A stretch of 64,000 nt of DNA, taken from Myxococcales bacterium. GTDB lineage: Bacteria; Myxococcota_A; Bradymonadia; Bradymonadales; Bradymonadaceae. The notes below the pieces were generated by a model. It ran no database searches and had not been told where the DNA came from. It worked only from the letters and a program-made list of their open reading frames with translations. The translations under genes were made by a program, and so were the position numbers. The stretch lies in contig SLJM01000154.1 of the NCBI GenBank assembly GCA_007135085.1, forward strand, positions 293 to 64,292. Direction: 5' to 3'. This document shows positions 1 through 64,000 of the stretch, piece by piece (positions within the stretch are counted from its first letter, which is position 1; each line of letters begins with the position of its first letter).

Positions 1-2400
1 GTAGATGATGTTGTGAGTCAAGATCTGGACACCGTATTTGTCGGCCACTTCCGCTGCCCGAGAGTCGGGTCGCACGTTAAAGCCAACGATCACCGCGCCG
101 GTCTCCGAGGAGGCCGCCAGGTTGACGTCGTTTTCAGTAATCCCGCCCACACCGGTATGGATGATGCTGGTGCGCACTTCGTCGTTGCCGATCTTGGCAA
201 ATGCCTCCCGGAGAGCTTCCACCGAGCCCTGCACATCACCTTTGATGATGATTTTTAGCTCTTTCATCTCTCCTTCGCGAATCATCTGCGAAAGATCTTC
301 CAGGCTACCCGCTGCCTCTTTGGCACGGCTGGCCATGGTCTCTTTTCGACGCTGTTCGGCGACGTGCTCGGTGATCCGCTTGGCGTCGCGCTCTTCCTCA
401 ACCACGAAGAAGGGCTCTCCAGCTTCGGGAATACCGTTGAGACCGGTGATCTCCACCGGCTTGCTCGGGCCCGCCGTATGAATCTCGCGACCTCGGTCAT
501 CATGCATGGTCCGCACACGTCCGAAATAGCGACCGCTGACGATAATATCACCGGGCTCCAGAGTGCCTCGCTGCACGAGCACCGTCGTGACCGGACCTCG
601 ACCAATATCGAGCTCCGCTTCGATGACCAGACCCTGGGCGCGCCGATCGGGATTTGCTTTGAGCTCCTGAAGCTCTGACTGCAAGGCCAGCACTTCCAGA
701 AGACCGTCGATATTGGTCTCTTGCAGGGCGCTCACTTCCACAAATAGGGTGGTTCCACCCCACTCCTCGGGGATCAATTCGTATTCGGCCAGCGCCGTCT
801 TGACTCGATCCGAGTTGGCCGTGGGTTTGTCGATCTTGTTGACCGCCACCACGATGGGCACTTCTGCAGCCCGGGCGTGGTTGATGGCCTCCACCGTCTG
901 GGGCATGACACCATCGTCGGCGGCCACCACCAGGACCACGATATCCGTGGCCAGGGCTCCGCGCATACGCAGCGCCGTAAACGCCTCGTGACCGGGAGTG
1001 TCCAAGAAGGTGATCACCCCGGCCTCGGTCTCCACCATATAGGCGCCGATATGCTGGGTGATTCCCCCGGCTTCGCCGACGGTGACCGTCGAGGCACGAA
1101 TGGCGTCGAGAAGCGACGTCTTTCCGTGGTCGACGTGACCCATGACGGTGACCACCGGAGCTCGCGGCTTGAGATCTTCTTCCGGATCGGGATCGGTGTC
1201 GTAGAAATTGCTGATGTCGAAGGCCACGTTTTCGACGGTATAGTCGAACTCGTCGGCGATCAGGGTGGCCGTCTCGTAGTCCAGGGTGGTGTTGACCGTG
1301 GCCATCATGCCCATCTCGAGCAACTTCATGGCCACCTTACCGGACTTGACACCCATCTCGTGGGCCAGGTCGCCAACGGTGATGACGTCTTCGATTCGGA
1401 TGATACGCTTGTGCTCTGCGGCCTCCGTAATCTCTGTCTTCTGCGGCCTTGACTTGCGGCCTTTCTTCTTTCGGCTTTGCCGGTGGCTGCGCCGCGACTT
1501 CGCATCATAGAGATCGGAGCCCTCGACGACCCGCTTGGTGCGGCCCCGGCGATGGCTGGACTTGCGCTCGTCTTTCTTTGCCCGCTTCTTGCGTCGCGAC
1601 GGCCCTGGCGAAAAGTCCTTTTCTTCGGCGGCGAGGCGATCCTTTAGGACCTGCTCGTTGATCCGGCCCACCACCTTGGCGCCGCCCTTCTTCTTCTCTT
1701 TTTTGGGCTTCGGCGCTGCCTGAGGAGCCGGCGTGGGCTCCTGGGGCTTCTCTTCTTTAGCAGCCTCTTCTTCGGCCACCTCTTCTTCCTGGGCTGCCTC
1801 GGCGGCTTCGCCCTCGTCTTCAGCCGCTTCCACCTCTTCTTCGGCCACTTCTTCAGCTTCCTCGACCTCTTCGGCCGCAGCAGCCTCGACCTCTTCCGCT
1901 TCTTTCTGGGCCGGAGCAGCTTCGGCTACCTCTTCGGCAGCCTCCTCTTCTTCCGGGACCTCTTCTGCAGGGGCGGCCTCCACCTCTTCGGCTGGCGCCT
2001 CCTCTTCGGCTTCCACCGCTTCTTCGACGACCTCCGGCTCGGGGGTCACCTTACGCCGGCGCAGCACGCGGGGTCCCACGCGCTCCACCTCATCGTCGGC
2101 ACCGGCTTCGGCCTCCTCTGGCTCGGGAGCTGCCTTGCGGCGGCGTCGGCGCAGCATGGTCGGCCCCACACCGTCTTCACCGTCGGTGGGCGCAGCCTTT
2201 TTGGGCGCCTTTTTCTTCTTCTTGGCCCCCTTGGAATCGGTCTCGAGTGCCTTGGTCACAGCACTCACCTCATCGGGACTCAACACCGTCATATAGTTGC
2301 CGACGGAGATATCCAGATCGAGGCTGTTGATCTTGCTGACCAACTCCTGCTTGTTGATATCCAGCTCTTTGGCCAGTTCGTATACACGTCTCTTCGGCAT
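1..2400 (-). CDS. infB: translation initiation factor IF-2, 3' end runs off the window
   Basis: Not in the ORF track because no stop lies in the window. The reverse complement from ATG at 2400-2398 reads [45 protein letters not shown]. The G1 motif [19 protein letters not shown] is encoded near 1100-1150. The reverse complement of bases 1-60 reads ...[11 protein letters not shown], typical of the IF-2 C-terminal domain. A GGAGAA RBS precedes the start. Confidence 0.95.
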
Positions 2401-2765
2401 GTGTTCTCCACTCTATTCGCCGAGCTTGCATGACTCTGGCGAACGTGTTCCCTGATCTCTCGGCGCGACCGGCTCTTTTGCGTTATCCGGCTTCACGTCG
2501 ATCCACCTCGTGGGTGGCTCAAATTTCGCGCGTTCATCGCGCCACGACCACCACCGGCGGTCGCCGTTGCTTACTCCAAAATCCAGTCTTACTTCAACCA
2601 TCATCCCCGCAGGGTTGAAATGCTGCGCCATCCATCGATGCCGACGAATGGAGGCAGTCGCTCCGCTTCTTCTACGTCGTCGCTACGTGTGACAGGGCGA
2701 TGAAATTCCCTGACCTCACAGTGGCGTCCGACTCACGGAGCAACTACCTGGCCACACCTATAGCC

Positions 2766-4535
2766 TCAGGCGTCTTCCTCTTCTTTTGCTGCCTCATCGT
2801 CGTCTGAGTCGGCGCTTTCATCCTGCGCCTCTTCGGCCTCTGGTTCTTCCTGGGCCTCTTCAGACTCCTCCGAGTCAGGTTCTTCCACTTCCTCTTTTGC
2901 CTCGGCCTGTTCAGCTTCCTCGGCCTTGGCCTCTTCCAGGGATTTGAAGAACTCCTTTTTGTGCTCTTCGAATCCCTCGTCGTCGAGGTCGTGTTCGCTC
3001 TTATAGGTCTCGACGGCGGCCCGCAGAATCTGAGAGGCCTTCTTGACGTTCGGCCCCAGACCAGCAGCTTGCGCCAGGGTCTCGGCGTCGTCTTCGAAGA
3101 CCACGTGCTCCACGGTGGTATAACCTGAGTCGTACAAATTGGCCGCCACCTTGGCGCCGACCCCTTTGATCTCCTCCAGGTCCTTGCGAGCATAATCGGC
3201 CTCGGTCATCGCCTCTGGCGAACCCGGTGCCGGGCGGGCCAAAATATCTTCGGCGGCGGCGATAATCTTCTGTGCCGACTCGCCGTCGAGCCCTGGAATC
3301 TGGGCCAGCTCTTCGGCCGCTGCATGGGCCATATGCTCCAATTTGTTGTAGCCCAGCGTAAACAGGGTATCCACCATATCCTCGGTGATGCCCTCGAACT
3401 CCAACAGATTCTCCCGGGACTCGGCCATCATATTCTTGAGCCGGGTCTCGGAGATGATATCCAGGTTCCAGCCCGTCAACTGCGCGGCGAGCCGCACGTT
3501 CTGGCCGCCGCGACCGATGGCCAGGCTCAACTGATCGTCTGGGACGATGAGCTCCATCGTCATATTCGACTCGTCGATCAAGACCTTGTGAACCTCGGCG
3601 GGGCTGATGGCATTACAGACGAAGCGGGCCGTATCTTCCACGTAGGGCACGATATCGATCTTTTCGCCTCGCAACTCCTGGACCACCGCCTGAACTCGCG
3701 ACCCCCTCATTCCCACACAGGCGCCCACGGGATCGACATCGCTATCGCGACTATAAACGGCCACTTTGCTTCGCACCCCGGGCTCTCTGGCCACGGCGAC
3801 GATGCGCACCGTCCCCTCATGAATCTCGGGTACCTCCTGCTCGAACAGCTTGATCAAAAGCATGGGATCGGCGCGCGTTAAGACAACCTGAGGATCGCGA
3901 CTCGATCGCTTGACTTCCTTGATCATGGCCTGCAGTCGGTCCCCGGGACGGTAACTCTCACGCGGGGTTTGCTCCCGTCGGGGCAGGATGGCGTCCGTAC
4001 GGCCCAGGTCGACGATGATATTGCCTTTTTCAAAGCGCCGAACCCGACCGATGACCATATCGCCAACGGTATCTTTATATTCTTCGTAGATGATATCTCT
4101 TTCGGCCTCACGCACCCGCTGGATGATGACCTGCTTGGCCGTCTGGGCGGCGATCCGACCGAAGGTCTTGGACGCCGACTCCAGCTTGGTCAGCTCGCCA
4201 TAGCGCTCATCCTGGGCCTGGGCTTTGTCCTGATCTTCCTCGCGATAGAAGATCTGAAACAACAGCTCTTCGCCGGGAAACGCCTCAAAGCCCGCCTCTT
4301 CGACCTCGTCGACCGAGACTTCGCGATAGGGATTTTCCACCTCGTCGGTGACCGTGATGATCTGGAAGAGTTCGACCTGGCCGGACTCCTCGTTGAACTC
4401 GGCCTCGATCTCACGCTGAGCACCATAGGTGCGGCGGGCAGCCGTCAAAATGGCCGCCTCCAACGTTTCGATGAGAATCGAGCGATCGATTCCTTTGGTT
4501 CTACCGACTTCGTCGATGACACTGTTGAGATTCAT
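2766..4535 (-). CDS. nusA: transcription termination/antitermination factor NusA with C-terminal HhH repeats and a ~60-aa poly-acidic tail
   Basis: 589 aa. N-terminus [31 protein letters not shown]1/KH region [16 protein letters not shown] and [21 protein letters not shown]. Its start overlaps the rimP stop (ATGA at 4532-4535). Confidence 0.95.
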
Positions 4536-5149
4536 CGGTTTTTACTCTCTTTTGAAAAGTCGAACTTCAACTTCGCCCGCGCCACGTCGTCCCAGTCGAT
4601 CTCGAAGATCTCTTCGTCGATTTCGACAGTGAGCACGCCGTCGTCATGGGATACCAGGCGGCCGACCACCTTATTCTTTCCTTTCACAGGCTCGCGCAGC
4701 ACCAACTCCACATCGTGGTCCACCACGCGCTGGAGATGAGCAGCGTTCTTCAGCGGCCTTTCGATGCCGGGGCTCGACACCTCCAGGACATAGACCTCGG
4801 GCACCCGCTCGTCAGCATCGAAAAGAGCCTCTAGATAGCGGCTAATCTCGGCACATTGACTGACATTGATGCCCTCTCCCGGTTCGGCGCCGGGACGGTC
4901 GACGTAGACCCGCACGATCCAGCGGCCCTGCACCAAAAATTCGACGTCCCACACATATAACCCGTGGACCTCGGCCGCTTCCTCGGCCCATCCATGAATT
5001 TCTTCACGGAGTTCCGGGGTCAGCGGTTTCGACGGTGTCGTCGACTTCTGATGTTGGCGGCGTCGCCCTTTTCTCTTTCGACCCACGTGCGGTGCCTCTT
5101 CCTCTAGCCTGCGTCTGTCTCGACGCCAGATGACCTTCATTTCGGCCAT
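4532..5149 (-). CDS. rimP: ribosome maturation factor RimP (start uncertain)
   Basis: The core sequence EEAAEVHGLYVWDVEFLVQGRWIVRVYVDRP...LEVSSPGIERPL is RimP-like, and the gene sits in the conserved rimP-nusA-infB order. I trimmed the ORF-track start (5320) to ATG 5149. A GTG further in, preceded by GAGGAAGAGG, is an alternative start. Confidence 0.8.
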   Translation of the reverse strand: MAEMKVIWRRDRRRLEEEAPHVGRKRKGRRRQHQKSTTPSKPLTPELREEIHGWAEEAAEVHGLYVWDVEFLVQGRWIVRVYVDRPGAEPGEGINVSQCAEISRYLEALFDADERVPEVYVLEVSSPGIERPLKNAAHLQRVVDHDVELVLREPVKGKNKVVGRLVSHDDGVLTVEIDEEIFEIDWDDVARAKLKFDFSKESKNR

Positions 5150-5160
5150 GGCTGAACAAC

Positions 5161-5187
5161 AAAAAAAGCGGGCTTTCCAGGGCCCAC
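5161..5187 (-). terminator. terminator-like hairpin plus U7 tract in the rimP-nusA-infB leader
   Basis: The minus strand reads GTGGGC-CCTGGAAA-GCCCGC followed by TTTTTTT. The structure ends 12 nt before the rimP ATG. Confidence 0.3.
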
Positions 5188-5440
5188 TTTCGCTTACTTC
5201 GCGAAATGTAGCGAAACGTCGGTGATTAGATCCGACGTCGCCCGGAACATCTCGACCTTCTTCAACATTCAAAATCTGTCGAGATGACCTGACCGGTGCT
5301 TCTTCAATGAGACGAACCAACGCGATGGCGCAATTCTTCCCCAGAAGGTACCGGCGACGCCCTGACTACTAATCAACCGCCTCTGGGCTGTCAAGTGGTT
5401 CCTACTTGTCGGTGGCCCCGGCGATCGCCGTCTCCACACC

Positions 5441-5468
5441 TTGACAGGGGCAGAGGTGGGCCTAACCC
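5441..5468 (+). promoter_or_regulatory. possible sigma70-type promoter (TTGACA -35, weak -10)
   Basis: TTGACA at 5441-5446, 16 nt spacer, then TAACCC at 5463-5468. The 13-mer TTGACAGGGGCAG is identical to the -35 region of the tRNA-Val promoter at 41379-41391 (minus strand). Confidence 0.25.
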
Positions 5469-5501
5469 TCCCATATCGATACCCATCCCCGGAGGTTGAC
5501 C

Positions 5502-6368
5502 ATGCGCTGTGCCCTCATCCAATTGAGCTCCACTAAAGAGATCGACCATAACCTGCAGGTCTGCAGGGACCTGGCTGAAGAGGCCCGCCAGACCGGGGCC
5601 CGGTGGATATTATTTCCCGAAAACGCTCCCTTTCTGGGTCGCGATCGCGACAAAATCCCGATCGCCGAAAACCTGGACGGCCCCATGGTCGGCGCCTATC
5701 GCCAGATGGCCCGCGATCTCGACGCCTGGATCACTGTGGGAAGTTTTCCCGAAAAATCCCCGGATCCCCAGCGCACCTATAACACCCAGGTCCAGATCAA
5801 CCCCGACGGATCCATCGCTGCCGTCTATCGCAAGATCCATCTCTTCGACGTGGCCCTCGACGAGGCGGTCAACTTCATGGAGTCCCACAGCGTCTTTCCC
5901 GGACGGGAAGTGGCCACCGCCGAGATCGAAGAAGAGGGGCGAGTCCACAAAGTGGGCCTGACGATCTGTTATGACCTTCGCTTCCCAGAATTATATCGAG
6001 CACTCCAAAAGCGGGGGGTCCAGGTCTTGACCGTGCCCTCGGCGTTCACATTGTCCACAGGCCACGCTCACTGGCACGCACTAATTCGCGCCCGAGCCAT
6101 CGAGAACCAATGTTACGTACTGGCCCCCAACCAATGGGGCCACCACTACGGAAATCGCCATTCCTTCGGCCAATCGACGATCTACGACCCCTGGGGACGC
6201 TGCGTGGCCTGCGCCAGCGACCGCGTCGGCTTCGTCATCGCCGAGCTCGACTTTGACTACCTCTCGGAAATTCGACGGGCCATGCCCGTGTTGAGTCACC
6301 GCTGCATCTCCGAGCTCGACGGAGCCATCCCGGTCGCCGTCGATGAGGACAGGTCGAGTTCCGATTGA
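5502..6368 (+). CDS. carbon-nitrogen hydrolase family protein (nitrilase/omega-amidase-like)
   Basis: Glu-Lys-Cys triad contexts are present: ILFPEN, YRKIHLF and LTICYDLRFPE. A GGAGG RBS lies 6 nt before ATG 5502; the ORF-track start at 5496 is a TTG. Confidence 0.85.
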   Translation: MRCALIQLSSTKEIDHNLQVCRDLAEEARQTGARWILFPENAPFLGRDRDKIPIAENLDGPMVGAYRQMARDLDAWITVGSFPEKSPDPQRTYNTQVQINPDGSIAAVYRKIHLFDVALDEAVNFMESHSVFPGREVATAEIEEEGRVHKVGLTICYDLRFPELYRALQKRGVQVLTVPSAFTLSTGHAHWHALIRARAIENQCYVLAPNQWGHHYGNRHSFGQSTIYDPWGRCVACASDRVGFVIAELDFDYLSEIRRAMPVLSHRCISELDGAIPVAVDEDRSSSD

Positions 6369-6486
6369 CGTCCCGGAGAACAGATCGCTATCTAGTGCCC
6401 AGTAGTTTTTCGTGCCCCGATCGGTTATGCCCCACTCCAACCAGCCCATCCACAGCATCGGCCCCCCCTGATGGCGAGCAGATAAA

Positions 6487-7320
6487 ATGGCGTTTTTATT
6501 ACAGATTTTAGAGGCGGGACTCCCACTGTCGTATGCGGCGATCTTCGTGCTCTATCTGCGTCATTTCCTCAAACCCGGGGGCCATGAAGCCGATCGCCCT
6601 TTTCTGGGCTCTCAACTGCTCTACGGCACTCTTGGAGTACACCTGGCCTATCTGGGTCTTCTGAGTTACCAGGTCGATCACCTTCCGGTGGCCTCGCGAG
6701 CTGAATTTTTATCGGTCCTCGCCCTGTGCATCGGCCTGGTCTATGCCTTCGTGGAGCGCAAACACCGCGACGCCAATACGGGGGTCTTCTTTTTGCCCCT
6801 GATCATCGGCGCTCAGGGCTGGTCCTCCCTGTTGATGGACCCCTCGGCGCCCCACTCCATTCTGGAGGCCAACCCGGTCTACGGGATCCACGTCATCTTT
6901 ATGGTCTTTGGGTTTACGGCGCTGGCGGTCAGCGCTCTCTACGCTCTGATGTATATCCTGCTCGCCAGGCAGCTCAAATCCCATCAATTGGGACTCATCT
7001 TCCGACAACTTCCGGCGCTGAATATCCTGGAGAAGATGAGCCGTCTGGCCACCCTATGCGGCATCATCCTCCTCGGGCTGGGGCTGGGCATCGGCCATTA
7101 TCTGGCGATGTACGTCCTGGAGAATTTCAACTTCTTCGACCCCAAAATCGTCATCACTTACGTGGCCTGGGCGACCTACGCCGTGGGTTATCTGGTGGTC
7201 AAGACCAAGGGGATCTCAGGCCTTCGAATGGGCTATCTGTCGCTGGGCGGCTACCTGGCGCTCATCACCTCCATGGTCGTCGTCAACACCTTTTTGTCCA
7301 CCTTCCACTCCTTTCAATAA
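6487..7320 (+). CDS. HemX/CcsA-family polytopic membrane protein (cytochrome c assembly-like)
   Basis: 277 aa with about 8 hydrophobic segments. It has a CcsA-like C-terminal region (DPKIVITYVAWATYAVGYL). It ends 3 nt before hemA, the same pairing as in the Bacillus hemAXCDBL operon. Confidence 0.7.
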   Translation: MAFLLQILEAGLPLSYAAIFVLYLRHFLKPGGHEADRPFLGSQLLYGTLGVHLAYLGLLSYQVDHLPVASRAEFLSVLALCIGLVYAFVERKHRDANTGVFFLPLIIGAQGWSSLLMDPSAPHSILEANPVYGIHVIFMVFGFTALAVSALYALMYILLARQLKSHQLGLIFRQLPALNILEKMSRLATLCGIILLGLGLGIGHYLAMYVLENFNFFDPKIVITYVAWATYAVGYLVVKTKGISGLRMGYLSLGGYLALITSMVVVNTFLSTFHSFQ

Positions 7321-7323
7321 GAC

Positions 7324-8610
7324 ATGGCCTTGCAAAGATTGACCGCCATATCTTTCAGTCACCGCAATACGGGACTGGATGAACGGGATGCCCTGGCCTT
7401 CGGGGAGGAGGATATCCGTCACTTCGTCGACGCCTGTCATAGCGATTGGCTGAGCGAAGCCGCCGTCCTTTCAACGTGCAACCGCACCGAATTTTACCTC
7501 TGGGGGCCCTCCGGAGACGATCTGTGGCCCGAGCTTGCGAAGCTGGTCGCCCGGCTGCGCTCCATGGCCCCCGAAGACATGCCCGCTCCCGACGTGTACT
7601 TCGACGCCGCGGCGGCGCGACATCTATTCCGGGTAGCGGCCTCCCTGGAATCGCTGGCCCTGGGCGAAAACGAAATTCTGGGTCAGATCAAAGATACGCA
7701 CGAACAGATCCTCAACGGGCCCCATAAATTGCCCGTCCTCGATCAGCTCTTCCAATTCGCCATCCGCGCCGGCAAACGAGTGCGCACCGAGACATCCCTC
7801 TGCGAAGGGGTCGTCTCCATCGCGTCGGCGGCGGTCAATCTGGCGACCAAGATCTTCAGCGATTTCAAATCCCGACAGGTCCTCATCGTCGGCGCCGGCG
7901 AGACCGCCGAGACCACGGCCATGCACTTTTCATCCTGCGGGGCCGAGCGCTTCGTCGTGCTCAACCGCAGCGAGGAACGGGGCCAGCGCCTGGCCGCCGA
8001 TATTGGCGGGGCCTACCGCCCCTTAGACACCCTGGTCGACGCCTGCGCCACCGCCGACGTGGCCGTCTTCGCCACCGGCTCGCCGACCCATCTCATCTCC
8101 TATGAGTCGATGAAAGGGGTGATGAAGGCCCGTCATCACCGGCCGATCTTTTTGATCGACATCTCCAATCCCCGAAACGTGGACCCCGAGATCGCCCGCC
8201 TGGACAGCGCTTTTTTATATAATATCGACGACCTCCAGCAGGTCGTAAAGGCCAACCTCTCATCCCGCAAAGGGGAGATTCCCGCTGCCGAGATCATCGT
8301 CACCGAGACCGTGGACTCCTGGCAGAATTGGCAAAAATCGATGCAGGTGACACCGACCATCGCCTCATTGGCCAAATACTTCGAGGAAGTGCGAAGTCAG
8401 GAATTGGATCGTCAATATAACGGCATCTCCGAGGAACAACGAAAGATGCTCGATGACTTCTCCCGGGGATTGGTCAAAAAATTGCTCCATAACCCGATCA
8501 TGTATCTGCGCAGCTCCGTGGCTGATAATTCGCTGAGCACCGACGATTTACATCTCGTGCGCTCCCTCTATGACCTGGACGACCGGAAAGAGAAGAACGA
8601 TGAATCTTAA
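7324..8610 (+). CDS. hemA: glutamyl-tRNA reductase
   Basis: Catalytic-Cys motif LSTCNRTEFY, NADPH-binding VLIVGAGETAE, 428 aa. Confidence 0.95.
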   Translation: MALQRLTAISFSHRNTGLDERDALAFGEEDIRHFVDACHSDWLSEAAVLSTCNRTEFYLWGPSGDDLWPELAKLVARLRSMAPEDMPAPDVYFDAAAARHLFRVAASLESLALGENEILGQIKDTHEQILNGPHKLPVLDQLFQFAIRAGKRVRTETSLCEGVVSIASAAVNLATKIFSDFKSRQVLIVGAGETAETTAMHFSSCGAERFVVLNRSEERGQRLAADIGGAYRPLDTLVDACATADVAVFATGSPTHLISYESMKGVMKARHHRPIFLIDISNPRNVDPEIARLDSAFLYNIDDLQQVVKANLSSRKGEIPAAEIIVTETVDSWQNWQKSMQVTPTIASLAKYFEEVRSQELDRQYNGISEEQRKMLDDFSRGLVKKLLHNPIMYLRSSVADNSLSTDDLHLVRSLYDLDDRKEKNDES

Positions 8611-9511
8611 GCTCGGATCTCGAAAATCTAGACTGGCCATGTGGCAAACCCATCGCATCGCAGACCTCCTCGCCGAGGCTCATCCAGACATCGAGGTCTC
8701 CATCGTCACCATGGACACCACCGGCGACCGCCGCGGTGATGAGCCCCTGCCGGCTATCGGCGCCAAGGGGCTGTTTACGGCGGAGCTCGAAGAGGCCCTG
8801 CTAAACGACACCATCGACGTGGCCGTGCACTCTCTAAAAGATCTCCCCTCACAGCTTCCCCAGGGACTTCGCTACGGGGGCTCGCCGAAGCGAGCGGCGG
8901 CGACCGACTCCTTTATCTCCACCCGCTGGAGTGACCTCGACGAACTTCCCGCCCAGGCCACGATCGCCACGGGAAGCCAGCGCCGCCGGGCTCAACTGCT
9001 GGCCGACCGACCGGGGCTGGAGATGACGAACCTGCGGGGCAATATCGGCACCCGGCTTCGAAAGCTCGACGAGCAGGGCTTTGACGGCATCATCATGGCC
9101 ACGGCCGCTCTGGAGCGCCTGGAGATGACCGATCAGATCACCACCGAGCTCGATCCCTCCCGTTACGTGCCCGCCGTGGGACAGGGAGCGATCGGCCTGG
9201 AGATTCGAGAGGGTCGCCAGGACATCGAATCCATCCTGGCCCCGATCCTGGACCAGACCACGGTCAAAGCGGTGAGCGCCGAGCGAATCTTCATGCGTCG
9301 ACTCGAAGGAGGTTGCTCTGTGGCTCTTGGCGCTTACTGTCGCCCCGTCGACGAGACGGGTGCCTCCTGGGAGTTCTTCGGTTGGGCCTCCTCCACCGAC
9401 GGCCAGCAGGTGATCCATGAATCCGCCACCGGGCCCGATCCGGACGCCCTGGCCGAGGCGATGGTCGAAGAGTTCTTGGCCGCCGGCGCCAAAGAGATCT
9501 TGTCGACATGA
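8600..9511 (+). CDS. hemC: hydroxymethylbilane synthase (porphobilinogen deaminase)
   Basis: MNLKLGSRKSRLAMWQT..., cofactor-Cys context LEGGCSVALGAY. ATG 8600 overlaps the hemA stop by 11 nt. Confidence 0.95.
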   Translation: MNLKLGSRKSRLAMWQTHRIADLLAEAHPDIEVSIVTMDTTGDRRGDEPLPAIGAKGLFTAELEEALLNDTIDVAVHSLKDLPSQLPQGLRYGGSPKRAAATDSFISTRWSDLDELPAQATIATGSQRRRAQLLADRPGLEMTNLRGNIGTRLRKLDEQGFDGIIMATAALERLEMTDQITTELDPSRYVPAVGQGAIGLEIREGRQDIESILAPILDQTTVKAVSAERIFMRRLEGGCSVALGAYCRPVDETGASWEFFGWASSTDGQQVIHESATGPDPDALAEAMVEEFLAAGAKEILST

Positions 9512-9544
9512 ACAGTCGCCTCGCCAGACCAATCAGTTCTTGCA

Positions 9545-10294
9545 GTGGACGTCACGACCATGGGCACCGAGCCAATTCGCATCCTCGACACGGGCACCCG
9601 TCGTTGTGAGACCATTCCCGACGGGGTGGAGCTGCGCCATGAACCGGCCCTGCTCCGCGAGGCGCTCGACGTGGACGCCGCCGCCGTGGGCCGGCGCCTG
9701 CGCCAGCCCCACCACCTGGTCTTCTACAGCCACTTCGCCGTGGCCACCGTGGCCTCCAGGTCGCTCATCTCCGAGCCCGAACGCCATCGGTTCTGGGCCG
9801 TCGGCCAGCGCACCGCCCAGGCCCTGGCCGATCGCTATGGAATCACCCCGTCATTTCCCGATGACCAATGCTTCCAGGGACTGATCGAGTCGCTGAGCGA
9901 GCGGGCCGAGCCCCTGCCACTGCTGGCCTTCGGCCTGAAGGGACAGCTCCGCGATCTGAGCCCCCTGGCCCGGCGCTGGGACGTTGCGTTCACGTCGATT
10001 CCGGTCTACGCCTCGGTGGCCGCCGAGGGGAGCACCCTTCGCCGAGCCTTTGACGAGGTTCGCCCCCATTGGCTGGCCCTGACCAGCGCCCGAGGTGCCC
10101 AGTCGGTGGCCGACGCCGTGGGCCGAGAAAAGTTGCACCGTCTCCAATCGTCGGAGGAGCTGCGCATCGCTGCCATCGGCCTCTCCACGGCGGCCCGCGT
10201 CGAGGAGTTGGGGCTTCGCGCCGACTTGATCCCTCCTTCGCCGGACCGATCAAAAATGCTCTTTGCCATCGCTCAAACGTCGAAATTGACCTGA
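9545..10294 (+). CDS. hemD: uroporphyrinogen-III synthase (start GTG 9545 or ATG 9560)
   Basis: HEM4-like pattern (WAVGQRTAQAL, LTSARGAQSV, IAAIGLSTAARV) and position between hemC and hemE. Confidence 0.8.
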   Translation: MDVTTMGTEPIRILDTGTRRCETIPDGVELRHEPALLREALDVDAAAVGRRLRQPHHLVFYSHFAVATVASRSLISEPERHRFWAVGQRTAQALADRYGITPSFPDDQCFQGLIESLSERAEPLPLLAFGLKGQLRDLSPLARRWDVAFTSIPVYASVAAEGSTLRRAFDEVRPHWLALTSARGAQSVADAVGREKLHRLQSSEELRIAAIGLSTAARVEELGLRADLIPPSPDRSKMLFAIAQTSKLT

Positions 10295-10310
10295 CCAGGA
10301 AAGTTCACCC

Positions 10311-11336
10311 ATGAATTGCCGCCAACGCTTTTTAGACGCCTGCCACTGCAAACCTGTCGACCGCCCCCCGGTGTGGGTGATGCGCCAGGCCGGTCGCCAC
10401 CTTCCGGAGTACCGGGCCCTCAAGGAGCAATATAGCTTCCACGAGCTGACCCAGAACCCGGAGCTGGCCCTGGAGGTGACCATGCAGCCCCTGCGGCGCT
10501 ACGATATGGACGCCGCCATCATCTTCACCGATATTTTGGTCATCCCCGAGGCGATGGGCCAAAATTACGGCTTCCCCGAAGGGGGCGGCATCGCCATGGA
10601 ATGGGCCGTGCGAAGCGCTGGTGACATCGACAAATTGTCCACCGACGGCATCCGAGAAAAGCTGGATTATGTGGGGAAATCTCTGGAGCTGGTGCGCGCT
10701 GAATTGGGAGACGAAAAAGCGCTCATCGGGTTTGGCGGAAGCCCCTGGACGCTGGCCACCTATATGATCGAGGGCGGCAGCTCCAAGGACAAACGACGGG
10801 CCCGCGAACTCTTCTACACCGATCGGCCCCTCTTCGATCGCCTCCTGACTAAGATCACGGACGCTCTGGTCGATTATCTGCAGATGCAGATCGACGCCGG
10901 CGTCGACGCCATTCAGATCTTCGATAGCTGGGGCGGCGTGCTGGCTGCCGACGCCTTCGAAGGCGCGTCGGTGCGCTGGATGCGCGAACTCGTCGAAAAG
11001 ATCGACGGCCAGGTCCCAACCATCGTCTTCAGCCGTGATATGCACGAGCATACGGACGCCCTGGCCAGCACCAAAGCCAACGTCCTCGGCGTGGGTTGGA
11101 CGGCGCGACTGGCCAACGTCAAGAAGCAGCTGCCCGACGACGTGGCCGTTCAGGGCAATCTCGATCCAGTGCTCATGAATACGACCCCCGAGCTCGTGGA
11201 GCGAGAGACCACCAAACTCCTCGACGAGATGAGCCAATTCGACGGCCATATCTTCAACCTGGGCCACGGCATCTCGCCACAGGCCAAGATCGAGTGTATG
11301 GAGCGCCTGGTGGAGACCATCAAAGATTACGCCTGA
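10311..11336 (+). CDS. hemE: uroporphyrinogen decarboxylase
   Basis: RPPVWVMRQAGRHLPEYRAL and IFDSWGG motifs, 341 aa. Confidence 0.95.
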   Translation: MNCRQRFLDACHCKPVDRPPVWVMRQAGRHLPEYRALKEQYSFHELTQNPELALEVTMQPLRRYDMDAAIIFTDILVIPEAMGQNYGFPEGGGIAMEWAVRSAGDIDKLSTDGIREKLDYVGKSLELVRAELGDEKALIGFGGSPWTLATYMIEGGSSKDKRRARELFYTDRPLFDRLLTKITDALVDYLQMQIDAGVDAIQIFDSWGGVLAADAFEGASVRWMRELVEKIDGQVPTIVFSRDMHEHTDALASTKANVLGVGWTARLANVKKQLPDDVAVQGNLDPVLMNTTPELVERETTKLLDEMSQFDGHIFNLGHGISPQAKIECMERLVETIKDYA

Positions 11337-11391
11337 GCCTCAGCCTGGGAACACCCCGAAGGCTGTCGCCCCATCTGTACTGCGAGTTAAG

Positions 11392-12774
11392 ATGTCGAAT
11401 CGAATTGCAATCTGCGGCGCCGGGATCGCGGGCCTGACCCTTGCCTATCAACTCCGCAAGGCCGGCCATGAAGTCACCCTCTTTGAAGCTCGAGACCGGC
11501 CCGGCGGGGTGATCGACACCTTCGAGCGCGATGGCTACCAGCTCGAATCGGGGCCCAATACCTTGCTCGTTCGCCATCGAGAGGTTCAGGAGCTCATTGA
11601 CGAATTGGGCCTCGCCGACCAGGTCGTCCAGGCCTCCGAGGCCGCCTCGACCCGCTATGTCGTCCGAGACGGAAAGCCCCGGGCCCTGCCCTCCTCGCCA
11701 AAGGAAGCGTTGACCACGCCCCTGTTGAGCCCGGCCGCCAGATTGCGAGTCCTCTTAGAGCCTCTGATCGGTCGCTTCCACGACGACGAGATCGACGAGA
11801 CCCTGGCCGGCTTCGTAGAGCGGCGCCTCGGCCCGGAGGTGCTGGCCTATCTGGTCGATCCCTTCGTCGGGGGAATTTTTGCAGGAAACCCCGCCAATTT
11901 GTCGGCCCGTCATACCTTCCCCACTCTCGTTGAATTCGAGGAGTCGGCGGGATCGATCGCTCTGGGAGCCATCAAATTAATGCTCCAGGGACGAAAAAAG
12001 GAGGACGAAAAAGTGGAGCGCCGTCTCATCTCCTTCCAAAAAGGAATGGGCACCCTCGTCGACGCTCTGGCCGCCGAATTGGGCGATCACCTCAGGCTGT
12101 CGACGCCGGTTCGAAAATTGCGCCGCGACGACGATGAGTGGCGGGTGATCTTCGATTATGGAAAGACCCGCCGCGGCCAATCATTCGACGCCGTCGTCCT
12201 GGCCACTCCGGCTCATATACTGCCCACCCTGGAGTGGGAGAATGCCGCCCCGCCGGCGCCGATCATCGAAGAGCTGGCCCACCTGCCCTACGCCCCCTGT
12301 TCGGTAGTCAGCCTGGGCTTTTCCCGCGATCAGGTCGCCCATCCCCTCGACGGCTTCGGCATGCTCATCCCGAAGGTGGAAAATTTCCACATCCTGGGCT
12401 CCCTCTTCGTCTCCAGCATGTTCGATGGCCGGGCCCCGAAGGACCAGGTCTTACTCACGGCCTTCGTCGGCGGCGCCCGCCAGCCACAGTTGGCCACCGA
12501 GGACGAGCAAACCCTCATCGAAATGGCCAGCCTCGATCTGGGCCGTCTCCTCGACATCACGGGCCAACCGACCTTTAGCCACGTCACCAGATGGAGGCGA
12601 GCCATCCCCCAATACGAGGTGGGCCATGGAATCTATCTCGACCATCTGGAGCGACTCGAGCGCGAATTACCGGGGATTTTCTTCGCCGGAAATTACCGAG
12701 ATGGCGTGGGCGTGCCGGATATTATTCGACAGAGCACCCCAAATCGTCGCAGAATTGACAACTTTCTAAGCTAA
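11392..12774 (+). CDS. hemY: HemY-type FAD-dependent protoporphyrinogen/coproporphyrinogen oxidase
   Basis: N-terminal dinucleotide fold IAICGAGIAGLTLAYQL...EARDRPGG, 460 aa, C-terminal FFAGNYRDGVGV. Confidence 0.85.
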   Translation: MSNRIAICGAGIAGLTLAYQLRKAGHEVTLFEARDRPGGVIDTFERDGYQLESGPNTLLVRHREVQELIDELGLADQVVQASEAASTRYVVRDGKPRALPSSPKEALTTPLLSPAARLRVLLEPLIGRFHDDEIDETLAGFVERRLGPEVLAYLVDPFVGGIFAGNPANLSARHTFPTLVEFEESAGSIALGAIKLMLQGRKKEDEKVERRLISFQKGMGTLVDALAAELGDHLRLSTPVRKLRRDDDEWRVIFDYGKTRRGQSFDAVVLATPAHILPTLEWENAAPPAPIIEELAHLPYAPCSVVSLGFSRDQVAHPLDGFGMLIPKVENFHILGSLFVSSMFDGRAPKDQVLLTAFVGGARQPQLATEDEQTLIEMASLDLGRLLDITGQPTFSHVTRWRRAIPQYEVGHGIYLDHLERLERELPGIFFAGNYRDGVGVPDIIRQSTPNRRRIDNFLS

Positions 12775-12802
12775 TCCCCGAACTATATTCGGCAGATCCC
12801 TT

Positions 12803-13786
12803 ATGACCACATTTGACCTCCCCCGCCGCCCCCGACGCCTGCGAGGCTCGGATCACCTGCGCTCGATGGTGCGCGAGACCCACCTTCGCCGTGACGATCT
12901 GATCATGCCCGTCTTCATCGCCGACGGAGAGAATATCCGCCAGGAGATCCCGTCGATGCCCGGGATCTTTCAATATTCTCTGGACGAGGTAGACCGAGAA
13001 TTAGAAGCCCTGGCCCAGGCCGGCGTCTTTCGGATCATCCTCTTCGGCATCCCCCCCACAAAGGATTCGGTGGGCTCTGATGCCTGCGACGACAAGGGGA
13101 TCATCCAGCGCGCTCTTCGCCATATCCGGGCTCAGGACGACCGGTTTTATCTGATCACCGACGTCTGCTTTTGCGAATATACGGATCACGGCCATTGCGG
13201 AGTGGTCAGAGACGACGGGACCCTCGACAACGACGCCACCCTTCTCAACCTCCAGAAACAGGCCGTCTCCCACGCACGGGCCGGCGCCGATATGCTCGCC
13301 CCCTCGGGCATGATCGACGGCATGATCGGCGCCATGCGAGGCGCTCTGGACGAGGTGGGACGTCATGATCTGCCGATCATGAGTTACGCCGTCAAATACG
13401 CCTCCGCCTTCTACGGCCCCTTTCGAGACGCCGTGGACTCGTCGCCTCAATTCGGCGACCGCCGGGCCTATCAGATGGATCCCGCAAACGCCCGTGAGGC
13501 CCGCGTCGAAGCGGCCCTCGACGTCGCTGAAGGGGCGGATCTGCTGATGGTCAAGCCCGCCCTCTCCTATCTGGACGTCATCGCCGATATTCGGCGACAT
13601 TTCGATCTGCCCCTGGCCTGCTATAACGTGTCCGGCGAATATTCGCTGGTCAAAGCTGCGGCCGCCAAAGGCTGGGTCGATGAACAGGCGCTGGCCAAAG
13701 AGAAATTGCTGTCCATGAAGCGCGCCGGCGCCGACATCATCCTCACCTATTTCGCCCGTGACCTGGCTCCTCATCTCGATGGCTGA
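12803..13786 (+). CDS. hemB: porphobilinogen synthase (ALA dehydratase), Zn-type
   Basis: Zn-binding Cys cluster DVCFCEYTDHGHCG and Schiff-base Lys context LMVKPA. Confidence 0.95.
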   Translation: MTTFDLPRRPRRLRGSDHLRSMVRETHLRRDDLIMPVFIADGENIRQEIPSMPGIFQYSLDEVDRELEALAQAGVFRIILFGIPPTKDSVGSDACDDKGIIQRALRHIRAQDDRFYLITDVCFCEYTDHGHCGVVRDDGTLDNDATLLNLQKQAVSHARAGADMLAPSGMIDGMIGAMRGALDEVGRHDLPIMSYAVKYASAFYGPFRDAVDSSPQFGDRRAYQMDPANAREARVEAALDVAEGADLLMVKPALSYLDVIADIRRHFDLPLACYNVSGEYSLVKAAAAKGWVDEQALAKEKLLSMKRAGADIILTYFARDLAPHLDG

Positions 13787-13854
13787 GATATCTGCCCGAC
13801 GGGCAACCAAAAAACCCATTCACCTCTATTGACCCGCAAGAAGTCGAGCAAGAA

Positions 13855-14883
13855 ATGACCCGAGGCGTATTACTCCTAAATCTGGGCTCTCCGGACTCCA
13901 CCGAGACCGACGACGTCCGCACCTACCTTCGTCAATTCCTCGGTGATCCCAGGGTGCTCGACATGCCGGCCTGGAAGCGAAAGCCCCTGGTCGACCTGAT
14001 CATCACCCCCTTTCGCGCCCCCAAATCGGCGGAGGCCTATAAAAAGGTGTGGACCGATCAGGGCTCTCCACTTCTGGTCTACTCCGATCAGGTGCGCGAC
14101 ATGCTCCGCGAGCGCATCGATCTACCCGTAGAAGTGGGCATGCGTTATGGAAACCCCTCCACGGAGTCGGCGATCCGGGCGCTCATGGCCCGCGGCGTAG
14201 AAGAGATCTTTTTGATCCCTCTCTACCCCCAATATGCCATGTCGAGCTACGAAACAGCCGTGGCTCACGCCCAGGAGATCCTCGAGGAGATCGCCCCCGA
14301 GATAAAGCTGGTGGTCCAGCCGCCCTTTTATGACGACCCCGACTATATTGACGCCCTGATCACTGTGGCCAAGCCCTATCTGGAAGAGGATTTTGACCAT
14401 ATGCTCTTTAGCTACCACGGGGTGCCGGAGCGTCACGTCAAGGCCACCGACCCCTCCGGCTGCTATTGCCTGCGGATCGCCGATTGCTGTGAGCGAAAAA
14501 ACCCGGCCCACAGTTTTTGCTACCGCCACCAATGCTTTGCCACGACCAAGGCCTTTGTCAAAAAGGCGAAGATCCCCGACGGCAAGTGGTCGGTGTCCTT
14601 TCAGTCCAGGCTCGGCAGCGATCCCTGGCTGACTCCTTTTACGGATCAACAATTGGAGCGCTTTCCCTCCAAGAATATCAAGCGCCTGGTGATCATCTCC
14701 CCTGCCTTTGTCGCCGATTGCCTGGAGACCATCGAGGAGTTGGGCATGGAGGGCAAAGAGGAGTTTCTGGCCGCTGGAGGCAAAGAATACCGGCTCGTGC
14801 CTTGCCTCAACGATCACCCTCAATGGGTGGACTTGCTCCAACGCTTCGTCTCTGATTATCTCGACGGTGCACTCACCGTCTAA
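13855..14883 (+). CDS. hemH: ferrochelatase with an internal Cys-rich insert
   Basis: LLNLGSPDS N-terminus, ferrochelatase core, and a 25-aa six-Cys segment CYCLRIADCCERKNPAHSFCYRHQC encoded at 14461-14535. Confidence 0.9.
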   Translation: MTRGVLLLNLGSPDSTETDDVRTYLRQFLGDPRVLDMPAWKRKPLVDLIITPFRAPKSAEAYKKVWTDQGSPLLVYSDQVRDMLRERIDLPVEVGMRYGNPSTESAIRALMARGVEEIFLIPLYPQYAMSSYETAVAHAQEILEEIAPEIKLVVQPPFYDDPDYIDALITVAKPYLEEDFDHMLFSYHGVPERHVKATDPSGCYCLRIADCCERKNPAHSFCYRHQCFATTKAFVKKAKIPDGKWSVSFQSRLGSDPWLTPFTDQQLERFPSKNIKRLVIISPAFVADCLETIEELGMEGKEEFLAAGGKEYRLVPCLNDHPQWVDLLQRFVSDYLDGALTV

Positions 14884-14919
14884 GACCGATGACTCTGCCC
14901 CTCCGCTGATGGAGCCAAT

Positions 14920-16200
<1,281 letters not shown>

Positions 16201-16280
16201 ATCTTTTTAAAAAAGCCCTTTGGTGGCTGCCATGAAGGACTTAGCTTTTGCCCGATACTTCCCCAGGGCCGGAGGTAATC

Positions 16281-17225
16281 ATGGACAGCCACACAGATTC
16301 GGATTCACAGAATTTTGACGTCGCCATCATCGGCGGTGGACCAGCCGGGCTGAGCGCCGGGATCTGGCTGGGGCGCTTTCTCCACGACGTGGTCGTCGTC
16401 GATGCCGGTGATCCGCGAAATTGGCGGGCCCGCGAGGTCCACGGTTTTCTGGGGGCCGCCAATATTCGCCCCGCCGAACTGCGCCGCCGCGGCCAACTGG
16501 CGTGCCGTCAATACGGCGTGACCTTGATGGAGACCCACATCGACCAGGCCCGGGTGTTGGGAAAGGACAGCTTTGAGTTTGTCACCGACCAGGGAAAGAA
16601 GTTCCTCTCTCGGCGAGTCTTATTGGCCACGGGCATTCGCGACAATTGGCCAGACATACCGGACCTGAAGCGCTGCTTCGGCATCTCAGTCCACACCTGT
16701 CCCAACTGTGACGGATACGAGTCACGCCTGACCGAAACGGCCGTCATCGGCGCCGGACACCGGGCGGTATCGGTGGCGCGGGCCATGAAGACCTGGACTG
16801 ACCACATCACGATCTATACCCATGGCGAGGAGCCCATCTTCTCGGATGTGGAAGTCGAGGCATTGCGGCGTATGGAGATCGGCGTCGAGACCAGCCCCAT
16901 TTCCGGCATCGAGGAATACCATCGCCACCTGCGAGCGATCGAACTCGCCAGCGGTCGTAACAGGCCCTGCGAGCACCTCTTTCTGGCCATGGGGCAACAT
17001 CCCCGGGATCGAATGGTCGACCAATTGGGCTGCCAGACCGACGACCATGGCTTCGTCTCCGTTGATTCCCACCATCATACTTCTGTGTGGAATGTCTTTG
17101 CCGCCGGCGACATCACGCCGGGCGCTCAGATGGCGTTGCGCGCCGCCGCCGGCGGAGCCGAGGCGGCGCTGTCCATCCATCACTCCCTGATCCCGCCGGA
17201 GCGGCGGGTTCACCGACAGTGTTAA
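16281..17225 (+). CDS. thioredoxin-reductase-like FAD/NAD(P) pyridine nucleotide-disulfide oxidoreductase
   Basis: FDVAIIGGGPAGLSAG, redox CxxC motif CPNCDG, second dinucleotide fold AVIGAGHRAV. A GGAGG RBS lies 7 nt before ATG 16281. Confidence 0.8.
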   Translation: MDSHTDSDSQNFDVAIIGGGPAGLSAGIWLGRFLHDVVVVDAGDPRNWRAREVHGFLGAANIRPAELRRRGQLACRQYGVTLMETHIDQARVLGKDSFEFVTDQGKKFLSRRVLLATGIRDNWPDIPDLKRCFGISVHTCPNCDGYESRLTETAVIGAGHRAVSVARAMKTWTDHITIYTHGEEPIFSDVEVEALRRMEIGVETSPISGIEEYHRHLRAIELASGRNRPCEHLFLAMGQHPRDRMVDQLGCQTDDHGFVSVDSHHHTSVWNVFAAGDITPGAQMALRAAAGGAEAALSIHHSLIPPERRVHRQC

Positions 17226-17800
17226 CGCCGTCGCAGACGCTCGAGGATCATCTCTTCCTGGTGCTGGCCGGGAGAACGCCCCTTATAGACCGTCTCCACC
17301 TTGCCCTCCTCGTCGAGGATGATCACTCCCGGCATGACGTGCGCACGCTCGGGCAGCGTCATATCCAGAGCGTTGAGAAGTGAGTGATCTCTATCGGAGA
17401 GGATCGGAAAATTTAGGCCGAGGCGATTCATCAGCGCCCGGTTGGCGCAGTGACTGGCATCGGAGAGCCCCACCACGACGCCGCCGGTCTGTTGAACCTG
17501 GTGCATCCGATGGGACAGGGCGCGAAGCTGACGCTGACATACCGGGCAGGTCACATCCTTCATCACCACAATCGCCGTCACCCGACCGGGGGCGATCTCG
17601 TCGAGGCCCACCTCACTGCCGTTGGGAAGGGTGACCGTCGCCGCCTCCAGGGGGCTCTGCTCAGTCAGTGCTGGACGGTCGCCGTCGACATCGTGACCGT
17701 TGAGGTAGAAACCGGCCAATGCGCCCATGGCCAACCCCACAAGGGGAGCCGCCACAAAAAGTAAGCTCGCCAATAACCAATGTTGTCGCTTGATAATCAT
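17222..17800 (-). CDS. membrane-anchored thioredoxin-fold redoxin (AhpC/TSA/TlpA-like)
   Basis: N-terminal anchor MIIKRQHWLLASLLFVAAPLVGLAMGALAG, CxxC motif CPVC, and ...PGVIILDEEGKV. Trimmed from ORF-track start 17935 to ATG 17800. The stop shares a TTAA with the convergent TrxR-like gene. Confidence 0.7.
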   Translation of the reverse strand: MIIKRQHWLLASLLFVAAPLVGLAMGALAGFYLNGHDVDGDRPALTEQSPLEAATVTLPNGSEVGLDEIAPGRVTAIVVMKDVTCPVCQRQLRALSHRMHQVQQTGGVVVGLSDASHCANRALMNRLGLNFPILSDRDHSLLNALDMTLPERAHVMPGVIILDEEGKVETVYKGRSPGQHQEEMILERLRRR

Positions 17801-17895
17801 CTTTCTCGCTCTCTGGGAATTTAGACAAACCGTCAACCGTTCGCACCCGCCCGTACTATAAAATGCCTTTATCCATGCGATCTTATTCCCCACAA

Positions 17896-18064
17896 TTTCC
17901 GATTTCCGATTCACGCTTTCCGATTTCCGATTCACCTTTGCCTTGCCGTGTCACTCCCAACGGCAATTTACCCCTCACCCCACAAATCAAATTTTTCCGA
18001 TTTCCGATTCACGCTTTCCGATTTCCGATTCACCTTTGCCTTGCCGTGTCACTCCAAACGGCAA
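17896..18064. repeat. two direct copies of a 71-bp element (17896-17966 and 17994-18064), 98-bp period, one mismatch
   Basis: Each copy contains TTTCCGATTTCCGATTCAC twice. Each also carries a hairpin TTGCCGT-N10-ACGGCAA (copy 1 at 17943-17966). Confidence 0.95.
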
Positions 18065-18082
18065 ATGAAACGACCGAAATTG

Positions 18083-18184
18083 AATCGGAAATCGGAAATC
18101 GGAAATCGGAAATCGGAAATCGGAAATCGGAAATCGGAAATCGGAAATCGGAAATCGGAAATCGGAAATCGAAATCGGAAATCG
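18083..18184. repeat. heptanucleotide microsatellite (AATCGGA)n, about 12.5 perfect units plus about 2 degenerate units
   Basis: Perfect 7-nt periodicity from 18083 to 18170, then a 6-nt unit (one G missing) and a final copy. The unit is the reverse complement of the TCCGATT motifs in the 71-bp elements. No stop codon in any of the six frames. Confidence 0.95.
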
Positions 18185-18215
18185 TGAATATGGCGTTGGG
18201 GTTTGTCGGTCTTTT

Positions 18216-19463
18216 TTAGAACGTATAACCCACGTTCAGGCCCACCAGATGGGAGCCGAGCTGGTAGTTGCCGTCGACGTTGCCGTTTCGGATCTTTCGT
18301 TGATTGAGATAGATGAAATTATATCCCAGGTCGGTGCGGAAATTAGCGACCTCATAGCCCACGCCGGCGGCGAAGACATAGCGGTCGTTGTCGGGCAGCG
18401 ACGGGCCCACCGTATCATCGGGCACGGGGGTCATATCGAAGGCAAAGCCCAGACGGACTTGCAGATCGTCGATGACCTCGTATTGGCCGCCGATGCGAAA
18501 CGCGGCGGCGTCGTTCCAATCGGCGTTGACCACCAGGGGCGGATCACTTTCGCCGGGCTCGCCTTCCGGGCTCTGCTCGCTGAATTCCACCTCAACGCTG
18601 TCGTAGGCCGACCAGGTATAATAATTGACGTCCACCCCCAGCCACAGGGCCTCGGTCAACTGCCAGCCCAGACCGAGGTTGAGCGTATGCGGTATATCGA
18701 TGCTGGTCGCGATCTCCTGATCGACCATACGGTCCTCGAAGGGCGTTCCCTCCACATTTTCGCTGAACCGGGCGTGACCATGATAATCGATCTTCGCCCC
18801 GCTGCGGTAATTGAGCCCCACCGTAATGGCGTCAGTGGGTCGGTACATGGCTGCAAAGGTGCCGCCCACGCCGTATCCCACGCCGCCGAGCTCGACCTGT
18901 GCCTCCCGGTCGTCGCGTAAGATGATGGTTCGCGACTGCGACAATTCAGATCGCATCACCTGAACGCCTGCAGCGACCCCGAGATCGAGGCCCGGCACCT
19001 TATAGGCTACGTTGGGATTGACGTTGATCGTGCGCAGCGATTGAGCCTGAAAATTCTCCCGTCCCACCCAGTCCTGGGGCCAGGTGATCGCCAGTCCCCA
19101 GGGAAGGGTCACGCCCAGGCCGGCCGTAAACCCTCCGGCCACGGGGATGGCCAGGCTGAAGTTGGGGGGTGGGAAGATCGCCGCCTCCGTATTCTCCGTG
19201 ATCTCCCCGTCGATACTCTCGTAGCTGACGGAGGGCACGATAATCGTGGGACCCGCGTTGATCTCAATCCCCTGCGAAAAGGCCATGGACGACGGGTTAT
19301 AAAAGTTGGCGTTCGGTTCGTCGGGGTTGCCCGTGGCCACACCGGCCATACCGGTGGCGGTGCCGCTCTGAGCCGTATTCGCAAAGCCTGCGGCGAAAGC
19401 CGTATGCGGTGCTGCCACCAGTGTCGCGACGAGGGCAAAGCCCAAAAGATTGCCTGTCTTCAT
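18216..19463 (-). CDS. FadL/OmpP1/TodX-family outer-membrane hydrophobic-compound channel
   Basis: Signal peptide ...AAPHTAFAAGF, N-terminal hatch-like GMAGVATGNPDEPNANFYNPSSMAF, alternating beta-strand pattern, C-terminal ...LNVGYTF. Confidence 0.8.
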   Translation of the reverse strand: MKTGNLLGFALVATLVAAPHTAFAAGFANTAQSGTATGMAGVATGNPDEPNANFYNPSSMAFSQGIEINAGPTIIVPSVSYESIDGEITENTEAAIFPPPNFSLAIPVAGGFTAGLGVTLPWGLAITWPQDWVGRENFQAQSLRTINVNPNVAYKVPGLDLGVAAGVQVMRSELSQSRTIILRDDREAQVELGGVGYGVGGTFAAMYRPTDAITVGLNYRSGAKIDYHGHARFSENVEGTPFEDRMVDQEIATSIDIPHTLNLGLGWQLTEALWLGVDVNYYTWSAYDSVEVEFSEQSPEGEPGESDPPLVVNADWNDAAAFRIGGQYEVIDDLQVRLGFAFDMTPVPDDTVGPSLPDNDRYVFAAGVGYEVANFRTDLGYNFIYLNQRKIRNGNVDGNYQLGSHLVGLNVGYTF

Positions 19464-19521
19464 CTCATTACTCCCTGTTCCGTCGAAGCGGCGAACCTGT
19501 GTTGGGCCCGCCGATTAAATC

Positions 19522-22500
19522 TCACTGACATTGGTCTGCGTGCAACGCACCGGGAAGGGTCGCTCCCCCGTCGAGGCCGCTTCGCAGCCAGGCTGTGATT
19601 TGCTCCCGTGCGCATTGGGCGGCCGAAAATTGAGGCGATGTATCGTCGACGTCGGCCACAAAGGCGTGGGAGACGTCCTCAAAGGTGGTCGGCCCCAGGT
19701 TGACCCCCAGCTCACTGGCCAGGGCCTCGGTGGCCCGATTGACCACCGTGCGGTCACCGACAGACATCTGAAGCAAGACGTCTGAGGCCGTCACGTACTC
19801 CACGCATACCTCCTGACCGCTGACGGTCTCGCATTCCCACCCGCCATCGCAGTCGCTGTCATCGCTGCAGGTGGCTCCCGTGGTATTGGCAAATGAATCC
19901 TGATCTGCGTCGTAGCTCAGAGTTGGAAGTCCACCGGAAGTGGCCAGGTCGGCGAAGATAAACGGGTCGATGGCGTCTGCCAGCCATTGGACGAAGACCA
20001 TGGCCTCGAAGAAATCACTGCTACCAGGCTCCATCCCCATGGCGGCCAATTCGTCCAGCAGCGGTTCGCCGATGGTCGACGGTCCGTCCTCGTCACCGAG
20101 CAGCAGCCAGGTCAGACGCCCCCCTGCTCCGTTGAGCGCCACCGAGGTCACGGCCGGTTCGACCGCCGTAAAGGGAACACCCACGATTCCGCCCAGGCTG
20201 ATCCCCGCAAAGGCGGCCCGCCCCGTAAAGAGCTGGTCGTCGCCGCCGATGGGAAGATCGCCGAGAATATCGGAGAAGAGTCCTTCCAGGCCGCTTTCGC
20301 CGTCTTCGCCCTCGATGATTCGAGTCAACACGAAGAGATCGACCATGGCCTGAACGAAGTTATTCTTGCTGTCCAAAAAGTCGTCGGAGAGAAAGCCGGC
20401 CCCGCTGGTCTCGGGAAGGCTTTCGGGGTGGGTCGAACCAGCTCCCAGCGCACGTCCGCCGTGGAGAGGAAGATCCATGGCCAGCGTGGCCATGCAATTG
20501 GGATAGGAGGCCAGTTCATTGGCCAATCCCATTCCCGCCTGCCACCGATCGCCGCCCAGACCGTGCTGAGCGATCACGACATCGAAGGGCCCTTCACATT
20601 GTCCGCCGTCCTGCTCTTCTTCGGGGATGAAGATCGAGAACCCCACCGATTCACCGCCCTCGGCCAGGGTGCCCGTTTCCACGTCGACGGCCAGGGCGTC
20701 AAATTCGCCGCCCCGCTGGATGACCGAGACATTGGACATATCGACCATCAAACCGGGATGATTGGGGTGCTCGAACTCGTCGCCCACCTCGACCATATAG
20801 GGATCGTCGTCGGGAGCCATGCAACTATTGTCCTCCTCACAGGCCCGCCGGGCGGTGCGATCGGCACGCTGGGCGAATTCGTGAATCGCCAGCGCTCGAT
20901 ATTGGCGCAGAATGTCGATCGGATCTTCGATGAACATTCCCCACACGGCGCCAAACTCATGGCGTTTGTAACCGCTGATCAGGTCGAAGAATAGGAAGGC
21001 CGGGGAGAAAGCGCTCCGCGCCTCCTCCAGGGCTTCCAGAGTTTCGATATCCTCCTCGGTCTCGTCGGGGAGCGCCCACACCCGGCTCTGGCCATCGACG
21101 ATGAGGGGGTCCTCCATGCTCAAAAAGACCATAATCGGCGTGGGCTTGACCGGTCGCCCGTTGGCTCCTTTCAGATCAGGGGTGATGGCGCCGATATGAT
21201 TAGCGCCGGCGCGCAGGGGATCGACTGTCTCGTAGACGATTCGATCCATGCCGTGCTCATAGCGCAGGCTCAACGCATCTTCGCCGACGGGCACCGAGCC
21301 CTCGCGAGCAAAGAGGAATGAATCGTGGTCCAACGTGGCCTCGTCGATCTCGCCGGCCAGAGGCACCCAACCGGGGGCGCTTTGAGAAAATCCAGTGCGC
21401 TTATTCAGGGCCTCCAACAGCCCCTGCTGAGCCGAACTGATCCCGCCTGGAATCGGAATATTGACCGTCCCGTCGTCCCCTAGCAGCGCGGAGTGCGGGA
21501 AGGGAATCTGACCGGTCTCGGGGTTGAAGATGGCGAAGGTGTCGTTCCAGGTAAACCAGGTCCACAGCGCCGCCAGATCATTGTGATTCAGGTCGTATTC
21601 ATCGCCCACCAATTCGATCAGGGGCGCCACCAACTGACGGGCCCCTTCCAGAGTCTGAGCATCGTCGTCGCCCAGAATAGAGACCAGGGAATTGCCCTCG
21701 TCATCGACCAGGGGATAGGGCTGCATGGTCAAAAATAGAGGCGCCTCGGGCACCAACTCATACTCCCCTTGCGGGTCGGTGATATGGCGAGTGGCGAAGG
21801 CGAAATACTCGGCTCGCTCGTCCATGGAGGTGGGCACCATCTCTCCCTCCGAATTGGGCGCCAGAAGGGTGATGTCGATGGCGTAGCCCTCGGATTGCTC
21901 GGCCGTGCAATTGTCCACGGCAAATTCGCGATAAGAGACATGCACGTTGTGAATGCGAGCCCAGGACTCACCGTCATTTTTCCAGATCTGAACATCGTCA
22001 GCACCGATGGACTCCGGATCGATAGGGCCGGTCAGGGGCAACGTGATGGGTGCCGAGTCGGGCCATCCCGACAGGCTCGAGATATAGCTATCGAAGATGA
22101 CGTTATTTCGGTCCTCGGCGCCCACCTCTTCCATATCCATGTAACAGGTCGCCGAATTGGGGAAGGTGCCGTCCGGATCGAGGGCCACCGTATTGGGCAG
22201 GGGCACCTCCGCGTCGTCGGGATGAAAGGCGGCGGCCGTCTCGGGCATCATCGTCCATCGCGCCATGGAGACCACGTCATCGCGATCGACGGGGTCGTCG
22301 CCCCCCACTCCCTCTTCAATCTGCTCGAAGACCGGCCCGTAGAGCTGGCGAAGCCCCTCGAGGGACACCGCCGTTTCCTCGTCGGGGATCAGATCAAGAG
22401 CGGGCTGGCCGTCGGCATCGACCAGCGATGTTCGGGAAGCAGCAAACCAGATCGGCAGCGCCATACCCACTGAATTCCCACGAGCATCTTCCAGAGCGTT

Positions 22501-22986
22501 GGTGGCCACCACCGCATATTGTTCGCCCGCCACCAATCCCTGGGCGGGAATCACATGAATTTTGGTCGCCGGCTCTCCCTCGACATGGATCAATTGGGCC
22601 ACTTCGACGCGCTCCAATTGCCCGTCGTCGAATCGATATAGGCGCACCGACTCATCGTTGATGGTCTCCTCGTTTAAGGGGCCGGTAAAGGGAATCTCGA
22701 TGCCCGACGTGCGCGGCCAGCCGCTCAACCCGCTCAGATAATCCGACAGCTCCCCGGCAGCGGTGCCCGCTTCGGCACCGGGCAGGCCCGGGAGTTTGCC
22801 ATCGCGCATGGCCGCGTCATTGGGCAGGGGAATGATCTCCTCCACCGGATCGAAGAGCGCTTCTACCCGATCCACCGGCGGCGCCCGCAGCGGTTCTTCT
22901 TCACAGGCCGCCAAAAAACAGGCGGCGACCATGATGGCGCTCAGGCCGATCTGAAAGGAGACTCTCCAACGATACCTTTTCTTCAT
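19522..22986 (-). CDS. large lipoprotein alpha/beta-hydrolase (secreted lipase/esterase-like), C-terminal Cys-rich module
   Basis: Start trimmed to ATG 22986. Lipoprotein signal MKKRYRWRVSFQIGLSAIMVAACFLAAC. Oxyanion-type VVIAQHGLGGDRW, nucleophile elbow FAGISLGGIVG, and three [IV]P[LF]P[NH] motifs in the N-terminal 550 aa. The stop lies 58 nt upstream of the fadL-like start. Confidence 0.65.
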   Translation of the reverse strand: MKKRYRWRVSFQIGLSAIMVAACFLAACEEEPLRAPPVDRVEALFDPVEEIIPLPNDAAMRDGKLPGLPGAEAGTAAGELSDYLSGLSGWPRTSGIEIPFTGPLNEETINDESVRLYRFDDGQLERVEVAQLIHVEGEPATKIHVIPAQGLVAGEQYAVVATNALEDARGNSVGMALPIWFAASRTSLVDADGQPALDLIPDEETAVSLEGLRQLYGPVFEQIEEGVGGDDPVDRDDVVSMARWTMMPETAAAFHPDDAEVPLPNTVALDPDGTFPNSATCYMDMEEVGAEDRNNVIFDSYISSLSGWPDSAPITLPLTGPIDPESIGADDVQIWKNDGESWARIHNVHVSYREFAVDNCTAEQSEGYAIDITLLAPNSEGEMVPTSMDERAEYFAFATRHITDPQGEYELVPEAPLFLTMQPYPLVDDEGNSLVSILGDDDAQTLEGARQLVAPLIELVGDEYDLNHNDLAALWTWFTWNDTFAIFNPETGQIPFPHSALLGDDGTVNIPIPGGISSAQQGLLEALNKRTGFSQSAPGWVPLAGEIDEATLDHDSFLFAREGSVPVGEDALSLRYEHGMDRIVYETVDPLRAGANHIGAITPDLKGANGRPVKPTPIMVFLSMEDPLIVDGQSRVWALPDETEEDIETLEALEEARSAFSPAFLFFDLISGYKRHEFGAVWGMFIEDPIDILRQYRALAIHEFAQRADRTARRACEEDNSCMAPDDDPYMVEVGDEFEHPNHPGLMVDMSNVSVIQRGGEFDALAVDVETGTLAEGGESVGFSIFIPEEEQDGGQCEGPFDVVIAQHGLGGDRWQAGMGLANELASYPNCMATLAMDLPLHGGRALGAGSTHPESLPETSGAGFLSDDFLDSKNNFVQAMVDLFVLTRIIEGEDGESGLEGLFSDILGDLPIGGDDQLFTGRAAFAGISLGGIVGVPFTAVEPAVTSVALNGAGGRLTWLLLGDEDGPSTIGEPLLDELAAMGMEPGSSDFFEAMVFVQWLADAIDPFIFADLATSGGLPTLSYDADQDSFANTTGATCSDDSDCDGGWECETVSGQEVCVEYVTASDVLLQMSVGDRTVVNRATEALASELGVNLGPTTFEDVSHAFVADVDDTSPQFSAAQCAREQITAWLRSGLDGGATLPGALHADQCQ

Positions 22987-23330
22987 ACTTCCCTCGCCAC
23001 TGCAGATAAGACCGCGCAGATTCTTTATCAGAGGAGTCGGAACGTGGTTCGGGTCGTTGCCCGCCACTACCGAGTTGGCTGAATCACTTCGTTGCACTTG
23101 AGCGCATCATATCCCATCGACACCGATGTTCAAGGCCCATTCAATCGGCGTCGAGGGCCAATGGATTCTTGATGGGTTTACCCCATCAGTGTTAGAACCG
23201 GACCGGACGCAGGGTGCTCTGAGGCACCCCGTCCTGGCGGTTGCCGCTGTGCACCCCACTATCGGCGCGGAACAGCGACGAATTAGATGTTTTAAATCTT
23301 AGCGCTTCTATTGTTTTCGAGGTTTTTTCC

Positions 23331-23666
23331 ATGGCCCCATCTGAATGCACAATCGGCCCGGGCATCGCCATCAACGGCCGGGTCTCCGGCGATGAAGAAG
23401 TCGTCGTCTTCGGCTCCATTGAGGGCACGATCGCTCTGGAGAGCAAATTGACCGTCGAAGAAGGCGGCACGGTCGTCGCCGATATAGACGTCGACGCCGT
23501 GGTCATCCGCGGTCAGGTCAACGGCGAGGTCGTGGCCCGACAGACCGTAGAGCTTCTCGACGGTTGCCTGGTCACCGGTAATCTGCGAGCCCCGCGGATC
23601 ATCATCGAAGAAGGCGCCCGCTTCCAGGGTAATATCGATATGGACGTCGACCTGGCTGCCCAGTGA
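23331..23666 (+). CDS. bactofilin (DUF583) 1
   Basis: 111 aa. Beta-helical repeat pattern IAINGRVSGDEEVVVFGSIEGTIALESKLTVEEGGTVVADIDVDAVVIRGQVNGEV...GNIDM. GAGG RBS. ORF-track start 23241 trimmed. Confidence 0.85.
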   Translation: MAPSECTIGPGIAINGRVSGDEEVVVFGSIEGTIALESKLTVEEGGTVVADIDVDAVVIRGQVNGEVVARQTVELLDGCLVTGNLRAPRIIIEEGARFQGNIDMDVDLAAQ

Positions 23667-23718
23667 TCGTCGTCGTTAAACTGAGAATGAATACCACCTT
23701 GCTGTAAGGAGTTTTTCC

Positions 23719-24036
23719 ATGGCTGACACCGTCATTGGTACAAATATCACCGTCGACGGCGAAATCACCGGCTCCGATCCGGTCATCGTCGAAGGCACCG
23801 TCAAAGGTCGTATCGCCACTGAAGCCGCCCTGACCGTCGCCGAAGGTGGCGTGGTCGAGGCCGACGTGGAGACTCCGGAGATCACCGTCAGCGGACAGGT
23901 CACGGGTAATATCACCGGCGGCGACCGCGTCGAGATCACCGCCGAGGGACGCATGGTGGGCGATATTAAAGCCCCCCGTATCCTGATCGCCGACGGAGCC
24001 GGATTCAAAGGTCATATCGACATGGACGTGGAATAA
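23719..24036 (+). CDS. bactofilin (DUF583) 2
   Basis: 105 aa with the same repeat pattern (ITVDGEITGSDPVIVEGTVKGRIATEAALTVAEGGVVEADVETPEITVSGQVTGNI...GHIDM). AAGGAG RBS. Confidence 0.85.
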   Translation: MADTVIGTNITVDGEITGSDPVIVEGTVKGRIATEAALTVAEGGVVEADVETPEITVSGQVTGNITGGDRVEITAEGRMVGDIKAPRILIADGAGFKGHIDMDVE

Positions 24037-24039
24037 ACC

Positions 24040-24759
24040 ATGGCAGATCCCACAATCATCGCCGGCGGCACCACCATTGCCGGCCGTATTCACGGCACCG
24101 ACGGCGATCTCTCCGTAGAGGGATTCGTCGACGGTACCATCGAACTCTCCCAGACCGTTCAGATCGCTCCCCAAGGCCGGGTCAATGGCGAAGTGCGGGC
24201 CCGACAGGTCATCGTCGAGGGTACTTTCCAGGGTGATATCGTCGCCCAAGAGCGAGTCGTCCTCGCCGCCACCGCCCGTGCCGTGGCCACCATCGAAGCC
24301 CCTGTGGTGGAGATGGTCGACGGTGCTCAATTGCGCGGTGAGTTGACCGTCGGTGTCGACGGTGAGGTGAGCATCTCGGCCGAGACGCCCAGTTCACGCC
24401 GAGCATCGACCTCCCGGGCCACGACCACTCGTTCTACCACCACCACGACCCGCCGGGAGGCTCCCGCGACCACCGGGGCGTCAGCCGCTACGGCGGCAGC
24501 TCCGGCGGCGACGACCACCACCACGGTCGTCACCGAGCCCGACGACGAGGACGACGACTCCGAACCGGCCCCCGAACCATCGGAGCCCAAAGAGGAGTCC
24601 GATCAGGAAGTGGTCACCGAAGAGGAGATCGAGGAATACCGCGAGGACTTTACGGTCAAGGAGTTGCGCGATCGTCTGCGCGACCTCGACCTGCGCGTCA
24701 GCGGTACCAAAGATGAACTCATCGAACGACTCCTGGCGGCCGAAGCGGGTGAAAGTTGA
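24040..24759 (+). CDS. bactofilin 3 with T/A/R-rich and acidic linker and a C-terminal SAP/HeH motif
   Basis: Bactofilin core in residues 1-110. Low-complexity linker RRASTSRATTTRSTTTTTRREAPATT...DDEDDDSEPAPEPSEPKEE. C-terminal FTVKELRDRLRDLDLRVSGTKDELIERLLAAE, encoded at about 24646-24744. Confidence 0.85.
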   Translation: MADPTIIAGGTTIAGRIHGTDGDLSVEGFVDGTIELSQTVQIAPQGRVNGEVRARQVIVEGTFQGDIVAQERVVLAATARAVATIEAPVVEMVDGAQLRGELTVGVDGEVSISAETPSSRRASTSRATTTRSTTTTTRREAPATTGASAATAAAPAATTTTTVVTEPDDEDDDSEPAPEPSEPKEESDQEVVTEEEIEEYREDFTVKELRDRLRDLDLRVSGTKDELIERLLAAEAGES

Positions 24760-24781
24760 CCTTCGAGAGGCTGGTGGAACT

Positions 24782-25342
24782 ATGAGCAATTCAGCGAGAG
24801 CACAATTAGCCGATCTGCTTCGAGCCCATTCGGTGCGACAGGGGCGTTTTGAACTCTCCAGCGGCGAAGTCAGCGATGTCTACGTCGACGTCAAATCCAC
24901 CAGCCTCACCGGCGCGGGAGCCGACCTGATCGGTCGCCTCCTCTTCGAGCTGGTCGCCGATCTCGATCCCCGGCCAGAAGGCATCGGTGGTTTGACCCTG
25001 GGAGCCGATCCCCTGGTCACTGCCGTGTCTCTGACGGCCCACCTTCAGGGGACCGACCTGGCTGCACTGATCGTGCGAAAAGAAGCCAAAGGTCACGGCA
25101 CGGGCCGCGCCATCGAGGCCCCCCCCACATTGGAGAAAGGCGCCCGCGTGGTGGCCGTCGACGACGTGGTCACCACCGGGGGCTCGACATTGGTGGCCAT
25201 CGAGGCCATGCGCCAGGCCGGCTTTGTGGTCGAAGACGCGGTCTGCGTCGTCGATCGACAGGCCCAGGGCCGGCAGGCACTGGCCGATGCCGGCGTCACC
25301 TTGCACGCCCTCTATGCCCTCGACGAATTATTGGAGCCCTAA
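24782..25342 (+). CDS. pyrE: orotate phosphoribosyltransferase
   Basis: RFELSSGEVSDVYVDVK and PRPP-binding VVAVDDVVTTGGS. ORF-track start 24713 trimmed to ATG 24782. Confidence 0.9.
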   Translation: MSNSARAQLADLLRAHSVRQGRFELSSGEVSDVYVDVKSTSLTGAGADLIGRLLFELVADLDPRPEGIGGLTLGADPLVTAVSLTAHLQGTDLAALIVRKEAKGHGTGRAIEAPPTLEKGARVVAVDDVVTTGGSTLVAIEAMRQAGFVVEDAVCVVDRQAQGRQALADAGVTLHALYALDELLEP

Positions 25343-25345
25343 GCT

Positions 25346-26215
25346 GTGGATCACAGCTCCTATCTGACCGCCCGTGACGGCACCCGTATCTGGTACGGCA
25401 CCGTCGGCGAAGGGCCACCGCTTGTCCTATGCGATGGCTTGGCCTGCGACGGCTTTATCTGGCCCTACGTCATCGATCACTTCGTCGACGACTTCACCAT
25501 CGTGCGCTGGCATTATCGCGGTCACGGCGAAAGCGATCTGCCCCCCGATCCGGGGAGCGTGACCATGCCCCAATTCTATACCGATCTGGAGGATCTGCTC
25601 GACGAACTCCACATCGACCGGGCCATCCTGGCCGGCCACTCCATGGGAGTTCAGGTCATCCTGGGATTTATGGGCCATCGACCGGATCGGGTCTCGGCAC
25701 TGATCCCCATCTGCGGTAGCTATAAGAGGCCGCTCGACACCTTCCATGGAAGTGACCTTCTGCGCCGCGCCCTCCCCTATATGCAGCGGACCCTCGAGGT
25801 TGCTCCCCAGGTCATCCAGGCTGCCTGGAAGACACTGCTGCCCCGCCAATTCTGGTATCAATTTGCCGTCCAGGCCGCTGAGGTCAACGGACGGCTGCTG
25901 CGTCAGAAGGATTTCATCCCCTACCTGGAACACGCTGCCGAGATGGACCTGGAATTCTTCCTCGGTCTTCTCAGCGCCCTGTCCAACCACACCACAGAAG
26001 ATCTGCTCCCAGACATCGACGTGCCGGCCCTGATCATCGCCGGCGAACGCGATACCTTTACCCCACTCTTTCGTTCTCGAGAAATGGCCCAGCAGATCGG
26101 CGACAGCGAATTGGTCATCGTCCCCGGAGGCACCCATGTGGCGCCCCTGGAACTTCCCGATCTGGTGACGACGGCCATGGATCGGTTTTTCGACCGCCAT
26201 GACCTTCGAAAATGA
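25346..26215 (+). CDS. alpha/beta-fold hydrolase
   Basis: Nucleophile elbow LAGHSMG, C-terminal ...GGTHVAPLE, 289 aa, GTG start. Confidence 0.8.
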   Translation: MDHSSYLTARDGTRIWYGTVGEGPPLVLCDGLACDGFIWPYVIDHFVDDFTIVRWHYRGHGESDLPPDPGSVTMPQFYTDLEDLLDELHIDRAILAGHSMGVQVILGFMGHRPDRVSALIPICGSYKRPLDTFHGSDLLRRALPYMQRTLEVAPQVIQAAWKTLLPRQFWYQFAVQAAEVNGRLLRQKDFIPYLEHAAEMDLEFFLGLLSALSNHTTEDLLPDIDVPALIIAGERDTFTPLFRSREMAQQIGDSELVIVPGGTHVAPLELPDLVTTAMDRFFDRHDLRK

Positions 26216-26237
26216 GGTCCTGACCACTCGGGGAGCG

Positions 26238-27161
26238 CTAGCCGATGGTGACCCGAAGTAGCTGCTGGCCCATCAGAACAAGATCGCCGCTGGACAGGCG
26301 CCGCTCTTTGCGAATCTTGATATAGCTGCCATTGCTGCTGCCCAGATCGCGCAGATAATATTTGCCGCCGTCGCGATAGATGCGGGCATGCTTTCCGGAG
26401 ACGAAGCCGTCTTCCCGAAATAAGATGGTGCCGATCTCGCGGCCAATGGTGGCCTCATCACCGGAGATGGCAAAACCGCGGGTTTCGATATTGGGACCGC
26501 CGATTAGCGACAGTCGGCCCCATACACCGGGGTCGGGGCTGCCCTGAAGCCGGGTATCACTGTTCTTGGGTTGACCACCAATCGATCCGAGCTGTGAAAA
26601 TACCTCGAAGCGAAGCACTTCCTGACCGATGCGGATCAAGTCGCCCTGTTGGAGCTCTACGTCGTCTCTGAGCCGCCAGAACACACCGTTGAGACTATTG
26701 AGGTCGCGAAGTTTCAATACTCCCGACTCATAGCGAATCTCTGCGTGTCGCGGGGAGAGAAAGCCGTCGTCGGCCAGAACGTCGAATTCGCTGTCGCGAC
26801 CGAGGATCAACCCCGCCGAGCTCAACGGAATGCGTGCCCCCTCACTGCCGTCGGGTCGAATGACGGTCAACTCCCCGATCTGATCGGCGCCAGCGCTGGG
26901 CGCAGGTCCTCCCTGGACGGTGGCCGCCGCCTCCGAGGAGGCCGGTTGAGACGGCTTCTGAAGCTGCTCCAGCGAACCGCCGCAAGCTCCGCAGAATTTA
27001 AAGCCCGCCGGCACCTTGGTGCCGCAATGAGGGCAGTCGAGCTTCTCTGGTTCGCTCACTTTCTTCTCGGGCTTTGGCGCGGTCAACGCCGAGCCACACC
27101 CCAGGCAGAATTTAAACTCGTCTTCGTTTTCTCGTCCGCAATTGTCGCAGGCAATCGGCAT
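26238..27161 (-). CDS. double zinc-ribbon plus two FHA domains protein
   Basis: CDNCGRENEDEFKFCLGCGS and CPHCGTKVPAGFKFCGACGG. Two FHA cores: LILGRD...SPRHAEI...LRDLNSLNGVF and ATIGRE...SGKHARI...LRDLGSSNGSY. Start trimmed to ATG 27161 with a GAGGTG RBS; the ORF-track start is a TTG. Confidence 0.75.
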   Translation of the reverse strand: MPIACDNCGRENEDEFKFCLGCGSALTAPKPEKKVSEPEKLDCPHCGTKVPAGFKFCGACGGSLEQLQKPSQPASSEAAATVQGGPAPSAGADQIGELTVIRPDGSEGARIPLSSAGLILGRDSEFDVLADDGFLSPRHAEIRYESGVLKLRDLNSLNGVFWRLRDDVELQQGDLIRIGQEVLRFEVFSQLGSIGGQPKNSDTRLQGSPDPGVWGRLSLIGGPNIETRGFAISGDEATIGREIGTILFREDGFVSGKHARIYRDGGKYYLRDLGSSNGSYIKIRKERRLSSGDLVLMGQQLLRVTIG

Positions 27162-27407
27162 CGGCACACCTCGAAGGTTCGAATCCGGACAGAATCTGGC
27201 CTCAAAAGGACTATCAGGGAATCTCGAGGCACGCAACCAGCACCCCCCTGGTGGCCCGAAAAAGACCAGTCCATGGTGGTGATTTTTCCTCGGGTGTTCA
27301 ATTTCCCTAGAAACCCCGATAGTATTTTCATTGCTCCGGAGGGGAACACTTCATTGGTCCTTAATAGACCGCTGCCGGAGAGAACTCACCATCGATGAGG
27401 GGCCATC

Positions 27408-28202
27408 GTGTCGACGCCCAATATGTATTCCAATCCAGACCTGCCCGTTCTGAAAGTGATCGTCCTGGGCTTATTCATCTGTCTCCTCATGGGCTGCGCC
27501 AGCGGACCTCAGACCGGAGTGCGCCCCGATTTCGAGCACCAGCAGGTCACCACCGTGGCGGTGGCACCCTTTTATGCTCGCGGAGCCTTTGGGATGGACC
27601 AGGAGACAATGGAGAAGCTCCAACGCATCTATGAGGACCAGGCGGCCCAATCTCTGGAGCAACAGGGATTTCGAGTCATTCGAACCGAAGCCCTGCGTGA
27701 CCATCTAAAAACCCAACAATCGTGGAAACCCTTCGACGAGGGGATCTATCTTCGCCAGTCTCTGACCTATTATTTCGAGCCCCCTGTCGACGGGCGATCA
27801 CCATCGATCGAGGTGACGACGCTGCGCGAACTTGCACAACAGCAGGCATTCCCCGCCGAAGCGATCCTCTTTGGGGAAATCGTCTATCACAGCCAGGGCA
27901 TCTGCCGAGACGAACCGACCCAATTTACTCCCTACGCCCGCATGACGCTGACCTCTTCGGCGCCGGCCGCGCTACCGCGGCCCTGCGTGGTCAGTCACTT
28001 TCAGGCCAAGCTGGTCGACACCCGTACGGGTCGCACCATGTGGTTTAATCGAACCTTTTTGGAATCTCATAGCGCTCAATTGGGTCCCGAACTGGTCAAC
28101 CAGAACATCGCCGGTGTGGTCAGCGCGGCCATCACCGAAGAGGGTGGTGTCGCCCCACTGGCACCGGTCGACAAAGGCGAAGTCCACGCCGGTTCGCCGT
28201 GA
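27408..28202 (+). CDS. lipoprotein of unknown function (start GTG 27408 or ATG 27423)
   Basis: Lipobox LLMGC. Motifs VAVAPFY, AILFGEIVY and AKLVDTRTGRTMW resemble small periplasmic lipoproteins of the DUF799/LpoB/PelC type. That resemblance was judged by eye only. Confidence 0.5.
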   Translation: MSTPNMYSNPDLPVLKVIVLGLFICLLMGCASGPQTGVRPDFEHQQVTTVAVAPFYARGAFGMDQETMEKLQRIYEDQAAQSLEQQGFRVIRTEALRDHLKTQQSWKPFDEGIYLRQSLTYYFEPPVDGRSPSIEVTTLRELAQQQAFPAEAILFGEIVYHSQGICRDEPTQFTPYARMTLTSSAPAALPRPCVVSHFQAKLVDTRTGRTMWFNRTFLESHSAQLGPELVNQNIAGVVSAAITEEGGVAPLAPVDKGEVHAGSP

Positions 28203-28214
28203 CCCCTGCCCGGC

Positions 28215-30320
28215 CTATGAAGCGCGGACCGTGATTCGGCCCAGCGGTTGGATGGTCAGCGCCGGATCGAGTTCTTGATAGGCCAATACGACCACCTCCG
28301 GAAACTCAATAGCCACCAGCCTTTTGAGGTATCGACGCACCTTCTGATCGGTGAGCAGAATCGGAACCCGCCCTTTGTCGAGATCACGGCTGACCTGCTT
28401 TCGCACGGCATTGAGGATCTCTCTGGTCACCTCCGGAGAGAGGGTCAAAAAGCTGCCCGTCTCGGTGATCTTGACCGCCGACTGAATGGTCTCTTCGATC
28501 TCCCGTTCCATCAGATAGACCAGAACGCTGCCATCGCTGCTGGAATATTTATTGGTGATATAGGCGCGAAGCCCGGTGCGAACCTCTTCGGTGAGTTTGA
28601 CCGGGTTTTTCTCGGTTCTGGCCCGATCGGCGAGGATTTCCAGAATGGTCGGTAGATTCCGAAGTGAGATCTTCTCCTCTGCCAGACGACGCAGCACCTC
28701 TGTGACCTCCTGCAGGCCCAGCAATTTGGGCACCACCTCCTGGACGGCCGCCGGATAGGGGCCTTCCAACTGATCGAGCATCCCCCGCACGGACTGGAGA
28801 TTTACAAATTGATGAGCCTGCTCCTGCAGGGCCGCCGTCATTTCGAGCACGATATACTCCGCCCCATCCCAGATGGCATAGCCCGCCTCCTCTACCACGG
28901 CCCGATCGTCGGCTGAGACCCAGGCGGCGTCGCCACCGGTGATGGGGTGGGTGGCCGGCTCGGCGGTCACGTCAAAGACCTCCAGCCCTCTTGGACCGTC
29001 GTTGACCAGGACGCAGCCATCGGGGACCGTGGCCTGACGCACCGGTACTTCGTCGAGCTGGATGAGCAGTTGGTCCCCACCGCAGGCCCCGCTGTCGGCG
29101 CGGACCCGAACTCCGGGAATCTTGACCCCGAGCTCGAAGAAGATCCCCTCTCGCATGGAGGGGATCCTCTCCCGAAGCCACTGAGCCCGCTCTCCTTCGA
29201 TGGACGCGCTCAGTCCAGCTCCCAGATCGAGGGTCAGGGGCGTGACCGCCGGAATGAGAGCCCGCGCCTGACGGGCCCCCTCTTCGGCCTCTCGCTCGAT
29301 CTCCTCGACCGCTTCTTCTTCCTCAGCGTCCAGACGAGTAAGCCCCGACTTCTGACTCCTCATGACGCCGATGGCCACGATCCCCACAATCGTGGACAGC
29401 AATAAAAACGGAACCAGAGGTAACCCGGGAATGATGGCCAAAATCAAAAGCAGGCTTCCCGCAATAGCCAACGCCTTTGGTTGGGCCAAGATCTGAGAGA
29501 CGATATCGCCGCCCAGATGAGATCCGTCGTCCTCGGAGGCCACCCGGGTGACGATAATCCCCGCCGTGGTGGCGATGAGAAGAGCGGGAATTTGACTGAC
29601 AAGGCCGTCGCCGATGGTGAGCAGCGTATAGGTCTGAGCCGCCTCGCCGGCGCCCATGCCCATCTGCATAACGCCAATGATGATGCCGGCCACGATATTG
29701 ATGGACGTAATGATAATCCCGGCGATGGCGTCGCCTTTGACGAATTTCATGGCCCCGTCCATCGCCCCGTAGAGCTGACTCTCCTTCTGAACCAGGGCTC
29801 GACGCCGCCGGGCTTCGTCCAGGTCGAAGGCACCGGCGCGCAGATCGGCGTCGATAGACATCTGCTTGCCCGGCATGGCGTCCAACGTAAAACGGGCGGC
29901 CACCTCGGAGACCCGCTCCGACCCCTTGGCGATGACCAGAAATTGAATCAGGGTCAGGATCAAAAAGATCACCGCGCCGACCACATAATTTCCCTGGACC
30001 ACGAAATTACCAAAGGAGTCGATGACCTCACCGGCGTCGGCCTGCAATAAGATCAGCCGCGTCGACGAAATATTGAGGGCCAGCCGAAATAAAGTGGTGA
30101 TCAGCAAGATCGACGGAAAAGAAGCAATTTGCAGAGCGTTGGGGATATATAGACTGACCATCAGCAGCGTGACGGCCACCGTGATATTAAGGGTCAGCAA
30201 TACATCCAGGGCCAACGTGGGCAGGGGGATGATCATCATCCCGATGATGCCGATGACCAGCGCCGCCAATAAGACATCGCTAAATCGTCTCAACCAACCG
30301 CTTATATCCAGACCCACCAT
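28215..30320 (-). CDS. sctV: type III secretion export-gate protein, SctV (InvA/YscV/LcrD) type of the FHIPEP family
   Basis: 701 aa, full length. FPSILLITTLFRLALNISSTRLILL, ADAGEVI, KGSERVSEVAARFTLDAMPGKQMSIDADLRAG, ESQLYGAMDGAMKFVKGDAIAGIII, LLTIGDGLVSQIPALLIATTAGIIVTRV, and a complete cytoplasmic C-domain. GAGGG RBS. Confidence 0.9.
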   Translation of the reverse strand: MVGLDISGWLRRFSDVLLAALVIGIIGMMIIPLPTLALDVLLTLNITVAVTLLMVSLYIPNALQIASFPSILLITTLFRLALNISSTRLILLQADAGEVIDSFGNFVVQGNYVVGAVIFLILTLIQFLVIAKGSERVSEVAARFTLDAMPGKQMSIDADLRAGAFDLDEARRRRALVQKESQLYGAMDGAMKFVKGDAIAGIIITSINIVAGIIIGVMQMGMGAGEAAQTYTLLTIGDGLVSQIPALLIATTAGIIVTRVASEDDGSHLGGDIVSQILAQPKALAIAGSLLLILAIIPGLPLVPFLLLSTIVGIVAIGVMRSQKSGLTRLDAEEEEAVEEIEREAEEGARQARALIPAVTPLTLDLGAGLSASIEGERAQWLRERIPSMREGIFFELGVKIPGVRVRADSGACGGDQLLIQLDEVPVRQATVPDGCVLVNDGPRGLEVFDVTAEPATHPITGGDAAWVSADDRAVVEEAGYAIWDGAEYIVLEMTAALQEQAHQFVNLQSVRGMLDQLEGPYPAAVQEVVPKLLGLQEVTEVLRRLAEEKISLRNLPTILEILADRARTEKNPVKLTEEVRTGLRAYITNKYSSSDGSVLVYLMEREIEETIQSAVKITETGSFLTLSPEVTREILNAVRKQVSRDLDKGRVPILLTDQKVRRYLKRLVAIEFPEVVVLAYQELDPALTIQPLGRITVRAS

Positions 30321-30405
30321 CGGACGCCCTCGACATTGGAGTTATCCCAAGCCCTTCACCTGGCCCTACGGATCTATTGTCGAGAATTCGCCGCTGATTT
30401 TGCGT

Positions 30406-30441
30406 AAAAAAAAGACCGGCCCCCAAATCGGGAGCCGGTCT
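30406..30441 (-). terminator. rho-independent terminator after the Cys-rich lipoprotein gene
   Basis: The minus strand reads AGACCGGC-loop-GCCGGTCT followed by T8 (A-run 30406-30413 on the plus strand). It starts 53 nt past the stop at 30494. Confidence 0.6.
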
Positions 30442-30493
30442 CTTTGAAGAAGCGCGCCTATCTCAAGCGCGATTCTCTATATTTTGCAGCCAC

Positions 30494-31699
30494 TTAGTCG
30501 AGGACACAATACTCGGTGCCCTCGAAGTCGGTGCAGGTGCCGCCGGCGTCGCCGCAGAGCAGCGCCATTTCACCTTCGCAGGGAATCTGGCAGTCGCCAG
30601 CATCACCACAGCGCAGGCCCTGGCCGCAGTCTTCGTCCAGTTCACACTGATCGATGCAGATACGAGCGCCGCCGGTCTGCTGCGGGCCACCTTCCATCAG
30701 GTAGTCGCCTTCGAAGAGTCGGCCGGCGAGGACACAGGCCTCATCGGCGCCACACGCGTCATGGCTATCACAGAGAGACTGGCAGATTCCGCCGAGCTGG
30801 CCACCCTCGAATACGGGGAGAGCCATGCAGCCATTGCCTTCACCACAGGTGGCACCCTTGACGGTGTCGCCTTCCATGGGATCGGCGGGGACGAAGCAGG
30901 TATAAGCGGTGCAAGTTCCGCCGTCGACGAGCTCGCCCGTCGACTCGTCGCGCTCGCCCATGCACTCAGCAGCCATCAGGTCGCCGGCGTCACAATCGTC
31001 GGTAGCGTTGCAGGCATCACCGACGGTGGTGGCGTCCTGGCAATATCCGGCCATGCCACAGGAAATGGAGACACCGAAGGAACCACAGTGGAGCCACTTC
31101 ATGTCGTCACAGGTATTGGGTTCGTCTTTGAGCGGAAGCTCCGTGCCCGCGGCTTCGAAATCACCAAAGACAAATTCTTCGATGCTCTCACGATCCTGAG
31201 CCACGTCGCCCATGCAGCCGGCGTCATTGTCTTCGAAGCCAAATTTGCAGCCGTCGACGATGGGTCCCGTGTCGGGAAGACCGCAGCCGCTAAGGCAGCC
31301 GTAGAGCAACTCGCAATACTCGGTGCACAGCTCATCGTCGCTCATGCCGTTTTCGGTATTGGTGTTGCTCGTGCCGGGGTCGACGCAGACGTTGTCTTCG
31401 CAGACGTCATCGCCGTCACAATCGTCGTTGCTGGTGCACTCGGGATCGCCGTTGTTGGTGTTGGTGTCATCGTCACCGGGCACACAGACGTTCTGGCTGC
31501 TATGGCAGGTGGCGTTGCCGTCGCAGTCTTCGTCGGTGTCGCAGATGGACAGGCATTGCTCTCCATCACCGAGGGCCACCAGCTTTTCGTCATCGCCACA
31601 TTCACTTTCACCACAGGCCGCGGTGAAGACAAACATAAGGGCCAACGCCGCGACCAGCGCCGCGCGCAGAAGGCCTTTGGTACAGTTTCCGTTCTCCAT
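30494..31699 (-). CDS. acidic Cys-rich secreted lipoprotein with repeated C-x-x-D-(D/E)-D-C-D/G modules
   Basis: Start trimmed to ATG 31699, with a strong GGAGAGGAGAAAGAG RBS. Signal and lipobox ...LALMFVFTAAC. More than 40 Cys, with repeated units such as CDTDEDCDGNATCHSSQNVCVPG and CTSNDDCDGDDVCEDNVCVDPG. Confidence 0.6.
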   Translation of the reverse strand: MENGNCTKGLLRAALVAALALMFVFTAACGESECGDDEKLVALGDGEQCLSICDTDEDCDGNATCHSSQNVCVPGDDDTNTNNGDPECTSNDDCDGDDVCEDNVCVDPGTSNTNTENGMSDDELCTEYCELLYGCLSGCGLPDTGPIVDGCKFGFEDNDAGCMGDVAQDRESIEEFVFGDFEAAGTELPLKDEPNTCDDMKWLHCGSFGVSISCGMAGYCQDATTVGDACNATDDCDAGDLMAAECMGERDESTGELVDGGTCTAYTCFVPADPMEGDTVKGATCGEGNGCMALPVFEGGQLGGICQSLCDSHDACGADEACVLAGRLFEGDYLMEGGPQQTGGARICIDQCELDEDCGQGLRCGDAGDCQIPCEGEMALLCGDAGGTCTDFEGTEYCVLD

Positions 31700-32087
31700 A
31701 TTCTCTTTCTCCTCTCCACAACAATGTGTGTACGTGTGTGTTCTCATTACGTGCTTTGTACTTCCTTGCACTTTCTCGCGACCTGCGACCGGGCCTGCGT
31801 AAAATGACGCGAACCCGTTGCCTCACGCGATGGCGAGGCATGGGCCTCGTGTCACGCTCTCGTTTCCAGTATTTCGTCTCAAGGAGCTGCCGACCAGGTC
31901 TGCGCCCCGCGCCGGACGATTGACCTGAATAATCAGGGCGAATATCCGGCAGCGACTGATGCTGGAATTGTCGAGGCACACCATACGTTTATGGCGCGCT
32001 GTGTCAAGAAGCGTGCCCAGCCCCCTAAAATCAAGGACTTCAGGAGGCCGGGCAGGAAAGGCAATCCCCCGAAATAAGGGAAGAATC

Positions 32088-33221
32088 TCAATAAAACGGC
32101 AGGTTTCCGTCGACTCGACGATTGAGATGGTGGCAGGAGTCGCGGCCGTCTTCGGCTCCCGTGGCGGTGACCACGTCCAACGCCGCCCGAAGACATCGCT
32201 TCAAAAAGGCACCAAAACGGGGAGCGACTTCATCGACGTCACCCACCTTCTGGGGACGCTGCCACTGCACGGTTGGCGCCTCCTCCTCGTCAAAGGCCGC
32301 CGGCGCCATCGCCTCTGTGGGCGACTGGGCCCGACACAGCGCTTCTTCCAGGGCCCCGATCATCTCCGGGGCCGACCGGAACCGCGATTGTGGAGTCTTG
32401 CTCAGGGTGCGCAAGATCACCTCCTCGAGCCCTTGAGACAACTCGGGGTTGAGTTCTCGTGGCCGATCGGGCTCTCCCTGAAGGTGGGCCTTTAATAGCT
32501 GGCGCACTTCCGCCCCGTCGAATGGACGGCGTCCACAAGCAGCTTCGTAGAGCATCACCCCGATGCTGTAGAGGTCACTGGCCTGGCAGACCAACTCCGG
32601 ATTGCCCACTTCCTCCGGCGAGATATAGGCGGCGGTGCCCGTGATCTTGGTCTTCTCTCGCTCCGTGAGTGGATCGTCGACAAACCGGGCTACTCCGAAG
32701 TCGATGATCTTGGCCACCATCCGCCCCCCTTCTTCGGTGATCAGCACGTTGCCCGGCTTCAGGTCCCGATGGACCACCCCTTCCCGATGGGCGGCGGTGA
32801 CCCCTCGAAGAATATCGACGAATAAACAGGCCAGCTCCACCTCGTCGAGCTGGGCCTCATGACCGCCCCGCCATTCTTTGAGGGTCACCCCGTCGATATA
32901 CTCCATGACGAAGGCAAGCGTGCCCTGCTCCTCGAGGATCTCCTCAAAGCGCACCACGTTGGGGTGCTGCATGCGCATCATAATCCGCGCTTCCCGATAA
33001 AAGGTCAGCCGCCGCGTCGGATCGGCGACCAGGTGGGGATGGAGGACTTTGATGGCCACCGGCTCGAATCGATCGCGGCGACGGGCCTTGTAGACGTAGC
33101 TGGTGGCGCCACATCCGGCAAACCCGGTGATGATATAGGGCCCAAACTCGTCCCCGTAACTCAATGTCGCTGGCGGTTGTTTATCGCCCACCGTCGGTCG
33201 ACGGCGTATCGTGCTGCTCAT
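32088..33221 (-). CDS. Hanks-type Ser/Thr protein kinase
   Basis: GCGATSYVYKA...VAIKVL, HRDLKPGNVLI, DFGVARF, TAAYISPEE. AAGGAGG RBS before ATG 33221; ORF-track start 33332 trimmed. Confidence 0.9.
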   Translation of the reverse strand: MSSTIRRRPTVGDKQPPATLSYGDEFGPYIITGFAGCGATSYVYKARRRDRFEPVAIKVLHPHLVADPTRRLTFYREARIMMRMQHPNVVRFEEILEEQGTLAFVMEYIDGVTLKEWRGGHEAQLDEVELACLFVDILRGVTAAHREGVVHRDLKPGNVLITEEGGRMVAKIIDFGVARFVDDPLTEREKTKITGTAAYISPEEVGNPELVCQASDLYSIGVMLYEAACGRRPFDGAEVRQLLKAHLQGEPDRPRELNPELSQGLEEVILRTLSKTPQSRFRSAPEMIGALEEALCRAQSPTEAMAPAAFDEEEAPTVQWQRPQKVGDVDEVAPRFGAFLKRCLRAALDVVTATGAEDGRDSCHHLNRRVDGNLPFY

Positions 33222-33382
33222 GGCACCCTCCTTGGCGCTCCACAGTGCATCGTCTGCGGTCCCGTCCGTGGGACACGCCTGCAATTGTGCCGGTTGAGCA
33301 CGAGCTGTCAAAAAAAAAGCCCCCCACCCCATCCACCATCAGTGGAATCGGGTCGGGGACCGGTCATCGGGCTCGTTATAAC

Positions 33383-34999
33383 TCAGTTGCCGTCGTGGAA
33401 CGGCTTGAGGGTGTCGCTTCGGTTAGGCACCCGCAATTTCTCCAGCGCTTTGGCCTCGATCTGCCGGATACGTTCCCGGGTCAGATTAAAGTCCTTTCCT
33501 ACTTCCTCCAGAGTATGATCGCTCTTCTCGCCGATTCCAAAGCGCATGCGCAGAATCTTTTCCTCTCGCGGGGTCAACGTCGCCAGCAGGCGCAAGGTCT
33601 CATCTTTGAGATGCTGCTCCTCGGTCTCATCCATGGGGCTCGGCGAATTGGTGTCCTCAATAAAATCACCGAGCTGGCTGTTCTCGTCGTCACCGACCGG
33701 TTTTTCCAGGCTGATCGGATGTCGCGAGATACGAAGGGCACGACGCACGGACTCCACGTCCATCTCCAGCTCCTCTGCCAACTCCTCGGCCTCGGGCTCC
33801 CGCCCCAGGTCTTGCTCCAATTCGCGGGACGTGCGGGCGATGCGGTTGATGGTCTCGATGAGATGGACCGGGATGCGAATGGTGCGAGCCTGATCGGCGA
33901 TCGCCCTGGTTATGGCCTGACGAATCCACCAGGTCGCATAGGTCGAGAATTTATGACCTCGCTGGTATTCGAATTTCTCGACGGCCCGCATCAGGCCAAT
34001 ATTGCCCTCTTGAATCAGATCGAGAAAATGCATGCCCCGATTGACGTATTTTTTGGCGATGGAGACCACCAATCGAAGATTGGCCCGAATCATCTCCGCC
34101 TTTCCGCGCTCCTTTCGCTGCTCTCCTATTTCGATGGCTTTGACCGTCTCACGAAGCTCGTCGATCTCCATCTTGAATTCATTTTCCACATTCTCGATGA
34201 TCGACAGCGATTGAACCAGAATCTGATCGAGTTCCCCGGCTACGCCCCTTGAGAGGCGGGCCTGCGAATAGTCGGGCTGCTGACCTTGCAGATGGGCCTG
34301 GCGCCATTGCTCCAACGTCGCCGTGTCGACGCCGACCCGACGAGCATAGCGGGCGATTCGTTTTTCGCATTTTTCGACGTTGGCCATGGCCTCACAGAAG
34401 ATGTCGACCATCCGATTGAAATAGCGCTGGGACAACATACACCCGTGGACTGCTTCCACCATGGCATCAAAGGCTTTATCCCTGGCGCTCTGGCGGCGCT
34501 TTATCGTGGAGGGGGCCAACTCCTTTTGCTGGGCCTCGGCCAGCGCCTCTTCTTTGGATCTGTATTTCTTATAGGCTTTCTGGAGTCTGTCGAACCGCTC
34601 GAAGACCGGCTCCGCCACGGGCAGATCGCTATCTTCCCCGCTGGGGGTGTACTCCTCAAAGACCTCACGGGCTCGAGCGGTGCCGGCCATGAGTTGGTCG
34701 GGCAGGGCCAGGATCATCTCCAGGGCGGCCTCGGTGCGCACCAGGATATCGAAGACGATCTTACGCCCCGCCTCGATCTCCTTGGCCACCGCCACTTCCC
34801 CTTCCCGATCGAGGAGGGTGACCTGGCCGATGCCGCGAAGGTACATCTTGACTGGGTCCATGTCGCGGTAGTCATCGAGCGTGCGAGTCAGCTTGCGCTG
34901 CTCCCGGCGGCGATGCCGCTTGCCGATGAAGTCGTCACCGTGGCCGTTGGCTTTCTCTCCCCGCTTGGTACCGTTGGCAACTTGATCGATCTTCGTCAT
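33383..34999 (-). CDS. rpoD: primary RNA polymerase sigma factor (sigma-70)
   Basis: Region 2: [53 protein letters not shown]. Region 4: [24 protein letters not shown]. 538 aa. Confidence 0.95.
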
Positions 35000-35478
35000 A
35001 ATGGCAGCCCTTCCATCGTCAGACCCATGAATAATGGCGGCAAGGACACGTCCGCCTGAGCAATTACGTATGCATCTTCCATGCCATTAACGCATTTGAC
35101 CCTGGCATTCCTTTCCGCTATTGAGAGGCGGTGCTTCCTCTGACCTGTAGTTATGGTGCGGAAGACAGCCCACCTACTCGTCGCGAAACGCGAAGAGGGT
35201 TGCTCGGTCCAGATGGTCGAATTCTTCGTTTACTTCACCCTGGGCGGAAAACACCGGGCGAACTCTGCTCGACTATCGGAGCGGGTATACTCCAATTCCA
35301 CCGCACGGCGAGGACAATTGTCCCCACTACGAAATTTTTTCAACCCAGGTACTCTTGCACCCCTCCCCGCCTTGTAGAGTCAACGGATGAAGATGAATCT
35401 TTCTTCCCGAAGTGCTCCCAAAAGATGATCTCCCCCTGAATTAAATTGCTCTCCAGTTCAACCTCGAGGCCCTTGACC

Positions 35479-36216
35479 TCAGCGGCGCCATTGCCCCGAT
35501 TCGACATGCGCCAATGCGGCCAGCGACTCCACTTCCCGGCGCAAGGTACCGAGCATTCGGCCCCGCCGTTCACGTCGATCACGCTGTTCTCGCCGACTTT
35601 GACGCCCTGTCTTTGCCTGGGCCAATTCTGCCTCGAGCCTGGCCATCTCAGCTTTGAGACGGGCCAACTCCTGGCTGTCAGCCCCCTCGTCGAGAGCCCG
35701 TCGAGCCTCGACCAGATCGGCTCGCAAGGCCTCGGCCTCCCGCTCAAAGCGACGGGCCTGTGCCCGGGTGCGGTGCAGCTCACCTTCTAATTCCGTAAAT
35801 TCAGTCTGCACTGTAGTCAGCTCTCGGCGAGCTGCTTCCAGTTGGCAACGCACCTCATCGCTGTCGGCCACGGCCGTGCCCCCATGGTTGGGCACCCCCT
35901 CTTCCAGGTCGAAATAGCTGGGCTTTCCCTCGCGACTGCGCGCCAACTGACGCCGCGCCCCGGCGATGGTGAACATCTCCTCATAGAGCAGAGATCGAAT
36001 CTGGAGGAGCAACTCGATGTCGCTTCGCTGGTAGACCCGTTGTCCGCTCTTGGTCTTTTCCGGTTCGAGCACGTCGAACTCGGTCTCCCAGTAGCGCAGC
36101 ACATAGGGCTCCACCTCCAGGAGTTTGGCCACCTCTCCAATCTTAAAATACGTCTTGTCCGGCAACTCGATCATCGCCGACGACTGCTCACTACCCTCAG
36201 ATTGGGACACGGTCAC
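35479..36216 (-). CDS. MerR-family transcriptional regulator with a coiled-coil C-terminus
   Basis: HTH region [25 protein letters not shown]...[23 protein letters not shown] start preceded by AAGGAGG. Confidence 0.85.
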
Positions 36217-36289
36217 GTCCTCCTTGAACGACTTCGATTATCGGGTTTGGCTCGACCAGAGGATCGGGCCGTGGCTTACGCGCTTAGCT

Positions 36290-36577
36290 TCAGCGCTCCC
36301 CGTTGAGCTCATCCTTGAGCACCTGGCTGACCTTGAATCGCAGAACTTTGCGTTCCGGAATCAGAATTTCGTCGCCCGTTCTCGGATTTCTGCCGATCCG
36401 TTCGCTCTTTTTGCGTACTTCGAATTTTCCAAAGCCGCTGACCTTGATCTCTTCGCCGTCCTCGAGAGTCTCTTTCATGAGTTCCAGGACTTCGTTGACG
36501 TAATTAGAAGACTCTTTTTTGGTCAACTCCGTTCGCGCATATACGGTATCGACAATATTCGATTTCGTGAGTGTCAC
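36290..36577 (-). CDS. ihfA: integration host factor alpha subunit (HU/IHF family)
   Basis: MTLTKSNIVDTVY...GFGKFEVRKKSERIGRNPRTGDEILIPERKVLRFK, 95 aa. Confidence 0.9.
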   Translation of the reverse strand: MTLTKSNIVDTVYARTELTKKESSNYVNEVLELMKETLEDGEEIKVSGFGKFEVRKKSERIGRNPRTGDEILIPERKVLRFKVSQVLKDELNGER

Positions 36578-36761
36578 GGGCCTACTCCTTAACTACTGAG
36601 GCACATTAAAAAACAAAAGCCCAGGGGGAGCCGCATCAGACAAACTTCGACGCGGATCGTCACAAACTTAAGCCGACTCGGCTCCCGAATTCACCTGCCC
36701 ATACAATTCGACAGGGGCCAGTCTAAACCATGGCCGTCTCTGGGAAAACCAATAATCTCAT

Positions 36762-39233
36762 CTAACGCAGATGAGCGTCTACTTTTCGCTCCAGATGGGA
36801 CAATAACTGGCGATCGGCGGCTTCGACCTGCGCCTCCTCCAGGGTCCGCTCCGGACTGCGGTACGTCACCTTGATGGCCAGGCTCTTCTTACCCTCCGGA
36901 ACCTGGCGTCCCTCGTAGACATCGAAGAGTTCGAGTCCCTCGAAGATCTGGCCGAATTCGCCGCCTTCAGCGGCCAATTCGTCCAGGGCGTTGCGGAGAT
37001 CGCCGTAGGGGCGATCGTCGTCGTAGAGCAGCGCGAAGTCGCGCACCACGGCCGGGAATTTCGGAGCCGGCCGGGCCACAGCCACCGCACCTCCACAGGC
37101 GACGAGGGCTTCCAGGTCGATCTCGGCGAAGAAAAGAGACTGCTCCAACCCCTCTTTCTGGGCCACCGCGGGATGAAGCTGACCGATGATCCCCAGGCGC
37201 TCATCGCCGCTGAACCACTCGGCCTGTACACCCGGGTGGAGATAGGGCTCGGCCACCTCGGGCCGACTCCAACGGGTGTGGCCGACCTGCCAGGGCTTGG
37301 CTGCGGCCTCGACGACTCCCTTTAAGTCGTAAAAATCCCAGCTCTGTTCGCCGCTCCAATGGCGCAGGCGCTGTCCCGTGACAACCATTGCCAACGTGCG
37401 CATCTCGCGCTCCGGAAAATAGCGGCGGCCCATTTCAAAAAGAGCCACGTCATGGCGCCGTCGGGCGAAATTAGTCTTCACATTATCGAGCAGCGACGGC
37501 ACCAGGGTGGTGCGCATCCGGGTCTGCGTGGCCACCAGCGGATTGGCCACCCTCGCCGCCTGCCGACGGCGATCGTCGTCGGCCAGGTCGAGGCGATCCA
37601 GATCGTCGTCGCCCATAAAGCTATAATTGATGGCCTCCAAAAACCCCTGGCCCAGCAAAAATTTGCGAACCCATTCCAGTTGGCCTCGCTCCTGCCGGCT
37701 GACCACAGTCTCGATCTTTTCGTTCGAGCTGCGGCGGTGGCGCTCACCGGCGACGATTCGGGGCAGCGTGGTCGGGATATTATCGTAGCCATAGAGGCGT
37801 GCGATCTCTTCGACGAGATCGACGGGCCGCTCCAGGTCTCGGCGATAGGTGGGCGCCAGGCAACTCAAAGTCGACTCTTCGACCTCCACTGTGACACCGA
37901 TACCGGCGAGATACTCCGCACATTTGGCGGCTTCCACCTCGACCCCCAGCAGCGACGACACCCGTCGGGCGCTGAGTTCGATAGACGCCCTCGCCTCCTC
38001 ATCGGTGCCGCTGGCCAGCGGATCGGCGAAGACGACCGGTTTACTTCCGGCCCCCTCTTGTTGAACGTCGACGAGCAACCCAAGTGCCCGCTGCATCGAC
38101 GCAGCCACTGCCCCGGCATCGATTCCCCGCTCGAAGCGATGGCTCGAATCGGTGTGCAGCCCGTGGCGCTTGGCGCTTTTCCTGACCGTCGTGGGATCAA
38201 AGAAGGCACATTCCAATAAGATCCGCGTCGTCTTGTCACTGACCTCCGAATCGGCACCGCCCATCACACCAGCAATGGCTACCGGCTTGGAAGCGTCGGC
38301 GATGACCAGGTCCTCCGTGCTGAGTTCGTATTCGCCATGATCGATGCCGACCAGCTTTTCTCCTTCTTCGGCCCGGCGGACCACGATCTTCTGCCCCTCC
38401 AGGCGATCCAGATCAAAGGCATGTAGCGGCTGACCGACGTCCATGAGAATAAAATTGGTGATATCCACCACGGAGTTGACGCTTCGCAGTCCCACGCTCG
38501 CCAGGCGGTGGCGGAGCCATTGGGGGCTGTCCGTGACCTTCACATCTTCCACGACGGCCAGTCGATAGTGCGGACACCCCTTGGCGTCGACCACCTCGAG
38601 GGACGCCGCCTCTTTGGTGGCCGAGGTGCCTGTGGCGAATTCGGGCACCTTCAGTCGCTGTTGTCGAAGCTCCCGGTCATAAAGTGCGGCCACTTCCCGG
38701 GCCACCCCGAGATGACTGAGGCAATCGGAGCGGTTCGGAGTCAGATCGATCTCAAGAATCGTATCCCGCAACTCCAAGGCATCGAAAATGGGCTCGCCAA
38801 TGGGCGCGTCATCATCGAGGATCATCAATCCCTCGGCCTCTTCGGCCAACCCCAACTCCTCGGCGCTGCAGAGCATCCCCTGAGAATGAATCCCCATGAC
38901 CTTTCGGGCGCCGATGTCGAAATCGATCCCCGGCGGCGACGATCCCGGCCTGGCCAGGGGCACCCGATCGCCTGCCTTCATATTCTTGGCGCCGCAGACC
39001 ACGGTGCGCAGCTCGTCGCCACCGTCATCGACCTTGCAGACCACCAGGCGATCGGCCTTGGGATGTTCTTCGATGGCGTCGATGCGGGCCACGACCACAT
39101 CGTCACTTCCGGCGCCGATCTCCTCGATGGCGTCCACTTCCAGACCTGCCATCGTCAATCGGTGCGCCAACTCCTGAGGATCCAGATCGGCGACCTCGAT
39201 CCACTCGTCGAGCCATTTGATGCTGACCTTCAT
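36762..39233 (-). CDS. pheT: phenylalanine-tRNA ligase beta subunit
   Basis: 823 aa. N-terminal tRNA-binding domain VVARIDAIEEHPKADRLVVCKVD, followed by B3/4, B5 and FDX-ACB regions. Confidence 0.95.
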   Translation of the reverse strand: MKVSIKWLDEWIEVADLDPQELAHRLTMAGLEVDAIEEIGAGSDDVVVARIDAIEEHPKADRLVVCKVDDGGDELRTVVCGAKNMKAGDRVPLARPGSSPPGIDFDIGARKVMGIHSQGMLCSAEELGLAEEAEGLMILDDDAPIGEPIFDALELRDTILEIDLTPNRSDCLSHLGVAREVAALYDRELRQQRLKVPEFATGTSATKEAASLEVVDAKGCPHYRLAVVEDVKVTDSPQWLRHRLASVGLRSVNSVVDITNFILMDVGQPLHAFDLDRLEGQKIVVRRAEEGEKLVGIDHGEYELSTEDLVIADASKPVAIAGVMGGADSEVSDKTTRILLECAFFDPTTVRKSAKRHGLHTDSSHRFERGIDAGAVAASMQRALGLLVDVQQEGAGSKPVVFADPLASGTDEEARASIELSARRVSSLLGVEVEAAKCAEYLAGIGVTVEVEESTLSCLAPTYRRDLERPVDLVEEIARLYGYDNIPTTLPRIVAGERHRRSSNEKIETVVSRQERGQLEWVRKFLLGQGFLEAINYSFMGDDDLDRLDLADDDRRRQAARVANPLVATQTRMRTTLVPSLLDNVKTNFARRRHDVALFEMGRRYFPEREMRTLAMVVTGQRLRHWSGEQSWDFYDLKGVVEAAAKPWQVGHTRWSRPEVAEPYLHPGVQAEWFSGDERLGIIGQLHPAVAQKEGLEQSLFFAEIDLEALVACGGAVAVARPAPKFPAVVRDFALLYDDDRPYGDLRNALDELAAEGGEFGQIFEGLELFDVYEGRQVPEGKKSLAIKVTYRSPERTLEEAQVEAADRQLLSHLERKVDAHLR

Positions 39234-39304
39234 GATCTCTGTTCCTTTGTGTCGTGCTTCTATCTACCGAAATTCGTCGCCTGCCATCGAAGTACGGAGG
39301 GGAC

Positions 39305-40336
39305 TCAAAATTGTTCGAGAAAACGCTGGTCGTTCTCGAAGAATCGACGAATATCACCGATGCCGCGGGTGAGCATGGCGATTCGCTCCACCCCCAACCC
39401 GAAGGCAAATCCGCTATAGCGCTCGGGATCGATGCCCGAGGCCTCGAAGACATTGGGGTCGACCATTCCCGAGCCCAGAATTTCGAGCCATCCCGTATCG
39501 CTGCACACCCGGCATCCATCGCCATGGCAGAAGATACACTCCACGTCGACCTCGGCGCTGGGCTCAGTGAAGGGGAAGTAGCTGGGCCGAAAGCGAATCT
39601 GTGTCCCTTCGCCAAAACAGCGCTGTGCAAACTCGGTCAGTGTGCCTTTGAGGTCGGCCATGGACACTTCTTCGTCGATCAACAACCCCTCGATCTGATG
39701 GAAGACCGGGCTGTGAGTCAGATCGCTGTCGCAGCGGTAGACCCGCCCCGGGGAGATGATCTGGATGGGGAGTTCATAGGCCTGCATGGTGCGCACCTGA
39801 ACCGGAGAGGTATGAGTGCGCAGTAGCCGCCCGTCGGTGAGCATAAACGTGTCTTGCATGTCCCGCGCCGGGTGATCGGGCGGGAAATTGAGGGCCTCGA
39901 AATTAAAATAATCGGTCTCGATCTCGGGCCCCTCGGCCACGGCAAAGCCCATCTCTTCGAAGATGGCGATGAGTTCGTTCTCCACCTGTCGCAGGGGATG
40001 GCCCAGGCTCACCTCGGGCTTGCGCCCCGGAAGCGTGACGTCCAGGGTCTCCTCGCGCATTTTGCGCTCCAGTTCGCGCTGCGCCAGCTCTTTTAGCCGT
40101 GCATCGAAAGCCCCCTGGATGGCCTGTTTGGCCTGGTTGATCGCCTGGCCGGCCACGGGCTTGTCCTCATTGGGCAGCTCACGCAGCACGGTCATCAATT
40201 CCTGAACACTTCCGCTTCGGCCCAGATAGCGATTCTTGACCTGAATGGCCTCTTCTTTCTGTTCCACGCCGGCGAGTTTTCCCACCGCCTCATCGGCCAA
40301 CTCTTCCAGCTTTGACTGAAGCCCTTGTATGTCCAT
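39305..40336 (-). CDS. pheS: phenylalanine-tRNA ligase alpha subunit
   Basis: HPARDMQDTF, RTHTSPVQ, FRPSYFPFTEPS, GSGMVDPNV, 343 aa. Confidence 0.95.
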   Translation of the reverse strand: MDIQGLQSKLEELADEAVGKLAGVEQKEEAIQVKNRYLGRSGSVQELMTVLRELPNEDKPVAGQAINQAKQAIQGAFDARLKELAQRELERKMREETLDVTLPGRKPEVSLGHPLRQVENELIAIFEEMGFAVAEGPEIETDYFNFEALNFPPDHPARDMQDTFMLTDGRLLRTHTSPVQVRTMQAYELPIQIISPGRVYRCDSDLTHSPVFHQIEGLLIDEEVSMADLKGTLTEFAQRCFGEGTQIRFRPSYFPFTEPSAEVDVECIFCHGDGCRVCSDTGWLEILGSGMVDPNVFEASGIDPERYSGFAFGLGVERIAMLTRGIGDIRRFFENDQRFLEQF

Positions 40337-40393
40337 GTTGCGATCCTTCTATATCCCAGCCGCGCTCCGTCAAAAGCGCGCCCATCCAACCCT

Positions 40394-40449
40394 AGAAAAA
40401 CGAAGGCCCCGCCGGCTCATCGAAGTCATCGAATGAGTCGAAGCGGGGC
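40394..40449 (-). terminator. hairpin plus U-tract between rplT and pheS (terminator or attenuator)
   Basis: The minus strand reads GCCCCGC-TTCGA-CTCAT-loop-ATGAG-CCG-GCGGGGC followed by CTTCGTTTTTC. Confidence 0.4.
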
Positions 40450-40481
40450 ACCGTCGCTCGCCAGAAATAGCTCCTGATGAA

Positions 40482-40838
40482 CTAGTCCAGCGAATCCTTG
40501 GCCACGTCGACCAGCTTGGCAAACCCCGGCCCGTCGAACACTGCCATATCAGCCAGCACTTTGCGATCCAATTCCACGCCGGCTTTATTCAACCCGGAGA
40601 TGAACCGGCTGTAGTTGAGCCCGTTCTGGCGGGTGGCGGCATTGATACGCGTGATCCAAAGGCGACGGAAGTCTCGCTTCTTCTGACGCCGATCGCGATA
40701 GGCGAAAGTCCAGGCGCGATGGACGGTCTCTTTAGCGTTCTTATACAGCCGTCGCCGGCCGCCCACGTAGCCCTTGGCGGCGCGAAGAATCTTTTTTCGT
40801 CGACGCCGGGCGCGCGGTCCTCGTTTGACACGTGGCAT
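40482..40838 (-). CDS. rplT: 50S ribosomal protein L20
   Basis: [37 protein letters not shown]..., 118 aa. Confidence 0.97.
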
Positions 40839-40886
40839 AATGGTCCTCTCTCTCGTTTGGTGACTACGGGCGCGATGCCACGGAGT

Positions 40887-41084
40887 TCACTCTTCGTTGA
40901 TCATTTTTTTGATGCGCTTGGCGTCGGTCTTATTGAGGTAGGCCGACTGGCGAAGCTGGCGCTTTCGCTTACGACGCTTCTTGGTCAAGATGTGGCTGCG
41001 GTTTTTGCGTCGGTACTTGACCTTTCCGCTCTTCGTGACCTTAAAGCGCTTGGAAGCACCTCGATGGCTTTTCATTTTCGACAT
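40887..41084 (-). CDS. rpmI: 50S ribosomal protein L35
   Basis: MSKMKSHRGASKRFKVTKSGKVKYRRKNRSHILTKK..., 65 aa. Confidence 0.95.
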   Translation of the reverse strand: MSKMKSHRGASKRFKVTKSGKVKYRRKNRSHILTKKRRKRKRQLRQSAYLNKTDAKRIKKMINEE

Positions 41085-41247
41085 ATCGTCTCCTCTTCAA
41101 CCGTGGATCGCCGAGCCTACCCGGGCCTATACGCGTCTCGAGCCCCAGGGATGCTCGAAAAAAACAGGCGGCGCCCGCCCAGCGAGGGGGTACCGCCTTC
41201 GATGGCGCCGCCGACTCGGCATGACCCTCATCTCGGCGCGCTTTGAG

Positions 41248-41319
41248 TAGGCACGGGCGGGCTTGAACCGCCGACCTCTTCCGTGTCAGGGAAGCGCTCT
41301 CCCACTGAGCTACGTGCCT
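41248..41319 (-). tRNA. tRNA-Val (anticodon GAC), no encoded CCA
   Basis: The reverse complement folds as a cloverleaf. Acceptor AGGCACG/CGTGCCT. D arm GCTC-AGTGGGA-GAGC. Anticodon arm CTTCC-CTGACAC-GGAAG with U33, GAC and A37. T arm GGCGG-TTCAAGC-CCGCC. Discriminator A. Confidence 0.9.
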
Positions 41320-41362
41320 GAAAGCGTTTCTTTTCCCGGCGACTTCCGTCGGCGGGAGAAGG

Positions 41363-41391
41363 TTTATAGGGGTCGTCGCTGCCCCTGTCAA
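41363..41391 (-). promoter_or_regulatory. near-consensus sigma70 promoter upstream of tRNA-Val
   Basis: The minus strand reads TTGACA-ggggcagcgacgacccc(17 nt)-TATAAA. The -10 element ends about 43 nt upstream of the mature tRNA 5' end. Confidence 0.5.
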
Positions 41392-41524
41392 CAGCAGAGC
41401 GTCAAATTTTATCCGAAAGTTTGGACCATCTCTTCACGCCCTTTGATCCCGGCTTTGACAATGGCAATATAGACAGGCTTCTAAGGTCGCCAAACACAAA
41501 CCAATTTCAGTCAGGACGCCCCCT

Positions 41525-41995
41525 ATGTGGGACAAGATCTTAAGACAGGCCGCCCAGACCGGCCAAGCGAAGGGAACCCTCCCCGAGCCGACGGTGGATC
41601 TCCTCGAGGAGGTCTGGCCTACCCTGGTGGGCGATCAGATCGCCCGGGTCAGCTCCCCCCGGGGACTCCGAGATCGTATCCTTTATATAGCCACCCGCGA
41701 AAAGGCCCTGGTCGACGAGTGGCGGCGCTCCCCAGCTCCCCTGCTGCGGAGAATCCTACAGAGCTCGCCATGGCCAATTGAAAAGCTAAGCATCGATCAC
41801 GATCCTTCGGCGGGTCGAAGGATCGCAACCACACCGACAAAGTTCGACACAGCCGAGTCCGCCAATGGCACTCCCCCCAGCGATGAAATAACCCCTGAGC
41901 TCTGCGACATTGCCAGTGATGTCGACGGCATCGACGACGAACTGGCATCGATCCTCGGCGCCATCGCCAGACACCGTCACAAGCGCCGCCAATAA
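41525..41995 (+). CDS. DUF721 (DciA-like) domain protein
   Basis: N-terminal ~95 aa pattern (EVWPTLVGDQIARVSSPRGLRDRILYIATREKALVDEWRRSPAPLLRRI) resembles DUF721. Judged by eye only. Confidence 0.5.
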   Translation: MWDKILRQAAQTGQAKGTLPEPTVDLLEEVWPTLVGDQIARVSSPRGLRDRILYIATREKALVDEWRRSPAPLLRRILQSSPWPIEKLSIDHDPSAGRRIATTPTKFDTAESANGTPPSDEITPELCDIASDVDGIDDELASILGAIARHRHKRRQ

Positions 41996-42157
41996 AATCA
42001 CCTAAAAGTCTACCGCCCATGAGCGCCGACGCTTGCGCCAGACGTGGACTTTCGCTAAGTGAAGGGGACTGTGATCGCGTCATTCGCACAGATTGGGTCC
42101 GCTACACATGGTGCGGATCTTGACTCCCCCCCGATTCCCATGCCGAGTAAGAGGCAC

Positions 42158-44128
42158 ATGCTGAACACCGAACCCCAAACTTTCGACGACTTCTATCTCA
42201 GCGATGAGATGCGTCGCGCCCTCCATTCTGTTGAATATACCCAACCCACTCCGGTCCAGGGCAAGGCGATTCCCCTGATCCTGGCCGGAATCGACCTGAC
42301 CCTTCAATCTCCGACGGGTTCGGGAAAGACCGCGGCGTTTGCGATTCCCATCATCGAGATGCTCGAGCCACGTCCGGGGCGAATTGACGTACTGGTCATG
42401 ACGCCCACCCGGGAGTTGGCCAAGCAGGTCTGCAAAGAATTCGAGGGATTGGGTCAATTCAAAGATCTCAAGGCCACCGCCATTTACGGCGGCACCTCCT
42501 ACGAGCGTCAATATGAAGCGCTGGAGACGGCCTCCATCGTCGTCGCCACGCCGGGCCGGCTTCTGGATCTATGCGAGAAAAAGCGCCTCGACCTGAGCCA
42601 ACTGCGGGTGCTCGTCCTCGACGAGGCCGACGAAATGCTGTCCATGGGCTTTCGCGACGATATCGAAGCGGTCATGGCCTACCTGCCCGAAGAGCGGCAG
42701 AGCATTTTATGCTCGGCGACGATCACCAACGAGATCAAAGCCCTGGCCAACAGCATCTTGTTCTACCCGGAGTTCGTCACCCTCTCGAGCGACTCCGTGG
42801 CTGCCCTGGACGTGACCCACTATTACTACAGCGTCGACGGCGTGGGCCGCCCCAGAGATCTTCTCAAGGTGCTGGAATATGAAGAGCCCGACAGCGCTCT
42901 GATCTTTGCCAACACCAAACGGGAGACCTTCTCGGTCACCACTTTTTTGAAGCGCCACGGCTATCGGGCGGACGTGCTCAACGGCGATCTTCCCCAGAAA
43001 GAGCGGGAGAAGACCCTGCGAGCCCTGCGCGATGGCAAGATCGATTATATCGTGGCCACCGACGTAGCAGCTCGAGGCATCGACATCTCCGACCTGAGCC
43101 ACGTGCTCAACTACAGCCTTCCCGACTCGGCCGAGGTCTATATCCACCGCACGGGCCGAACCGGTCGCGCGGGCAAAAAGGGCAAGGCAATAAGCCTTAT
43201 CGCCCCCACCGAAGTGGACACGTTCTTCCAGATCAAAAAGATGTACGACGTTAAATTGGAAGAGCGAGCCCTTCCCACCACACGAGAAATCATGACCGCT
43301 CGCCAGCAGCGCTCCCTCATTAAATTGAACGAAGATCTCGATTCTCTGGAGGGCATCCCCTACGGCGCCCATCTCAAGGTGGCGGAACAACTCCTGATGG
43401 GAGCCCCCGAGATCGACGAACATATCAACCGCGCCACCCTGGCCGCTCGCCTGTTGGCGCTGGCCGACAGCGTCGTCTCCGGTGAATTCCAACGCCCCGC
43501 AAACGGCCGCGGCCCGGCCACGGTCGCCCAGAAGGCTGCGCCCGCAGAAAGGAAAGCCCCTCAAAAAGAGGAGCCCGTCGAGAAGAGAGAAGAGGCGATC
43601 AAAACAGAAGAAGTGGTCGTCGAAAAAGAAGAAAAGAAAGAGCGAGCCCCGGCCAAAGCCAGTGCGCGCAGCCGGAAATCCCGTGATGACCGAGACCGGC
43701 GCAAGTCCACCTCAGACGATGAGGAACGAAGCAGTCGACGACGACGGCGACGGCGTGGCCGGACCTCGGACAGCGATAATGGCGGCGCTCGTGCTGCCAC
43801 CAGCCCCGAGCCATCCTCCCCTGATATTAAAGGACAAGACGAAGATATGGATCAGATCACCCCCGTTGCCCCCGCCATCGACAGCCCCTCGTCGACGCGC
43901 AAGATGTATATGAATATCGGCCGAAATGCCTTCGAATCTGCCAAAGATCTCATCGACATGGTATGCTATATGTCGGGCATGGACCCGGAAGACTTCGGCA
44001 AGGTCAACGTGGAAAGCTCCTACTCCTTCGTCCATGTCCGGGAAGATTATTTCAGCGACGTCATCGCCGCCCTCCACGGGCAGGAGTGGGAAGGCAATAA
44101 GATCACAGCCGAACCGGCGCGCAAATAA
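42158..44128 (+). CDS. DEAD-box ATP-dependent RNA helicase with a K/E/R-rich linker and DbpA-type C-terminal RNA-binding domain
   Basis: Q motif TPVQ, PTGSGKT, VLDEADEML, SAT, HRTGRTGRAGKKG, and C-terminal KMYMNIGRNAF...ITAEPARK. AAGAGG RBS before ATG 42158; ATG 42140 is an alternative start. Confidence 0.9.
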   Translation: MLNTEPQTFDDFYLSDEMRRALHSVEYTQPTPVQGKAIPLILAGIDLTLQSPTGSGKTAAFAIPIIEMLEPRPGRIDVLVMTPTRELAKQVCKEFEGLGQFKDLKATAIYGGTSYERQYEALETASIVVATPGRLLDLCEKKRLDLSQLRVLVLDEADEMLSMGFRDDIEAVMAYLPEERQSILCSATITNEIKALANSILFYPEFVTLSSDSVAALDVTHYYYSVDGVGRPRDLLKVLEYEEPDSALIFANTKRETFSVTTFLKRHGYRADVLNGDLPQKEREKTLRALRDGKIDYIVATDVAARGIDISDLSHVLNYSLPDSAEVYIHRTGRTGRAGKKGKAISLIAPTEVDTFFQIKKMYDVKLEERALPTTREIMTARQQRSLIKLNEDLDSLEGIPYGAHLKVAEQLLMGAPEIDEHINRATLAARLLALADSVVSGEFQRPANGRGPATVAQKAAPAERKAPQKEEPVEKREEAIKTEEVVVEKEEKKERAPAKASARSRKSRDDRDRRKSTSDDEERSSRRRRRRRGRTSDSDNGGARAATSPEPSSPDIKGQDEDMDQITPVAPAIDSPSSTRKMYMNIGRNAFESAKDLIDMVCYMSGMDPEDFGKVNVESSYSFVHVREDYFSDVIAALHGQEWEGNKITAEPARK

Positions 44129-44165
44129 AGGACGTGCCGGAAATATCCTTACGGAGTTCGATCCC

Positions 44166-44708
44166 ATGATCGCACCGACCCTTCGTTCCACCGCCGCAAT
44201 ATTCGTCGTCCTCGCCATCTTGGCGCTGACCTCCGGATGCGAACCGGACGGCCAGTCCCTAGAAGAGGATCCCCTGGCCCCCGATCCCGATCTGCCCGAG
44301 GCAGTCGTCGATCTCCCATCTCCACCGCCGGAATCGGCGTTTGAGATTCGCGAGCATAATGACGACGGCTCCCTTCGCGTGGAAGGGCTGGTGGCCAACC
44401 GCGATAATTATATCAATAACGAGGTCGAAGTACGGGGTGTGGTCGCCTCCATCAGGGGCCACGATTGCACGCCAGGTGGCCCCGAACGCTGTCCCCGCCC
44501 CCATCTCCTGATTCGAGATCACGCCGACGACAATCTAGAAATGATGGTCGTCGGTTACGAAAACCCCTTTCTTCGCACCGCCAGCATCGAGGAGGGAGAG
44601 GATTTCCTCTTCCGAGGAACTTATACCCACTCAGCCCACGACTTCCCGTCCTCGGAGATCGGCCTCATTGACCTGGCCGCCGTCGACGATCACGAACTCG
44701 AGGAATGA
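44166..44708 (+). CDS. lipoprotein of unknown function
   Basis: MIAPTLRSTAAIFVVLAILALTSGC (lipobox LTSGC). Trimmed from ORF-track start 43926, which overlaps the helicase gene. Confidence 0.45.
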   Translation: MIAPTLRSTAAIFVVLAILALTSGCEPDGQSLEEDPLAPDPDLPEAVVDLPSPPPESAFEIREHNDDGSLRVEGLVANRDNYINNEVEVRGVVASIRGHDCTPGGPERCPRPHLLIRDHADDNLEMMVVGYENPFLRTASIEEGEDFLFRGTYTHSAHDFPSSEIGLIDLAAVDDHELEE

Positions 44709-44767
44709 GCCCATACCTCAGATCTGGAATCTCCCCAGTTTAAACCACCTCTAGATTGATCTTCGCT

Positions 44768-44810
44768 CCGCAACGCCCATTTTAGTGATGGGCGTTGCGG
44801 ATTATTTTTT
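44768..44810 (+). terminator. rho-independent terminator between convergent genes
   Basis: Perfect 13-bp stem CCGCAACGCCCAT-tttagtg-ATGGGCGTTGCGG followed by ATTATTTTTT. The U-tract overlaps the stop of the convergent methyltransferase gene. Confidence 0.7.
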
Positions 44811-46772
44811 CTTGGGGGCCTGCTTACGGGCGCGTTTTTCGGCGAGGATGATGATTCGCGGGCTCGATGCTCCCAGGAAGTATCCCTTGTGATGGCGAGC
44901 ACCACTGACCTCGAGAACCTTGAACCCGGCGACGTGAAGCATCTGACGAAGTTCGTGAACGTTGTAGAGCCGGATATAACTGGTGTGCTCCATCGGCGGG
45001 CTGCCGTCTTCGTAGATATAGGAGCGCTGAGCCTGAAGGGTGCTGGTCTGATAATCGAACTCGCTCTCCTCCAAAAAGATGCATCCTTTCCCCTCCCACC
45101 ACAGACGGGTCGGCGTCTGGCGCACCACATAATCGCGGTTGACGACATCCACCAACAGACGTCCCCCGGTTTTCAGGGATCGATGGATGCCCTTGAGCAC
45201 ACGCAGATTGGTCCGATCATCAAAATATCCAAGAGAGGTGTCCCAGACGAAGCACCCATCAAACATGCCCGAGAATTTGAGATCCCGCATATCGCCGCGG
45301 ATGAACTTGACGTTCAAAGATCGGTTTGTCGCTTCTTCGAGGGCGCGCTCCAGAAGGGGACGCGACAGGTCGAGGCCGACCATTTCGTAGCCCCGCTCAC
45401 ATAATTCGACGGAATGACGGCCGAATCCGCAGGCCAGATCGAGAATCCGAGACTTCTTTTTGAGCTTTAAGCTCGCCTCAATAAAGTCGGCATCCTTACT
45501 GGTGATCGATGCAATATTGGATGGAACCGTGCGTAGATACTCTTTACTGAAGACCTTCTCAAACCACACATCCTGCGGTCTGACGGGCCGCTTTTTCTGC
45601 TGTTTCTTTTTCTTCTGCTCTCGCTCCTCCTCGAGGAGTTCCTCCACCAGCCCTCGCATATCGTCATCACCGGCACCGGCGCCGGCGGCTCTGGCCGGTT
45701 CTGGTTCTTTTTTCTTCTCTTTTGGGGCTTGTTCTGGCCTGGCAGGCTCTTCAGACTTGGGCGGCAGGTCGGCTGGCGGTGCAGGTTTCTCCGGCGGAGC
45801 CGGCTTGGCTGGCCCCTTCGGTTCGACGTCTTCATCGTCGAGCTCGATGAGCTCCTCGTCGAGTTCGACCGATTCGTATTCCTCATCCTCTTCGTCGGCC
45901 TCCAGCAGCTCTTCGTCGATCTCGATCTTGCTGGTCACAGGCCCCATGGCCGGGGTTTCGGGCATGGTCTCCGGCATGGAGGCGCTTTTGTCTTCCGATT
46001 TGGCGTCGATGGCCACCGCCTCCAGGGCCGCATCGTCGAGCTCCATCGGCTCTTCCGAATCCTCGGCGATCGACTCCGGTACTTCTTCATCGCCCGCCGA
46101 GGGAGCCTCATCCTGCGGCCGAGATGGCGGGGGTCCCTCGCTGGTCGGTGTGTTCGCAGCGCTCGGTTCCCCGACGATGCGTTCGACGCTGCCCGGCAAC
46201 CCCTCGCGCCATTTCTTGACCAGCACCCGAGGCTGGCAGGCGACAATCTCGGGGGCAAATCGGGCGTCACCTAATATGGGAAGTTCATCCTCTTCGTCTT
46301 CGCTGCCCAGCGCCTCGATAGCCTCCCGATCGAAGGCGTCCATCTGGATGGTCTTGACCATGGACTGCCGATCGTATCCCTGCTCCCCGCCGTCTTCATC
46401 TTCGCTGTCGAGGGGCTCCTCGTCGTCGACCATTTCTTCATCGCCCCCTGCTGTCTCGACTTCTTCGACCGCCCCATCTTGGGATTGACCATCCACGGCC
46501 GCCGCTTCCTCGAGAGCTTCCTTGGAGAGACGTTGAGTCGTCGGCTCTTCGTCGGCAGGCTCTTCGGCGGTCCCATCGTGTTGCTCGGGCACCTTGAACT
46601 CCGGCATCTCGAGCCCCATGCCCTCCAGGGTTTCTCCTTCGTCTGACTCGTGAGCACTATGCTCACTGTCGACGGTCCTTACTTCTTCGGTCAACTCAAT
46701 GACGTCACTCTCTTCTTCGAGCGCAGTCACTCCAGGCGGGGTGTTATCAGCTGATTCTGCCACGAGATTCAA
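44802..46772 (-). CDS. class I SAM-dependent methyltransferase with a ~400-aa poly-acidic disordered N-terminal region
   Basis: The C-terminal ~250 aa carry motif I ILDLACGFGRHSVELCERGYEMVGLDLS and post-I/II elements. The N-terminus is dominated by D/E/P/A low-complexity sequence. Confidence 0.75.
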   Translation of the reverse strand: MNLVAESADNTPPGVTALEEESDVIELTEEVRTVDSEHSAHESDEGETLEGMGLEMPEFKVPEQHDGTAEEPADEEPTTQRLSKEALEEAAAVDGQSQDGAVEEVETAGGDEEMVDDEEPLDSEDEDGGEQGYDRQSMVKTIQMDAFDREAIEALGSEDEEDELPILGDARFAPEIVACQPRVLVKKWREGLPGSVERIVGEPSAANTPTSEGPPPSRPQDEAPSAGDEEVPESIAEDSEEPMELDDAALEAVAIDAKSEDKSASMPETMPETPAMGPVTSKIEIDEELLEADEEDEEYESVELDEELIELDDEDVEPKGPAKPAPPEKPAPPADLPPKSEEPARPEQAPKEKKKEPEPARAAGAGAGDDDMRGLVEELLEEEREQKKKKQQKKRPVRPQDVWFEKVFSKEYLRTVPSNIASITSKDADFIEASLKLKKKSRILDLACGFGRHSVELCERGYEMVGLDLSRPLLERALEEATNRSLNVKFIRGDMRDLKFSGMFDGCFVWDTSLGYFDDRTNLRVLKGIHRSLKTGGRLLVDVVNRDYVVRQTPTRLWWEGKGCIFLEESEFDYQTSTLQAQRSYIYEDGSPPMEHTSYIRLYNVHELRQMLHVAGFKVLEVSGARHHKGYFLGASSPRIIILAEKRARKQAPKKK

Positions 46773-47045
46773 CTCCTCAATTCATCGAGCATCCACCACA
46801 CCATTACACGCGGCGGGGATAGGATCTGACCAAGGTATAGGCCAGCCGATGCCGAAGACCATCGACCTAATTCGCTTCGCCCCAGAGTGTACCGCAGCGG
46901 CCAATGGCTCACAAGGGATGGCATACCATTGAGTGCGATCGGTTTCCGCCGGCAGTCTGATGATTTTCCTGAGACCGACGTCAGAAATTACCGCTCAAGG
47001 CGGATCATACTCCATACCATTGACCATGGCTTGTTTTGACGACCT

Positions 47046-48002
47046 TCAGTTCAGGGGTGAGCGCGAGAGACGCTCGGCCAGGCTGGTGTAGGCGGCGCTG
47101 ATCTGGTCGTCCGTCATTTGCTGGAGGCGCTCAAGAACCCGTTGCCTGGCCTCGGCCGCTCCCGCCAGATGCAGGCTCTTTTCGATTTCTGTGCGAAGTG
47201 AAGCCGGCACCTCCCCATAGAGCTCGACCAGATTGGCGATGATCCGACTCTGCCCTTTGGCTCCTGTCTTTGCCCGCGGCGCTAGGTCCGAGGTCTGCCA
47301 GGCCCATTGATTAGCCCAATCACCAAGGGAGCGAATGGCCAGTCGTCGCAACTCGAGATCATCGCCGTCGACCGCCACTTCGAGCAAATATTCCAGGGCC
47401 GTCGAGCGCCGCGCCTGCCCCAGGCCGGCCACGATTGATTGGCGCTTCTGCTCCTCGTCACGGGCCAGCTCAATCGCAGTTTCGATGGCTGCCACATCAC
47501 CGGTTCGCCCCAGAGCCGATGTAGCGGTTTGATGGGTCGCTCCCAGCGGATCCGGTCCTTCCAGAATCGAGATCAGCACGGGGATGCTGCGCTCATCGCG
47601 ATGCCGTCCCACCGCTTCCAACAGCCCTACTCGCCAGGTCACCCAACCGCGCAATCCCATCTGCTCGGCGAAGGGATCGTCTGCCACCAATGCCCATAAC
47701 ATGGGCAGCAGCCCCTCATCACCGAGCCCCTTCAAAACGCGGGCGGGGCTCATCTCCCGTTGAGCGCCAGCGGTCTCCCAGTCGCGCACCAGCTGGCGCA
47801 CCGCGTCGAGACGGGCAAATATGCGGGGATCGTCACGCCACAACTCGTGGAGATCGTCGGCGATCGCCTCCAACTCCGGATGGGCACCGAAGTCGGGTGC
47901 CTTCGCCCCCTGCTGGGCCCATGCCGAAGAAACCAGCAAAAATGAGCCCACCACAAGAGCAATCAAAAATAGGGAAAGCCGCCATCGCATTACGCTCATC
48001 AT
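47046..48002 (-). CDS. secreted HEAT (PBS-lyase type) repeat protein
   Basis: Signal peptide MMSVMRWRLSLFLIALVVGSFLLVSSAWAQQ. Repeats of the type ...ALGRTGDVAAIETAIELARDEE... and ...RRLAIRSLGDWAN. AAGGAG RBS. Its ATG overlaps the upstream stop (ATGA at 47999-48002). Confidence 0.6.
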   Translation of the reverse strand: MMSVMRWRLSLFLIALVVGSFLLVSSAWAQQGAKAPDFGAHPELEAIADDLHELWRDDPRIFARLDAVRQLVRDWETAGAQREMSPARVLKGLGDEGLLPMLWALVADDPFAEQMGLRGWVTWRVGLLEAVGRHRDERSIPVLISILEGPDPLGATHQTATSALGRTGDVAAIETAIELARDEEQKRQSIVAGLGQARRSTALEYLLEVAVDGDDLELRRLAIRSLGDWANQWAWQTSDLAPRAKTGAKGQSRIIANLVELYGEVPASLRTEIEKSLHLAGAAEARQRVLERLQQMTDDQISAAYTSLAERLSRSPLN

Positions 48003-50059
48003 TGTCCCAGCTCCTTTTCCCACCAGGGTGTGGCCGGCAGTTGTCTTCTCGTATTCGATCCGCAATGCACCTGGCCCACACCGACGTGATAGGGCTCCCA
48101 GGTCTCGATCCAATGCACGTCAATTCCCAGCGGATTGAGAAGTCCTTCCACGTCGTCGATGAAGACATCCCGGCCATCGACGCGGGGGCCGTGGGGATCG
48201 GGAGCACCGAAGACATTGGGGCCGAGGCTGATTCCGTTGATGATCCCCGGCTGGTAGGCCAGGCTTCCTCGCCCGGAATCTTCATGAAGAAAGGCGATCG
48301 GCACCAGATCTGCTTCGGTCAAACCGATCTCACTCTTCAGCACGTCCACCTGAGCATCGACCTCCACTGCAGCTCGCGCAGAAGCGGCCATGATATCCTC
48401 GTCGTCCAGAACCTCGGAGACCGTCCGTTGCGCCGGCGTCGGTGGCGGGCAATCCCACCCTCCCCCGGTCCAGACACAATCGTCATAGTTGGGATAATAG
48501 CGATCGTCGAAGAGGGTGGCCCCCCCTTCGCCGAGATCGTCACGCAGATGCTCGAGGATCTCTTTTGCCCGCAGCGGATCGTTATATAAAAGCGACCAAC
48601 CCCGATCGGTATCGGTCTCGACGAAACTGACGGTCTCATCGACGTGGGCTACCAATAGCCATGCCGTATCGAGCCAGATCAGCGGTTGTTTTTGTTGGGC
48701 GTCGATCAGATTCGACAGCGTCGGATCGGGGCGCACGTTGGGGTCTTGCCCGCGTCCCCGATAGACCCGTCCCAGTGGATAGGTCGCTCCATCGGGAGCG
48801 GTATGAGGAGGAGTGGTCTCCGTATTACCGAAGGAATCCAACGTATCCGAATCGAAGACCCGATTCACCAATTGGGCCACCTCCGGGTATTCATGCTGAC
48901 TATTCATCCCATATAGGTAGGAGACCACGTCGTCCACATCGAGGCCTTCCGTATCGACTGGATCAAAGCCCTTGTCCGGATCATAGACGGCCATGGCCGC
49001 CATACTGGGCCCGTGGAATTGGGAGTAAATCACACGCCCCGCCTCACGCAACAACGGCGGAAGCGATTCCCCCTGGACCTGGTAGAGTCGCTCGAAGACC
49101 TCTTCCAATGAGCCGGGATAGCTGAGGTTCGCGCTGCGAAAGCTCAAGGCAATCACCCGCGGTCCATCTGGCGCCGGCATGGCCATATAACCAGTGAGCA
49201 GATAATCCTGGATCCAGGGATCGAAGGTATTGAATAATTCCAGGCCCCCCTCGACGCCGGCAGCATCGGTGGTGGCCTGCAGATCGTCGACGAACTCCTG
49301 GTTTCGACTTCCCAGATCGACGGCGTAGACCGCGCTGGCCTCAAATAAGTGGTGGGGAAATAATACGGGCGCCACGTCCATATGGGCCCGGTCGCTGACG
49401 GTGCGGTCCAATTCGGGGATATGAATCTCCCAGGTCAGCTCCACCCTTCCATCCCACTCCTCGCGATCGAGGACTACCGACAGGCCTTCGATGCCAAATT
49501 CCACCCCTTTCTCAAGGAGCTCGGCTTCCACCCTATCTTCGTCGGGATCGAAAGGAACGAAGCCGTCCACTCCCTTATCGTCGCCGTTGTTAATATAGAG
49601 GCGAACCTTGTCACGGGAAGCCTCGTCGACGCGCAATACGCCAAAGGTATTGGGCCCCACCCTGCCGGAGGGAGCGGTCTTGATGCGCCCCAGATCGGCC
49701 AGATCTGCTTGATTGCTGAGGCCTGGCTCGGCGGCGTCAAAACATGCCTCCAGCTCGGCGTCCGCCCCCAAGGGCGGACAGGCCTGGCCGTCATCATCGA
49801 GATTGGCCAAAAATAAAGCGCCATAACCGGGCTCCGGATCATGGCGCTGTGTCAGGTCGACCGGATCGTCGAGGTCGACGATCCCATCGCGACTGGCATC
49901 GACGACGACCAGAGTCGTCGGCGTGGGATCATAGAATTCACCATCGTCGCCCAGATAGAAGATGGGATCGTCATAATCGACGAGATCCACCTCCCCGCTG
50001 CAGGCAAAGGCAGTGGCCACCAATGCCGCCAGGGCGACCAGATTGGTTCTTTTCCTCAC
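47999..50059 (-). CDS. exported (lipoprotein-signal) protein-arginine deiminase, eukaryote/cyanobacterial PAD family
   Basis: Motifs PWIQDYLLTGY, DSFGNTETTPP...YPLGRV and AHVDETVSF, plus C-terminal GQVHCGSNTRR with the Cys codon at 48062-48064. The likely start is GTG 50059, preceded by a GGAGA RBS. It gives VRKRTNLVALAALVATAFAC (lipobox AFAC). The ORF-track ATG at 50134 is an alternative start. Confidence 0.8.
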   Translation of the reverse strand: MRKRTNLVALAALVATAFACSGEVDLVDYDDPIFYLGDDGEFYDPTPTTLVVVDASRDGIVDLDDPVDLTQRHDPEPGYGALFLANLDDDGQACPPLGADAELEACFDAAEPGLSNQADLADLGRIKTAPSGRVGPNTFGVLRVDEASRDKVRLYINNGDDKGVDGFVPFDPDEDRVEAELLEKGVEFGIEGLSVVLDREEWDGRVELTWEIHIPELDRTVSDRAHMDVAPVLFPHHLFEASAVYAVDLGSRNQEFVDDLQATTDAAGVEGGLELFNTFDPWIQDYLLTGYMAMPAPDGPRVIALSFRSANLSYPGSLEEVFERLYQVQGESLPPLLREAGRVIYSQFHGPSMAAMAVYDPDKGFDPVDTEGLDVDDVVSYLYGMNSQHEYPEVAQLVNRVFDSDTLDSFGNTETTPPHTAPDGATYPLGRVYRGRGQDPNVRPDPTLSNLIDAQQKQPLIWLDTAWLLVAHVDETVSFVETDTDRGWSLLYNDPLRAKEILEHLRDDLGEGGATLFDDRYYPNYDDCVWTGGGWDCPPPTPAQRTVSEVLDDEDIMAASARAAVEVDAQVDVLKSEIGLTEADLVPIAFLHEDSGRGSLAYQPGIINGISLGPNVFGAPDPHGPRVDGRDVFIDDVEGLLNPLGIDVHWIETWEPYHVGVGQVHCGSNTRRQLPATPWWEKELGQ

Positions 50060-50130
50060 GGATTCTCCGTAGAAACAAGCATCAGAATGGCATCGAAACA
50101 TCAAGAGCCTAATCAGCGCCTTTCGGCCTG

Positions 50131-50982
50131 TCAAACACGTCCCAGCTCCTCTCCCATCTGTAAGAGCTCTCCCCCAATGAGCCCCTGCCCAAATGCAAAC
50201 TCCCCTGATTCCACCAGCACGATCACCGTCGACCCAAGGTTAAAAACAGCCAGCTCGTCGCCCTGTGAGAACTCAAACTCCTGCTCTGGACGAAACTCTC
50301 GTCGCCGGCGAAAACCGCTGTTCGTACTCAGCGCAGCAAAACTCAGCGAAATGCGGCCCACGCAGGTGGCGCCCACCTTGATGACGGCCACACGGCCCAG
50401 CTGCGGCGACTCCAGATAGGTGATGAGCCGCTCGTTGACCGCGAAGAGCTCGTCGATATTTTCCACGGCGAAGGGATTGACCGGAAAGAGGTGCCCCGGG
50501 ATATAGCTGATCTTGTCCACCCTGCCCTGCACGGGGCAATGGATACGATGGTAGTCCCGAGGTGATAGATAGATCGTGGCGTAGCTTCCGCCACGGAAGT
50601 GTTGCTCTTCTTCGGCGCTGTCCACCAGATCCAGGAGGCGATAGTCTCGGCCCTTGGCCTGAAAGAGGGTCCCCTCTTCGATGGCACCGAAAGCCCCGAG
50701 ACGTCCGTCGACGGGGCTAACGGCCACCTGGGGTTCCTGGGCCTCCACGGTGCGCGCTCCCTGTCGCAAACGCCGTGTAAAAAAGGCGTTGAGGCTCTCA
50801 TACTCCTGGAGAGGCTTTTCGGCCTCCTGGGCATCGACCCCTGAAAAATGAACAAACGACCGGTTGACCACCTGTTGTACCGGCGAGGGAAATTCCACCT
50901 CGCTGATCACACCGAAGGCTCGGCTGATGGCATTTTTAGGCAATCGCTTCAATAGGCCGACGGCGAGATCGGACTTCTTCAT
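50131..50982 (-). CDS. psd: phosphatidylserine decarboxylase proenzyme
   Basis: Self-cleavage motif FNLGSTVIVL, core YATIYLSPRDYHRIHCP, GAGGAG RBS before ATG 50982. Confidence 0.9.
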   Translation of the reverse strand: MKKSDLAVGLLKRLPKNAISRAFGVISEVEFPSPVQQVVNRSFVHFSGVDAQEAEKPLQEYESLNAFFTRRLRQGARTVEAQEPQVAVSPVDGRLGAFGAIEEGTLFQAKGRDYRLLDLVDSAEEEQHFRGGSYATIYLSPRDYHRIHCPVQGRVDKISYIPGHLFPVNPFAVENIDELFAVNERLITYLESPQLGRVAVIKVGATCVGRISLSFAALSTNSGFRRRREFRPEQEFEFSQGDELAVFNLGSTVIVLVESGEFAFGQGLIGGELLQMGEELGRV

Positions 50983-51180
50983 TAGACGCTCCTCTACAGC
51001 TTGCCTTCTGATTTCGTGTAGCCTGAAGAGATTCGGGCCCTTATTGGCCTGGCCCCACAGGGGGCTTATCATTGACCGAAGCACCGGGGATTCGTCAACG
51101 TCGGGAATCCACCTCCCCTATTCCGGTGTTTAAGTTTTTTGTATGAGTCGTCACTGATTGTCCTCACATCGGAGCCCGCT

Positions 51181-51369
51181 ATGCGCCGTACGGAACTGAC
51201 CAAACAAAACGCCAAGAAAAAAGGCTACGCCGCCCTAGGTTCTGCGGCGACCACCGCCTTTTTATGCATGGCCCTGACCCCTGCCCTTTTGCTCGTCGGT
51301 GGTCCGATCACGCTGTGGCTGACCTACCGGTGGTTCCAATACCGAGCCGAATGGGGCATTCGTTTCTAA
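51181..51369 (+). CDS. possible small membrane protein (62 aa)
   Basis: Two hydrophobic stretches (AALGSAATTAFLCMAL, ALLLVGGPITLWL). No recognisable family and no clear RBS. Confidence 0.25.
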   Translation: MRRTELTKQNAKKKGYAALGSAATTAFLCMALTPALLLVGGPITLWLTYRWFQYRAEWGIRF

Positions 51370-51409
51370 TAAGGTGATTTAAAAACCTGCGCTCACCGCC
51401 GCCGGAGAG

Positions 51410-51439
51410 TTGCGCCCGCCGCGAAAACTCCCCTATAAT
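51410..51439 (+). promoter_or_regulatory. candidate sigma70 promoter
   Basis: TTGCGC at 51410-51415, 18 nt spacer, TATAAT at 51434-51439, 47 nt upstream of ATG 51487. Confidence 0.35.
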
Positions 51440-51486
51440 CGCGCCGCAACGATCTGAAGAAATTCCCTGGCAGGCGGGTAGAGTTC

Positions 51487-53151
51487 ATGACGCGTTATTT
51501 CGGTATCCATACCCTGGAAGGAGAGTGGCATAGCCTCCTTCCGCGCTACGCATTACTTTCAGACCGAATCGAATCCAAGCAGATATTGGATATCGGCTGT
51601 GGCTCCGGGATCGGCTCCTCACTGCTGCTGGAGTTGGGCGCCCAGCGGGTCAACGCCATCGATCATCGTCCGGAAGTCCTGGAGCTGGCCCGAGTCAAAC
51701 ACGCCAAACAAGGGCTGGATTTCCACGTCATGTTCTGGGAGGAGCTCGATTTCCCAGACGACTCCTTCGACATGGTCCTATGCCTCGATCCCTCCTCACC
51801 GGTCACCGATCCCTCATTGCTGCGAGAGATCAAGCGAGTCCTTCGACCGGGCGGCGAATATGTCTGCGCCATCGAACGACGCAACGTCGAGGGCATGGAG
51901 AGCCTGCTGCCCCGTTATGGATATTCCAGCGCCGGTGAAGATCTGGAGCTGACCGGCACCGGGGAGAGAGTGCCCCAGCTCGGCGAATTGGAGCAACTCT
52001 TCGAGACCATCGTCTCCGTGGTCCAACGGCCCCGCTATAGCTTCGTCTTCGATTATGCCCCTGAAGACGAGGCGATGCATACCATGCGCCGAAGCTCGGC
52101 CAGCGCCGACGAAAGCGGCCTCTGGGTCGGTGAAAACCCCCATCCCGAAGACGGTTCGGCAGAGCAGACCGACAATCGCCCGGGCCGGTGGATAAGCATC
52201 GATCGGCGGCTGACGGCTAAAGAAGGAGAGTCTGCGGCTGTGGAACTGCTCTTCTGCGGTGACGAACATATGCCGCCGCCGACCCTTCGAGAGATCCAGA
52301 TGCCCTACCGGGGCCTTGTCGATCGGCTCCACCAGCTCTTCTCAGATCTACAACTTCGCCAACACCCCGATCAGCGCGGGTGGGCCTCTGAGGACGACGG
52401 CACGAACAATCAATTTATGGAGCGCGAGAGAACCTCGGAATTCCGCTCCCCACCGCTGGCTCAAGGATCGGGACAGCGCCGTGAGGGACCGGCTCGCACC
52501 TCCCTTCATTATCGCACCGGCGGGGTGAGCACCCACGTGGAGCCCGCCCCCAGCGGCGAATGGCATCACGTGCGAGAGCAGCTCGACCGCATGACCCGGC
52601 TCTACGAGGAAGTGCGCACTCAGATGGAAGATCTCTTCGTCCACACCCGCCAGGAGATCGAACAGCGCGATCGCTATATCGAGCAGCTCGTCGACACGGT
52701 CCATCATCAACGCCATCAGTCAGCCCCCGTCGACGAGACCACCGCCGGAGATGACGAGGCGCCGGCCGATCCCTTCGAACGGACCAAGACCAATATTTAC
52801 CGCCGTGAGGATGTGGCCACAGCGTTGAACTCCAGCACCGACCAGCCGCTACAGGAAGAAGAAGAAGAATCGGAGCCGATGACCACGCAATTCGTCGTCG
52901 ACGTCGACGGCTCACTCGACGAGGAATCAGAGCCGAAGACCAAGCGATTCGTCATCGACGACAGCGAGGTGGATCAAAGCGAGGCCGAGGATACAGGGGA
53001 AGAAGAAGACGCCGAGTTCGAAGAAAATGGAGCCGACGACGGGATGGCTGAGGAATCGGAGCCTGAATCTGCTCCTGAAGTTGGTGAGGATGTGGAAGCT
53101 GACGACGGCGAAAATGTCGATGAGTCCGAAGTTACTGAAACCACCGAGTAA
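51487..53151 (+). CDS. class I SAM-dependent methyltransferase with a long coiled/acidic C-terminal extension
   Basis: N-terminal motif I ILDIGCGSGIGSSLLLELGAQRVNAIDHRPEVLELA and LRPGGEYV. The C-terminal ~350 aa are low complexity and end in a D/E-rich tail. Confidence 0.7.
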   Translation: MTRYFGIHTLEGEWHSLLPRYALLSDRIESKQILDIGCGSGIGSSLLLELGAQRVNAIDHRPEVLELARVKHAKQGLDFHVMFWEELDFPDDSFDMVLCLDPSSPVTDPSLLREIKRVLRPGGEYVCAIERRNVEGMESLLPRYGYSSAGEDLELTGTGERVPQLGELEQLFETIVSVVQRPRYSFVFDYAPEDEAMHTMRRSSASADESGLWVGENPHPEDGSAEQTDNRPGRWISIDRRLTAKEGESAAVELLFCGDEHMPPPTLREIQMPYRGLVDRLHQLFSDLQLRQHPDQRGWASEDDGTNNQFMERERTSEFRSPPLAQGSGQRREGPARTSLHYRTGGVSTHVEPAPSGEWHHVREQLDRMTRLYEEVRTQMEDLFVHTRQEIEQRDRYIEQLVDTVHHQRHQSAPVDETTAGDDEAPADPFERTKTNIYRREDVATALNSSTDQPLQEEEEESEPMTTQFVVDVDGSLDEESEPKTKRFVIDDSEVDQSEAEDTGEEEDAEFEENGADDGMAEESEPESAPEVGEDVEADDGENVDESEVTETTE

Positions 53152-53173
53152 AGATGTGAAGTGCTCTCGACCT

Positions 53174-54679
53174 ATGCTCCCCTCCGTGTGCCGGCGTGCT
53201 GCGCTGTTCTTGTGCACTCTGTCCATGATCGCTGCCTCAGCGATCATATTGAGCGCCGACCAGGCCGCCGCAGCGGGCTTTGAGGTCGGAGAAAACACGC
53301 CCCGCGCCCTGGCCCGCGGTGGTACGGGAGTGGTCAATACGGGCGATTCGTCAGCCCTTTATTTCAACCCTGCCCTTCTGTCGCGTGTCGACGGCGCTCA
53401 GGTATTGTTGAGCAGCAATATCCTCAATCTCGATGTGGAATTTCAACGAGACGACTTCTACGTCGAGCCCGGCGGGGAGCCGGACCGGGTCTTCGAACGG
53501 GCCACCAATCAAACCGGGCTCTTTCCGGCCCCCTTTCTGACGGCGAGCTTCAACATCACCGATGACTTCACCGTGGGAGCCGGACTCTTTGGTCCACCGG
53601 CCTACGGCAATCCCTGCTACGGCCCCATCGAGGACGGGGAATGTCAACTCGACCCCACGGGGGCTACACGAGGAATGGTCATCGAGGCCGATATGATCGT
53701 GGCCTACGGCTCGCTCGGCGCCGGATATGGAATTACTCTGGGCGACGATCGACGACTGGACGTCGGGTTGACCGCCGCCCTGGCCTACCAGCAAACGCAA
53801 TTTGCGGTCGTCGCCGACGCCCAATACCCCATCCAATCCCCCTGGGAGGAAGACCCCCATCACGAGGCCTACTTTCGCGGTGAAGATCTGTCGGGGATGG
53901 CCCCCACGGGGATTGTGGGGCTTGCCTATCAGGACGGACCACTTCGGCTGGCCCTGTCCTATCGGCCTCCGATCAGGTGGCGCACCACCGGGGAGGCAAA
54001 CGTGGAGTTCTCCCAATTTCTTCAGGATATGAACTCCGAGCTCACCGACGACACGATGTATCTCGAGACCTGGCAGGCCGGCTCCCTTCGCTTCGGGTGG
54101 GGCCTTCAGTGGGGCGAACATCCCGCCGATTCGCAACGCCCGCGCTGGGATCTGGAGATCAATACAATCTGGGAAAATTGGTCAGTGGTCGACAATTTCC
54201 AACTCGAATTCGATGGCGATATCTACGTCGACAATATCAACACCGAACTCCCCCTCCACCCGGTCTACCAGCGAAAGGGCTATCAGGACACGATCAGTAT
54301 TCGCACGGGGCTGAGCTATGGAGTCAACTCACGACTTACCGCCCACGGCGGGGCCTTCTTCGAGACCGCCGCCCAACCCGTGGCCTATACGTCGGCGGAC
54401 TTCGTCAGCTGGGAGCGATACTCGGCGAGTCTGGGAACCTCGATATACCTCCCCGCCAATATTACCCTCGATCTGGGCTATGCCTTTATCTATTCTCCTG
54501 ATCGGACCGTGCGAAATGGCCAGGTCTACAATCCGATTCCCATGAGTAACTGCCGAGGACCGGACTATAATGACAGCAGCTGCACCCAGCCTGGCCAACC
54601 CCCTGGCAATCCGCAAAATGAGGGCACCTGGCGTGCCAATTTTCAGATCTTCAGCGCCGGCCTGAGCTGGAATTATTAA
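53174..54679 (+). CDS. second FadL/OmpP1/TodX-family outer-membrane channel (start ATG 53174 or GTG 53156)
   Basis: Signal ...ILSADQAAAAGFEVGENTPRALARGGTGVVNTGDSSALYFNPALLS, beta-barrel strand pattern, C-terminal ...FSAGLSWNY. ORF-track start 53027 overlaps the upstream gene and was trimmed. Confidence 0.7.
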   Translation: MLPSVCRRAALFLCTLSMIAASAIILSADQAAAAGFEVGENTPRALARGGTGVVNTGDSSALYFNPALLSRVDGAQVLLSSNILNLDVEFQRDDFYVEPGGEPDRVFERATNQTGLFPAPFLTASFNITDDFTVGAGLFGPPAYGNPCYGPIEDGECQLDPTGATRGMVIEADMIVAYGSLGAGYGITLGDDRRLDVGLTAALAYQQTQFAVVADAQYPIQSPWEEDPHHEAYFRGEDLSGMAPTGIVGLAYQDGPLRLALSYRPPIRWRTTGEANVEFSQFLQDMNSELTDDTMYLETWQAGSLRFGWGLQWGEHPADSQRPRWDLEINTIWENWSVVDNFQLEFDGDIYVDNINTELPLHPVYQRKGYQDTISIRTGLSYGVNSRLTAHGGAFFETAAQPVAYTSADFVSWERYSASLGTSIYLPANITLDLGYAFIYSPDRTVRNGQVYNPIPMSNCRGPDYNDSSCTQPGQPPGNPQNEGTWRANFQIFSAGLSWNY

Positions 54680-54713
54680 GGTCTCGGCCTCACCGATCTT
54701 CGTAACGCCCAAG

Positions 54714-55751
54714 ATGGACTCCATGGAACCACAAAACGAATCGGACGCCCCTGGTGGACTGCTCCTCCTCGGGGCCAACGGGGCCATCCTTCACGCCCCC
54801 ACTTTCTTTCGCCGGGCCCTTTATCTGGACAACCGGGAGGCCCCCTCTTTTTTTCATCTCTGCGATCCCACTGATCCCCCCTATCTGAGCCTCCACCGAA
54901 TATTTCGACACCCCTATGGGGCCACCGAATATCACCTGCGAGTCCAGGGTCGATTCGGAAGCAGCAAGGGCTTTCGCTACTGGCCCCTGGAGCAATCAGA
55001 TAAGCCGGGGTCGGACACGGTCGCTTTTTATATCGTCGACGATTCGGCGATCCTCCAGCACCACGACTGGGATTATCGGCGACTGCGCCGTGAGATCCTG
55101 AACGACGTCAAAGAATCGCTGTCCAACCACTTCAAGACTCGCCTGGCCACATTACAGCTGCTGGCCGAGACCCTTCGTGACGCCCCCGAGATCGCTGCCG
55201 AGTCGGCGCCCCGTATCATGGGAGCCGTGGACAAATTAAAGAAGTCCGTCAATCAGGTCATGACCGGCATCGATGATATCGAATCACCCACGGACTATCA
55301 GGACAGCCCGGTTCGCCTCACCGATCTAGCAGGTGTGGTGGGCACCTGGGGCAACTCGGGCGTCTCCGTGCACTGCCAGGTCAACGGTGTGAGTCCATCG
55401 ACGCTCATCCCCGCCTCATCGATTGAGCGAATCGTGCTGCCCATCGTTGAAAACGCCGTGGAAGCCTCCCCCAAGGGCTCCACGGTGGAGGTGATCATCG
55501 ACGAGGTCGACGATCGCTTCGCCCATTTTAGGATTATCGATCAAGGGGAAGGGATGAACGACCGCGTCAAAGAGCGTGCCGGTGATCCCTTCTTTACGAC
55601 GCGCACCAACCACCTCGGACTGGGGCTGGCCCACACCCGAGAAGCTATTCGCGATGCCGGTGGGGAGTGGAATATCGAGTCCAAGGCCCGAAAAGGCACG
55701 GAGGTGACATTGCTCCTTCCGATCACCACTTCCTCCCAACTTTTCCGATAA
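54714..55751 (+). CDS. cytoplasmic sensor histidine kinase (PAS-like N-terminus, HisKA-like, HATPase_c)
   Basis: H-box-like ESLSNHFKTRLATLQLL, N-box IVENAVEAS, G1 IIDQGEGM, G2 NHLGLGLAHTRE. No transmembrane segment seen. Confidence 0.75.
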   Translation: MDSMEPQNESDAPGGLLLLGANGAILHAPTFFRRALYLDNREAPSFFHLCDPTDPPYLSLHRIFRHPYGATEYHLRVQGRFGSSKGFRYWPLEQSDKPGSDTVAFYIVDDSAILQHHDWDYRRLRREILNDVKESLSNHFKTRLATLQLLAETLRDAPEIAAESAPRIMGAVDKLKKSVNQVMTGIDDIESPTDYQDSPVRLTDLAGVVGTWGNSGVSVHCQVNGVSPSTLIPASSIERIVLPIVENAVEASPKGSTVEVIIDEVDDRFAHFRIIDQGEGMNDRVKERAGDPFFTTRTNHLGLGLAHTREAIRDAGGEWNIESKARKGTEVTLLLPITTSSQLFR

Positions 55752-55780
55752 ACCGATCCCTGCTCGAAAAGGGATTAAAT

Positions 55781-56164
55781 TTAGATGAAGGGGCTGAGTC
55801 CTTCTTGGATCTTTGTCAGATGCTTTCGCATCAAGGCCTGGACGAAACCGACCGTGGTGTCCCGCTCGGTGACGACCAGCCAGAGGTAGCCCGTGTCTGC
55901 GATCGGCACGGACACGAAGGTCGAGCTACCGCTGTTGAGCACGATCTCCTCGGTCTGGCCTGCCAGGGGGGTTCCCTCCAGGATAGAACCGCTGAGCCGA
56001 TAGAGATCGCTGTGAAAGGCGTCGGCCCCGGCGCTATCCAGGGGATCGGTCTTCGAACTCGCCGCCAGGGCGATGCCCGTTCGGCTGTCGATGACACTGG
56101 TATGTCTGCAGCCGGGAACTTCACCGGATAGATTCTGGAGCATTTCGTGAAGCGTTGCACCCAT
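55781..56164 (-). CDS. Roadblock/LC7 (MglB/MglC-like) domain protein
   Basis: 127 aa. Pattern VPGCRHTSVIDSRTGIALAAS...EEIVLNSGSSTFVSVPIADTGYLWLVVTERDTTVGFV matches the Roadblock/LC7 alpha-beta-alpha layout (by eye). AGGAG RBS. Confidence 0.6.
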   Translation of the reverse strand: MGATLHEMLQNLSGEVPGCRHTSVIDSRTGIALAASSKTDPLDSAGADAFHSDLYRLSGSILEGTPLAGQTEEIVLNSGSSTFVSVPIADTGYLWLVVTERDTTVGFVQALMRKHLTKIQEGLSPFI

Positions 56165-56209
56165 GAGGTCAACTCCTATTGGAGTGAGGGGCCGTGGTCA
56201 GGACCGGTT

Positions 56210-57898
56210 TCAAGACAATGACAGTTTCTTGGCCAACTGTCGCATCAATACCAATGCGATCCCCAGGCTGACCTGGCGATCGACGATGGCCACGTGAATA
56301 AATGGACGCCCCTCGACGGAGCGAATCAGAAGATAATCGCCGTTGAGCACCAACTGGAATTCCATTAACTCGTCGTCTTCATCAAGGGCATTGACACAGC
56401 GCCCCCCGCGTCCGAAGACCTCGGTTAACCGGGGCCCCAATTGGGCCATATCCAGGTCGTCGCCGTAGAAGAGGTTTTCCGCCTGCAGCACCTCGCCGGT
56501 GGTTGTCGTCACCAACGCCGTCGCCTTGAGGCCCGGGCACTCCCTGGTAAACCCACCGAGGGCCACCGTCATCGGGTCGTTGGAGGCCTTGGCTTCCAGT
56601 GAGACCGCATCGTTTTGTCGTCCGTTGAGAGCAGGCGCCGCAAATAATTCGTACTCTCCGCTCTCCTCGGTGGTCATCACCGGTGCGGCCACGGCGGTCA
56701 TCCCCGGGGAAGTACTGCTGCGCCGTCGGGCAGGTTGACTGCGGGCAGTCTCTTCCGTTGCATCATTGGCCTCCGCGGCCGCTCCGTCCTCCATCTCACT
56801 GAGATGAGCGGCAAACCCCAGGGGCGACGCCTCGTCGAATGACTCCTCAACTTCCGGCACTTGTGCAGGTTGTGACGACTCCTGGGGCTGGTCATCCGAT
56901 TTCTCGGCAGAAGCCTCGGCGATTTTCTCATCTTCGACAGGAGTTCCATCCATGGCCGCTTCGCTGGCCCGACTGATCTCCTCCAGTTCAGCCTCGGAGA
57001 AGAAGATACTATTGCTCTCCTCTTCGAGTCCTCCCTGGGCCTCCTCATCAGCGGGTCCGGCCCCTTCCGAAACCTCCGACCCCAACGCTGCCGCGCCGAG
57101 CCCCATGGGAGTCATGGTACGCTTTGGCCGGTCGTCGTCGGCTCCCTCCGATGAAGCCTGCTCTTCTTGCTGAGCCTTCTCCTCTTTTTTTCGTTCATGC
57201 TCCTCACGCTGACGCTTGAGGCGCTGCTCGTCTGTGCGCTTGACCCCTTCGAGAAGCAGATCCTGCCACCCCATATTGATGGTGCGATCTACGGGCTCGA
57301 AGTCCGACTGCATGAAGATATCGCCCTGACGCAGGTCGAGCATGATATAGACCGCCTCTGCCCCGGTCTCGCCGTCGAATTCGGCGTGAACCACTTCGCC
57401 GGCGTCGAAGACGATCCGCCCTCGATGGTCGCGATGCTTGAGATGGAGCAGGGCCGTGCGCTTTGCCAGACAGAGCATCTGAATGATGTCCGTGAGCTCC
57501 AGATCGGAGAGCACTCCCTGAAAACCTTCCTTTTCGTCGAGCACCTCCAAGACGGCATGTCTCAATTCATCGACAGTAAAAGGTTTTTCGATATAGTGGG
57601 AGATGCCGATGCGCTCGGCAAAATTCTGGATCCGATTGGTCCCGAAGGCGGTGATGATCATCACCCTGGCATCGGGAACCATCTCTTTGGCCCGGAGGAT
57701 GAGCTGAAAGCCATCGACCTGCCCAGGCATTTTGATATCTGAGATCAGAAGATCGATGGATTCTCGCTCCATGATCTTCAGGCCCTCTTCGCCAGATCCG
57801 GCGGTGTGCACCTCGATATCATCACGCTCCGGGAACAGGTTGCGCTCCAGCGCCCACAGCAGATGTTCCTCTTCGTCTACGATCAGTATATGATACAT
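56210..57898 (-). CDS. response regulator: REC, PATAN/DUF4388, ~200-aa acidic linker, C-terminal Roadblock/LC7-like domain
   Basis: REC: MYHILIVDEEE...DLLISDIKMPGQVDG...MIITAFG. DUF4388: FQGVLSDLELTDIIQMLCLAKRTALLHLKHRDHRGRIVFDAGEVVHAEFDGETGAEAVYIMLDLRQGDIF. C-terminal: CPGLKATALVTTTTGEVL...EFQLVLNGDYLLIRSVEGRPFIHVAIVDRQVSLGIA. Confidence 0.85.
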   Translation of the reverse strand: MYHILIVDEEEHLLWALERNLFPERDDIEVHTAGSGEEGLKIMERESIDLLISDIKMPGQVDGFQLILRAKEMVPDARVMIITAFGTNRIQNFAERIGISHYIEKPFTVDELRHAVLEVLDEKEGFQGVLSDLELTDIIQMLCLAKRTALLHLKHRDHRGRIVFDAGEVVHAEFDGETGAEAVYIMLDLRQGDIFMQSDFEPVDRTINMGWQDLLLEGVKRTDEQRLKRQREEHERKKEEKAQQEEQASSEGADDDRPKRTMTPMGLGAAALGSEVSEGAGPADEEAQGGLEEESNSIFFSEAELEEISRASEAAMDGTPVEDEKIAEASAEKSDDQPQESSQPAQVPEVEESFDEASPLGFAAHLSEMEDGAAAEANDATEETARSQPARRRSSTSPGMTAVAAPVMTTEESGEYELFAAPALNGRQNDAVSLEAKASNDPMTVALGGFTRECPGLKATALVTTTTGEVLQAENLFYGDDLDMAQLGPRLTEVFGRGGRCVNALDEDDELMEFQLVLNGDYLLIRSVEGRPFIHVAIVDRQVSLGIALVLMRQLAKKLSLS

Positions 57899-58049
57899 CG
57901 TCCCGAGAAGCTCCGGTAACGGTGATTGTTGATTGAATCAACTGGCTGCAGGCAACGTAATTGTGCGTTTATCGCCAAAATTAAACATAGCCGCCCTCAG
58001 GCGTCCCAAACGACCTGCCATTGAACACCACCACAGGTCTATCGCCTCC

Positions 58050-59696
58050 ATGAGCTCGCCCTATATAAGCACGGTTGCCTGGACCGGACAAGCCGTTCAG
58101 CCCGTCTCCTTTGCCATGGCCGCTGTGAGTTTTGCGATCTTGATCTTAGTTCAAGCCGCCTGCTCGGCTCCGGCCCCCCCGACGATAGGGGACGACGAAA
58201 TGGTGGGGCGCCCCGCTGCTGAGGCGCCGGCCACTGAATCTCCGCCCCCTCGCCAGGGAGCCCTCTGGTATCATTTAACCCCCGAGGGCGATACCCTGGC
58301 AGTCAGAATGCGCCTCCTCCAGCCGCCGACGAGGGCGACCTTCTTTTTGCCCGGCCCCTGGGCGGGACGGGGGGATTTCGACGATCTAATCAGCCTGGGG
58401 CATGCCCAGGGCCCCGACGGTCCCCTGCCCTTAAAGGTCGATCGCGACCGAGGGCGGCTCGATGTCTCTACAGGCGGCGCAGACTGGATCGAGGTTACCT
58501 ACCGGGTTCACACTCGCTCCGATCGCGACGAAGCACACCGATTCACCCCCTGGCAGGTGGATACCGCCTTTTTCGCTTACGCCCCTACGATCCTGATCTT
58601 GCCCAGCGCCGGAGTCGCCCGTCAGCTCATCGACATTCCCGTCGAGGTTCATATCCCATCGGGCTGGAACCTCGCCCATACCTGGCCCAAACATCATCTG
58701 GAGACTACTGACGACGGCCGCCAGGTCGCCGGTTTCGTCGCCGATGACGTGCGCTCTTTGCGCGATGCATTTATCGCCGCCGGCGCCGACTGGAAGACTG
58801 TGCATCACCAGATGCCCTCGGGCCGCCTATCTGTGACCTTGAGCGATCAATTCGAGCTCGACGGGGACCAGCTTCTGTCGGTGGCCGCCGAGATCTGCGG
58901 CGAGTATCAAGCTCAATTCGGAGTTTATGAGGACGTCTCGGTTTTTATAATGCCCGTTCAGGATGATGCCAATGATTCACTTCGGGGAAGCGGCCGACGC
59001 GGCGGGTTCGTCCTGGAGATCCCCCCTGACCAAGAGGTGGATGACGATCTCCTCCTCCTGCTCGCCCACGAAGCATTTCATATGTGGAATGGTCACCATC
59101 TAGTTCCCGACGCTGACGCCGCCGACCAGACGATGTGGTTCAAAGAGGGGGTCACCCACTATATGGCACTCAAGACGTTGGCCAGGCTCGGCCTCATCGA
59201 TGGCCGCGCCGTACGCCGTGAGCTCGCCCTGACCGGTCAATACTATCTTCGAAATCCCATCATCGCAGGCGGCCAGGTGCGCGACGTGGACCGCCGACGT
59301 TTTCCCTACGATCAGGGAGTGCTCATCGCACTGGCCCTCGATCTGGCCCTCTTCGAAGCCAGCGGTGGCGCCGTCGAGCTCAAGGACTGGATCGACGTCC
59401 TCCTCTCCTCGCAGTTTGCCGATGTGATCGACGCCTACGACCTCGATGTCCTTCGCACCAGCTTTCGAGCGACGAGCCAGGATTTGGGGACCGCTCCCCT
59501 GCGGCGCTACGACGATCTGGTTCGCCGCAACGAAACCATCGCCGTCCCCCGCCTTTTCAGGCGCCTGGGCCTACACTTTCTTCACGATGGTCCAGACACA
59601 CCGGCGCGGCTGCTGCCTCTCGACGACGATCATGAGGTTTTTGACGCCATCTTTTTCAATCCTGCGGTCAATCACCAATCCGAAAGCGACGATTAA
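58050..59696 (+). CDS. M61-like gluzincin metallopeptidase, probable lipoprotein (start uncertain)
   Basis: HEAFHMWNG, then 21 residues, then WFKEGVTHY (HExxH plus downstream Glu). Possible lipobox LVQAAC. Confidence 0.7.
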   Translation: MSSPYISTVAWTGQAVQPVSFAMAAVSFAILILVQAACSAPAPPTIGDDEMVGRPAAEAPATESPPPRQGALWYHLTPEGDTLAVRMRLLQPPTRATFFLPGPWAGRGDFDDLISLGHAQGPDGPLPLKVDRDRGRLDVSTGGADWIEVTYRVHTRSDRDEAHRFTPWQVDTAFFAYAPTILILPSAGVARQLIDIPVEVHIPSGWNLAHTWPKHHLETTDDGRQVAGFVADDVRSLRDAFIAAGADWKTVHHQMPSGRLSVTLSDQFELDGDQLLSVAAEICGEYQAQFGVYEDVSVFIMPVQDDANDSLRGSGRRGGFVLEIPPDQEVDDDLLLLLAHEAFHMWNGHHLVPDADAADQTMWFKEGVTHYMALKTLARLGLIDGRAVRRELALTGQYYLRNPIIAGGQVRDVDRRRFPYDQGVLIALALDLALFEASGGAVELKDWIDVLLSSQFADVIDAYDLDVLRTSFRATSQDLGTAPLRRYDDLVRRNETIAVPRLFRRLGLHFLHDGPDTPARLLPLDDDHEVFDAIFFNPAVNHQSESDD

Positions 59697-59698
59697 TC

Positions 59699-60583
59699 AT
59701 GACGAATTCCACGCCCGCCGATCGCCAGGTCATTCCGCTTCGCGAAGCCGATTTCGCCCTCGATGGAGGGGCTATGTTCGGCATCATTCCCCGACCGATC
59801 TGGGAGCGAACCAACCCGGCGGACCAGGCCAACCGCATCGATATGGCAGCGCGCTCGGTCCTCATTCGCGATGGGAAATGCACGATCTTGATCGACGCCG
59901 GCATCGGCACCCGATGGTCTGACAAGAGTCGTGAGATCTACCGAATCGGCAACCAGGATCCACGCCTCCAACAGTCCCTGTCTCGTCATGGGCTGAGTCC
60001 CGACGAGATCGATCACGTGGTCCTCACTCACCTCCACTTCGACCACGCCGGAGGGCTGACCTACGTCGACGAAGAGGGCAACCTACAGCCGACCTTCCCC
60101 AACGCCACGCATTGGGTGCAACGCCGCAACTGGTCCTGGGCCCACGCTCCCAGCGCCCGCGACGGCGGTAGCTACCGCGACGATGACTTCAACTTCCTGG
60201 AAGGGGCCGACGCTCCACCGCTGAAGTTAATCGACGGCATCGACGAGATTTTACCAGGTATCGAGGTTCTGCCCTGCCATGGTCACACCTTCGGCATGCA
60301 GATCATCAAGATCAGCTGCGTCGACGCGACCTACCTCTTCCTCGCCGATCTCATCCCCACCACCTCTCATCTTCGCGATCCCTACGTAATGGGATACGAT
60401 CTACAGCCGCTAAAGACCGTAGAAGAAAAGAGGGAGATTCTCTACCACGCTGCCCGCCAGGACTGGATCTTATTATTCGAACACGATCCCTCTACGGCGG
60501 CAGGCCGAGTCGAATTTGACGAGCGCCGTCGCCCCCGGCTCTGTGCGCTTGAAGATAGCCCCGATTCCTATCTGGATGATTAA
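59699..60583 (+). CDS. MBL-fold metallo-hydrolase
   Basis: HxHxDH motif LTHLHFDHAGG and downstream His in PCHGHTFG. Starts 2 nt after the peptidase stop. Confidence 0.85.
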   Translation: MTNSTPADRQVIPLREADFALDGGAMFGIIPRPIWERTNPADQANRIDMAARSVLIRDGKCTILIDAGIGTRWSDKSREIYRIGNQDPRLQQSLSRHGLSPDEIDHVVLTHLHFDHAGGLTYVDEEGNLQPTFPNATHWVQRRNWSWAHAPSARDGGSYRDDDFNFLEGADAPPLKLIDGIDEILPGIEVLPCHGHTFGMQIIKISCVDATYLFLADLIPTTSHLRDPYVMGYDLQPLKTVEEKREILYHAARQDWILLFEHDPSTAAGRVEFDERRRPRLCALEDSPDSYLDD

Positions 60584-60673
60584 TGTCTGAATCTTTGCGC
60601 CCCGGCGACGTCACCTGTTATGGTGGCTCCACTGATCGTTAACTTTTGTCTCTAAGGCGCAAAGCACACAGCC

Positions 60674-62863
60674 ATGTTCCGGACCAACCTAGCCAGCGCT
60701 GCCACTGTGGCAGCCACGATTGCCGTCGCCCTCACCCTCTCGGCGGGCCCCACGGCCCTGGCGTCATCTCCCGATGAAGAAGATGACCAGACCGGGCAAA
60801 ACGCTGAGGAACCACTTCCCATCTTAGGCGACGCCCAGGCTCATCAATTGAGGAATGAGATTGGCCGCCTACGCCAACAGGCCGACCGCCTGGCCTCTGG
60901 ACATCGCTCAGCTCATCCACTGACCGTTGACGACGCGCTCCGCCAGGTCGCCTCACCACGGGGGCCCCAACAGATCTTCGACTGGATAGACGACAATATC
61001 TCCTTCGAGGCTTATTCAGGTGCCATGCGAGGCCCGGAGGGCACCCTCGTCGACCGAGCGGGCAATGCCGCCGACCAGGCGCTTCTGGCGGCCGACATGT
61101 TGATCGCTGCCGGTCATGATCTGCGTTTTGTCACGGGCCAACTGCACGACGCCGATATCACCCGTATCGTCGACGGCGCCCTGGGCAGCGCCACCTTATT
61201 CAACCGGGAGCACCTGGAGCCCCGCACCTTTGCTCGACGCTCCTCCCCGCTGCGCTCCTCGCTCATCCGAGACCTGAGCAACCACGTATGGCTCGAGGTC
61301 AAAGCAGGTCAACATTACCGTCCCTTCGATCCCGTCAGCGCCCCGACTTACGGGATGACCACCGCGAATAAGGCCGACAGCCACGACGAATTGCCCGCCT
61401 CCCATATCGTCCAATTCGAAATGAAGCTGGTCAGCCATCTCGAAGACGGGCAGGTCATTCAACACCTGGCCGTCGACGGCCCTCTGTGGCATCTGGCATT
61501 TCGGGCCCTGACCATCGGCTTTGAGCCCGATCCTACCCGTCGCCGAGGCCACCGCCCGGTGCTGGTTTTGGAAGGCGACCGCCTGACGGGCACGACTATC
61601 GCCGTCGACGCTCTGCAGCGATTACAGCTCGAATTTAGCCTGCGCGACACCGGCCACGATCACCGATTCACCCAGGTATTGTACCGGCGCGGCCAGGGGG
61701 TGGACATCTTTGACTTCGATCATCAACATTTTGCCATCGCCCTGACCCCTGGGCGGGTCACCGATGAAAAGCTCCGCCAGGTGGCCACCACGGCAGCCAG
61801 TGGTGCTCTCGACGAAACTGATAAGTGGATCTCAGCCGAGGTCGACGACGCCCTCGATGACAACGCTCAACGGCTGGCCGTCAACGGAGTCCTCGACCAT
61901 CTGGGTCCGGCCCTTCCCTTTGCCTTTGCTCGCAACCTGGACCGCCAACTGGACGCAGTGGCAGAGGTCTTCGGGGTCACTCCTGTATTGACCCGTCCCC
62001 GTGTTTTGACCGCGGGAATCCTTCGGCGCGGTGATGAATTCTTCGTCGATCTCCAGGTCGATGGCGGACGCCTCCAGGCGCTGCCGGCCGACGGTGTTCC
62101 CACGGTGGCTACCACCGCCTTTTTGGGCCATTACGGCCTGCTCACGGACCGACTTATCGGAGAGATGATCGACGCCTATTCCGATAGCCCGTCCCCCACG
62201 GTGGACGCCATCTTCCAGGAGGCCCGCCGCCAGTCGATTCGATTTACCACCATCGACTCCCAACGTATGTCCCACCTGGATTTCGTCGAAATTGGCGACG
62301 CCACTCGAGAGGTCATCGAAGATCAGATCCGCAATCGAAATATGGTGATCATGGCCCCGATTCGTCCCATAGACGACGATGGCATGGAGCGCTTCGGCTG
62401 GTGGGCGGTCAACCCCTTCGACGGCAATATGGAGGGGCATTCCCGGGACGCCGTGGTCGCCGTAGCCACCGATGAGGGCGGCGAATCGGCGTCGCGGTCC
62501 GCGCTGATGGAAAGCCATCTGCGACTTCTGGATCGCCACTTTCAGGCGGCGGGACACGCTATCGAGGAGGGTGATCGATTTGCCGAACTCATCTGCACCA
62601 CCGCCCTTCATTTCGACCAATATAGCCGTGGATTCTGCGCCACATCTCAGGCCCTTCCCCGTGCGAATCTGGGAACCTGCCTGGACAATCCTCCCACACC
62701 CGGCGGCGATCTACTCAGCATGACTCAAATCGATTGCGGTCAGCAGTTGGCCGATATTCGCTGTGCTTCGGCCTATGCCGTGGCCCTTTTGGTGGGCCGC
62801 AAGGTAGTCACCGACGATCCCGACCCTACGATACAGTCTCTGGCTGAGCCGCTCTGCGATTGA
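60674..62863 (+). CDS. secreted transglutaminase-like domain protein, nucleophile position apparently Ala
   Basis: Signal MFRTNLASAATVAATIAVALTLSAGPTALA. TGase-core-like GNAADQALLAADMLIAAGHDLRFVTG, then about 70 aa, then NHVWLEVKAGQHYRPFDP. Cys-rich C-terminal ~90 aa. Confidence 0.5.
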   Translation: MFRTNLASAATVAATIAVALTLSAGPTALASSPDEEDDQTGQNAEEPLPILGDAQAHQLRNEIGRLRQQADRLASGHRSAHPLTVDDALRQVASPRGPQQIFDWIDDNISFEAYSGAMRGPEGTLVDRAGNAADQALLAADMLIAAGHDLRFVTGQLHDADITRIVDGALGSATLFNREHLEPRTFARRSSPLRSSLIRDLSNHVWLEVKAGQHYRPFDPVSAPTYGMTTANKADSHDELPASHIVQFEMKLVSHLEDGQVIQHLAVDGPLWHLAFRALTIGFEPDPTRRRGHRPVLVLEGDRLTGTTIAVDALQRLQLEFSLRDTGHDHRFTQVLYRRGQGVDIFDFDHQHFAIALTPGRVTDEKLRQVATTAASGALDETDKWISAEVDDALDDNAQRLAVNGVLDHLGPALPFAFARNLDRQLDAVAEVFGVTPVLTRPRVLTAGILRRGDEFFVDLQVDGGRLQALPADGVPTVATTAFLGHYGLLTDRLIGEMIDAYSDSPSPTVDAIFQEARRQSIRFTTIDSQRMSHLDFVEIGDATREVIEDQIRNRNMVIMAPIRPIDDDGMERFGWWAVNPFDGNMEGHSRDAVVAVATDEGGESASRSALMESHLRLLDRHFQAAGHAIEEGDRFAELICTTALHFDQYSRGFCATSQALPRANLGTCLDNPPTPGGDLLSMTQIDCGQQLADIRCASAYAVALLVGRKVVTDDPDPTIQSLAEPLCD

Positions 62864-63365
62864 GGGCCTGTGCCAACCTCGGCTCGTCCCATTTGTCGAC
62901 TCGTGAGAAACGGGCCTTTTCTTCGTCGAAGCGATAAAGAGACGCTTCTTTTGCCCGGCCCTCACAGACGGAGACCACCAGGTAATCGGCCCCGGGATAG
63001 ATGGGCTCCACCGGATCATCGACATCATCGCGAGGCATCAGCGCCGCCTCGAGATCACTGTCGCTGAAATAATCACCCGTGTCGGGGTGGCTGTGAACAA
63101 TGGCCGACACCGACTCGCCACGATCTTCGGCCTTCATGAACTCCCGGGGATCGATCATATAAAAATCTTTGGCCGTCCGCGGATAAGCCTCGGGATCGAG
63201 CTCGTGATAGCGATCGATGACGTTGTCACACCCCAAAAATCTCGGTATTTCACCTTTTTTCTCCAGCACCAGCCCGCATCCCTCTTCGGGATAGGCATCC
63301 TCTAGCCAGGGGACCAATGCGGCGATGAGATCGGCGCTAATCGTCGGTGATTGCTCGGCGCTCAT
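62826..63365 (-). CDS. JAB/MPN (JAMM) metalloprotease, Mec-like
   Basis: Conserved Glu context PEEGCGLV and JAMM motif HSHPDTGDYFSDSD (HxHPx6SxxD). Starts 5 nt after the cysteine synthase stop. Confidence 0.8.
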   Translation of the reverse strand: MSAEQSPTISADLIAALVPWLEDAYPEEGCGLVLEKKGEIPRFLGCDNVIDRYHELDPEAYPRTAKDFYMIDPREFMKAEDRGESVSAIVHSHPDTGDYFSDSDLEAALMPRDDVDDPVEPIYPGADYLVVSVCEGRAKEASLYRFDEEKARFSRVDKWDEPRLAQALNRRAAQPETVS

Positions 63366-63370
63366 ATTTC

Positions 63371-64000
63371 TTATTCTCCGATATATCGATCGGCGTGGTC
63401 ACAAATAATCGTCACCACCACTCCCTGGTCGAGTTCTCTTGCCACGTTCAGGGCGCCCACCACATTGGCCCCCGAGGAGTAGCCGCAGGCAATCCCCTCA
63501 CTTCGCGCCAACTCCTCGGCCATATCCCAGGCTTCGTCAGTGTCGATCCAGAGGATATCGTCCAGCTCGGATTCCTCGTAGATCCCGGGCTGGATGCTCG
63601 TGGGCATATGCTTTAGCCCCTCCAGACCGTGAAAGGAATCCGCGGGCTGACCGCCGATGATCTGAATGTCGGGGTTGCGCTCCTTCAGGCCCCTTCCCGT
63701 ACCCATGACCGTCCCCGAGGTGCCCGTGGAAGCCACGAAATGGGTAATGCGCCCCTTTGTCTGAGTCCATATTTCCGGGGCCGTCGTGGCTTTATGAGCC
63801 TGCCAATTGGAGTCGTTCTGATATTGGTCGGCGTAGAAATATTTTCCCTCCTCGTCGCCATCGACAAGCTCCCGCACGAGGCGAATCGCTCCATCGCTGC
63901 CCTCCATAGGATCGGAGAAAATAATCTCAGCTCCGTAGGCAGAGACGATGGACTTTCGCTGTGGCGAGACGTTTTCGGGCATTACCAGGGCCACGTCGAT
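63371..64000 (-). CDS. PLP-dependent cysteine synthase (CysK/CysM family), N-terminus off the window
   Basis: ...SIVSAYGAEIIFSDP..., FVASTGTSGTVMG (the GT(S/G)GT phosphate-binding loop), ...ACGYSSGAN.... The reading frame stays open to the window edge. Confidence 0.85.
   Translation of the reverse strand: MDVALVMPENVSPQRKSIVSAYGAEIIFSDPMEGSDGAIRLVRELVDGDEEGKYFYADQYQNDSNWQAHKATTAPEIWTQTKGRITHFVASTGTSGTVMGTGRGLKERNPDIQIIGGQPADSFHGLEGLKHMPTSIQPGIYEESELDDILWIDTDEAWDMAEELARSEGIACGYSSGANVVGALNVARELDQGVVVTIICDHADRYIGE

Follow-up and report, generated by a model that had tools for sequence, protein, structure and literature searches.

A probable gene-less copy of a genome-wide heptamer foldback-repeat family in the fadL-redoxin spacer of a Myxococcales bacterium

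Introduction

Among the long simple repeats of many bacteria, heptamers were the commonest type according to Mrazek et al. (2007, as cited by later authors), who proposed polymerase slippage. The dispersed family that resembles the present case most closely is that of the GGGAATC repeats of Xanthomonas campestris and X. axonopodis, for which Rehm et al. (2015) counted 183-186 loci per genome (PMC4692102). These repeats were defined as tracts of at least 14 bp with at least one GGGAATC and with units of the form GGGANTN. They hold 2 to 26 units, are 89-93% intergenic and have a mean distance of 28 nt to the upstream ORF. Arrays on opposite strands often lie near each other, in 70-75 pairs that are capable of forming stem-loops. 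The repeats are transcribed, show no tie to particular gene classes and have been assigned no function (PMC4692102). Another heptamer, TAACTGA, is found in Beggiatoaceae, cyanobacteria and Bacteroidetes, with a patchy distribution across phyla (MacGregor 2015, PMC4679880). Long stems of a different origin are known from the 23S rRNA intervening sequences of Coxiella and Leptospira, which carry an S23p/PF05635 ORF; RNase III cleaves the stems that their inverted repeats form (PMC4990558).

Here, we analyse a heptamer locus located between a fadL-like gene and a redoxin gene. It lies within a 64,000-nt stretch of DNA from a Myxococcales bacterium (contig SLJM01000154.1), the whole of which is called the window below. 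A preliminary description of this DNA had considered a phase-variable switch, a terminator or attenuator, a regulator-binding array and a REP/MITE-like element as possible roles of the locus. We compared the locus with the rest of its genome, with related genomes and with known repeat classes.

Results

A heptamer array facing inverted copies of its own unit

Tandem Repeats Finder and a repeat search recovered every part that the preliminary description had listed, namely the array, the 71-bp direct repeats, the inverted heptamers and the 7-bp hairpins (Table 1). The flanking genes were also as described, with the fadL-like stop at 18216 and the redoxin start at 17800; a large lipase-like gene lies upstream. 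The array follows the fadL stop at a distance of 32 nt, and the redoxin gene starts 283-384 nt downstream of the array. Its exact AATCGGA run covers 18083-18171 (12.7 units) and is followed by a 6-nt unit, AATCGA, and then by more units. The terminal unit of this right arm is a variant, AATCGTG, that is also present in the genome at the outer ends of further copies. Written as GGAAATC, the array units in the window are pure.

On the other side, the first copy of the left arm (40 nt) is 93% complementary to 18081-18120. The sequence TTTCCGATTTCCGATTCAC is present twice in each 71-nt direct repeat, and short period-7 arrays were also reported by Tandem Repeats Finder inside the left blocks. The second core hairpin, again TTGCCGT-N10-ACGGCAA with a 7-bp stem, is located at 18041-18064. 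The array had been said to be able to pair with the upstream blocks in many registers. This was confirmed: dozens of pairing registers exist, with arms of 36-40 nt that are 89-93% complementary. No ORF was found in the 48-146 nt between the arms. When up to two mismatches were allowed, three heptamer units gave 11 matches in the window as compared to 0.00 expected from 100 shuffles, and a chance origin is therefore excluded.

Table 1. Features of the fadL-redoxin spacer and its neighbours, in window coordinates
Feature	Position	Strand	Remarks
AhpC/TSA-redoxin gene	17222..17800	-	downstream neighbour
GGAATAAG motif	17882..17889	-	borders the element towards the redoxin gene; separate from the repeat
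Left arm, copy 1: two (ATTTCCG)2 blocks around variant unit ATTCACG	17895..17934	+	reverse complement of right-arm units
71-nt direct repeat 1 (left arm + core hairpin)	17896..17966	+	repeat search
Core hairpin, copy 1, TTGCCGT-N10-ACGGCAA	17943..17966	+	sequence unique to the locus
71-nt direct repeat 2	17994..18064	+	one mismatch to repeat 1, 99% identical, 98-nt period
Right arm, (AATCGGA)n array	18083..18184	+	period 7, 14.7 copies, 97% matches, score 197 (Tandem Repeats Finder)
FadL/Toluene_X outer-membrane channel gene	18216..19463	-	stop codon 32 nt from the array

The array has dozens of counterparts in its own genome

The draft genome from which the window comes (509 contigs, 5.19 Mb) was searched for three heptamer units with at most one mismatch. 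The search returned 123 matches, and the backwards control returned none. In an exact census, 68 arrays of at least two units were counted on 26 contigs, where they form 31 clusters; the array count is a lower bound, several contigs starting or ending inside an array, and heptamer repeats break short-read assemblies. A codon-usage model was used for crude gene calling; it called 4034 genes, assigned 88.7% of the genome to coding sequence and reproduced the genes of the window. All 31 clusters lie outside these calls, obvious over-extended starts aside, and their neighbours are unrelated genes. The preliminary description had held that dozens of units genome-wide would mark a generic REP-like element, and this is the situation encountered. 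The REP/MITE-like option that it listed is borne out to the extent that the clusters are intergenic, dispersed and beside unrelated genes. With dozens of heptamer units throughout the genome, a dedicated phase switch at this one locus is unsupported.

The copies share an architecture. All 14 two-armed clusters are oriented alike ('-+'): read 5' to 3', a (TTTCCGA)n arm comes before and a (TCGGAAA)n arm after a core that is A+T-rich, 50-120 nt long and variable. The variant unit TTCACG(N) is common at the outer ends of the copies, as are GATTCAAATTT...AAATTGAATC at the inner ends. The genes flanking the clusters are co-directional in 11 cases, convergent in 8 and divergent in 4. Usually the array starts 4-40 nt past a stop codon. 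In seven of the eight solitary arrays, the T-rich strand is the sense strand of the gene with the nearest stop, a bias that could mean that a function of the RNA is under selection.

The period of seven stands out in this genome: among exact arrays with three or more units, 99 have period 7, as compared to 5, 50, 9 and 15 with periods 5, 6, 8 and 9, respectively. Several heptamer families contribute, AAATCGG (37) being followed by ACCACCC (11), AACCACG (7), AACCACC (7) and AAACCAC (6). GGGAATC and GGAAATC units are mixed within one array on contig C302 (1609-1769). The ACCACCC arrays were considered as elements placed upstream of start codons; this was rejected, 23 inspected arrays having no consistent relation to start codons.

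Which parts of the locus are shared and which are local

A genome search for the 71-bp unit, suggested beforehand, gave a divided answer. Positions 1-40, that is the heptamer part, have further matches in the genome; the 27-nt spacer and the core containing the small hairpin have none outside this locus. Cores also differ among the 16 copies compared. Because only the heptamer part recurs and the core and spacer are unique, the 98-nt period would be a local tandem duplication of the left arm and the core. A similar but larger event is visible at 266-983 of contig C302, where a whole element is tandemly duplicated in about five copies.

At most loci the two arms are unequal (4.4 vs 9.6 units and 6.4 vs 2.7 units, for instance, and 2.3-2.4 units per block vs 12.7 in the window), a pattern that fits arms gaining and losing units separately from each other once the element had formed. 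No target-site duplications were evident by eye, and no conserved ends were established. A metagenome scan with the FadL sequence yielded a single relative, truncated and 62% identical; a near-identical strain was not found among the metagenomes scanned.

The spacer in related genomes

A FadL orthologue was found in seven genomes of the same genus (55-62% identity), and the fadL-redoxin order is kept in four of them; the relatives used in these comparisons are distant, with 55-77% protein identity. Their fadL-redoxin spacers measure 166-250 nt as compared to 415 nt here, and no heptamers were found in them. In three of the seven relatives a strict finder, looking for a stem and a T-run, placed a terminator just after fadL, and two more with larger loops were recognised by eye. 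In the window, the strict finder detected no canonical terminator in the fadL-redoxin spacer, and a search of the wider interval 17600-18400 found neither a canonical terminator nor a sigma-70-like promoter. Five of the seven relatives have the sequence GGAATA in the segment after fadL, past the terminator where one exists. The GGAATAA(G)/GGAATAAG motif might be a promoter or operator element for redoxin. By this comparison of the spacers, the element fills the position of the relatives' terminator and leaves the redoxin-proximal region intact. Since the conserved GGAATAA(G) motif lies between the element and the redoxin gene, changes in unit number would move nothing relative to the proximal promoter region. 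This goes against the earlier proposal that such changes alter the spacing of the redoxin promoter.

Four other element-bearing spacers were compared in the same way. The orthologous spacers of the relatives are short, have no heptamers and mostly have no terminators, so that the elements are lineage-specific additions and not general substitutes for terminators. The idea that heptamer hairpins generally replace terminators holds at fadL only, and the four other loci contradict it. Among 401 sampled genomes of the phylum, only the window's genome (82 exact matches) and two congeners (6 and 2 matches) had the heptamer triple, and the control was zero everywhere. In one congener, G007, the polarity of the arms is opposite to the '-+' of the window's genome.

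A long predicted duplex in fadL-sense RNA

RNA of the fadL sense covering 17801-18215 is predicted to fold into one nested duplex of -170 kcal/mol (z = -6.55 as compared to shuffles). A search of Rfam 15 returned nothing at gathering score. Matches below threshold were to eukaryotic miRNA hairpins (45 bits vs 93 needed); they amount to 'a long hairpin', and assignment to a known RNA family was therefore rejected. As regards the proposed terminator or attenuator role, the canonical arrangement of stem and T-run is absent. The element does sit where relatives have a terminator, and because of this position a role in forming an RNA 3' end is possible.

Comparison with known repeat classes

Judged by sequence and layout, the closest described relative of the family would be the Xanthomonas GGGAATC repeat, of which the present elements represent a one-base, reversed-polarity variant in a new lineage. 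The units GGGAATC and GGAAATC differ by one base. Both families are dispersed, about 90% or more intergenic and placed near the stop codon of the upstream gene; both show frequent inverted array pairs and a unit number that varies by locus. When the window family was examined against the properties of GGGAATC-type repeats, dispersed and intergenic placement was found, and so were frequent opposite-strand pairs. Strict membership was nevertheless rejected in favour of a one-base variant, since the window array has no GGGAATC unit. The two families also differ. The Xanthomonas repeats carry a G3 tract and the associated G-quadruplex property, whereas the window unit has GG only, and a G-quadruplex reading of the window array was discarded for lack of a G3 tract. 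The polarity of the pairs is G-rich 'convergent' in Xanthomonas and reversed here, the T/C-rich arm coming first and the T-rich strand being the sense strand of the upstream gene. Finally, there are about 30 loci here vs about 185 in Xanthomonas.

Resemblance to other classes is looser. As with the STRR repeats of heterocystous cyanobacteria and the TAACTGA repeats, several unrelated heptamer families share one genome, are intergenic and have a patchy phylogenetic distribution. The unit sequences are different, however, and TAACTGA repeats are mostly direct and located just upstream of starts, whereas the present arrays form inverted pairs just past stops. With the 23S rRNA intervening sequences, the element has in common a long stem built from terminal inverted repeats, which by analogy would be a plausible RNase III substrate. 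It differs from them in having no ORF, in lying outside rRNA and in having arms made of tandem heptamers instead of a unique 28-bp stem; in view of the absence of an ORF between the arms, membership of the window element among PF05635/IVS-like cassettes was rejected. REP/REPIN sequences and MITEs are likewise small, dispersed, intergenic, hairpin-forming and non-coding. In contrast to these, the present copies have cores that are not conserved from one to the next and arms that are expandable microsatellites. A classical MITE was rejected because the copies share no cores and the window core and spacer are unmatched in the genome. A RAYT/REP link was rejected as well: the sole Y1-transposase gene of the genome (PF01797, contig C415) is flanked by unrelated arrays of repeats of about 40 nt. 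Searching the literature for the exact array of heptamers or for the peptide it encodes yielded nothing relevant.

PF05635 genes among heptamer arrays

The window's genome has four PF05635 genes, a family that comprises 23S rRNA intervening-sequence and Avd-like four-helix-bundle proteins, and two of the four lie among heptamer arrays. One (contig C302, 1172-1558) is found between AATCGGA/GGGAATC arrays, next to the roughly five tandem hairpin copies mentioned above. The other, on contig C217, lies between inverted GTGGTTA and AACCAC arrays. In congener G007, complete AATCGGA hairpins stand on either side of a homologue of the C302 gene (61-66% identical). Within the genus, the C302 gene type was found only in the window's genome and in G007, the two richest in arrays; in genomes G001-G006 the only PF05635 gene is of another, vertically inherited type and has no arrays. 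In other genera, inverted arrays of other heptamers bracket the homologues.

The association was surveyed for 30 PF05635 genes sampled from the bacterial family and for 300 control genes. Plain inverted repeats are strongly enriched: exact ones, 12 nt or longer and with one copy in each flank, were present at 14 of 28 PF05635 genes as compared to 8 of 300 controls. For heptamer arrays proper the contrast is weak (3 of 30 PF05635 genes vs 5 of 300 controls). A general adjacency of PF05635 genes and AATCGGA arrays across phyla was rejected, such an ORF adjoining the array at only 1 of 116 foreign loci (5 of the 116 loci hold one). The link between PF05635 and heptamers is real for this lineage and not general.

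Discussion

We consider, with a probability of roughly 0.7, that the locus represents a single copy, without a gene, of a foldback-repeat family that is found throughout the genome and has arms made of tandem runs of a GATTTCC / GGAATC-type unit, GGAAATC, and that this family belongs to a known, functionally unexplained class of dispersed bacterial heptamers. According to this reading, the element would have arisen in the lineage of the window's genome, within the fadL-redoxin spacer and at the place taken by an intrinsic terminator in relatives. Its arms would then have changed length independently through replication slippage, giving 12.7 units on the right and 2.3-2.4 per block on the left, and the left arm together with the core would have been duplicated once in tandem. 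Slippage at this locus is inferred from the sequence. The element would have been kept as selfish or neutral DNA. Its likeliest physiological effect would be passive, read-through RNA from fadL folding into a long nested duplex. Such a duplex could mark an RNA 3' end or a cleavage site of the RNase III type between fadL and redoxin, by analogy with intervening-sequence stems, and would not act as a heritable on/off switch. For the locus itself the outcome is deflationary: the element is generic and genome-wide, and there is no basis for annotating it as a redoxin regulator.

A stronger claim about RNA would make the locus an adaptive 3'-end element that replaces the fadL terminator and sets read-through to redoxin, be it as a terminator, an attenuator, an RNase III site or a block to 3' exonucleases. 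This tentative reading, to which we give a minority share, draws on the location at the relatives' terminator site in a window devoid of a canonical terminator, and on the high stability of the predicted duplex. It also draws on the start of arrays 4-40 nt past stops and on the T-rich gene sense of 7 of 8 solitary arrays. Two parallels point the same way: the Xanthomonas repeats are transcribed and lie on average 28 nt past the upstream ORF (PMC4692102), and intervening-sequence stems, an analogous structure, are cut by RNase III (PMC4990558). No T-run follows the 3' arm, however, and by symmetry this arm is always the A-rich one; moreover, at the four other loci the relatives' spacers are short and have no terminators in most cases. 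A phase-variable switch, in which gain or loss of heptamers would alter spacing or RNA structure and turn redoxin on or off heritably, is highly improbable. A long perfect 7-nt tract is certainly a good substrate for slippage, and unequal arms elsewhere show that unit numbers change over time. Yet the array lies neither in a promoter spacer, between hexamers, nor in the 5' end of a coding region, on which ground membership among phase-variable contingency repeats was rejected. About 30 other copies sit beside unrelated genes, mostly at their 3' ends. Rehm et al. judged a phase-variation reading equally negatively for the GGGAATC repeats (PMC4692102). With the array located 32 nt past the fadL stop, with these other copies, and with four other spacers that are also lineage-specific, the locus-specific redoxin switch put forward in the preliminary description is not retained. 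An iteron-like array of binding sites has also to be considered. It would serve a DNA- or RNA-binding protein that recognises seven nucleotides, either a nucleoid protein or a GGA-binding post-transcriptional regulator titrated by the arrays. A conserved reader protein would explain why an identical heptamer occurs in many phyla and is amplified in several unrelated genomes, and S1, Csp or CsrA have been proposed as readers of the TAACTGA heptamers (MacGregor 2015, PMC4679880). On the other hand, no candidate protein was identified here, units drift freely within arrays (GGGAATC, GGAAGTC, GGAAATC), and arrays in other phyla are mostly within coding sequence. We regard such a binding array as improbable.

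The remaining alternative, compatible with the preferred reading, concerns the origin of the copies. The window hairpin could be a gene-less derivative of a mobile PF05635 cassette, with arms that correspond to the cassette ends and with the protein or a host factor spreading solo hairpins. The bracketing of PF05635 genes by heptamer arrays in this genome, in G007 and in other genera, the co-occurrence of the C302 gene type with array richness and the excess of flanking inverted repeats all favour such a derivation. Against it, the arrays flanking the C302 gene are direct and not inverted, the compared genomes are kin, so that the co-occurrence counts are few and not independent, and adjacency is nearly absent from foreign loci. 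We know of no transposase-like activity in the PF05635 family. On balance, we find this derivation rather doubtful.

A point against the preferred reading is that chance seeding cannot account for all 31 sites with the same 7-mer; some insertion or copying process must exist. A wider version of the cassette idea holds that GGAAATC arrays are seeded by an active sequence-specific insertion linked to PF05635 (Avd/S23p-like) cassettes and not by local slippage alone. The window hairpin would be a gene-less offspring of this process, which in many phyla would also place arrays of about 33 nt, in frame, within conserved genes such as mfd, degT and meaB. We consider this version unlikely.

Other observations also run counter to the preferred reading. 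The strand bias of the solitary arrays could point to selection on RNA, and the polarity, '-+' here vs '+-' in G007 and in 9 of 10 array pairs of other phyla, is left unexplained. Beyond the locus, the questions of interest are at the level of the class, namely the reason for a period of seven bases, the occurrence of one unit across phyla and the way in which copies are seeded. With about 30 copies, one congener of opposite polarity and one associated PF05635 gene, the present genome offers a compact case for these questions.

Arrays of the same unit are widespread outside the phylum. Exact (AATCGGA)4 was found in more than 116 stretches from many phyla, with several genomes carrying many copies; the carriers include Verrucomicrobiota, Planctomycetota, Saprospiraceae, Acidobacteriota, Xanthomonas, Lysobacter and Shewanella. 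A contig from Haliangiales that carries an array showed no similarity to the window's genome. The foreign arrays are mostly solitary. Between 55 and 67 of 112-116 foreign arrays lie in frame inside long ORFs, as compared to 1 of 29 in the window's genome. Pfam matches confirmed a real gene on both sides of the insert in several cases: a DegT domain spanning it, an Mfd RID domain, MeaB and a B12-radical SAM enzyme. Because in-frame inserts cannot grow gradually in a reading frame, these cases argue for some process that inserts ready-made arrays. A strand bias of 43:12 was observed toward the strand encoding KSEIGNRKSEI.

Half of the sampled PF05635 genes are enclosed by inverted repeats

Among PF05635 genes (23S rRNA intervening-sequence (IVS)/Avd-like four-helix bundles; loci L189-L221) sampled from the bacterial family, 14 of 28 had upstream and downstream flanks that share an exact inverted repeat, 12-36 nt long, as compared to 8 of 300 control small genes. 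The genes flanked in this way have an IVS-like cassette architecture at a non-rRNA location.

The own genome of the window carries several PF05635 genes amid repeats. On contig C302, about five copies of the whole heptamer hairpin element, with a unit of ~185 bp, stand in tandem and are followed by a PF05635 gene for a 128-aa protein (1172-1558), beyond which a 160-nt array intermixes GGGAATC units with GGAAATC, the AATCGGA heptamer in another register. The C217 gene, inserted between the apparent permease and ATPase genes of an ABC transporter, is enclosed by an inverted repeat whose arms hold GTGGTTA/AACCAC heptamer units. The G+C-rich repeat family surrounding the C181 and C138 genes consists of small hairpins with TCCACCCCG-type words in between, and long inverted repeats enclose the C181 gene.

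Positions of the features
Feature	Position	Locus	Source
GGAATAA(G) motif	17882-17889, minus strand		window
Tandem hairpin elements, PF05635 gene and mixed array	C302:266-1769	L178	own genome
PF05635 gene within inverted repeat	C217:1520-2150	L179	own genome
PF05635 genes (two) amid G+C-rich repeats	C181:1-680; C138:20850-21170		own genome
Y1-transposase gene (RAYT-like, PF01797) and flanking arrays	C415:4585-5955	L135	own genome
GCCGTTN/GCAGTTN and (CCCACCA)n mosaic, examples	C263:9840-9896; C131:27647-28112; C468:2030-2277		own genome
AATCGGA arrays, examples	6659-6688; 1232-1265; 1207-1238; 2143-2177	L010; L095; L012; L014	foreign

The Y1 transposase has its own repeat

The single Y1-transposase gene of the own genome is bordered on both flanks by arrays of a palindromic ~40-nt repeat (core GCGACGGTCTGGAGACCACCGGCCCCAC) that is unrelated to the heptamers. 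This is a classical REP/RAYT arrangement, distinct from the heptamer repeats.

Arm polarity and a second heptamer family

All 14 two-arm copies of the own genome read (TCCGATT)n-core-(AATCGGA)n. In the congener G007, the polarity is reversed, (AATCGGA)n-loop-(TCCGATT)n, and the hairpins bear additional outer arms of AACAACN/GTTGTTN units (L172-L177, from G007 and G006). A second, mosaic heptamer family of the own genome links runs of GCCGTTN/GCAGTTN units to (CCCACCA)n; four (GGGTGGT)n runs immediately adjoin AATCGGA-family hairpins on C203, C251, C341 and C404.

AATCGGA arrays of other phyla are mostly coding

The (AATCGGA)4-5 arrays of other phyla (L009-L124) lie mostly in frame within real genes, among them those for a DegT aminotransferase, Mfd, MeaB and a radical SAM enzyme. 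Location in frame within long ORFs was observed for 55-67 of 112-116 foreign arrays, against 1 of 29 in the own genome. The in-frame foreign arrays encode the peptide KSEIGNRKSEI, with a sense-strand bias of 43:12.

A motif near the redoxin gene

Five of seven same-genus relatives (L126, L127, L128, L130, L132) also have the GGAATAA(G) motif of the window in their sequence downstream of fadL. The motif may serve the redoxin gene as a promoter or operator element.

Follow-up and report, generated by a model that had tools for sequence, protein, structure and literature searches.

A SAP domain at the C-terminus of a bactofilin, a candidate nucleic-acid-binding tail encoded in a bacNOP-like locus of the Bradymonadaceae

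The window, a contig stretch of 64,000 nucleotides from a member of the Bradymonadaceae, a marine predatory bacterium, carries three consecutive bactofilin genes, which are followed on the same strand by a phosphoribosyltransferase gene and an alpha/beta hydrolase gene (Table 1). All three proteins matched the Bactofilin profile PF04519 (E ~1e-23; 79-83 bits, curated cut-off 27.9 bits), and each match covered 96-97 of the 98 profile positions. NCBIfam provided no model for any of the three bactofilins. The spacing is 52 nt between genes 1 and 2, 3 nt between genes 2 and 3, 22 nt from gene 3 to the phosphoribosyltransferase gene, and 3 nt from there to the hydrolase gene. Both the open reading frames and the profile matches agree with the sequence-only reading, which had described three tandem bactofilins of 111, 105 and 239 aa with gaps of 52 and 3 nt. 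When the whole assembly (5.2 Mb, 93% complete) was searched, these three were its only bactofilins.

The ATG at 23331 was favoured over an upstream TTG at 23241 as the start of bactofilin 1 because its homologues begin at the same methionine (MAQSSCTIGPG). Bactofilin 1 has no N-terminal extension, and a membrane-targeting peptide was found in none of the three proteins. The start-codon context TTTTTCCATGGC, previously pointed out for genes 1 and 2, is indeed common to both, and CCATGGC also occurs in gene 3; this likeness appears to come mostly from the shared Met-Ala start and to be of little significance. No terminator-like site was observed on the + strand between 23000 and 26400, and the counts in a promoter and terminator scan were at shuffle level. 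The hydrolase gene probably ends the same transcription unit as the bactofilin genes.

Table 1 Features of the bactofilin locus (positions in the window; AF2, AlphaFold2)
Feature	Position	Strand	Evidence
Bactofilin 1, BacN-type, 111 aa	23331..23666	+	PF04519 82.9 bits; clade holding M. xanthus BacN
Bactofilin 2, BacO orthologue, 105 aa	23719..24036	+	PF04519 82.7 bits; 56% identity to M. xanthus BacO
Bactofilin 3, positional BacP counterpart with SAP tail, 239 aa	24040..24759	+	PF04519 79.4 bits and PF02037 38.5 bits
Predicted beta-helical bactofilin core, protein 3 residues 1-105	24040..24354	+	AF2 beta strands, PF04519
Disordered S/T/A/R-rich linker, residues 106-166	24355..24537	+	pLDDT ~45-55
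TTTTTVVTE motif, nearly invariant, at the linker end	24511-24537	+	homologue alignment
Acidic segment, residues 167-203	24538..24648	+	net charge -18
SAP domain (helix, extended loop, helix), residues 204-235, motif FTVKELRDRLRDLDLRVSGTKDELIERLLAAE	24649..24744	+	PF02037, AF2, Foldseek, profile search
Phosphoribosyltransferase (pyrE-like) gene	24782..25342	+	PF00156
Alpha/beta hydrolase gene	25346..26215	+	PF00561

The third bactofilin consists of a core, a long linker and a terminal domain. In the AlphaFold2 model, residues 1-105 form 11 beta strands and no helix at all, and the 10-residue blocks over residues 1-100 have an average pLDDT of 91-98. The predicted core has the form of a right-handed beta-helix, as judged on the model itself. 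At the conserved phenylalanine position of the polymerisation interface, proteins 1 and 2 have F and protein 3 has the hydrophobic residue L98; relatives of protein 3 have L, F, V or M there. A PF04519 core with a hydrophobic interface residue is likewise found in C. crescentus BacA, T. thermophilus TtBac and H. pylori CcmA. However, the C-terminal tails of these three proteins are short and poorly conserved, whereas protein 3 ends in a folded, conserved domain and has no N-terminal peptide. Canonical bactofilins carry an N-terminal membrane-targeting sequence, which is MFSKQAKS in BacA (PMC12448750).

The linker is composed to 84% of S, T, A, P, R and G and has a net charge of +1. Its sequence and length vary freely among the homologues of protein 3, but T160 and E166 in the motif at its end are nearly invariant (37 homologues). 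The segment that follows is strongly acidic in the window, and the family median of its net charge is -12. Thus, the T/R-rich stretch followed by a D/E-rich one that the sequence-only reading had described is present. In the AlphaFold2 model, the last 10 residues of the acidic segment (194-203) fold into a helix that packs against the SAP domain, where the block pLDDT rises from 81 to 95, and the disordered tether between the beta-helix and the helical C-terminal domain comprises ~85 residues. The SAP segment itself also has a net negative charge (-2; family median -2.5). The net acidity of this segment and of the stretch before it had not been weighed earlier.

Residues 204-234 of protein 3 matched the SAP profile PF02037 with 38.5 bits in the full-length protein and 42.1 bits in the isolated tail, above the curated cut-off of 23.9 bits. 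A six-frame search of the genome gave 41.5 bits for the domain, which was the only SAP domain of the assembly. The tail had been proposed as a SAP or Rho-N (HeH) motif. The SAP part of this proposal holds, and the Rho-N part does not; PF07498 (Rho_N) was unmatched even at E<=10 by either the full protein or the tail, so that a Rho_N or generic HeH identity was rejected, and the 30 Foldseek matches of the tail included no Rho structure. When AlphaFold2 was run on the tail alone, the pLDDT was 88. The predicted SAP helices span residues 206-215 and 224-238, with an 8-residue loop between them and a pLDDT of ~95. In the Foldseek search against the PDB, the best 16 fold matches were all SAP domains (rmsd 0.6-1.7 Å), with weak E-values (0.5-2) owing to the tiny size of the domain. 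The fold matches include Tho1, DEK and Ku70 on nucleosomes, 3'hExo on RNA, and PIAS1. Furthermore, a profile search against solved SAP structures gave E-values of 3.7e-12 for the MKL1 SAP domain and ~2e-5 for Tho1 and Ku70. Sequence, predicted fold and profile comparison all place the tail among SAP domains.

Protein 3 has 26 invariant columns, 12 of which lie inside the SAP domain, and L209, L213, G222 and L227 are invariant there. K207, R210, R214, K224, R230 and the G-T-K turn are invariant or nearly so; in other SAP domains, contacts with nucleic acid are made at these positions. Conservation across homologues had been named as a point to examine, and the tail is indeed the best-conserved segment of the protein, both in ~47 clusters and in the whole family. 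These results indicate that the C-terminal domain is a genuine SAP domain, fused in frame to a genuine bactofilin, as judged from sequence and predicted structure.

The same fold of 35 residues (helix, extended loop, helix) and the same signature are found in the eukaryotic SAP proteins Tho1, hnRNP-U/SAF-A and E1B-AP5, DEK, Ku70, PIAS1 and MRTF-A/MKL1, and the MKL1 SAP domain and the tail of protein 3 have the motif VSGTKxELIERL in common. SAF-A combines its SAP domain with self-assembly into a scaffold. The present protein differs from these in being bacterial, in joining the SAP domain to the beta-helix of a bactofilin, a putative polymer, and in the net acidity of the SAP segment; nucleic-acid binding is predicted for it from other members of the SAP family.

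The locus was then compared with bacN-bacO-bacP of Myxococcus xanthus, which has the same three-gene order followed by the same phosphoribosyltransferase gene. Along its whole length, bactofilin 2 shows 56% identity to M. xanthus BacO, and it belongs to the BacO clade (support 99/97). The best M. xanthus BLAST match of bactofilin 3 was BacP (38% identity), and both proteins have a long disordered C-terminal extension. The absence of an N-terminal membrane-targeting peptide from all three proteins is also a likeness to BacNOP. A phosphoribosyltransferase homologue was found directly after the third bactofilin gene or padC in ~50 loci, including that of M. xanthus, and throughout the Myxococcota this gene keeps its place next to bacP or padC on the downstream side; the SAP-type gene always has the bacO-type gene before it and the phosphoribosyltransferase gene after it. 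A single-protein scan of the genome contigs reached 2 loci only, and a profile of the second paralogue was required to reach Myxococcus. The hydrolase gene lies downstream in the Bradymonadaceae loci, whereas in M. xanthus its homologue is located upstream of bacN. By gene order and sequence similarity, the locus corresponds to bacN-bacO-bacP, a closer parallel with BacNOP than the sequence-only reading had suggested.

Position and best BLAST match suggest that the third gene is the BacP orthologue. In the core-domain tree, protein 3 falls outside the BacP clade on a long branch (stem branch 0.79), and the SAP-type paralogue groups with two first paralogues of the sister family f8 that themselves sit on long branches. 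An AU test did not reject a joint clade of third paralogues (p = 0.28), and hence orthology with BacP is not rejected.

The two loci differ in the end of the third protein and in padC. M. xanthus BacP has a Pro-rich tail that runs to KKKVVVKKKTR, whereas protein 3 has an S/T/R-rich stretch, an acidic stretch and the SAP domain; its extension carries no basic terminal motif. PadC is an adaptor with a ParB_N-like domain; its gene follows bacP in the M. xanthus locus and is absent here from both the locus and the genome. As had been stated earlier, no parA-like or padC-like gene adjoins the three bactofilins. In the assembly, a search with PF02195 found only the canonical ParB, the gene for which lies on a contig (C144) other than that of the locus. 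PF02195 is marginal as a detector of PadC (26.4 bits for M. xanthus PadC against a cut-off of 26.3), and the search was therefore repeated with the C-terminal domain of M. xanthus PadC, which again found only the canonical ParB in the genome, and with a PadC-like query from within the class, which found a PadC-like protein in 0/43 genomes of the family.

We also examined the distribution of the SAP tail. It was present in every genome of the family of the window in which the locus was assembled (39/43; 36 intact and 3 split between contigs), and no bactofilin of the other families of the class had a SAP domain. A search of 1.84 billion representative proteins with the tail was followed up for the 150 best relatives. 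Bactofilins made up 9 clusters of these; all were of this same architecture, and no SAP-bactofilin of another architecture was among them. The SAP-type third paralogues form one clade (support 100/99), which is consistent with a single acquisition of the SAP domain followed by retention. In contrast to the 0/43 genomes of the SAP family, 18-19 genomes of the sister family f8 encode a PadC-like protein, and the tails there are of the KKK type. Within the class, families f2 and f4 have neither PadC-like genes nor SAP, and thus the loss of PadC alone needs no replacement.

In M. xanthus, the BacNOP scaffold organises ParABS and the origin region (PMC5703909, Lin et al. 2017). Its BacP tail is a protein-binding hub (PMC5703909; PMC12448750), and PadC has been proposed to bind the KKKVVVKK motif at its end (PMC12448750). 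Here, DNA may instead be bound directly by the many flexible SAP tails that a filament would display, a reading whose prospects we consider evenly balanced. By analogy with BacNOP, the three beta-helical cores would co-polymerise into cytoplasmic filaments independently of nucleotides. Each copy of protein 3 would project its disordered linker tipped by the SAP domain, giving a dense brush of SAP domains on the filament, and single SAP-DNA contacts, each weak, could add up to a link of high avidity between scaffold and nucleoid. Such a link would do directly what M. xanthus does through the KKKVVVKK tail, PadC and ParA, and the acidic segment before the SAP domain may tune or auto-inhibit the binding. 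That the cores co-polymerise, that the ligand is DNA and that the scaffold helps to organise or segregate the chromosome are steps that we infer.

Several observations argue for direct DNA binding. SAP domains with solved structures are nucleic-acid binders; the entry of Tho1, for example, is titled 'SAP domain is a DNA-binding domain'. A conserved SAP domain behind a free linker is the pattern expected, at the sequence level, of a functional end-module on a flexible tether. The organisation of ParABS and the origin by the presumably orthologous M. xanthus scaffold, and the apparent replacement of the KKKVVVKK end by SAP in a family that lacks the PadC-like genes seen in f8, point in the same direction. 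On the other hand, a net charge of -2 after a segment of -18 looks unfavourable for DNA binding unless the binding is regulated. The state of families f2 and f4 also weakens the argument from PadC loss, and, with its core outside the BacP clade, BacP orthology of protein 3 is not positively supported by sequence.

The main rival to direct DNA binding is that the SAP domain is a protein-docking module. It would recruit a client such as ParA, ParB, a nucleoid-associated protein or a lineage-specific adaptor, in a role like that of KKKVVVKK and without touching DNA. The hub function of the BacP tail fits this explanation, and a net-acidic tail would be better suited to a partner protein that is basic than to DNA. 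There are SAP domains that act mainly in protein contacts, as the title of the PIAS1 entry 1v66, 'p53 binding domain', indicates, and near-invariance of almost the whole SAP surface is typical of a specific protein interface. However, the locus has no linked gene that is a candidate for such a partner; its neighbours, the phosphoribosyltransferase and hydrolase genes, occur in lineages without SAP too. Within the same bacterial family, trigger factor also has a SAP domain at its C-terminus and a small stand-alone protein carries one, which a generic ligand such as nucleic acid would explain more easily. On balance, we regard docking as somewhat unlikely.

The generic ligand might be RNA rather than DNA, the scaffold then localising transcripts, ribosomes or RNA-processing factors. 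Indeed, the SAP domain of 3'hExo contacts the histone mRNA stem-loop in 1zbh and 4l8r, both within the top 13 Foldseek matches, Tho1, an mRNP protein, is among the closest matches in fold and sequence, and trigger factor, to which the same SAP type is fused in related genomes, is a ribosome-associated chaperone. Nevertheless, the orthologous M. xanthus scaffold has the chromosome segregation machinery as its target, the locus has no linked gene related to RNA, and the acidic context counts against RNA as much as against DNA, so that we hold RNA binding to be quite improbable. It is harder still to believe that the tail has no specific ligand and that the charged linker and helical cap serve as an entropic brush for the solubility, spacing or bundling of filaments. 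The C-terminal tails of bactofilins mostly show little conservation, and some can be dispensed with (PMC12448750); moreover, the present linker is long, disordered and highly charged. Yet nowhere is the protein more conserved than in its last 30 residues, which match a defined ligand-binding fold family above the curated cut-off, and an invariant folded domain would be superfluous for a pure brush.

If the tail does bind DNA directly, the protein could be described as a bacterial 'scaffold attachment factor', that is, a nucleotide-independent polymer held on the chromosome by an array of SAP domains, which in one lineage of the Myxococcota would have replaced the PadC/ParA route of an ancestral BacNOP. 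We propose this wider view tentatively, with a little less confidence than DNA binding by the tails. Were it true, the closeness of the tail to a eukaryotic SAP domain, that of MRTF-A, would bear on the origin of SAP-based links between chromatin and scaffold or on their movement between bacteria and eukaryotes.

The fusion had been regarded as undescribed, and our search of the literature for bactofilins combined with SAP, or for bactofilins of bradymonads, likewise found nothing relevant and no paper joining bactofilin and SAP. Should the tail bind DNA, this would be, within the literature searched, the first bactofilin reported to carry a nucleic-acid-binding domain of its own, and attachment to the nucleoid would then suggest itself as the ultimate function of the BacP tail. 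Little is understood of the way in which bactofilin scaffolds recognise clients (eLife 2025, PMC12448750), and the mechanism by which the M. xanthus scaffold holds ParB-parS is still unclear (PMC5703909). In this respect, one three-gene scaffold with three kinds of BacP end amounts to a natural swap experiment: KKKVVVKK together with PadC in the Myxococcia and family f8, a basic end but no PadC in many Myxococcota, and a SAP domain, again with no PadC, in the Bradymonadaceae. The tail is a small soluble domain and its gene is carried by named cultured organisms, Lujinxingia vulgaris and Bradymonadaceae strain TMQ3, which makes it open to experiment.

All three tandem proteins of the locus (proteins 1 to 3) matched PF04519 (Bactofilin) over nearly the full model with 79-83 bits (cut-off 27.9), and the intergenic gaps were 52 nt and then 3 nt, as claimed in the sequence-only reading. 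From this spacing, the genes probably form an operon. The RBS/start context said to be common to genes 1 and 2 is real (TTTTTCCATGGC; CCATGGC at gene 3), though it mostly reflects a common Met-Ala start. In the whole assembly, a fragmented MAG (5.2 Mb, 509 contigs, 93% complete), these were the only bactofilins and the SAP domain of protein 3 was the only one.

The C-terminus of protein 3 had been read as a SAP/Rho_N (HeH) motif. PF02037 (SAP) matched residues 204-234 with 38.5 bits in the full-length protein and 42.1 bits in the tail alone (cut-off 23.9), which bears out the SAP part; the Rho_N part failed, PF07498 being unmatched even at E<=10. In an AlphaFold2 model built with 37 homologues, residues 1-105 formed a beta-helix (10-residue pLDDT blocks over 1-100 averaging 91-98), residues 110-190 were disordered (pLDDT about 45-55), and helices 194-203, 206-215, and 224-238 were confident, the blocks climbing from 81 to 95. 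Modelling the tail by itself gave a pLDDT of 88. When this model was compared with the PDB using Foldseek, the best 16 matches were all SAP domains (probability 0.84-0.99, rmsd 0.3-4.1 Å), with entries of E1B-AP5, 3'hExo, Tho1, DEK on the nucleosome, Hcc-1, MKL1, and SF3B2; FAN1, Ku70, and PIAS1 entries and a few unrelated chains came lower in the list. The E-values were poor (0.5-2) because the domain has only about 35 residues. A profile of 15 tails matched the human MKL1/MRTF-A SAP with an E of 3.7e-12, with the motif VSGTKxELIERL in common, and Tho1, Ku70, and E1B-AP5 with an E of about 2e-5. The linker, described earlier as T/R-rich and then D/E-rich, indeed consists of an S/T/A/R-rich part (residues 106-166, net charge +1) ending in TTTTTVVTE and a strongly acidic part (167-203, -18), and the SAP segment has a net charge of -2. 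Family-wide medians follow the same pattern (+2.5, -12, and -2.5, respectively).

The locus was compared with bacNOP. A second-paralogue profile recovered 80 loci across Myxococcota, Myxococcus xanthus among them. The order in M. xanthus is hydrolase, bacN, bacO, bacP (protein end GAKKKVVVKKKTR), padC, and phosphoribosyltransferase, whereas in the window bac1, bac2, and the SAP-tailed bac3 are followed by the phosphoribosyltransferase, 22 nt downstream without an intervening padC, and then by the hydrolase. At about 50 loci a phosphoribosyltransferase gene lies directly after the third bactofilin or padC; this retained neighbour makes bac3 the positional counterpart of bacP. Protein 2 showed 56% identity to BacO, and the best M. 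xanthus match of protein 3 was BacP (38%). When the core domains were placed in a maximum-likelihood tree, protein 1 fell within the BacN clade and protein 2 within the BacO clade. The proposed likeness to BacNOP is upheld by gene order, neighbour, and, for proteins 1 and 2, phylogeny. SAP-type third paralogues grouped together (support 100/99) on a long stem (0.79) that lies outside the BacP clade; the AU test did not reject one clade uniting every third paralogue (p = 0.28). The case for protein 3 as a putative BacP orthologue rests on position and best match. We regard the locus as encoding a BacNOP-type scaffold whose output module differs. A short Arg cluster (…SSSRRR, …GNRRR, or …PQRRR) terminates the first, BacN-type paralogue of f8, a sister family in the class; protein 1 lacks it.

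PF04519 and PF02037 occurred together in about 47 clusters when 5.8 billion proteins were searched by word index; where the source was named, these clusters were assigned to Lujinxingia vulgaris, Bradymonadaceae strain TMQ3, Persicimonas, and Myxococcota MAGs. Among the 150 best tail relatives in 1.84 billion representative proteins, bactofilins made up only 9 clusters, all of this architecture. In an alignment of 37 fusion proteins, the last 30 residues hold 12 of the 26 invariant columns (T205, V206, K207, E208, L209, L213, D217, G222, T223, K224, L227, and R230), and the linker varied in sequence and length except for a TTTTVVEE motif. In the disordered linker of SAP-type proteins, TTTTTVV(T/E)E is near-invariant (T160, E166), at low AF2 confidence. 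Of the 113 species genomes surveyed in the GTDB class of the window, 81 had bactofilin matches to protein 3, mostly three each, and SAP matches were concentrated in the window's own family, Bradymonadaceae (f1). By the coordinates of these matches, 36 of the 43 f1 genomes have SAP and the third bactofilin on one contig, with SAP at the 3' end of the gene; the gene was divided by a contig break in three, and the locus was missing or cut by a contig end in four. No intact third bactofilin without SAP was found in these 43 genomes, and no SAP match coincided with a bactofilin elsewhere in the class survey. The segment, on whose conservation the sequence-only reading had staked itself, is thus retained at every intact f1 locus. 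Since the class survey shows it only in f1, and the best tail relatives show it only in this one architecture, the fusion is a lineage-specific, retained innovation.

BacP's C-terminal extension is bound by the adaptor PadC (PMC5703909), with a potential part for the conserved motif KKKVVVKK (PMC12448750). Myxococcia (Myxococcus, Corallococcus, Archangium, and Anaeromyxobacter) have a KKKVVVKKK-type BacP end with padC adjoining, many other Myxococcota have a similar basic end with no padC adjoining, and Bradymonadaceae have the SAP end and no padC. Since the basic end is kept without an adjacent padC, it may serve beyond PadC docking. Outside Myxococcia, many BacP-type tails end in KKKVVVKKK, KGKRKVKRRR, or RVIVKRK, with the phosphoribosyltransferase next.

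With 26.4 bits, M. xanthus PadC only just passed the ParB_N cut-off of Pfam (26.3 bits); hence, the PadC C-terminal domain and a PadC-like protein of f8 were also used as queries. The latter (about 330 aa, GYRR motif in the ParB_N-like domain) is unlinked to the bactofilin triplet and was found in 18-19 f8 genomes (E 1e-29 to 1e-207), which have KKK-type tails, with no match among the 43 f1 genomes. With all three queries, the only ParB-related gene in the window's genome was canonical ParB. The earlier remark that no padC adjoins the triplet therefore extends genome-wide, as a homology-search result with which four single-contig f1 genomes agree. PadC-like genes and SAP are both missing from families f2 and f4 of the same class, which makes the apparent correlation of the SAP tail with PadC absence suggestive, not strict.

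In the best-supported reading, the SAP tails would link a BacNOP-type filament to the nucleoid directly, without PadC. Whereas BacA has the membrane-targeting peptide MFSKQAKS (PMC12448750), the three bactofilins have no such peptide and would form a cytoplasmic polymer, which protein 3 subunits would decorate with flexible, SAP-tipped tails about 85 residues long. SAP-DNA contacts, even if each is weak, could then attach the scaffold because many tails act together. In favour of this reading are the known ligands of the SAP family among the PDB fold matches, the G-T-K turn and the basic residues that do not vary, the part that the ancestral system plays in segregating the chromosome (PMC5703909), and the fact that PadC is absent and SAP stands in place of the PadC-binding end. 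The main caution is the acidic charge of the SAP segment and its flank, which makes docking of a basic protein partner the chief rival. RNA binding is a further possibility, suggested by 3'hExo and Tho1 among the closest structural matches and by fusion of SAP to trigger factor in related genomes.

The fusion had been put forward as not known to be described, and we likewise found nothing in the literature searched that joins bactofilin with SAP or with Bradymonadales, and no NCBIfam model for the bactofilin proteins; the names given to the fusion protein in its source records go no further than 'hypothetical', 'SAP domain-containing' or 'polymer-forming cytoskeletal protein'.

Features of the locus and of related loci (window positions unless prefixed; L, loci in relatives; G, class genomes; C, contigs therein)
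Feature	Position	Strand	Description
Bactofilin 1	23331-23666	+	ORF, 111 aa
Bactofilin 2	23719-24036	+	ORF, 105 aa
Bactofilin 3	24040-24759	+	ORF, 239 aa
TTTTTVV(T/E)E motif	24511-24537		linker
FHA protein	26238-27161	-	double zinc ribbon, two FHA domains
BacN-type paralogues, f8	L022:4666-5010, L026:5939-6331, L029:5826-6188		terminal Arg cluster
PadC-like protein	L113:1306-2292	-	coiled coil, ParB_N-like domain, conserved C-terminal helical region; further copies L114, L115, L116
Non-Myxococcia third bactofilin ORFs	L045, L047, L050, L052-L054, L056, L059, L060, L064, L066, L067, L071, L079, L080		basic end, no adjacent padC
Variant third paralogue	L072:4000-5295		431 aa, end KRDLTVRGRKSALIDRIIENIG
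Variant third paralogue	L046:4324-5433		369 aa, end SGSKDELIERLVLGPEDF
Variant third paralogue	L038:4321-4884		187 aa, end STKGTKAQLIKRLEESE
Variant third paralogue, sister lineage	L040:4368-5336		322 aa, unrelated end LEYSNLNEMIAAYTAHVSSLKA
SAP-ended frame	L110:1848-2867	-	530-560 aa
SAP-ended frames	G009:C87, G010:C141, G022:C50, G020:C101, G025:C2, G024:C221, G013:C101, G012:C167, G027:C107, G029:C6, G026:C216		530-560 aa
Stand-alone SAP protein	L112:452-727	-	91 aa

Two genes downstream, and on the opposite strand, is the FHA protein gene; SAP-tailed and KKK-tailed Bradymonadia loci have it in the same place. FHA domains read phosphothreonine; a tie to the Thr-rich linker of protein 3 would be purely speculative.

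SAP also ends other proteins of the family. At least 12 f1 genomes have an open frame ending in a strong SAP match (40-54 bits), and at L110, the one locus examined, the frame includes the trigger factor C-terminal domain (PF05698). Trigger factor is a ribosome-associated chaperone, and a SAP-tailed form of it appears not to have been described; no SAP of this type was found in the window's assembly. In the complete 8-Mb f1 genome G033, the C-terminal 34 residues of a small stand-alone protein constitute a SAP domain (49 bits).

Follow-up and report, generated by a model that had tools for sequence, protein, structure and literature searches.

Protein-arginine deiminases (PADs) rank among the major drug targets for rheumatoid arthritis, NETosis and cancer. 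The animal enzymes are cytosolic and have a puzzlingly high Ca2+ requirement, in the sub-millimolar to millimolar range. We know of no PAD that has a natural protein dedicated to it, whether as partner or as inhibitor. PPAD from P. gingivalis is an extracytoplasmic, surface-associated citrullinating enzyme of the same guanidino-group-modifying superfamily; to our knowledge, it has no solenoid partner. Secreted hydrolases having a co-operonic periplasmic inhibitor are exemplified by Pseudomonas AprA/AprI and Serratia/Erwinia Inh. AlphaRep-type proteins, for their part, have already been engineered as binders.

Bacterial PADs of the Pfam family PF03068 are described in two papers (Cummings et al. 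2021, PMC8826395; Harris et al. 2020, bioRxiv 10.1101/2020.07.16.207027). According to these, their distribution in bacteria is sparse and includes 'proteobacteria', and their genomic contexts are 'highly diverse'. A two-domain PAD_M+PAD_C type is reported for fungi, actinobacteria and proteobacteria, and the non-cyanobacterial PADI type is reported to have lost Ca sites 2 and 4; the three-domain PADI of clade Ai is marked by PAD_N together with these two Ca sites, to which the Ca-switch Asp belongs (PMC8826395). A Streptomyces PAD citrullinates the lasso peptide citrulassin, and PPAD is cited as Ca-independent, T9SS-secreted and specific for C-terminal Arg (bioRxiv 10.1101/2020.07.16.207027). 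Term searches of the two papers turned up neither a partner nor a lipoprotein anchor or signal peptide, and we found no description of the partner presented here. Since bacterial PF03068 PADs are already described, the novelty of this locus lies in its dedicated partner and in the generalised export rather than in the enzyme family. The recurring gene pair points to an undescribed extracytoplasmic two-protein citrullination module.

The PAD encoded in the window (the whole 64,000-nucleotide stretch of DNA that was analysed) resembles vertebrate PAD1-4 (1WDA, 5HP5, 4N2B) in its propeller and Ig-like domains, its catalytic tetrad, residues W347/Q349/E411 and the Ca3-5 cluster. Unlike these enzymes, it has neither PAD_N nor the Ca2 ligands, has Leu in place of the Ca1 ligand E353, and carries a Cys94-Cys106 pair and inserts at about residues 319-404 and 520-540. 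Moreover, whereas vertebrate PADs are cytosolic or nuclear, it is a predicted exported lipoprotein with a dedicated co-encoded partner. With two-domain bacterial and fungal PADIs it shares the PF03068 architecture and the loss of Ca site 2. A Streptomyces homologue (P0033, locus L008) also has an N-terminal signal sequence, and its locus has no HEAT gene; in contrast, a partner gene is fixed beside PAD across a large Myxococcota/Bradymonadales clade. PPAD belongs to a different Pfam family (PF04371). As in AprA/AprI, the gene of the exported enzyme precedes, in one operon, that of a signal-peptide protein which could neutralise the enzyme in the producer's periplasm. However, neither the enzyme class nor the inhibitor fold is related (AprI being a small beta-barrel), and the window PAD is a predicted lipoprotein whereas AprA is a T1SS substrate. 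Finally, the partner has the repeat type and fold of PBS-lyase-type HEAT-like proteins (HEAT_2, NblB, the natural alphaRep templates) but differs from the NblB/PBS-lyase type by its Sec signal, its own motifs, its membership of a separate family (about 310 aa) and the lack of a bilin-lyase context.

Organization of the locus

Both reading frames were found on the reverse strand where an earlier note on this DNA had placed them (Table 1). Direct reading of the sequence likewise agreed with that note on the GTG start preceded by GGAGA and on the ATGA stop/start overlap. The same GTG is used by public gene calls, an identical 686-aa protein being on record.

Table 1. Features of the PAD-partner locus, in order of transcription (window coordinates)
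Feature	Position	Strand	Description and basis
Phosphatidylserine decarboxylase gene	50131..51084	-	71 nt 5' of PAD; PF02666 E=8e-59; context only
GGAGA ribosome-binding site	50064..50068	-	5 nt 5' of PAD GTG; direct sequence reading
Protein-arginine deiminase gene	47999..50059	-	686 aa, GTG start, PAD_M+PAD_C two-domain type
Lipoprotein-type signal peptide MRKRTNLVALAALVATAFA	50000..50059	-	ends in lipobox Cys20 (codon 50002-50000); sequence reading
PAD_M-like Ig domain	49355..49912	-	residues ~50-235; alignment with PAD1 residues 141-390 and vertebrate PAD
Cys94 codon	49780-49778	-	PAD_M-like domain
Cys106 codon	49744-49742	-	PAD_M-like domain
PAD catalytic domain	48002..49354	-	residues 236-686; conserved columns, alignment to PAD4 tetrad
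Asp285 catalytic codon	49207-49205	-	equivalent to PAD4 D350
His472 catalytic codon	48646-48644	-	equivalent to PAD4 H471
Asp474 catalytic codon	48640-48638	-	equivalent to PAD4 D473
Cys666 catalytic codon	48064-48062	-	equivalent to PAD4 C645
AAGGAG ribosome-binding site of partner	48011..48016	-	within 3' end of PAD gene; sequence reading
ATGA overlap	47999..48002	-	PAD TGA (48001-47999) and partner ATG (48002-48000); sequence reading
HEAT-like alpha-solenoid partner gene	47046..48002	-	318 aa; HEAT_2, alphaRep, Foldseek, AF2 model
Partner Sec signal	48002-47916	-	residues 1-29, cleavage after AWA; sequence reading and hydropathy heuristic
Gene for acidic low-complexity region, then class I SAM methyltransferase domain	44802..46772	-	273 nt 3' of partner; Methyltransf_25/11/31 matches; context only

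The first gene encodes a predicted two-domain PAD

An HMM search and a superposition on PAD4, both proposed in the earlier note, upheld its assignment of the first product to the PF03068 type rather than the Porphyromonas type. In the Pfam search, PF03068 scored 246.5 bits, well above the curated cut-off of 25 (E=6.2e-73), and was the sole family matched at E<=0.01, which rules out the Porphyromonas PF04371 type and agmatine deiminase. Comparison with human PAD1-4 gave E values of about 1e-39 to 1e-31 (6e-39 for PAD1). The AF2 model (pLDDT 93, pTM 0.89) consists of an alpha/beta-propeller catalytic domain and an Ig-like middle domain. With Foldseek, the fold superposed on PAD4 and PAD1 at a TM of about 0.7 (0.68-0.74, E down to 5e-49), and the best 50 matches were all PAD1-4 or PAD6-containing entries.

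The label 'eukaryote-type' given in the earlier note holds for the family and fails for the domain composition, which is of the two-domain PAD_M+PAD_C type instead. No PF08526 (PAD_N) match was obtained in the window PAD, of which residues 1-50 comprise the signal and tether only; its alignment with PAD2 begins at D123. The missing PF08526 match and the replaced Ca2 ligands rule out the three-domain animal/cyanobacterial PADI (clade Ai, PMC8826395).

The four PAD motifs quoted beforehand are all present and align with human PAD1/PAD2: WIQDYLLTGY with WIQDEMEFGY, DSFGNTETTPP...YPLGRV with DSFGNLDVSPP...YPLGRI, AHVDETVSF with GHVDEFLTF, and GQVHCGSNTRR with GEIHCGTNVRR. The catalytic Cys codon was also correctly located and corresponds to Cys666. 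Residues D285/H472/D474/C666 are invariant in a 41-sequence alignment (A1) and kept in 63/63 or 62/63 metagenomic PADs, in which the equivalents of W347, Q349 and E411 (PAD4 numbering) are conserved as well. Judged by this intact predicted active site, the first gene product would be a catalytically competent PAD_M+PAD_C protein-arginine deiminase.

Calcium sites, cysteine pair and export signals

The calcium sites, which were to be compared with those of vertebrate PAD, are retained in part. The Ca3-5 ligands of the PAD_M-like domain (N86, D88, D90, D108, D119, D122) are present, and column counts show them kept in 61-63 of 63 sequences. A Ca6-like loop in the same domain, DASRDGIVD, is kept in part. 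Ca site 2 is absent, with Tyr at E351 and Leu at D369. At Ca site 1, Q349 and E411 are kept and E353 is replaced by Leu in the window PAD and its subclade, so that Ca dependence or activity may differ there.

Cys94 and Cys106 are kept in 60/63 HEAT-linked and 5/5 HEAT-less bacterial PADs, and the pair is missing from the one cytosolic vertebrate PAD compared. These residues probably form a disulfide, which would fit an oxidising compartment.

Signal peptides were judged by sequence reading and a hydropathy heuristic, which supported both the lipoprotein signal claimed for PAD and the Sec signal claimed for the HEAT protein. The PAD N-terminus, MRKRTNLVALAALVATAFA/C, shows a charged n-region and a hydrophobic core, then the lipobox Cys; nearly all HEAT-linked homologues likewise have, at this position, a hydrophobic stretch with a Cys after it. 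This signal predicts export and lipid anchoring through the N-terminal Cys on a flexible tether, consistent with the disorder of residues 20-29 in the AF2 model. The partner begins with MMSVMRWRLSLFLIALVVGSFLLVSSAWA/QQ, a classical Sec signal, and AxA-type sites or Sec signals are found in nearly all its homologues. Export signals are also carried by nearly all bacterial PADs sampled. Together with the probable disulfide, they suggest that the PAD family evolved for a Ca2+-rich extracytoplasmic milieu.

The partner is a predicted HEAT-like solenoid

The second product had been described as a HEAT/PBS-lyase-repeat protein, and this was confirmed. It matches HEAT_2 with 39.3 bits (cut-off 27.7; E=8e-10) and artificial alphaRep HEAT-like proteins with E=1e-22 over five repeat stretches. 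Its AF2 model (pLDDT 92) is all-helical with 15 helices, and Foldseek matches it to alphaRep and armadillo solenoids, including, at low TM, designed armadillo proteins with bound (KR)n peptides. The phycobilisome-degradation protein NblB (NF045915) was rejected as an identity, the partner scoring 28.1 bits against an equivalog cut-off of 300 bits. By its sequence, the partner belongs to a family of its own, roughly 310 aa long, that has specific motifs conserved in 57 orthologues (GLxEAVGxLRDxRAxPVL, AGxGxCRR, SLGxxGNAWAWxT) and 287 representatives matched at E<=1e-30. Identity to the window protein has a median of 25% and falls to about 18%.

Conserved Arg residues are found at R194/R195 and in an RGR-type loop around 76-78 (numbering of the 57-sequence family alignment). 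In the window partner, AQR replaces RGR, and the model places the conserved Arg82 between helices, in a loop of 7 residues. Most partner homologues are basic and rich in Arg (median pI 9.5, with Arg at about 10%), and PAD homologues are uniformly acidic (median pI 4.6). This charge complementarity was counted in favour of the main explanation given below. The window partner is itself acidic (pI 5.1), unlike most of its family, and this was counted against that explanation.

The gene pair is conserved

Co-conservation of the two genes, set beforehand as a test that could refute the pairing, was found: in 76 of the 91 PAD loci fetched, PAD and a partner homologue are neighbours sharing one strand, with PAD identities down to about 27%. 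Where the partner lies downstream, the 4-nt overlap is present in 51/68 loci and a 1-nt overlap in another 5. The gene order is swapped in one monophyletic subclade, and 5/9 partner-upstream loci have the 4-nt overlap. Searches begun from the partner return PAD loci. The flanking genes of pair-carrying loci are different and unrelated; apart from a Ser/Thr kinase (13/84 loci) and antisense artefacts, no neighbour family recurs except PAD and partner themselves. Carriers include Bradymonadales MAGs and the cultured Chondromyces crocatus Cm c5.

To judge by sequence searches, the pair recurs across hundreds of myxobacteria-like genomes. With its coherent clade and synteny in Bradymonadales, it looks like a vertically inherited single-copy module. 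The partner is not adjacent in two nested PADs (L009, L023) and in more distant bacterial PADs (Streptomyces L008, L089, L091), showing that a PAD can exist without one nearby.

Proposed function of the pair

The explanation that we favour, to which we give somewhat less than an even chance, is that the two genes specify a citrullination module of two proteins at work outside the cytoplasm, in which PAD and the solenoid form a 1:1 complex with the solenoid as dedicated regulatory subunit. From the gene overlap, we infer that both proteins would be made together, in roughly equal amounts, and for the same compartment. There, the lipid-anchored PAD and its Sec-exported partner would associate, and PAD would turn peptidyl-arginine into citrulline in proteins or peptides of the envelope, of the matrix or of foreign origin (prey or competitor). 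In the preferred version, the solenoid would bind PAD and restrain or escort it in the Ca2+-rich periplasm until the lipoprotein is at its final site, an inhibitor or escort role modelled on the periplasmic inhibitors co-encoded with secreted proteases (AprA/AprI). A permanently bound inhibitor makes little sense if PAD remains on the periplasmic face of the membrane, and this was counted against such a role.

The same co-conservation and coupling would also be expected of a substrate-recruiting or activating subunit, the groove of which would present an extended Arg-containing peptide or protein, the PAD-HEAT holoenzyme being the active form. Analogies would be the peptide binding of importin/armadillo-type proteins and scaffold subunits, for instance PP2A-A. 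Solenoids are generic peptide-binding scaffolds, as the low-TM (KR)n-bound armadillo matches recall, and a lipid-anchored enzyme with a co-made soluble subunit is simpler as a holoenzyme than with an inhibitor. However, the basic, Arg-rich partners would suit the acidic PAD better than Arg-rich substrates, the 84 loci offer no conserved third gene as candidate substrate, and the Streptomyces PAD citrullinates citrulassin (bioRxiv 10.1101/2020.07.16.207027) with no HEAT gene adjacent in L008. We consider this possible but rather unlikely. A weaker candidate is that the solenoid is itself the main substrate, matured or switched by citrullination of specific Arg residues in the RGR loop or the CRR turn. 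Although the Arg content of the partners, their conserved Arg positions and the place of Arg82 in an inter-helix loop would allow it, a 1:1 ratio of enzyme to substrate is wasteful for a catalyst, RGR is not kept in the window protein, and Arg richness is common in high-GC genomes, making this very improbable.

An effector-immunity pair, with PAD displayed on the surface or on vesicles as an antibacterial or predatory toxin against prey envelope proteins and the periplasmic partner as immunity protein, would account for the usual enzyme-partner order, the tight coupling and the export of the partner to the compartment needing protection. Its hosts are predatory or social (Bradymonadales, Myxococcota, Chondromyces), citrullination is irreversible, and outside the cytoplasm there is no shortage of Ca2+. 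Yet neither delivery genes (T6SS, Rhs, CDI or others) nor toxin-delivery domains recur among the 84 loci, and no PADLOC or toxin-family matches were obtained. Moreover, the apparent vertical single-copy inheritance contrasts with patchy, fast-evolving polymorphic toxins, and the mature partner, at about 290 aa, exceeds typical immunity proteins in size. An immunity role is quite unlikely on these grounds. That the two genes are unrelated neighbours has next to no probability left: 4-nt overlaps are indeed common in compact bacterial operons, where they may be incidental compaction, but adjacency that persists at such low PAD and partner identities, amid unrelated flanks and through a swap of gene order effectively refutes it.

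A conserved solenoid partner co-translated with PAD would offer a new way to approach PAD regulation, besides being a naturally occurring scaffold for proteins that bind PADs. For microbiology, the module would bring extracellular citrullination into the known protein chemistry of envelopes, vesicles or predation in myxobacteria and Bradymonadales. In an extended form that we hold to be unlikely, the HEAT partner would be the first natural dedicated PAD regulator (inhibitor or 'immunity' protein), the lipoprotein PAD would be an extracellular weapon or remodelling enzyme with which predatory, social bacteria citrullinate prey or matrix proteins, and PF03068 PADs would be ancestrally extracytoplasmic. 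If true, such an ancestry would explain the high Ca2+ need inherited by cytosolic animal PADs and make this unphysiological need directly testable.

Concerning the two genes that flank the pair in the window, the methyltransferase gene has orthologues only in close relatives and is not a recurrent neighbour across the 84 loci. The phosphatidylserine decarboxylase gene is syntenic only in Bradymonadales relatives (L003, L007, L092).

A two-domain protein-arginine deiminase

Both ORFs of the pair, the protein-arginine deiminase gene (PAD) and the gene of its HEAT-like partner, were confirmed on the sequence at the coordinates first proposed. The PAD gene starts with a GTG codon preceded by a GGAGA ribosome-binding site, and the same 686-residue product is predicted by public gene callers. 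Its family assignment was borne out by Pfam (PF03068, 246.5 bits, E=6.2e-73), and no other Pfam family matched. Comparison with the solved structures of human PAD1, PAD2, PAD3 and PAD4 gave E-values of 6e-39 to 2e-31. The four motifs that the earlier note had matched by eye to vertebrate PADs align exactly as claimed, and the codon of the catalytic Cys lies where it had been placed. The catalytic residues D285, H472, D474 and C666 form invariant columns in an alignment of PAD with 40 homologues, and are the same in 63 further metagenomic PADs; the active site is intact. An AlphaFold2 model of PAD was built on this alignment (pLDDT 93, pTM 0.89). In Foldseek, the PDB entries closest to the model are those of human PAD4, PAD1, PAD3 and PAD2 (E down to 5e-49, TM 0.68-0.74), in agreement with the proposed fold.

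Features of the PAD locus in the window
Feature	Position	Strand	Remark
DEAD-box helicase	42059-44128	+	DbpA-type in relatives; long Arg/Ser/Asp/Glu-rich C-terminal extension
Perfect 15-bp GC-rich hairpin + T-runs	44767-44801		directly after methyltransferase stop
Class I SAM methyltransferase-domain protein	44802-46772	-	acidic low-complexity extension of ~420 aa, N-terminal
HEAT-like partner	47046-48002	-	318 aa
PAD stop/partner start (ATGA)	48002-47999	-
PAD	47999-50059	-	GTG start at 50059
PAD catalytic Cys codon	48064-48062	-	C666
PAD insert region	48476-48502	-	residues ~520-540
PAD ribosome-binding site (GGAGA)	50068-50064	-
Class I SAM methyltransferase-domain protein	51487-53151	+	acidic low-complexity extension of ~350 aa, C-terminal
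FadL/Toluene_X-type outer-membrane protein	53027-54679	+	other side of the locus from the DEAD-box helicase

The alignment of the window PAD with vertebrate PADs starts at the equivalent of PAD2 D123, and residues 1-50 comprise the signal and a tether only. Therefore, the protein consists of PAD_M and PAD_C without PAD_N. The description of the enzyme as 'eukaryote-type' is refined accordingly: the three-domain animal and cyanobacterial type, whose cyanobacterial members are the proposed donors to animals, is not what is found. The window PAD instead corresponds to the 'two-domain' type that Cummings et al. (PMC8826395) ascribe to fungi, actinobacteria and proteobacteria.

The Ca3-5 ligands N86, D88, D90, D108, D119 and D122 are conserved, and the Ca cluster of PAD_M is predicted to be kept. 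The Ca2 ligands are lost in the window PAD, as in all bacterial members sampled. At the Ca1 site, the position of PAD4 E353 is occupied by Leu in the window PAD (L288) and in three other sequences (4/63 in all); the Glu is kept by most of the clade. Cys94 and Cys106 are found in 60/63 HEAT-linked PADs (bacterial PADs with an adjoining partner gene) and in 5/5 HEAT-less ones, whereas the vertebrate PAD compared does not have this pair. The two residues probably form a disulfide, which would fit an oxidising compartment. Separately, a short insert at residues ~520-540 (YYPNYDDCVWTGGGWDCPPPTP) carries a second Cys pair, C528/C537. It is missing in most of the 63 HEAT-linked PADs, C528 being gapped in 62 and C537 in 30, and is possibly an extra disulfide-stapled loop.

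Named relatives belong to MAGs of Bradymonadales and Bradymonadaceae, and of Myxococcaceae, Myxococcales and Polyangiales; others are from Polyangium jinanense, Chondromyces crocatus and a genome of candidate division CSSED10-310. With a myxobacterial member as query, the matches at E<=1e-30 amount to at least 699 clusters at 90% identity.

Conserved linkage of PAD and its partner

The ATGA overlap reported in the earlier note was read on the sequence: it contains the PAD stop and the next ATG, and AAGGAG precedes it. In a first sample of contigs, a HEAT_2 gene lay directly downstream of the PAD homologue in every case, at PAD identities of 58%, 56%, 52%, 44%, 37%, 36% and 27%, and the flanking genes were unrelated among them. 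Chondromyces crocatus Cm c5, whose genome is complete (CP012159.1), has the pair with a 4-nt overlap at about 3.630-3.642 Mb, and the CSSED10-310 contig likewise carries it with that overlap. A metagenome scan then provided 80 more PAD loci, in which all six-frame ORFs were searched with an HMM made from seven partners. Co-conservation, on which the proposal had been made to depend in advance, was strongly borne out: 76 of 91 loci have a partner homologue next to PAD and in the same orientation, and in 5 of the other 15 the flanking sequence is too short to judge. When the partner is downstream, the 4-nt start/stop overlap occurs in 51 of 68 loci and a 1-nt overlap in 5 more. Predicted translational coupling is thus a conserved property of the pair.

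The partner is located upstream of PAD in nine loci (L040, L043, L050, L056, L057, L062, L072, L075 and L077), and five of them show a 4-nt overlap between the partner stop and the PAD start. These loci are monophyletic in a neighbour-joining tree, which fits one rearrangement with preserved linkage; coupling was apparently rebuilt following the change of gene order. In the same tree, HEAT-less PADs are mostly outgroups (Streptomyces-like), with two nested exceptions, L009 and L023. A Pfam search for divergent partners missed by the HMM found no HEAT in the flanking ORFs of HEAT-less loci L009, L023, L071, L084, L087, L089 and L091. The reverse search, with the partner as query, returns to PADs: partner homologues share contigs with PADs, and one of them, P0054, has a PAD immediately upstream. 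Overall, the partner is co-conserved exclusively with PAD, and mere coincidence can effectively be dismissed as the cause of their adjacency.

Among HEAT-linked PADs, the one that diverges most (P0038, L010:5001-7529; 27% identity) has a recognisable PAD_M and, at its N-terminus, additional PKD domains. At 364 aa its partner is longer, and 13 nt lie between the two genes, without overlap. Therefore, the linkage may reach past the main clade.

Bacterial PF03068 PADs are already known, and the window PAD adds a new member to this family. Cummings et al. (PMC8826395) count them in 295 bacterial species, and Harris et al. (bioRxiv 10.1101/2020.07.16.207027) collected 837 bacterial PADs, described their genomic contexts as 'highly diverse' and showed that a Streptomyces PAD citrullinates the lasso peptide citrulassin. 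In term searches of both papers, neither a HEAT partner nor a lipoprotein, a signal peptide or export came up. Further full-text literature searches gave nothing on a PAD-HEAT pair or on a PAD effector-immunity system. The view that the pair is undescribed therefore stands for the literature searched, and its architecture, a fixed pair of genes with exported products, appears to be new. Altogether, the initial observation was confirmed and its interpretation supported, with the refinements that the enzyme is of the two-domain type, that the Ca2 ligands are lost and one Ca1 ligand is replaced, and that the enzyme family was already known.

Export signals and the partner protein

Signal peptides were judged by sequence. 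The N-terminus of PAD (MRKRTNLVALAALVATAFA-C) looks like that of a lipoprotein, and the mature protein would begin at Cys20. Almost all homologues of the clade have a hydrophobic core, then Cys, then G, S, A or D, and a long Gly/Ser/Ala-rich tether often comes next. The partner starts with what resembles a classical Sec signal (…SSAWA|QQ; mature protein from Gln30), as do nearly all its orthologues. Both proteins thus carry predicted export signals. More widely, nearly all sampled bacterial PF03068 PADs have a signal peptide, among them the Streptomyces type that has been linked to the maturation of citrulassin; N-terminal signal peptides are seen in Streptomyces sp. HU2014 (CP097123.1, L008:5001-6785) and in the homologues P0033-P0037 and P0040. 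Signals are of Sec type in actinobacterial-like sequences and of lipoprotein type elsewhere. This distribution suggests that the family is ancestrally extracytoplasmic, a state that could be tied to its high Ca2+ requirement.

The partner is a HEAT_2 protein according to Pfam and resembles alphaRep designs (E=1e-22), which are based on PBS-lyase HEAT-like repeats. Modelled as a solenoid of 15 helices (pLDDT 92), it matches alphaRep and armadillo proteins in Foldseek. It represents a distinct family of about 310 residues: at E<=1e-30, a partner profile finds 287 representatives (50% clustering), most of which (nearly all) match full-length in one stretch. The motifs GLxEAVGxLRDxRAxPVL, AGxGxCRR and SLGxxGNAWAWxT are conserved in the family. 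Assignment as an NblB/bilin-lyase was rejected, the score being far under the cut-off. An apparent HEAT-PAD fusion among the representatives (P0184, 801 aa) was also discarded as a natural fusion, which would have pointed to physical interaction; it keeps the PAD lipoprotein signal (…LAAAVACGGG…) mid-chain and probably arose, as an artefact, from read-through or gene calling at a partner-upstream locus.

Possible role of the partner

PAD and its partner would meet in the periplasm in roughly equal amounts and form a complex there. All PADs are acidic (median pI 4.6) and most partners are basic and rich in Arg (median pI 9.5), a charge difference that would fit direct binding, though the window partner is itself acidic, unlike most. 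We tentatively put first a complex in which the partner would regulate, restrain or escort the enzyme. A regulatory or restraining role is favoured because citrullination is irreversible and the low Ca2+ that normally keeps PADs in check is absent outside the cytoplasm. Periplasmic inhibitors co-encoded with secreted proteases offer an analogue, as an analogy and not as a result.

The partner might instead present substrates to PAD as an adaptor, which we consider possible but rather unlikely. That the two proteins form an effector-immunity pair is improbable, as delivery genes are absent and inheritance looks vertical. It is very improbable that the partner is itself the substrate of PAD. A broader proposal, the most novel, can be framed in which the partner would serve as a natural inhibitor of PAD or as an immunity protein, PAD would be an extracellular weapon or remodelling enzyme, and ancestral export would explain the Ca2+ requirement of animal PADs; taken jointly, these propositions are doubtful.

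Genes around the pair

All-against-all clustering of neighbouring ORFs gave no third recurring family. The best other one was a Ser/Thr kinase family (13 loci), which would be expected to recur by chance if the loci are myxobacterial. A SAM methyltransferase was considered as a third module member, as such a gene comes next after the pair in the window and in L006, L007 and L010, but was rejected: in BLAST searches, orthologues of the window protein occur only in syntenic Bradymonadales loci. Those following the pair in L006 and L010 are small and unrelated. Likewise, the phosphatidylserine decarboxylase gene upstream of PAD (psd) and the methyltransferases around the pair are conserved in close Bradymonadales relatives only. 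PADLOC returned nothing meaningful for PAD or partner in terms of phage defence or toxins; its 'mad2' match to the downstream methyltransferase (E=1e-19) is probably a generic domain match.

No terminator-like site separates the methyltransferase gene from the HEAT gene, and inside the operon a promoter/terminator scan gave nothing above chance-level matches. The hairpin listed in the table is a likely terminator, which would end a minus-strand psd-PAD-HEAT-methyltransferase transcription unit. Two methyltransferase genes bracket psd-PAD-HEAT, an arrangement that is syntenic in the Bradymonadales loci L003, L007 and L092. Further out, the flanking DEAD-box helicase and FadL/Toluene_X-type genes are syntenic with L003 and L007, and the outer-membrane protein encoded by the latter gene indicates a diderm host.

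Follow-up and report, generated by a model that had tools for sequence, protein, structure and literature searches.

The locus and its genes

Five genes occupy positions 51487 to 57898 of the window, by which we mean the whole stretch of 64,000 nucleotides that was analysed, and a further conserved gene lies beside them. The host is a predatory Bradymonadales bacterium. The genes and the parts of the regulator are the following:

50131-51084, minus strand: 317-aa neighbour gene, putative psd, conserved beside the methyltransferase gene
51487-53151, plus strand: methyltransferase gene (open reading frame and Pfam)
53027-54679, plus strand: open reading frame of a FadL/TodX-family outer-membrane channel (reading frame and PF03349)
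54714-55751, plus strand: kinase-like gene with a soluble product (PAS-like N-terminal domain, degenerate DHp helix, intact GHKL ATP-binding domain)
55781-56164, minus strand: stand-alone 127-aa Roadblock/LC7 gene (fold, and paralogy with the regulator C-terminal domain)
56210-57898, minus strand: 562-aa response regulator gene; REC, PATAN, acidic disordered linker, Roadblock (Pfam and fold)
57539-57898, minus strand: REC domain, residues 1-120 (PF00072 over residues 4-116)
57224-57520, minus strand: PATAN/DUF4388 domain, residues 127-225 (PF14332)
56573-57223, minus strand: acidic disordered linker, residues 226-442 (composition)
56975-57004, minus strand: linker motif FFSEAELEEI, residues 299-308 (conservation)
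56213-56572, minus strand: C-terminal Roadblock/LC7 domain, residues 443-562 (profile and fold)

The reading frames, coordinates and spacings given in an earlier note on this DNA were borne out by our check of the open reading frames. The likely starts of the FadL-like frame are 53156 or 53174, leaving a gap of 4 or 22 nt after the methyltransferase gene; no alignment of a relative to this frame begins before residue 44 (q44-q80), the N-terminus of the protein reads as signal-peptide-like, and 53174 is the likely start of the channel, with a predicted signal peptide. The kinase-like gene follows after 34 nt and converges with the 127-aa Roadblock gene, their stops being 29 nt apart, and the regulator gene is placed 45 nt upstream of the latter. 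All five genes recur in about 20 genomes of Bradymonadales, and in about 15 of them they adjoin in an unchanged arrangement; gene order is syntenic across Bradymonadales.

Two conserved units, which can be separated from one another, make up the region and face each other with their 3' ends. The two genes of unit A (55781-57898, minus strand) form an operon, with the regulator first and the small Roadblock protein second, and unit B (51487-55751, plus strand) comprises the remaining three genes.

Architecture of the regulator

About 98 full-length homologues of the regulator were collected, all of them of Bradymonadales type. Its receiver domain matches PF00072 with E 1.2e-19 (70.9 bits against a cut-off of 30.2), and residues D8, E9, D54 (the phospho-Asp), T83 and K105 are invariant among 25 sequences. 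The PATAN domain, which is the best-conserved part of the family, matches PF14332 with E 2.1e-19 (70.2 bits against a cut-off of 25) over profile positions 1-121 of 122, and its coordinates came out identical in a genome-wide search; seven PATAN proteins are encoded in the genome. The linker contains 24% Asp/Glu and 15% hydrophobic residues with a net charge of -32, and it cannot be aligned among relatives apart from short motifs, one of which, FFSEAELEEI, has F300, E304 and E307 invariant (n=25) and a related form, GFSxxE[LF]xE[ML]A, in two other families of the class Bradymonadia. Thus the REC, PATAN and acidic-linker assignments of the earlier note were upheld by the profiles and by composition. 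The fusion of three elements in one polypeptide had been called unusual there, but (REC-)PATAN-Roadblock proteins are numerous in a library of 1.84 billion proteins.

Roadblock fold and probable pairing of the two products

The Roadblock assignments, made earlier for both products, survive at the level of fold and fail at the Pfam cut-off. With Robl_LC7 (PF03259) the 127-aa protein scores 14.4 bits, below the cut-off of 23, and the regulator C-terminus gives no Pfam match at all; 4 of the 21 C-terminal domains of regulator family members reach this profile, the best at 9e-7. Profiles of both families match Roadblock entries of the PDB, the one built on the regulator C-terminal domain finding the Robl_LC7 entry 7f8m at 1.2e-4. 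AlphaFold2 models both domains as alpha-beta-beta-alpha-beta-beta-beta-alpha, with a pLDDT of 92.2 for the 127-aa protein and 93.6 for the regulator domain, and in Foldseek searches of the PDB the top 50 matches of either model are all Roadblock/LC7 (best TM 0.8-0.86). The regulator domain reaches TM 0.85 to the Asgard Roadblock 9jue and 0.8 to MglB; the 127-aa protein reaches 0.8 to 3kye, MglB and LAMTOR, with MglC (7ct3) among its top matches at 0.61. The 127-aa protein and the last 120 residues of the regulator are therefore confidently predicted, from these models, to share the Roadblock/LC7 fold.

Neither family profile gives a sequence match to MglB, and the MglB of this genome is encoded beside mglA on another contig, which speaks against an MglB-type identity of the pair. 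We also considered the 127-aa protein as an MglC orthologue and rejected this, since the genome contains a separate MglC homologue (1e-18) and the 127-aa family resembles MglC only marginally (E 0.022).

The closest relationship of the two domains, as judged by profile comparison, is to each other. In hhalign the 127-aa family and the regulator C-terminal domain are paired with 98.4% probability (E 7e-15), and a genome search with the regulator Roadblock profile returned only the regulator itself and the 127-aa protein (1.5e-9); by sequence they are mutual closest paralogues. In every Bradymonadales locus with sequence available there the 127-aa gene is directly downstream of the regulator gene (tblastn edges 10-110 nt apart), although conservation of gene order inside a single order may in part be due to common descent and not to function, and the same arrangement recurs in two other families of Bradymonadia. 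All seven genomes of the class without the small Roadblock protein are also without the Roadblock domain of the regulator (7/7). From the constant adjacency and the joint loss of the two domains we infer that the regulator Roadblock domain and the 127-aa protein probably form a heterodimer.

Unit B and the kinase-like protein

Profile searches confirmed the methyltransferase and FadL/TodX assignments made earlier. The first product is a class I SAM methyltransferase (Methyltransf_11 4e-18, 66.3 bits; Methyltransf_25 65.9 bits), for which NCBIfam gave no equivalog at its cut-off, and its acidic C-terminal tail (residues 421-554) has 39% Asp/Glu and a net charge of -45. The FadL-like protein matches Toluene_X (PF03349) with 2.6e-21 and 76 bits against a cut-off of 29.7, over profile positions 3-390 of 421. 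These two genes adjoin in every locus where both were seen. The 317-aa neighbour, which reads as a putative phosphatidylserine decarboxylase gene (psd), is conserved beside the methyltransferase gene in 14 loci, and it stays with the methyltransferase-porin unit also in the genome where the regulator is elsewhere. Unit B is probably an envelope or lipid-related unit.

The kinase-like protein, with no hydrophobic segment in its sequence, has a confirmed GHKL ATPase domain (HATPase_c 4e-17, 63 bits) whose N, G1, F and G2 boxes are invariant (N247, D276, G278, G280, D291-P292-F293, G302, G304). HisKA remains sub-threshold (0.047, 14.2 bits against a cut-off of 26.9). His139 of the copy in the window (nt 55128-55130) aligns with the canonical phospho-His; this residue is kept in 6 of 18 orthologues and replaced in the other 12 by Tyr (in three of them), Phe, Gln, Asn, Asp, Glu or Arg. 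The term histidine kinase, as used in the earlier note, is thus justified by sequence for the ATP-binding domain and for His139 of the window copy, but not for the orthologues, where the histidine is not conserved, nor by the HisKA score.

The five genes do not constitute a single module: regulator and Roadblock make up one unit, and the methyltransferase, porin and kinase-like genes together with psd are another. In one genome the latter four are on a different contig from the regulator, and where the block is split in this way the kinase-like gene remains with its porin, methyltransferase and psd neighbours and not with the regulator; at locus L024 of another genome the units are rearranged; two genomes which keep regulator, Roadblock, porin and methyltransferase genes have no kinase-like gene; and the regulator/Roadblock pair of two further families of the class has no neighbour from unit B. 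Four genomes have the kinase-like gene in inverted orientation, co-directional with the regulator and Roadblock genes, hence some functional tie to unit A may exist. As a protein that binds ATP and does not depend on the usual phospho-histidine, it probably does not act as a dedicated kinase for the regulator.

These observations tell against the single pathway into which all five genes had been joined earlier, where a hydrophobic compound passing the FadL channel would act through the PAS-like kinase on the REC domain of the regulator and, via the Roadblock domains, on a GTPase switch. We consider it quite improbable, even though the shared gene order described above, the short gaps inside the plus-strand unit, the canonical position of His139, the co-directional kinase-like genes and the canonical PAS kinases at the end of homologous Polyangia modules (see below) would all fit it. 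The replaced histidine beside invariant ATP-binding boxes, the separation and loss of the kinase-like gene and the pairs without unit B neighbours argue otherwise, the kinase-like family has no special similarity to the kinases of the Polyangia modules, and no sign supporting a hydrophobic cue was found.

A different role for this protein could be that of a pseudo-kinase partner of the regulator. In Caulobacter, DivL is such a partner of DivK and has Tyr in place of His. By analogy, DHp-like helices would read the phosphorylation of REC without phosphotransfer and convert it into an ATP-dependent output. The Tyr of three orthologues, the conservation of the surrounding helix and of the ATP-binding motifs, and the position of the gene, always adjoining the pair in Lujinxingia-type genomes, agree with this suggestion; the gene is nevertheless as separable and as readily lost as stated above, and we regard such a partnership as very improbable.

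The probable link to MglA-family GTPases

The statement that no MglA-like GTPase is encoded at the locus is true: the genome search returned a single MglA-family GTPase, on another contig, and no second one. It is 66% identical to the M. xanthus MglA sequence used as query. The genome also encodes MglB (beside mglA), the MglC homologue (1e-18) and several PilB/GspE-type ATPases. MglA is present in all 15 genomes of the class that were checked, including 7 without the regulator/Roadblock pair, and its co-occurrence with the pair is therefore uninformative. No GTPase gene adjoins the pair at any Bradymonadia locus examined.

The homologous modules of Polyangiaceae and Labilithrix are arranged differently. 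There the REC-PATAN-Roadblock regulator gene is divergent from a gene for an MglA-like GTPase; after this GTPase come a Roadblock homologue (small-protein profile, E 1e-14 to 1e-19) and a second MglA-like GTPase, and a canonical PAS histidine kinase is often next; at L054, the one locus scanned in this way, a PATAN protein is encoded between the Roadblock homologue and the second GTPase. At each of the 6 loci whose flanks are complete, the regulator and Roadblock homologues are accompanied by the two MglA-family GTPases, and these neighbours support a connection to GTPases by descent. A passage of PMC4316618, citing Makarova 2006, places PATAN genes next to mglA and mglB. The connection to small GTPases and polarity proposed in the earlier note hence remains plausible for the regulator/Roadblock pair, given the Polyangia neighbours and the MglA, MglB and MglC of the genome itself, but not for the whole five-gene set.

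It is possible, though on balance we think it unlikely, that the pair works without any GTPase, the Polyangia link having been lost, and that the Roadblock heterodimer would serve for dimerisation or as a scaffold, through which a PATAN adaptor switchable by phosphorylation is tethered to a partner of a different kind, for instance the kinase-like protein, an ATPase of pili or secretion, or a further NTPase. The lack of adjoining GTPase genes in the class, the persistence of unchanged MglA where the pair is lost, the missing sequence-level match to MglB and the supply of possible partners among the seven PATAN proteins and the PilB/GspE-type ATPases are in keeping with this. Against it, the characterised Roadblock/LC7 platforms among the fold matches (MglB, MglC, LAMTOR) all regulate or scaffold a small GTPase, in Polyangia the homologues are set between two GTPases of the MglA family, and MglA, MglB and MglC are all in the genome.

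Proposed function of the pair

We favour the reading in which the regulator/Roadblock pair feeds, probably, into the Ras-like cell-polarity and pilus system. The two Roadblock domains would pair into a heterodimeric platform, like MP1/p14 and MglB dimers, and this platform may bind the single MglA GTPase of the cell or the Roadblock regulators MglB and MglC. At the other end of a roughly 215-residue acidic disordered tether, which would link the Roadblock and PATAN domains, the latter may contact a type IV pilus motor component or other polar target, as in cyanobacteria. Phosphorylation of Asp54 would switch the assembly, by a kinase that may be of Che type. With such a platform, contact and switch, the pair would serve the polarity/pilus system as an accessory adaptor gated by phosphorylation, and would be a reduced relative of the Polyangia module, which still holds its own two MglA-family GTPases. 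To the combined reading, with unit A as this accessory adaptor and unit B as a separate envelope or lipid-related unit, we give an even chance.

A bolder version, which we find doubtful and offer as a speculation, is that Bradymonadales swapped dedicated GTPases for one receiver-PATAN-half-Roadblock polypeptide, whose PATAN domain would bind the pilus motor and which together with its partner would regulate the housekeeping MglA under the control of phosphorylation, be it as GAP, as GEF or as a scaffold. If true, a single tethered complex would take over the work that in Myxococcus is divided among RomR, MglC and a PATAN adaptor, and phosphorelay, GTPase polarity and the pilus motor would be physically linked.

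Comparison with known systems

Within the known PATAN/Roadblock/MglA signalling theme the gene pair represents a variant, itself unstudied. With the Myxococcus xanthus polarity module (MglA, MglB, MglC, RomR/RomX) it shares Roadblock-fold proteins and a REC protein with an acidic disordered region, as well as the MglA, MglB and MglC homologues of the genome. It differs in that REC, PATAN and Roadblock are in one chain, in that the Roadblock domains form a separate subfamily (no MglB match, E 0.022 to MglC), and in that its genes do not adjoin mglA. RomR, which binds RomX and MglC, has a Pro-rich linker between its REC domain and a C-terminal region rich in Glu; unlike the regulator described here, it has neither a PATAN nor a Roadblock domain. 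A crude low-sensitivity search of this genome returned no REC proteins with low-complexity tails.

REC and PATAN are also combined in the cyanobacterial PatA-type regulators (PixG, PixE, LsiR, PatA), in which PATAN, for instance that of PixE, provides the output and binds PilB1 and PilC of the pilus motor (bioRxiv 10.1101/2021.06.11.447907). Here the domain order is reversed, with REC first, a tether and a Roadblock domain are added, and the regulator gene is outside any chemosensory operon, whereas the outgroup REC-PATAN genes are inside one, a tandem of them preceding Hpt, CheW and CheD genes. A homologous regulator and small Roadblock protein belong to the Polyangiaceae/Labilithrix module, of which we found no description in the searched literature. 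Its regulator is 33-35% identical over REC-PATAN, and the gene of its small Roadblock protein likewise lies downstream of the side on which the regulator is encoded, but its two long MglA-family GTPases, canonical histidine kinase and extra PATAN protein (the last at L054) have no counterpart at the Bradymonadales locus.

An adjoining pair of todX and todST places a FadL-type channel gene next to a two-component system, and at our locus a channel gene of this family similarly adjoins kinase-like and receiver genes. The regulator here, however, has no DNA-binding output, the kinase-like protein has no conserved phospho-His, there are no catabolic genes at the locus, and the adjacency is broken in some relatives. 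In the Streptomyces conservon (CvnA kinase, CvnB Roadblock, CvnC, CvnD GTPase; PMC4316618) a kinase-type gene adjoins a Roadblock gene as it does here; CvnC and CvnD have no equivalents at this locus, and the kinase-like protein is soluble, with a degenerate H-box, and separable from the Roadblock genes. Ragulator, with its LAMTOR chains MP1 and p14, is a scaffold for Rag GTPases at the lysosome of eukaryotes, while the heterodimer proposed here is bacterial and predicted; the two have in common a pair of paralogous Roadblock-fold chains, similar in fold at a TM of about 0.8.

Gene layout and domain content of the locus

The ORF list places the five genes of the locus, at window positions and with spacings that agree with the earlier note, as follows:

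51487-53151, plus strand: SAM methyltransferase
53027-54679, plus strand: FadL-like ORF, likely starting at 53156 or 53174
54714-55751, plus strand: kinase-like gene, after a gap of 34 nt
55781-56164, minus strand: small Roadblock gene (127 aa), its stop 29 nt from the kinase-like stop
56210-57898, minus strand: regulator gene (562 aa; REC, PATAN, acidic linker, Roadblock), 45 nt upstream of the 127-aa gene

Relatives of the FadL-like ORF begin to align only at about its residue 44-80, and the likely starts leave a gap of 4-22 nt after the methyltransferase. G+C content is even over the whole window; promoter and terminator scans gave counts close to the shuffled expectation, and thus no evidence on operon structure. 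A peptidase gene (57933-59696, plus strand) lies divergent from the regulator and adjoins it in nearly all Bradymonadales loci; its relatives align from about residue 36-69, which puts the probable start near 58050 and therefore leaves about 150 nt of divergent promoter region toward the regulator. Named homologues belong to Lujinxingia, Bradymonas and Persicimonas, which marks the organism as a Bradymonadales bacterium; genome records of named species in these genera hold homologues of the regulator and the small Roadblock protein, so direct tests may be possible.

Most of the domain calls made earlier were borne out by Pfam, namely the class I SAM methyltransferase (66 bits), the FadL/TodX channel (76 bits), and REC (71 bits) and PATAN/DUF4388 (70 bits) in the regulator; the kinase-like protein has a GHKL ATPase domain (63 bits), with HisKA at a sub-threshold 14 bits. 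An NCBIfam search of the window proteins added no specific family. The Roadblock calls did not pass at the level of the Pfam model, against which the small protein scored 14.4 bits (cut-off 23) and the C-terminus of the regulator did not score, and they stood at the level of profiles and fold. In the whole genome the Pfam Roadblock search matched MglB alone, which shows how strongly both domains have diverged.

Because of these sub-threshold scores, family alignments were built from 25 regulators (A1), from their C-terminal domains (A2) and from 21 small proteins of syntenic loci (A3). Against the PDB, the A2 profile matched the Roadblock entries 7f8m (1.2e-4) and 9jue (0.01) over the full profile length, and the A3 profile matched 7f8m (0.014) and MglC 7ct3 (0.022); 4 of 21 regulator-family C-terminal domains reached PF03259, the best at 9e-7. 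AlphaFold2 models of the small protein (pLDDT 92.2) and of regulator residues 443-562 (93.6) both have alpha-beta-beta-alpha-beta-beta-beta-alpha topology, and the best 50 Foldseek matches in the PDB were all Roadblock/LC7 proteins (best TM 0.8-0.86), with 3kye, MglB, MglC, LAMTOR/MP1-p14 and Asgard Roadblocks among them. Profiles and predicted folds together support a Roadblock identity of both the small protein and the regulator C-terminus, so the first refutation foreseen in the earlier note, a failure of these domains to fold as Roadblock, did not come about.

Two conserved units

Synteny was followed by tblastn of the window proteins against 29 related loci. About 15 genomes keep the order peptidase, regulator, Roadblock and, on the opposite strand, kinase-like gene, porin, methyltransferase, followed by a neighbour that we read as psd. 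The gene order is in this sense conserved, but its pieces separate elsewhere. Four genomes (L013, L015, L023, L026) have the kinase-like gene flipped at its usual position, co-directional with the regulator and the small Roadblock gene; it is missing at loci L018 and L024, where a whole-genome search gave no orthologue; at L024 the methyltransferase and porin are relocated to the opposite side. At L027 the regulator and Roadblock genes lie among unrelated neighbours, and the kinase-like orthologue of that genome is found on another contig in a block of kinase-like gene, porin, methyltransferase and psd. Two other families of the class Bradymonadia have the regulator and small Roadblock with no genes of the second group nearby.

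From these inversions, losses and relocations it follows that the stable units are unit A, the regulator with the small Roadblock protein (the pair), and unit B, the methyltransferase with the porin and usually the kinase-like gene and psd. The earlier note had joined all five genes into one pathway carrying a hydrophobic cue to a GTPase switch, which the order shared by about 15 genomes would suit; units that part from one another argue against it, a hydrophobic-cue input found no support, and we consider such a single pathway improbable.

The regulator and its Roadblock partner

The two Roadblock families are mutual closest relatives (hhalign probability 98.4%, E 7e-15), and in this genome the A2 profile matches the regulator and the small Roadblock only, not MglB. 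Wherever a Bradymonadales locus extends far enough, the small gene comes immediately after the regulator (tblastn hit edges 10-110 nt apart), and the same arrangement recurs in L053 and L058 from two further families of the class. The small Roadblock was found in 29 of 35 same-family genomes, and the class genomes without it (7 of 7) are also without the Roadblock domain of the regulator; the whole of one genus (three genomes, one assembled in 10 contigs) is in this set. The two domains are gained and lost together, and the natural reading is that the pair is predicted to form a Roadblock heterodimer. A REC-PATAN-Roadblock fusion kept with its matching partner over an order of predatory bacteria suggests one physical complex.

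The receiver residues D8, E9, D54, T83 and K105 are invariant in the 25 sequences of A1, which should make the REC domain competent for phosphorylation. Identity throughout the order is about 70-78% for REC and PATAN and only 25-50% for the Roadblock domain. The linker (residues 226-442) has 24% Asp/Glu and a net charge of -32, and is unalignable except for one short acidic-hydrophobic motif, which may be a docking motif and has a relative in two other families of the class:

56975-57004, minus strand: linker motif FFSEAELEEI, with F300, E304 and E307 invariant

At L058 (6288-11924), a hybrid PAS kinase precedes the pair and two large TPR proteins of 710 and 1139 aa follow it. In Myxococcus, the effectors of MglA include TPR proteins such as SgmX.

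The kinase-like protein of unit B

In an alignment of 17 orthologues the N, G1, F and G2 boxes are invariant and the PAS-like N-terminal domain is conserved; no membrane segment was found in the protein. His139 (55128-55130) occupies the alignment position of the phospho-His in canonical kinases of the same genome, and this position is His in 6 of 18 orthologues and replaced in 12 by Tyr, Phe, Gln, Asn, Asp, Glu or Arg, with Tyr in three, two of which are among the closest relatives. What the family conserves is thus not autophosphorylation on this residue, while the window's copy, having His139, might autophosphorylate there. The earlier name of histidine kinase is justified by the ATP-binding boxes and His139, but not by the sub-threshold HisKA or by family conservation, and on its sequence features the protein is probably best called an atypical or pseudo-kinase. 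Intact ATP-binding motifs beside a dispensable phospho-His are a further small puzzle. A role as a DivL-like pseudo-kinase partner of the regulator would suit this combination; the gene is absent at two loci that keep the pair, and we regard this role as very unlikely.

Relation to MglA-family GTPases

The A3 profile also found weaker homologues (50-62 bits) in a few other Myxococcota. In Polyangiaceae/Labilithrix (loci L054/L060, L057, L059/L067, L061, L063, L066, L068) they belong to a module, present in each of the six loci that have full flanks, of which module we found no description in the literature searched:

Regulator: REC-PATAN-Roadblock, 410-550 aa, 33-35% identical to the window's over REC-PATAN
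First GTPase: 490-650 aa, divergent from the regulator, MglA-like domain at the N-terminus, coiled-coil tail ending KKPKKGWFG
Small Roadblock homologue: after the first GTPase
PATAN protein: next after the small Roadblock (Pfam-scanned in one locus only, L054)
Second MglA-like protein: about 530 aa
Kinase: canonical PAS-HisKA-HATPase, often present

These loci are the best evidence that the Roadblock subfamily of the pair arose in partnership with MglA-family GTPases. Unlike the Polyangia module, the Bradymonadales version is without both GTPases, and the comparison is of use for the gain or loss of GTPases by such modules. Orthology of the kinase-like protein to the Polyangia kinases was rejected, because the family profile gives them scores no better than those of this genome's unrelated kinases.

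The five-gene set has no GTPase gene, as had been remarked, and a search with an approximate M. xanthus MglA sequence places the single mglA (66% identity) on another contig, C409, with MglB directly upstream. The next-best matches of the MglA-family profile were an MnmE fragment and LepA, which were discarded as MglA-like GTPases. With an MglC homologue (C151:2777-3259, minus strand; 1e-18 to the M. xanthus 7ct3 sequence), MglA and MglB make up a polarity core of the Myxococcus type in this Bradymonadales genome, which also has seven PATAN proteins and several PilB/GspE-type ATPases; a crude search found no RomR-like protein (REC with low-complexity tail). MglA is present in 15 of 15 class genomes checked, pair-less ones included, and its co-occurrence with the pair is therefore uninformative.

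A GTPase-independent role of the pair would agree with a locus free of GTPase genes; the Polyangia loci point the other way, and we hold this role to be rather unlikely. In our preferred reading, to which we would give roughly an even chance, unit A would encode a phosphorylation-gated adaptor, in which the REC domain controls the PATAN output and a long acidic tether joins this output to the Roadblock heterodimer, which would in turn engage MglA or the Roadblock proteins that regulate it. Unit B would stand apart, probably with an envelope- or lipid-related role, and would include an atypical or pseudo-kinase that binds ATP. Only for Myxococcus is it known in detail how signalling inputs reach the polarity switch MglA and the motor of the type IV pilus.

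Distribution and precedents

Searched against 1.84 billion representative proteins, the A2 profile gave at least 150 matches at E <= 1e-3 and 45 at E <= 1e-10; those sampled comprise REC-PATAN-Roadblock proteins, PATAN-Roadblock proteins without detectable REC and stand-alone Roadblocks, some such homologues being labelled 'regulator of Ras-like GTPase activity' by the JGI pipeline. With so many matches the fusion is not rare, and its description as unusual has to be given up. No paper on the fused architecture was found in the literature searched, and the pair is a genuine and conserved variant, as yet undescribed, of a familiar signalling theme.

The proposed genomic link of PATAN to Roadblock/MglA systems agrees with Wuichet and Sogaard-Andersen (PMC4316618), where PATAN genes near mglA/mglB are noted citing Makarova et al. 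2006. In Synechocystis PixE, PATAN is an output domain that binds PilB1 and PilC (bioRxiv 10.1101/2021.06.11.447907). In a Thermodesulfobacteriota outgroup locus (L032:8001-11292), Hpt, CheW and CheD genes come after two REC-PATAN genes in tandem (221 and 224 aa); the locus is a chemosensory cluster with PATAN outputs, and hints that REC-PATAN receivers can be fed by Che-type kinases.

Finally, two methyltransferases with very long acidic tails occur in the window, at 51487-53151 (plus strand) and 44802-46772 (minus strand), the tail of the former (residues 421-554) being 39% Asp/Glu.
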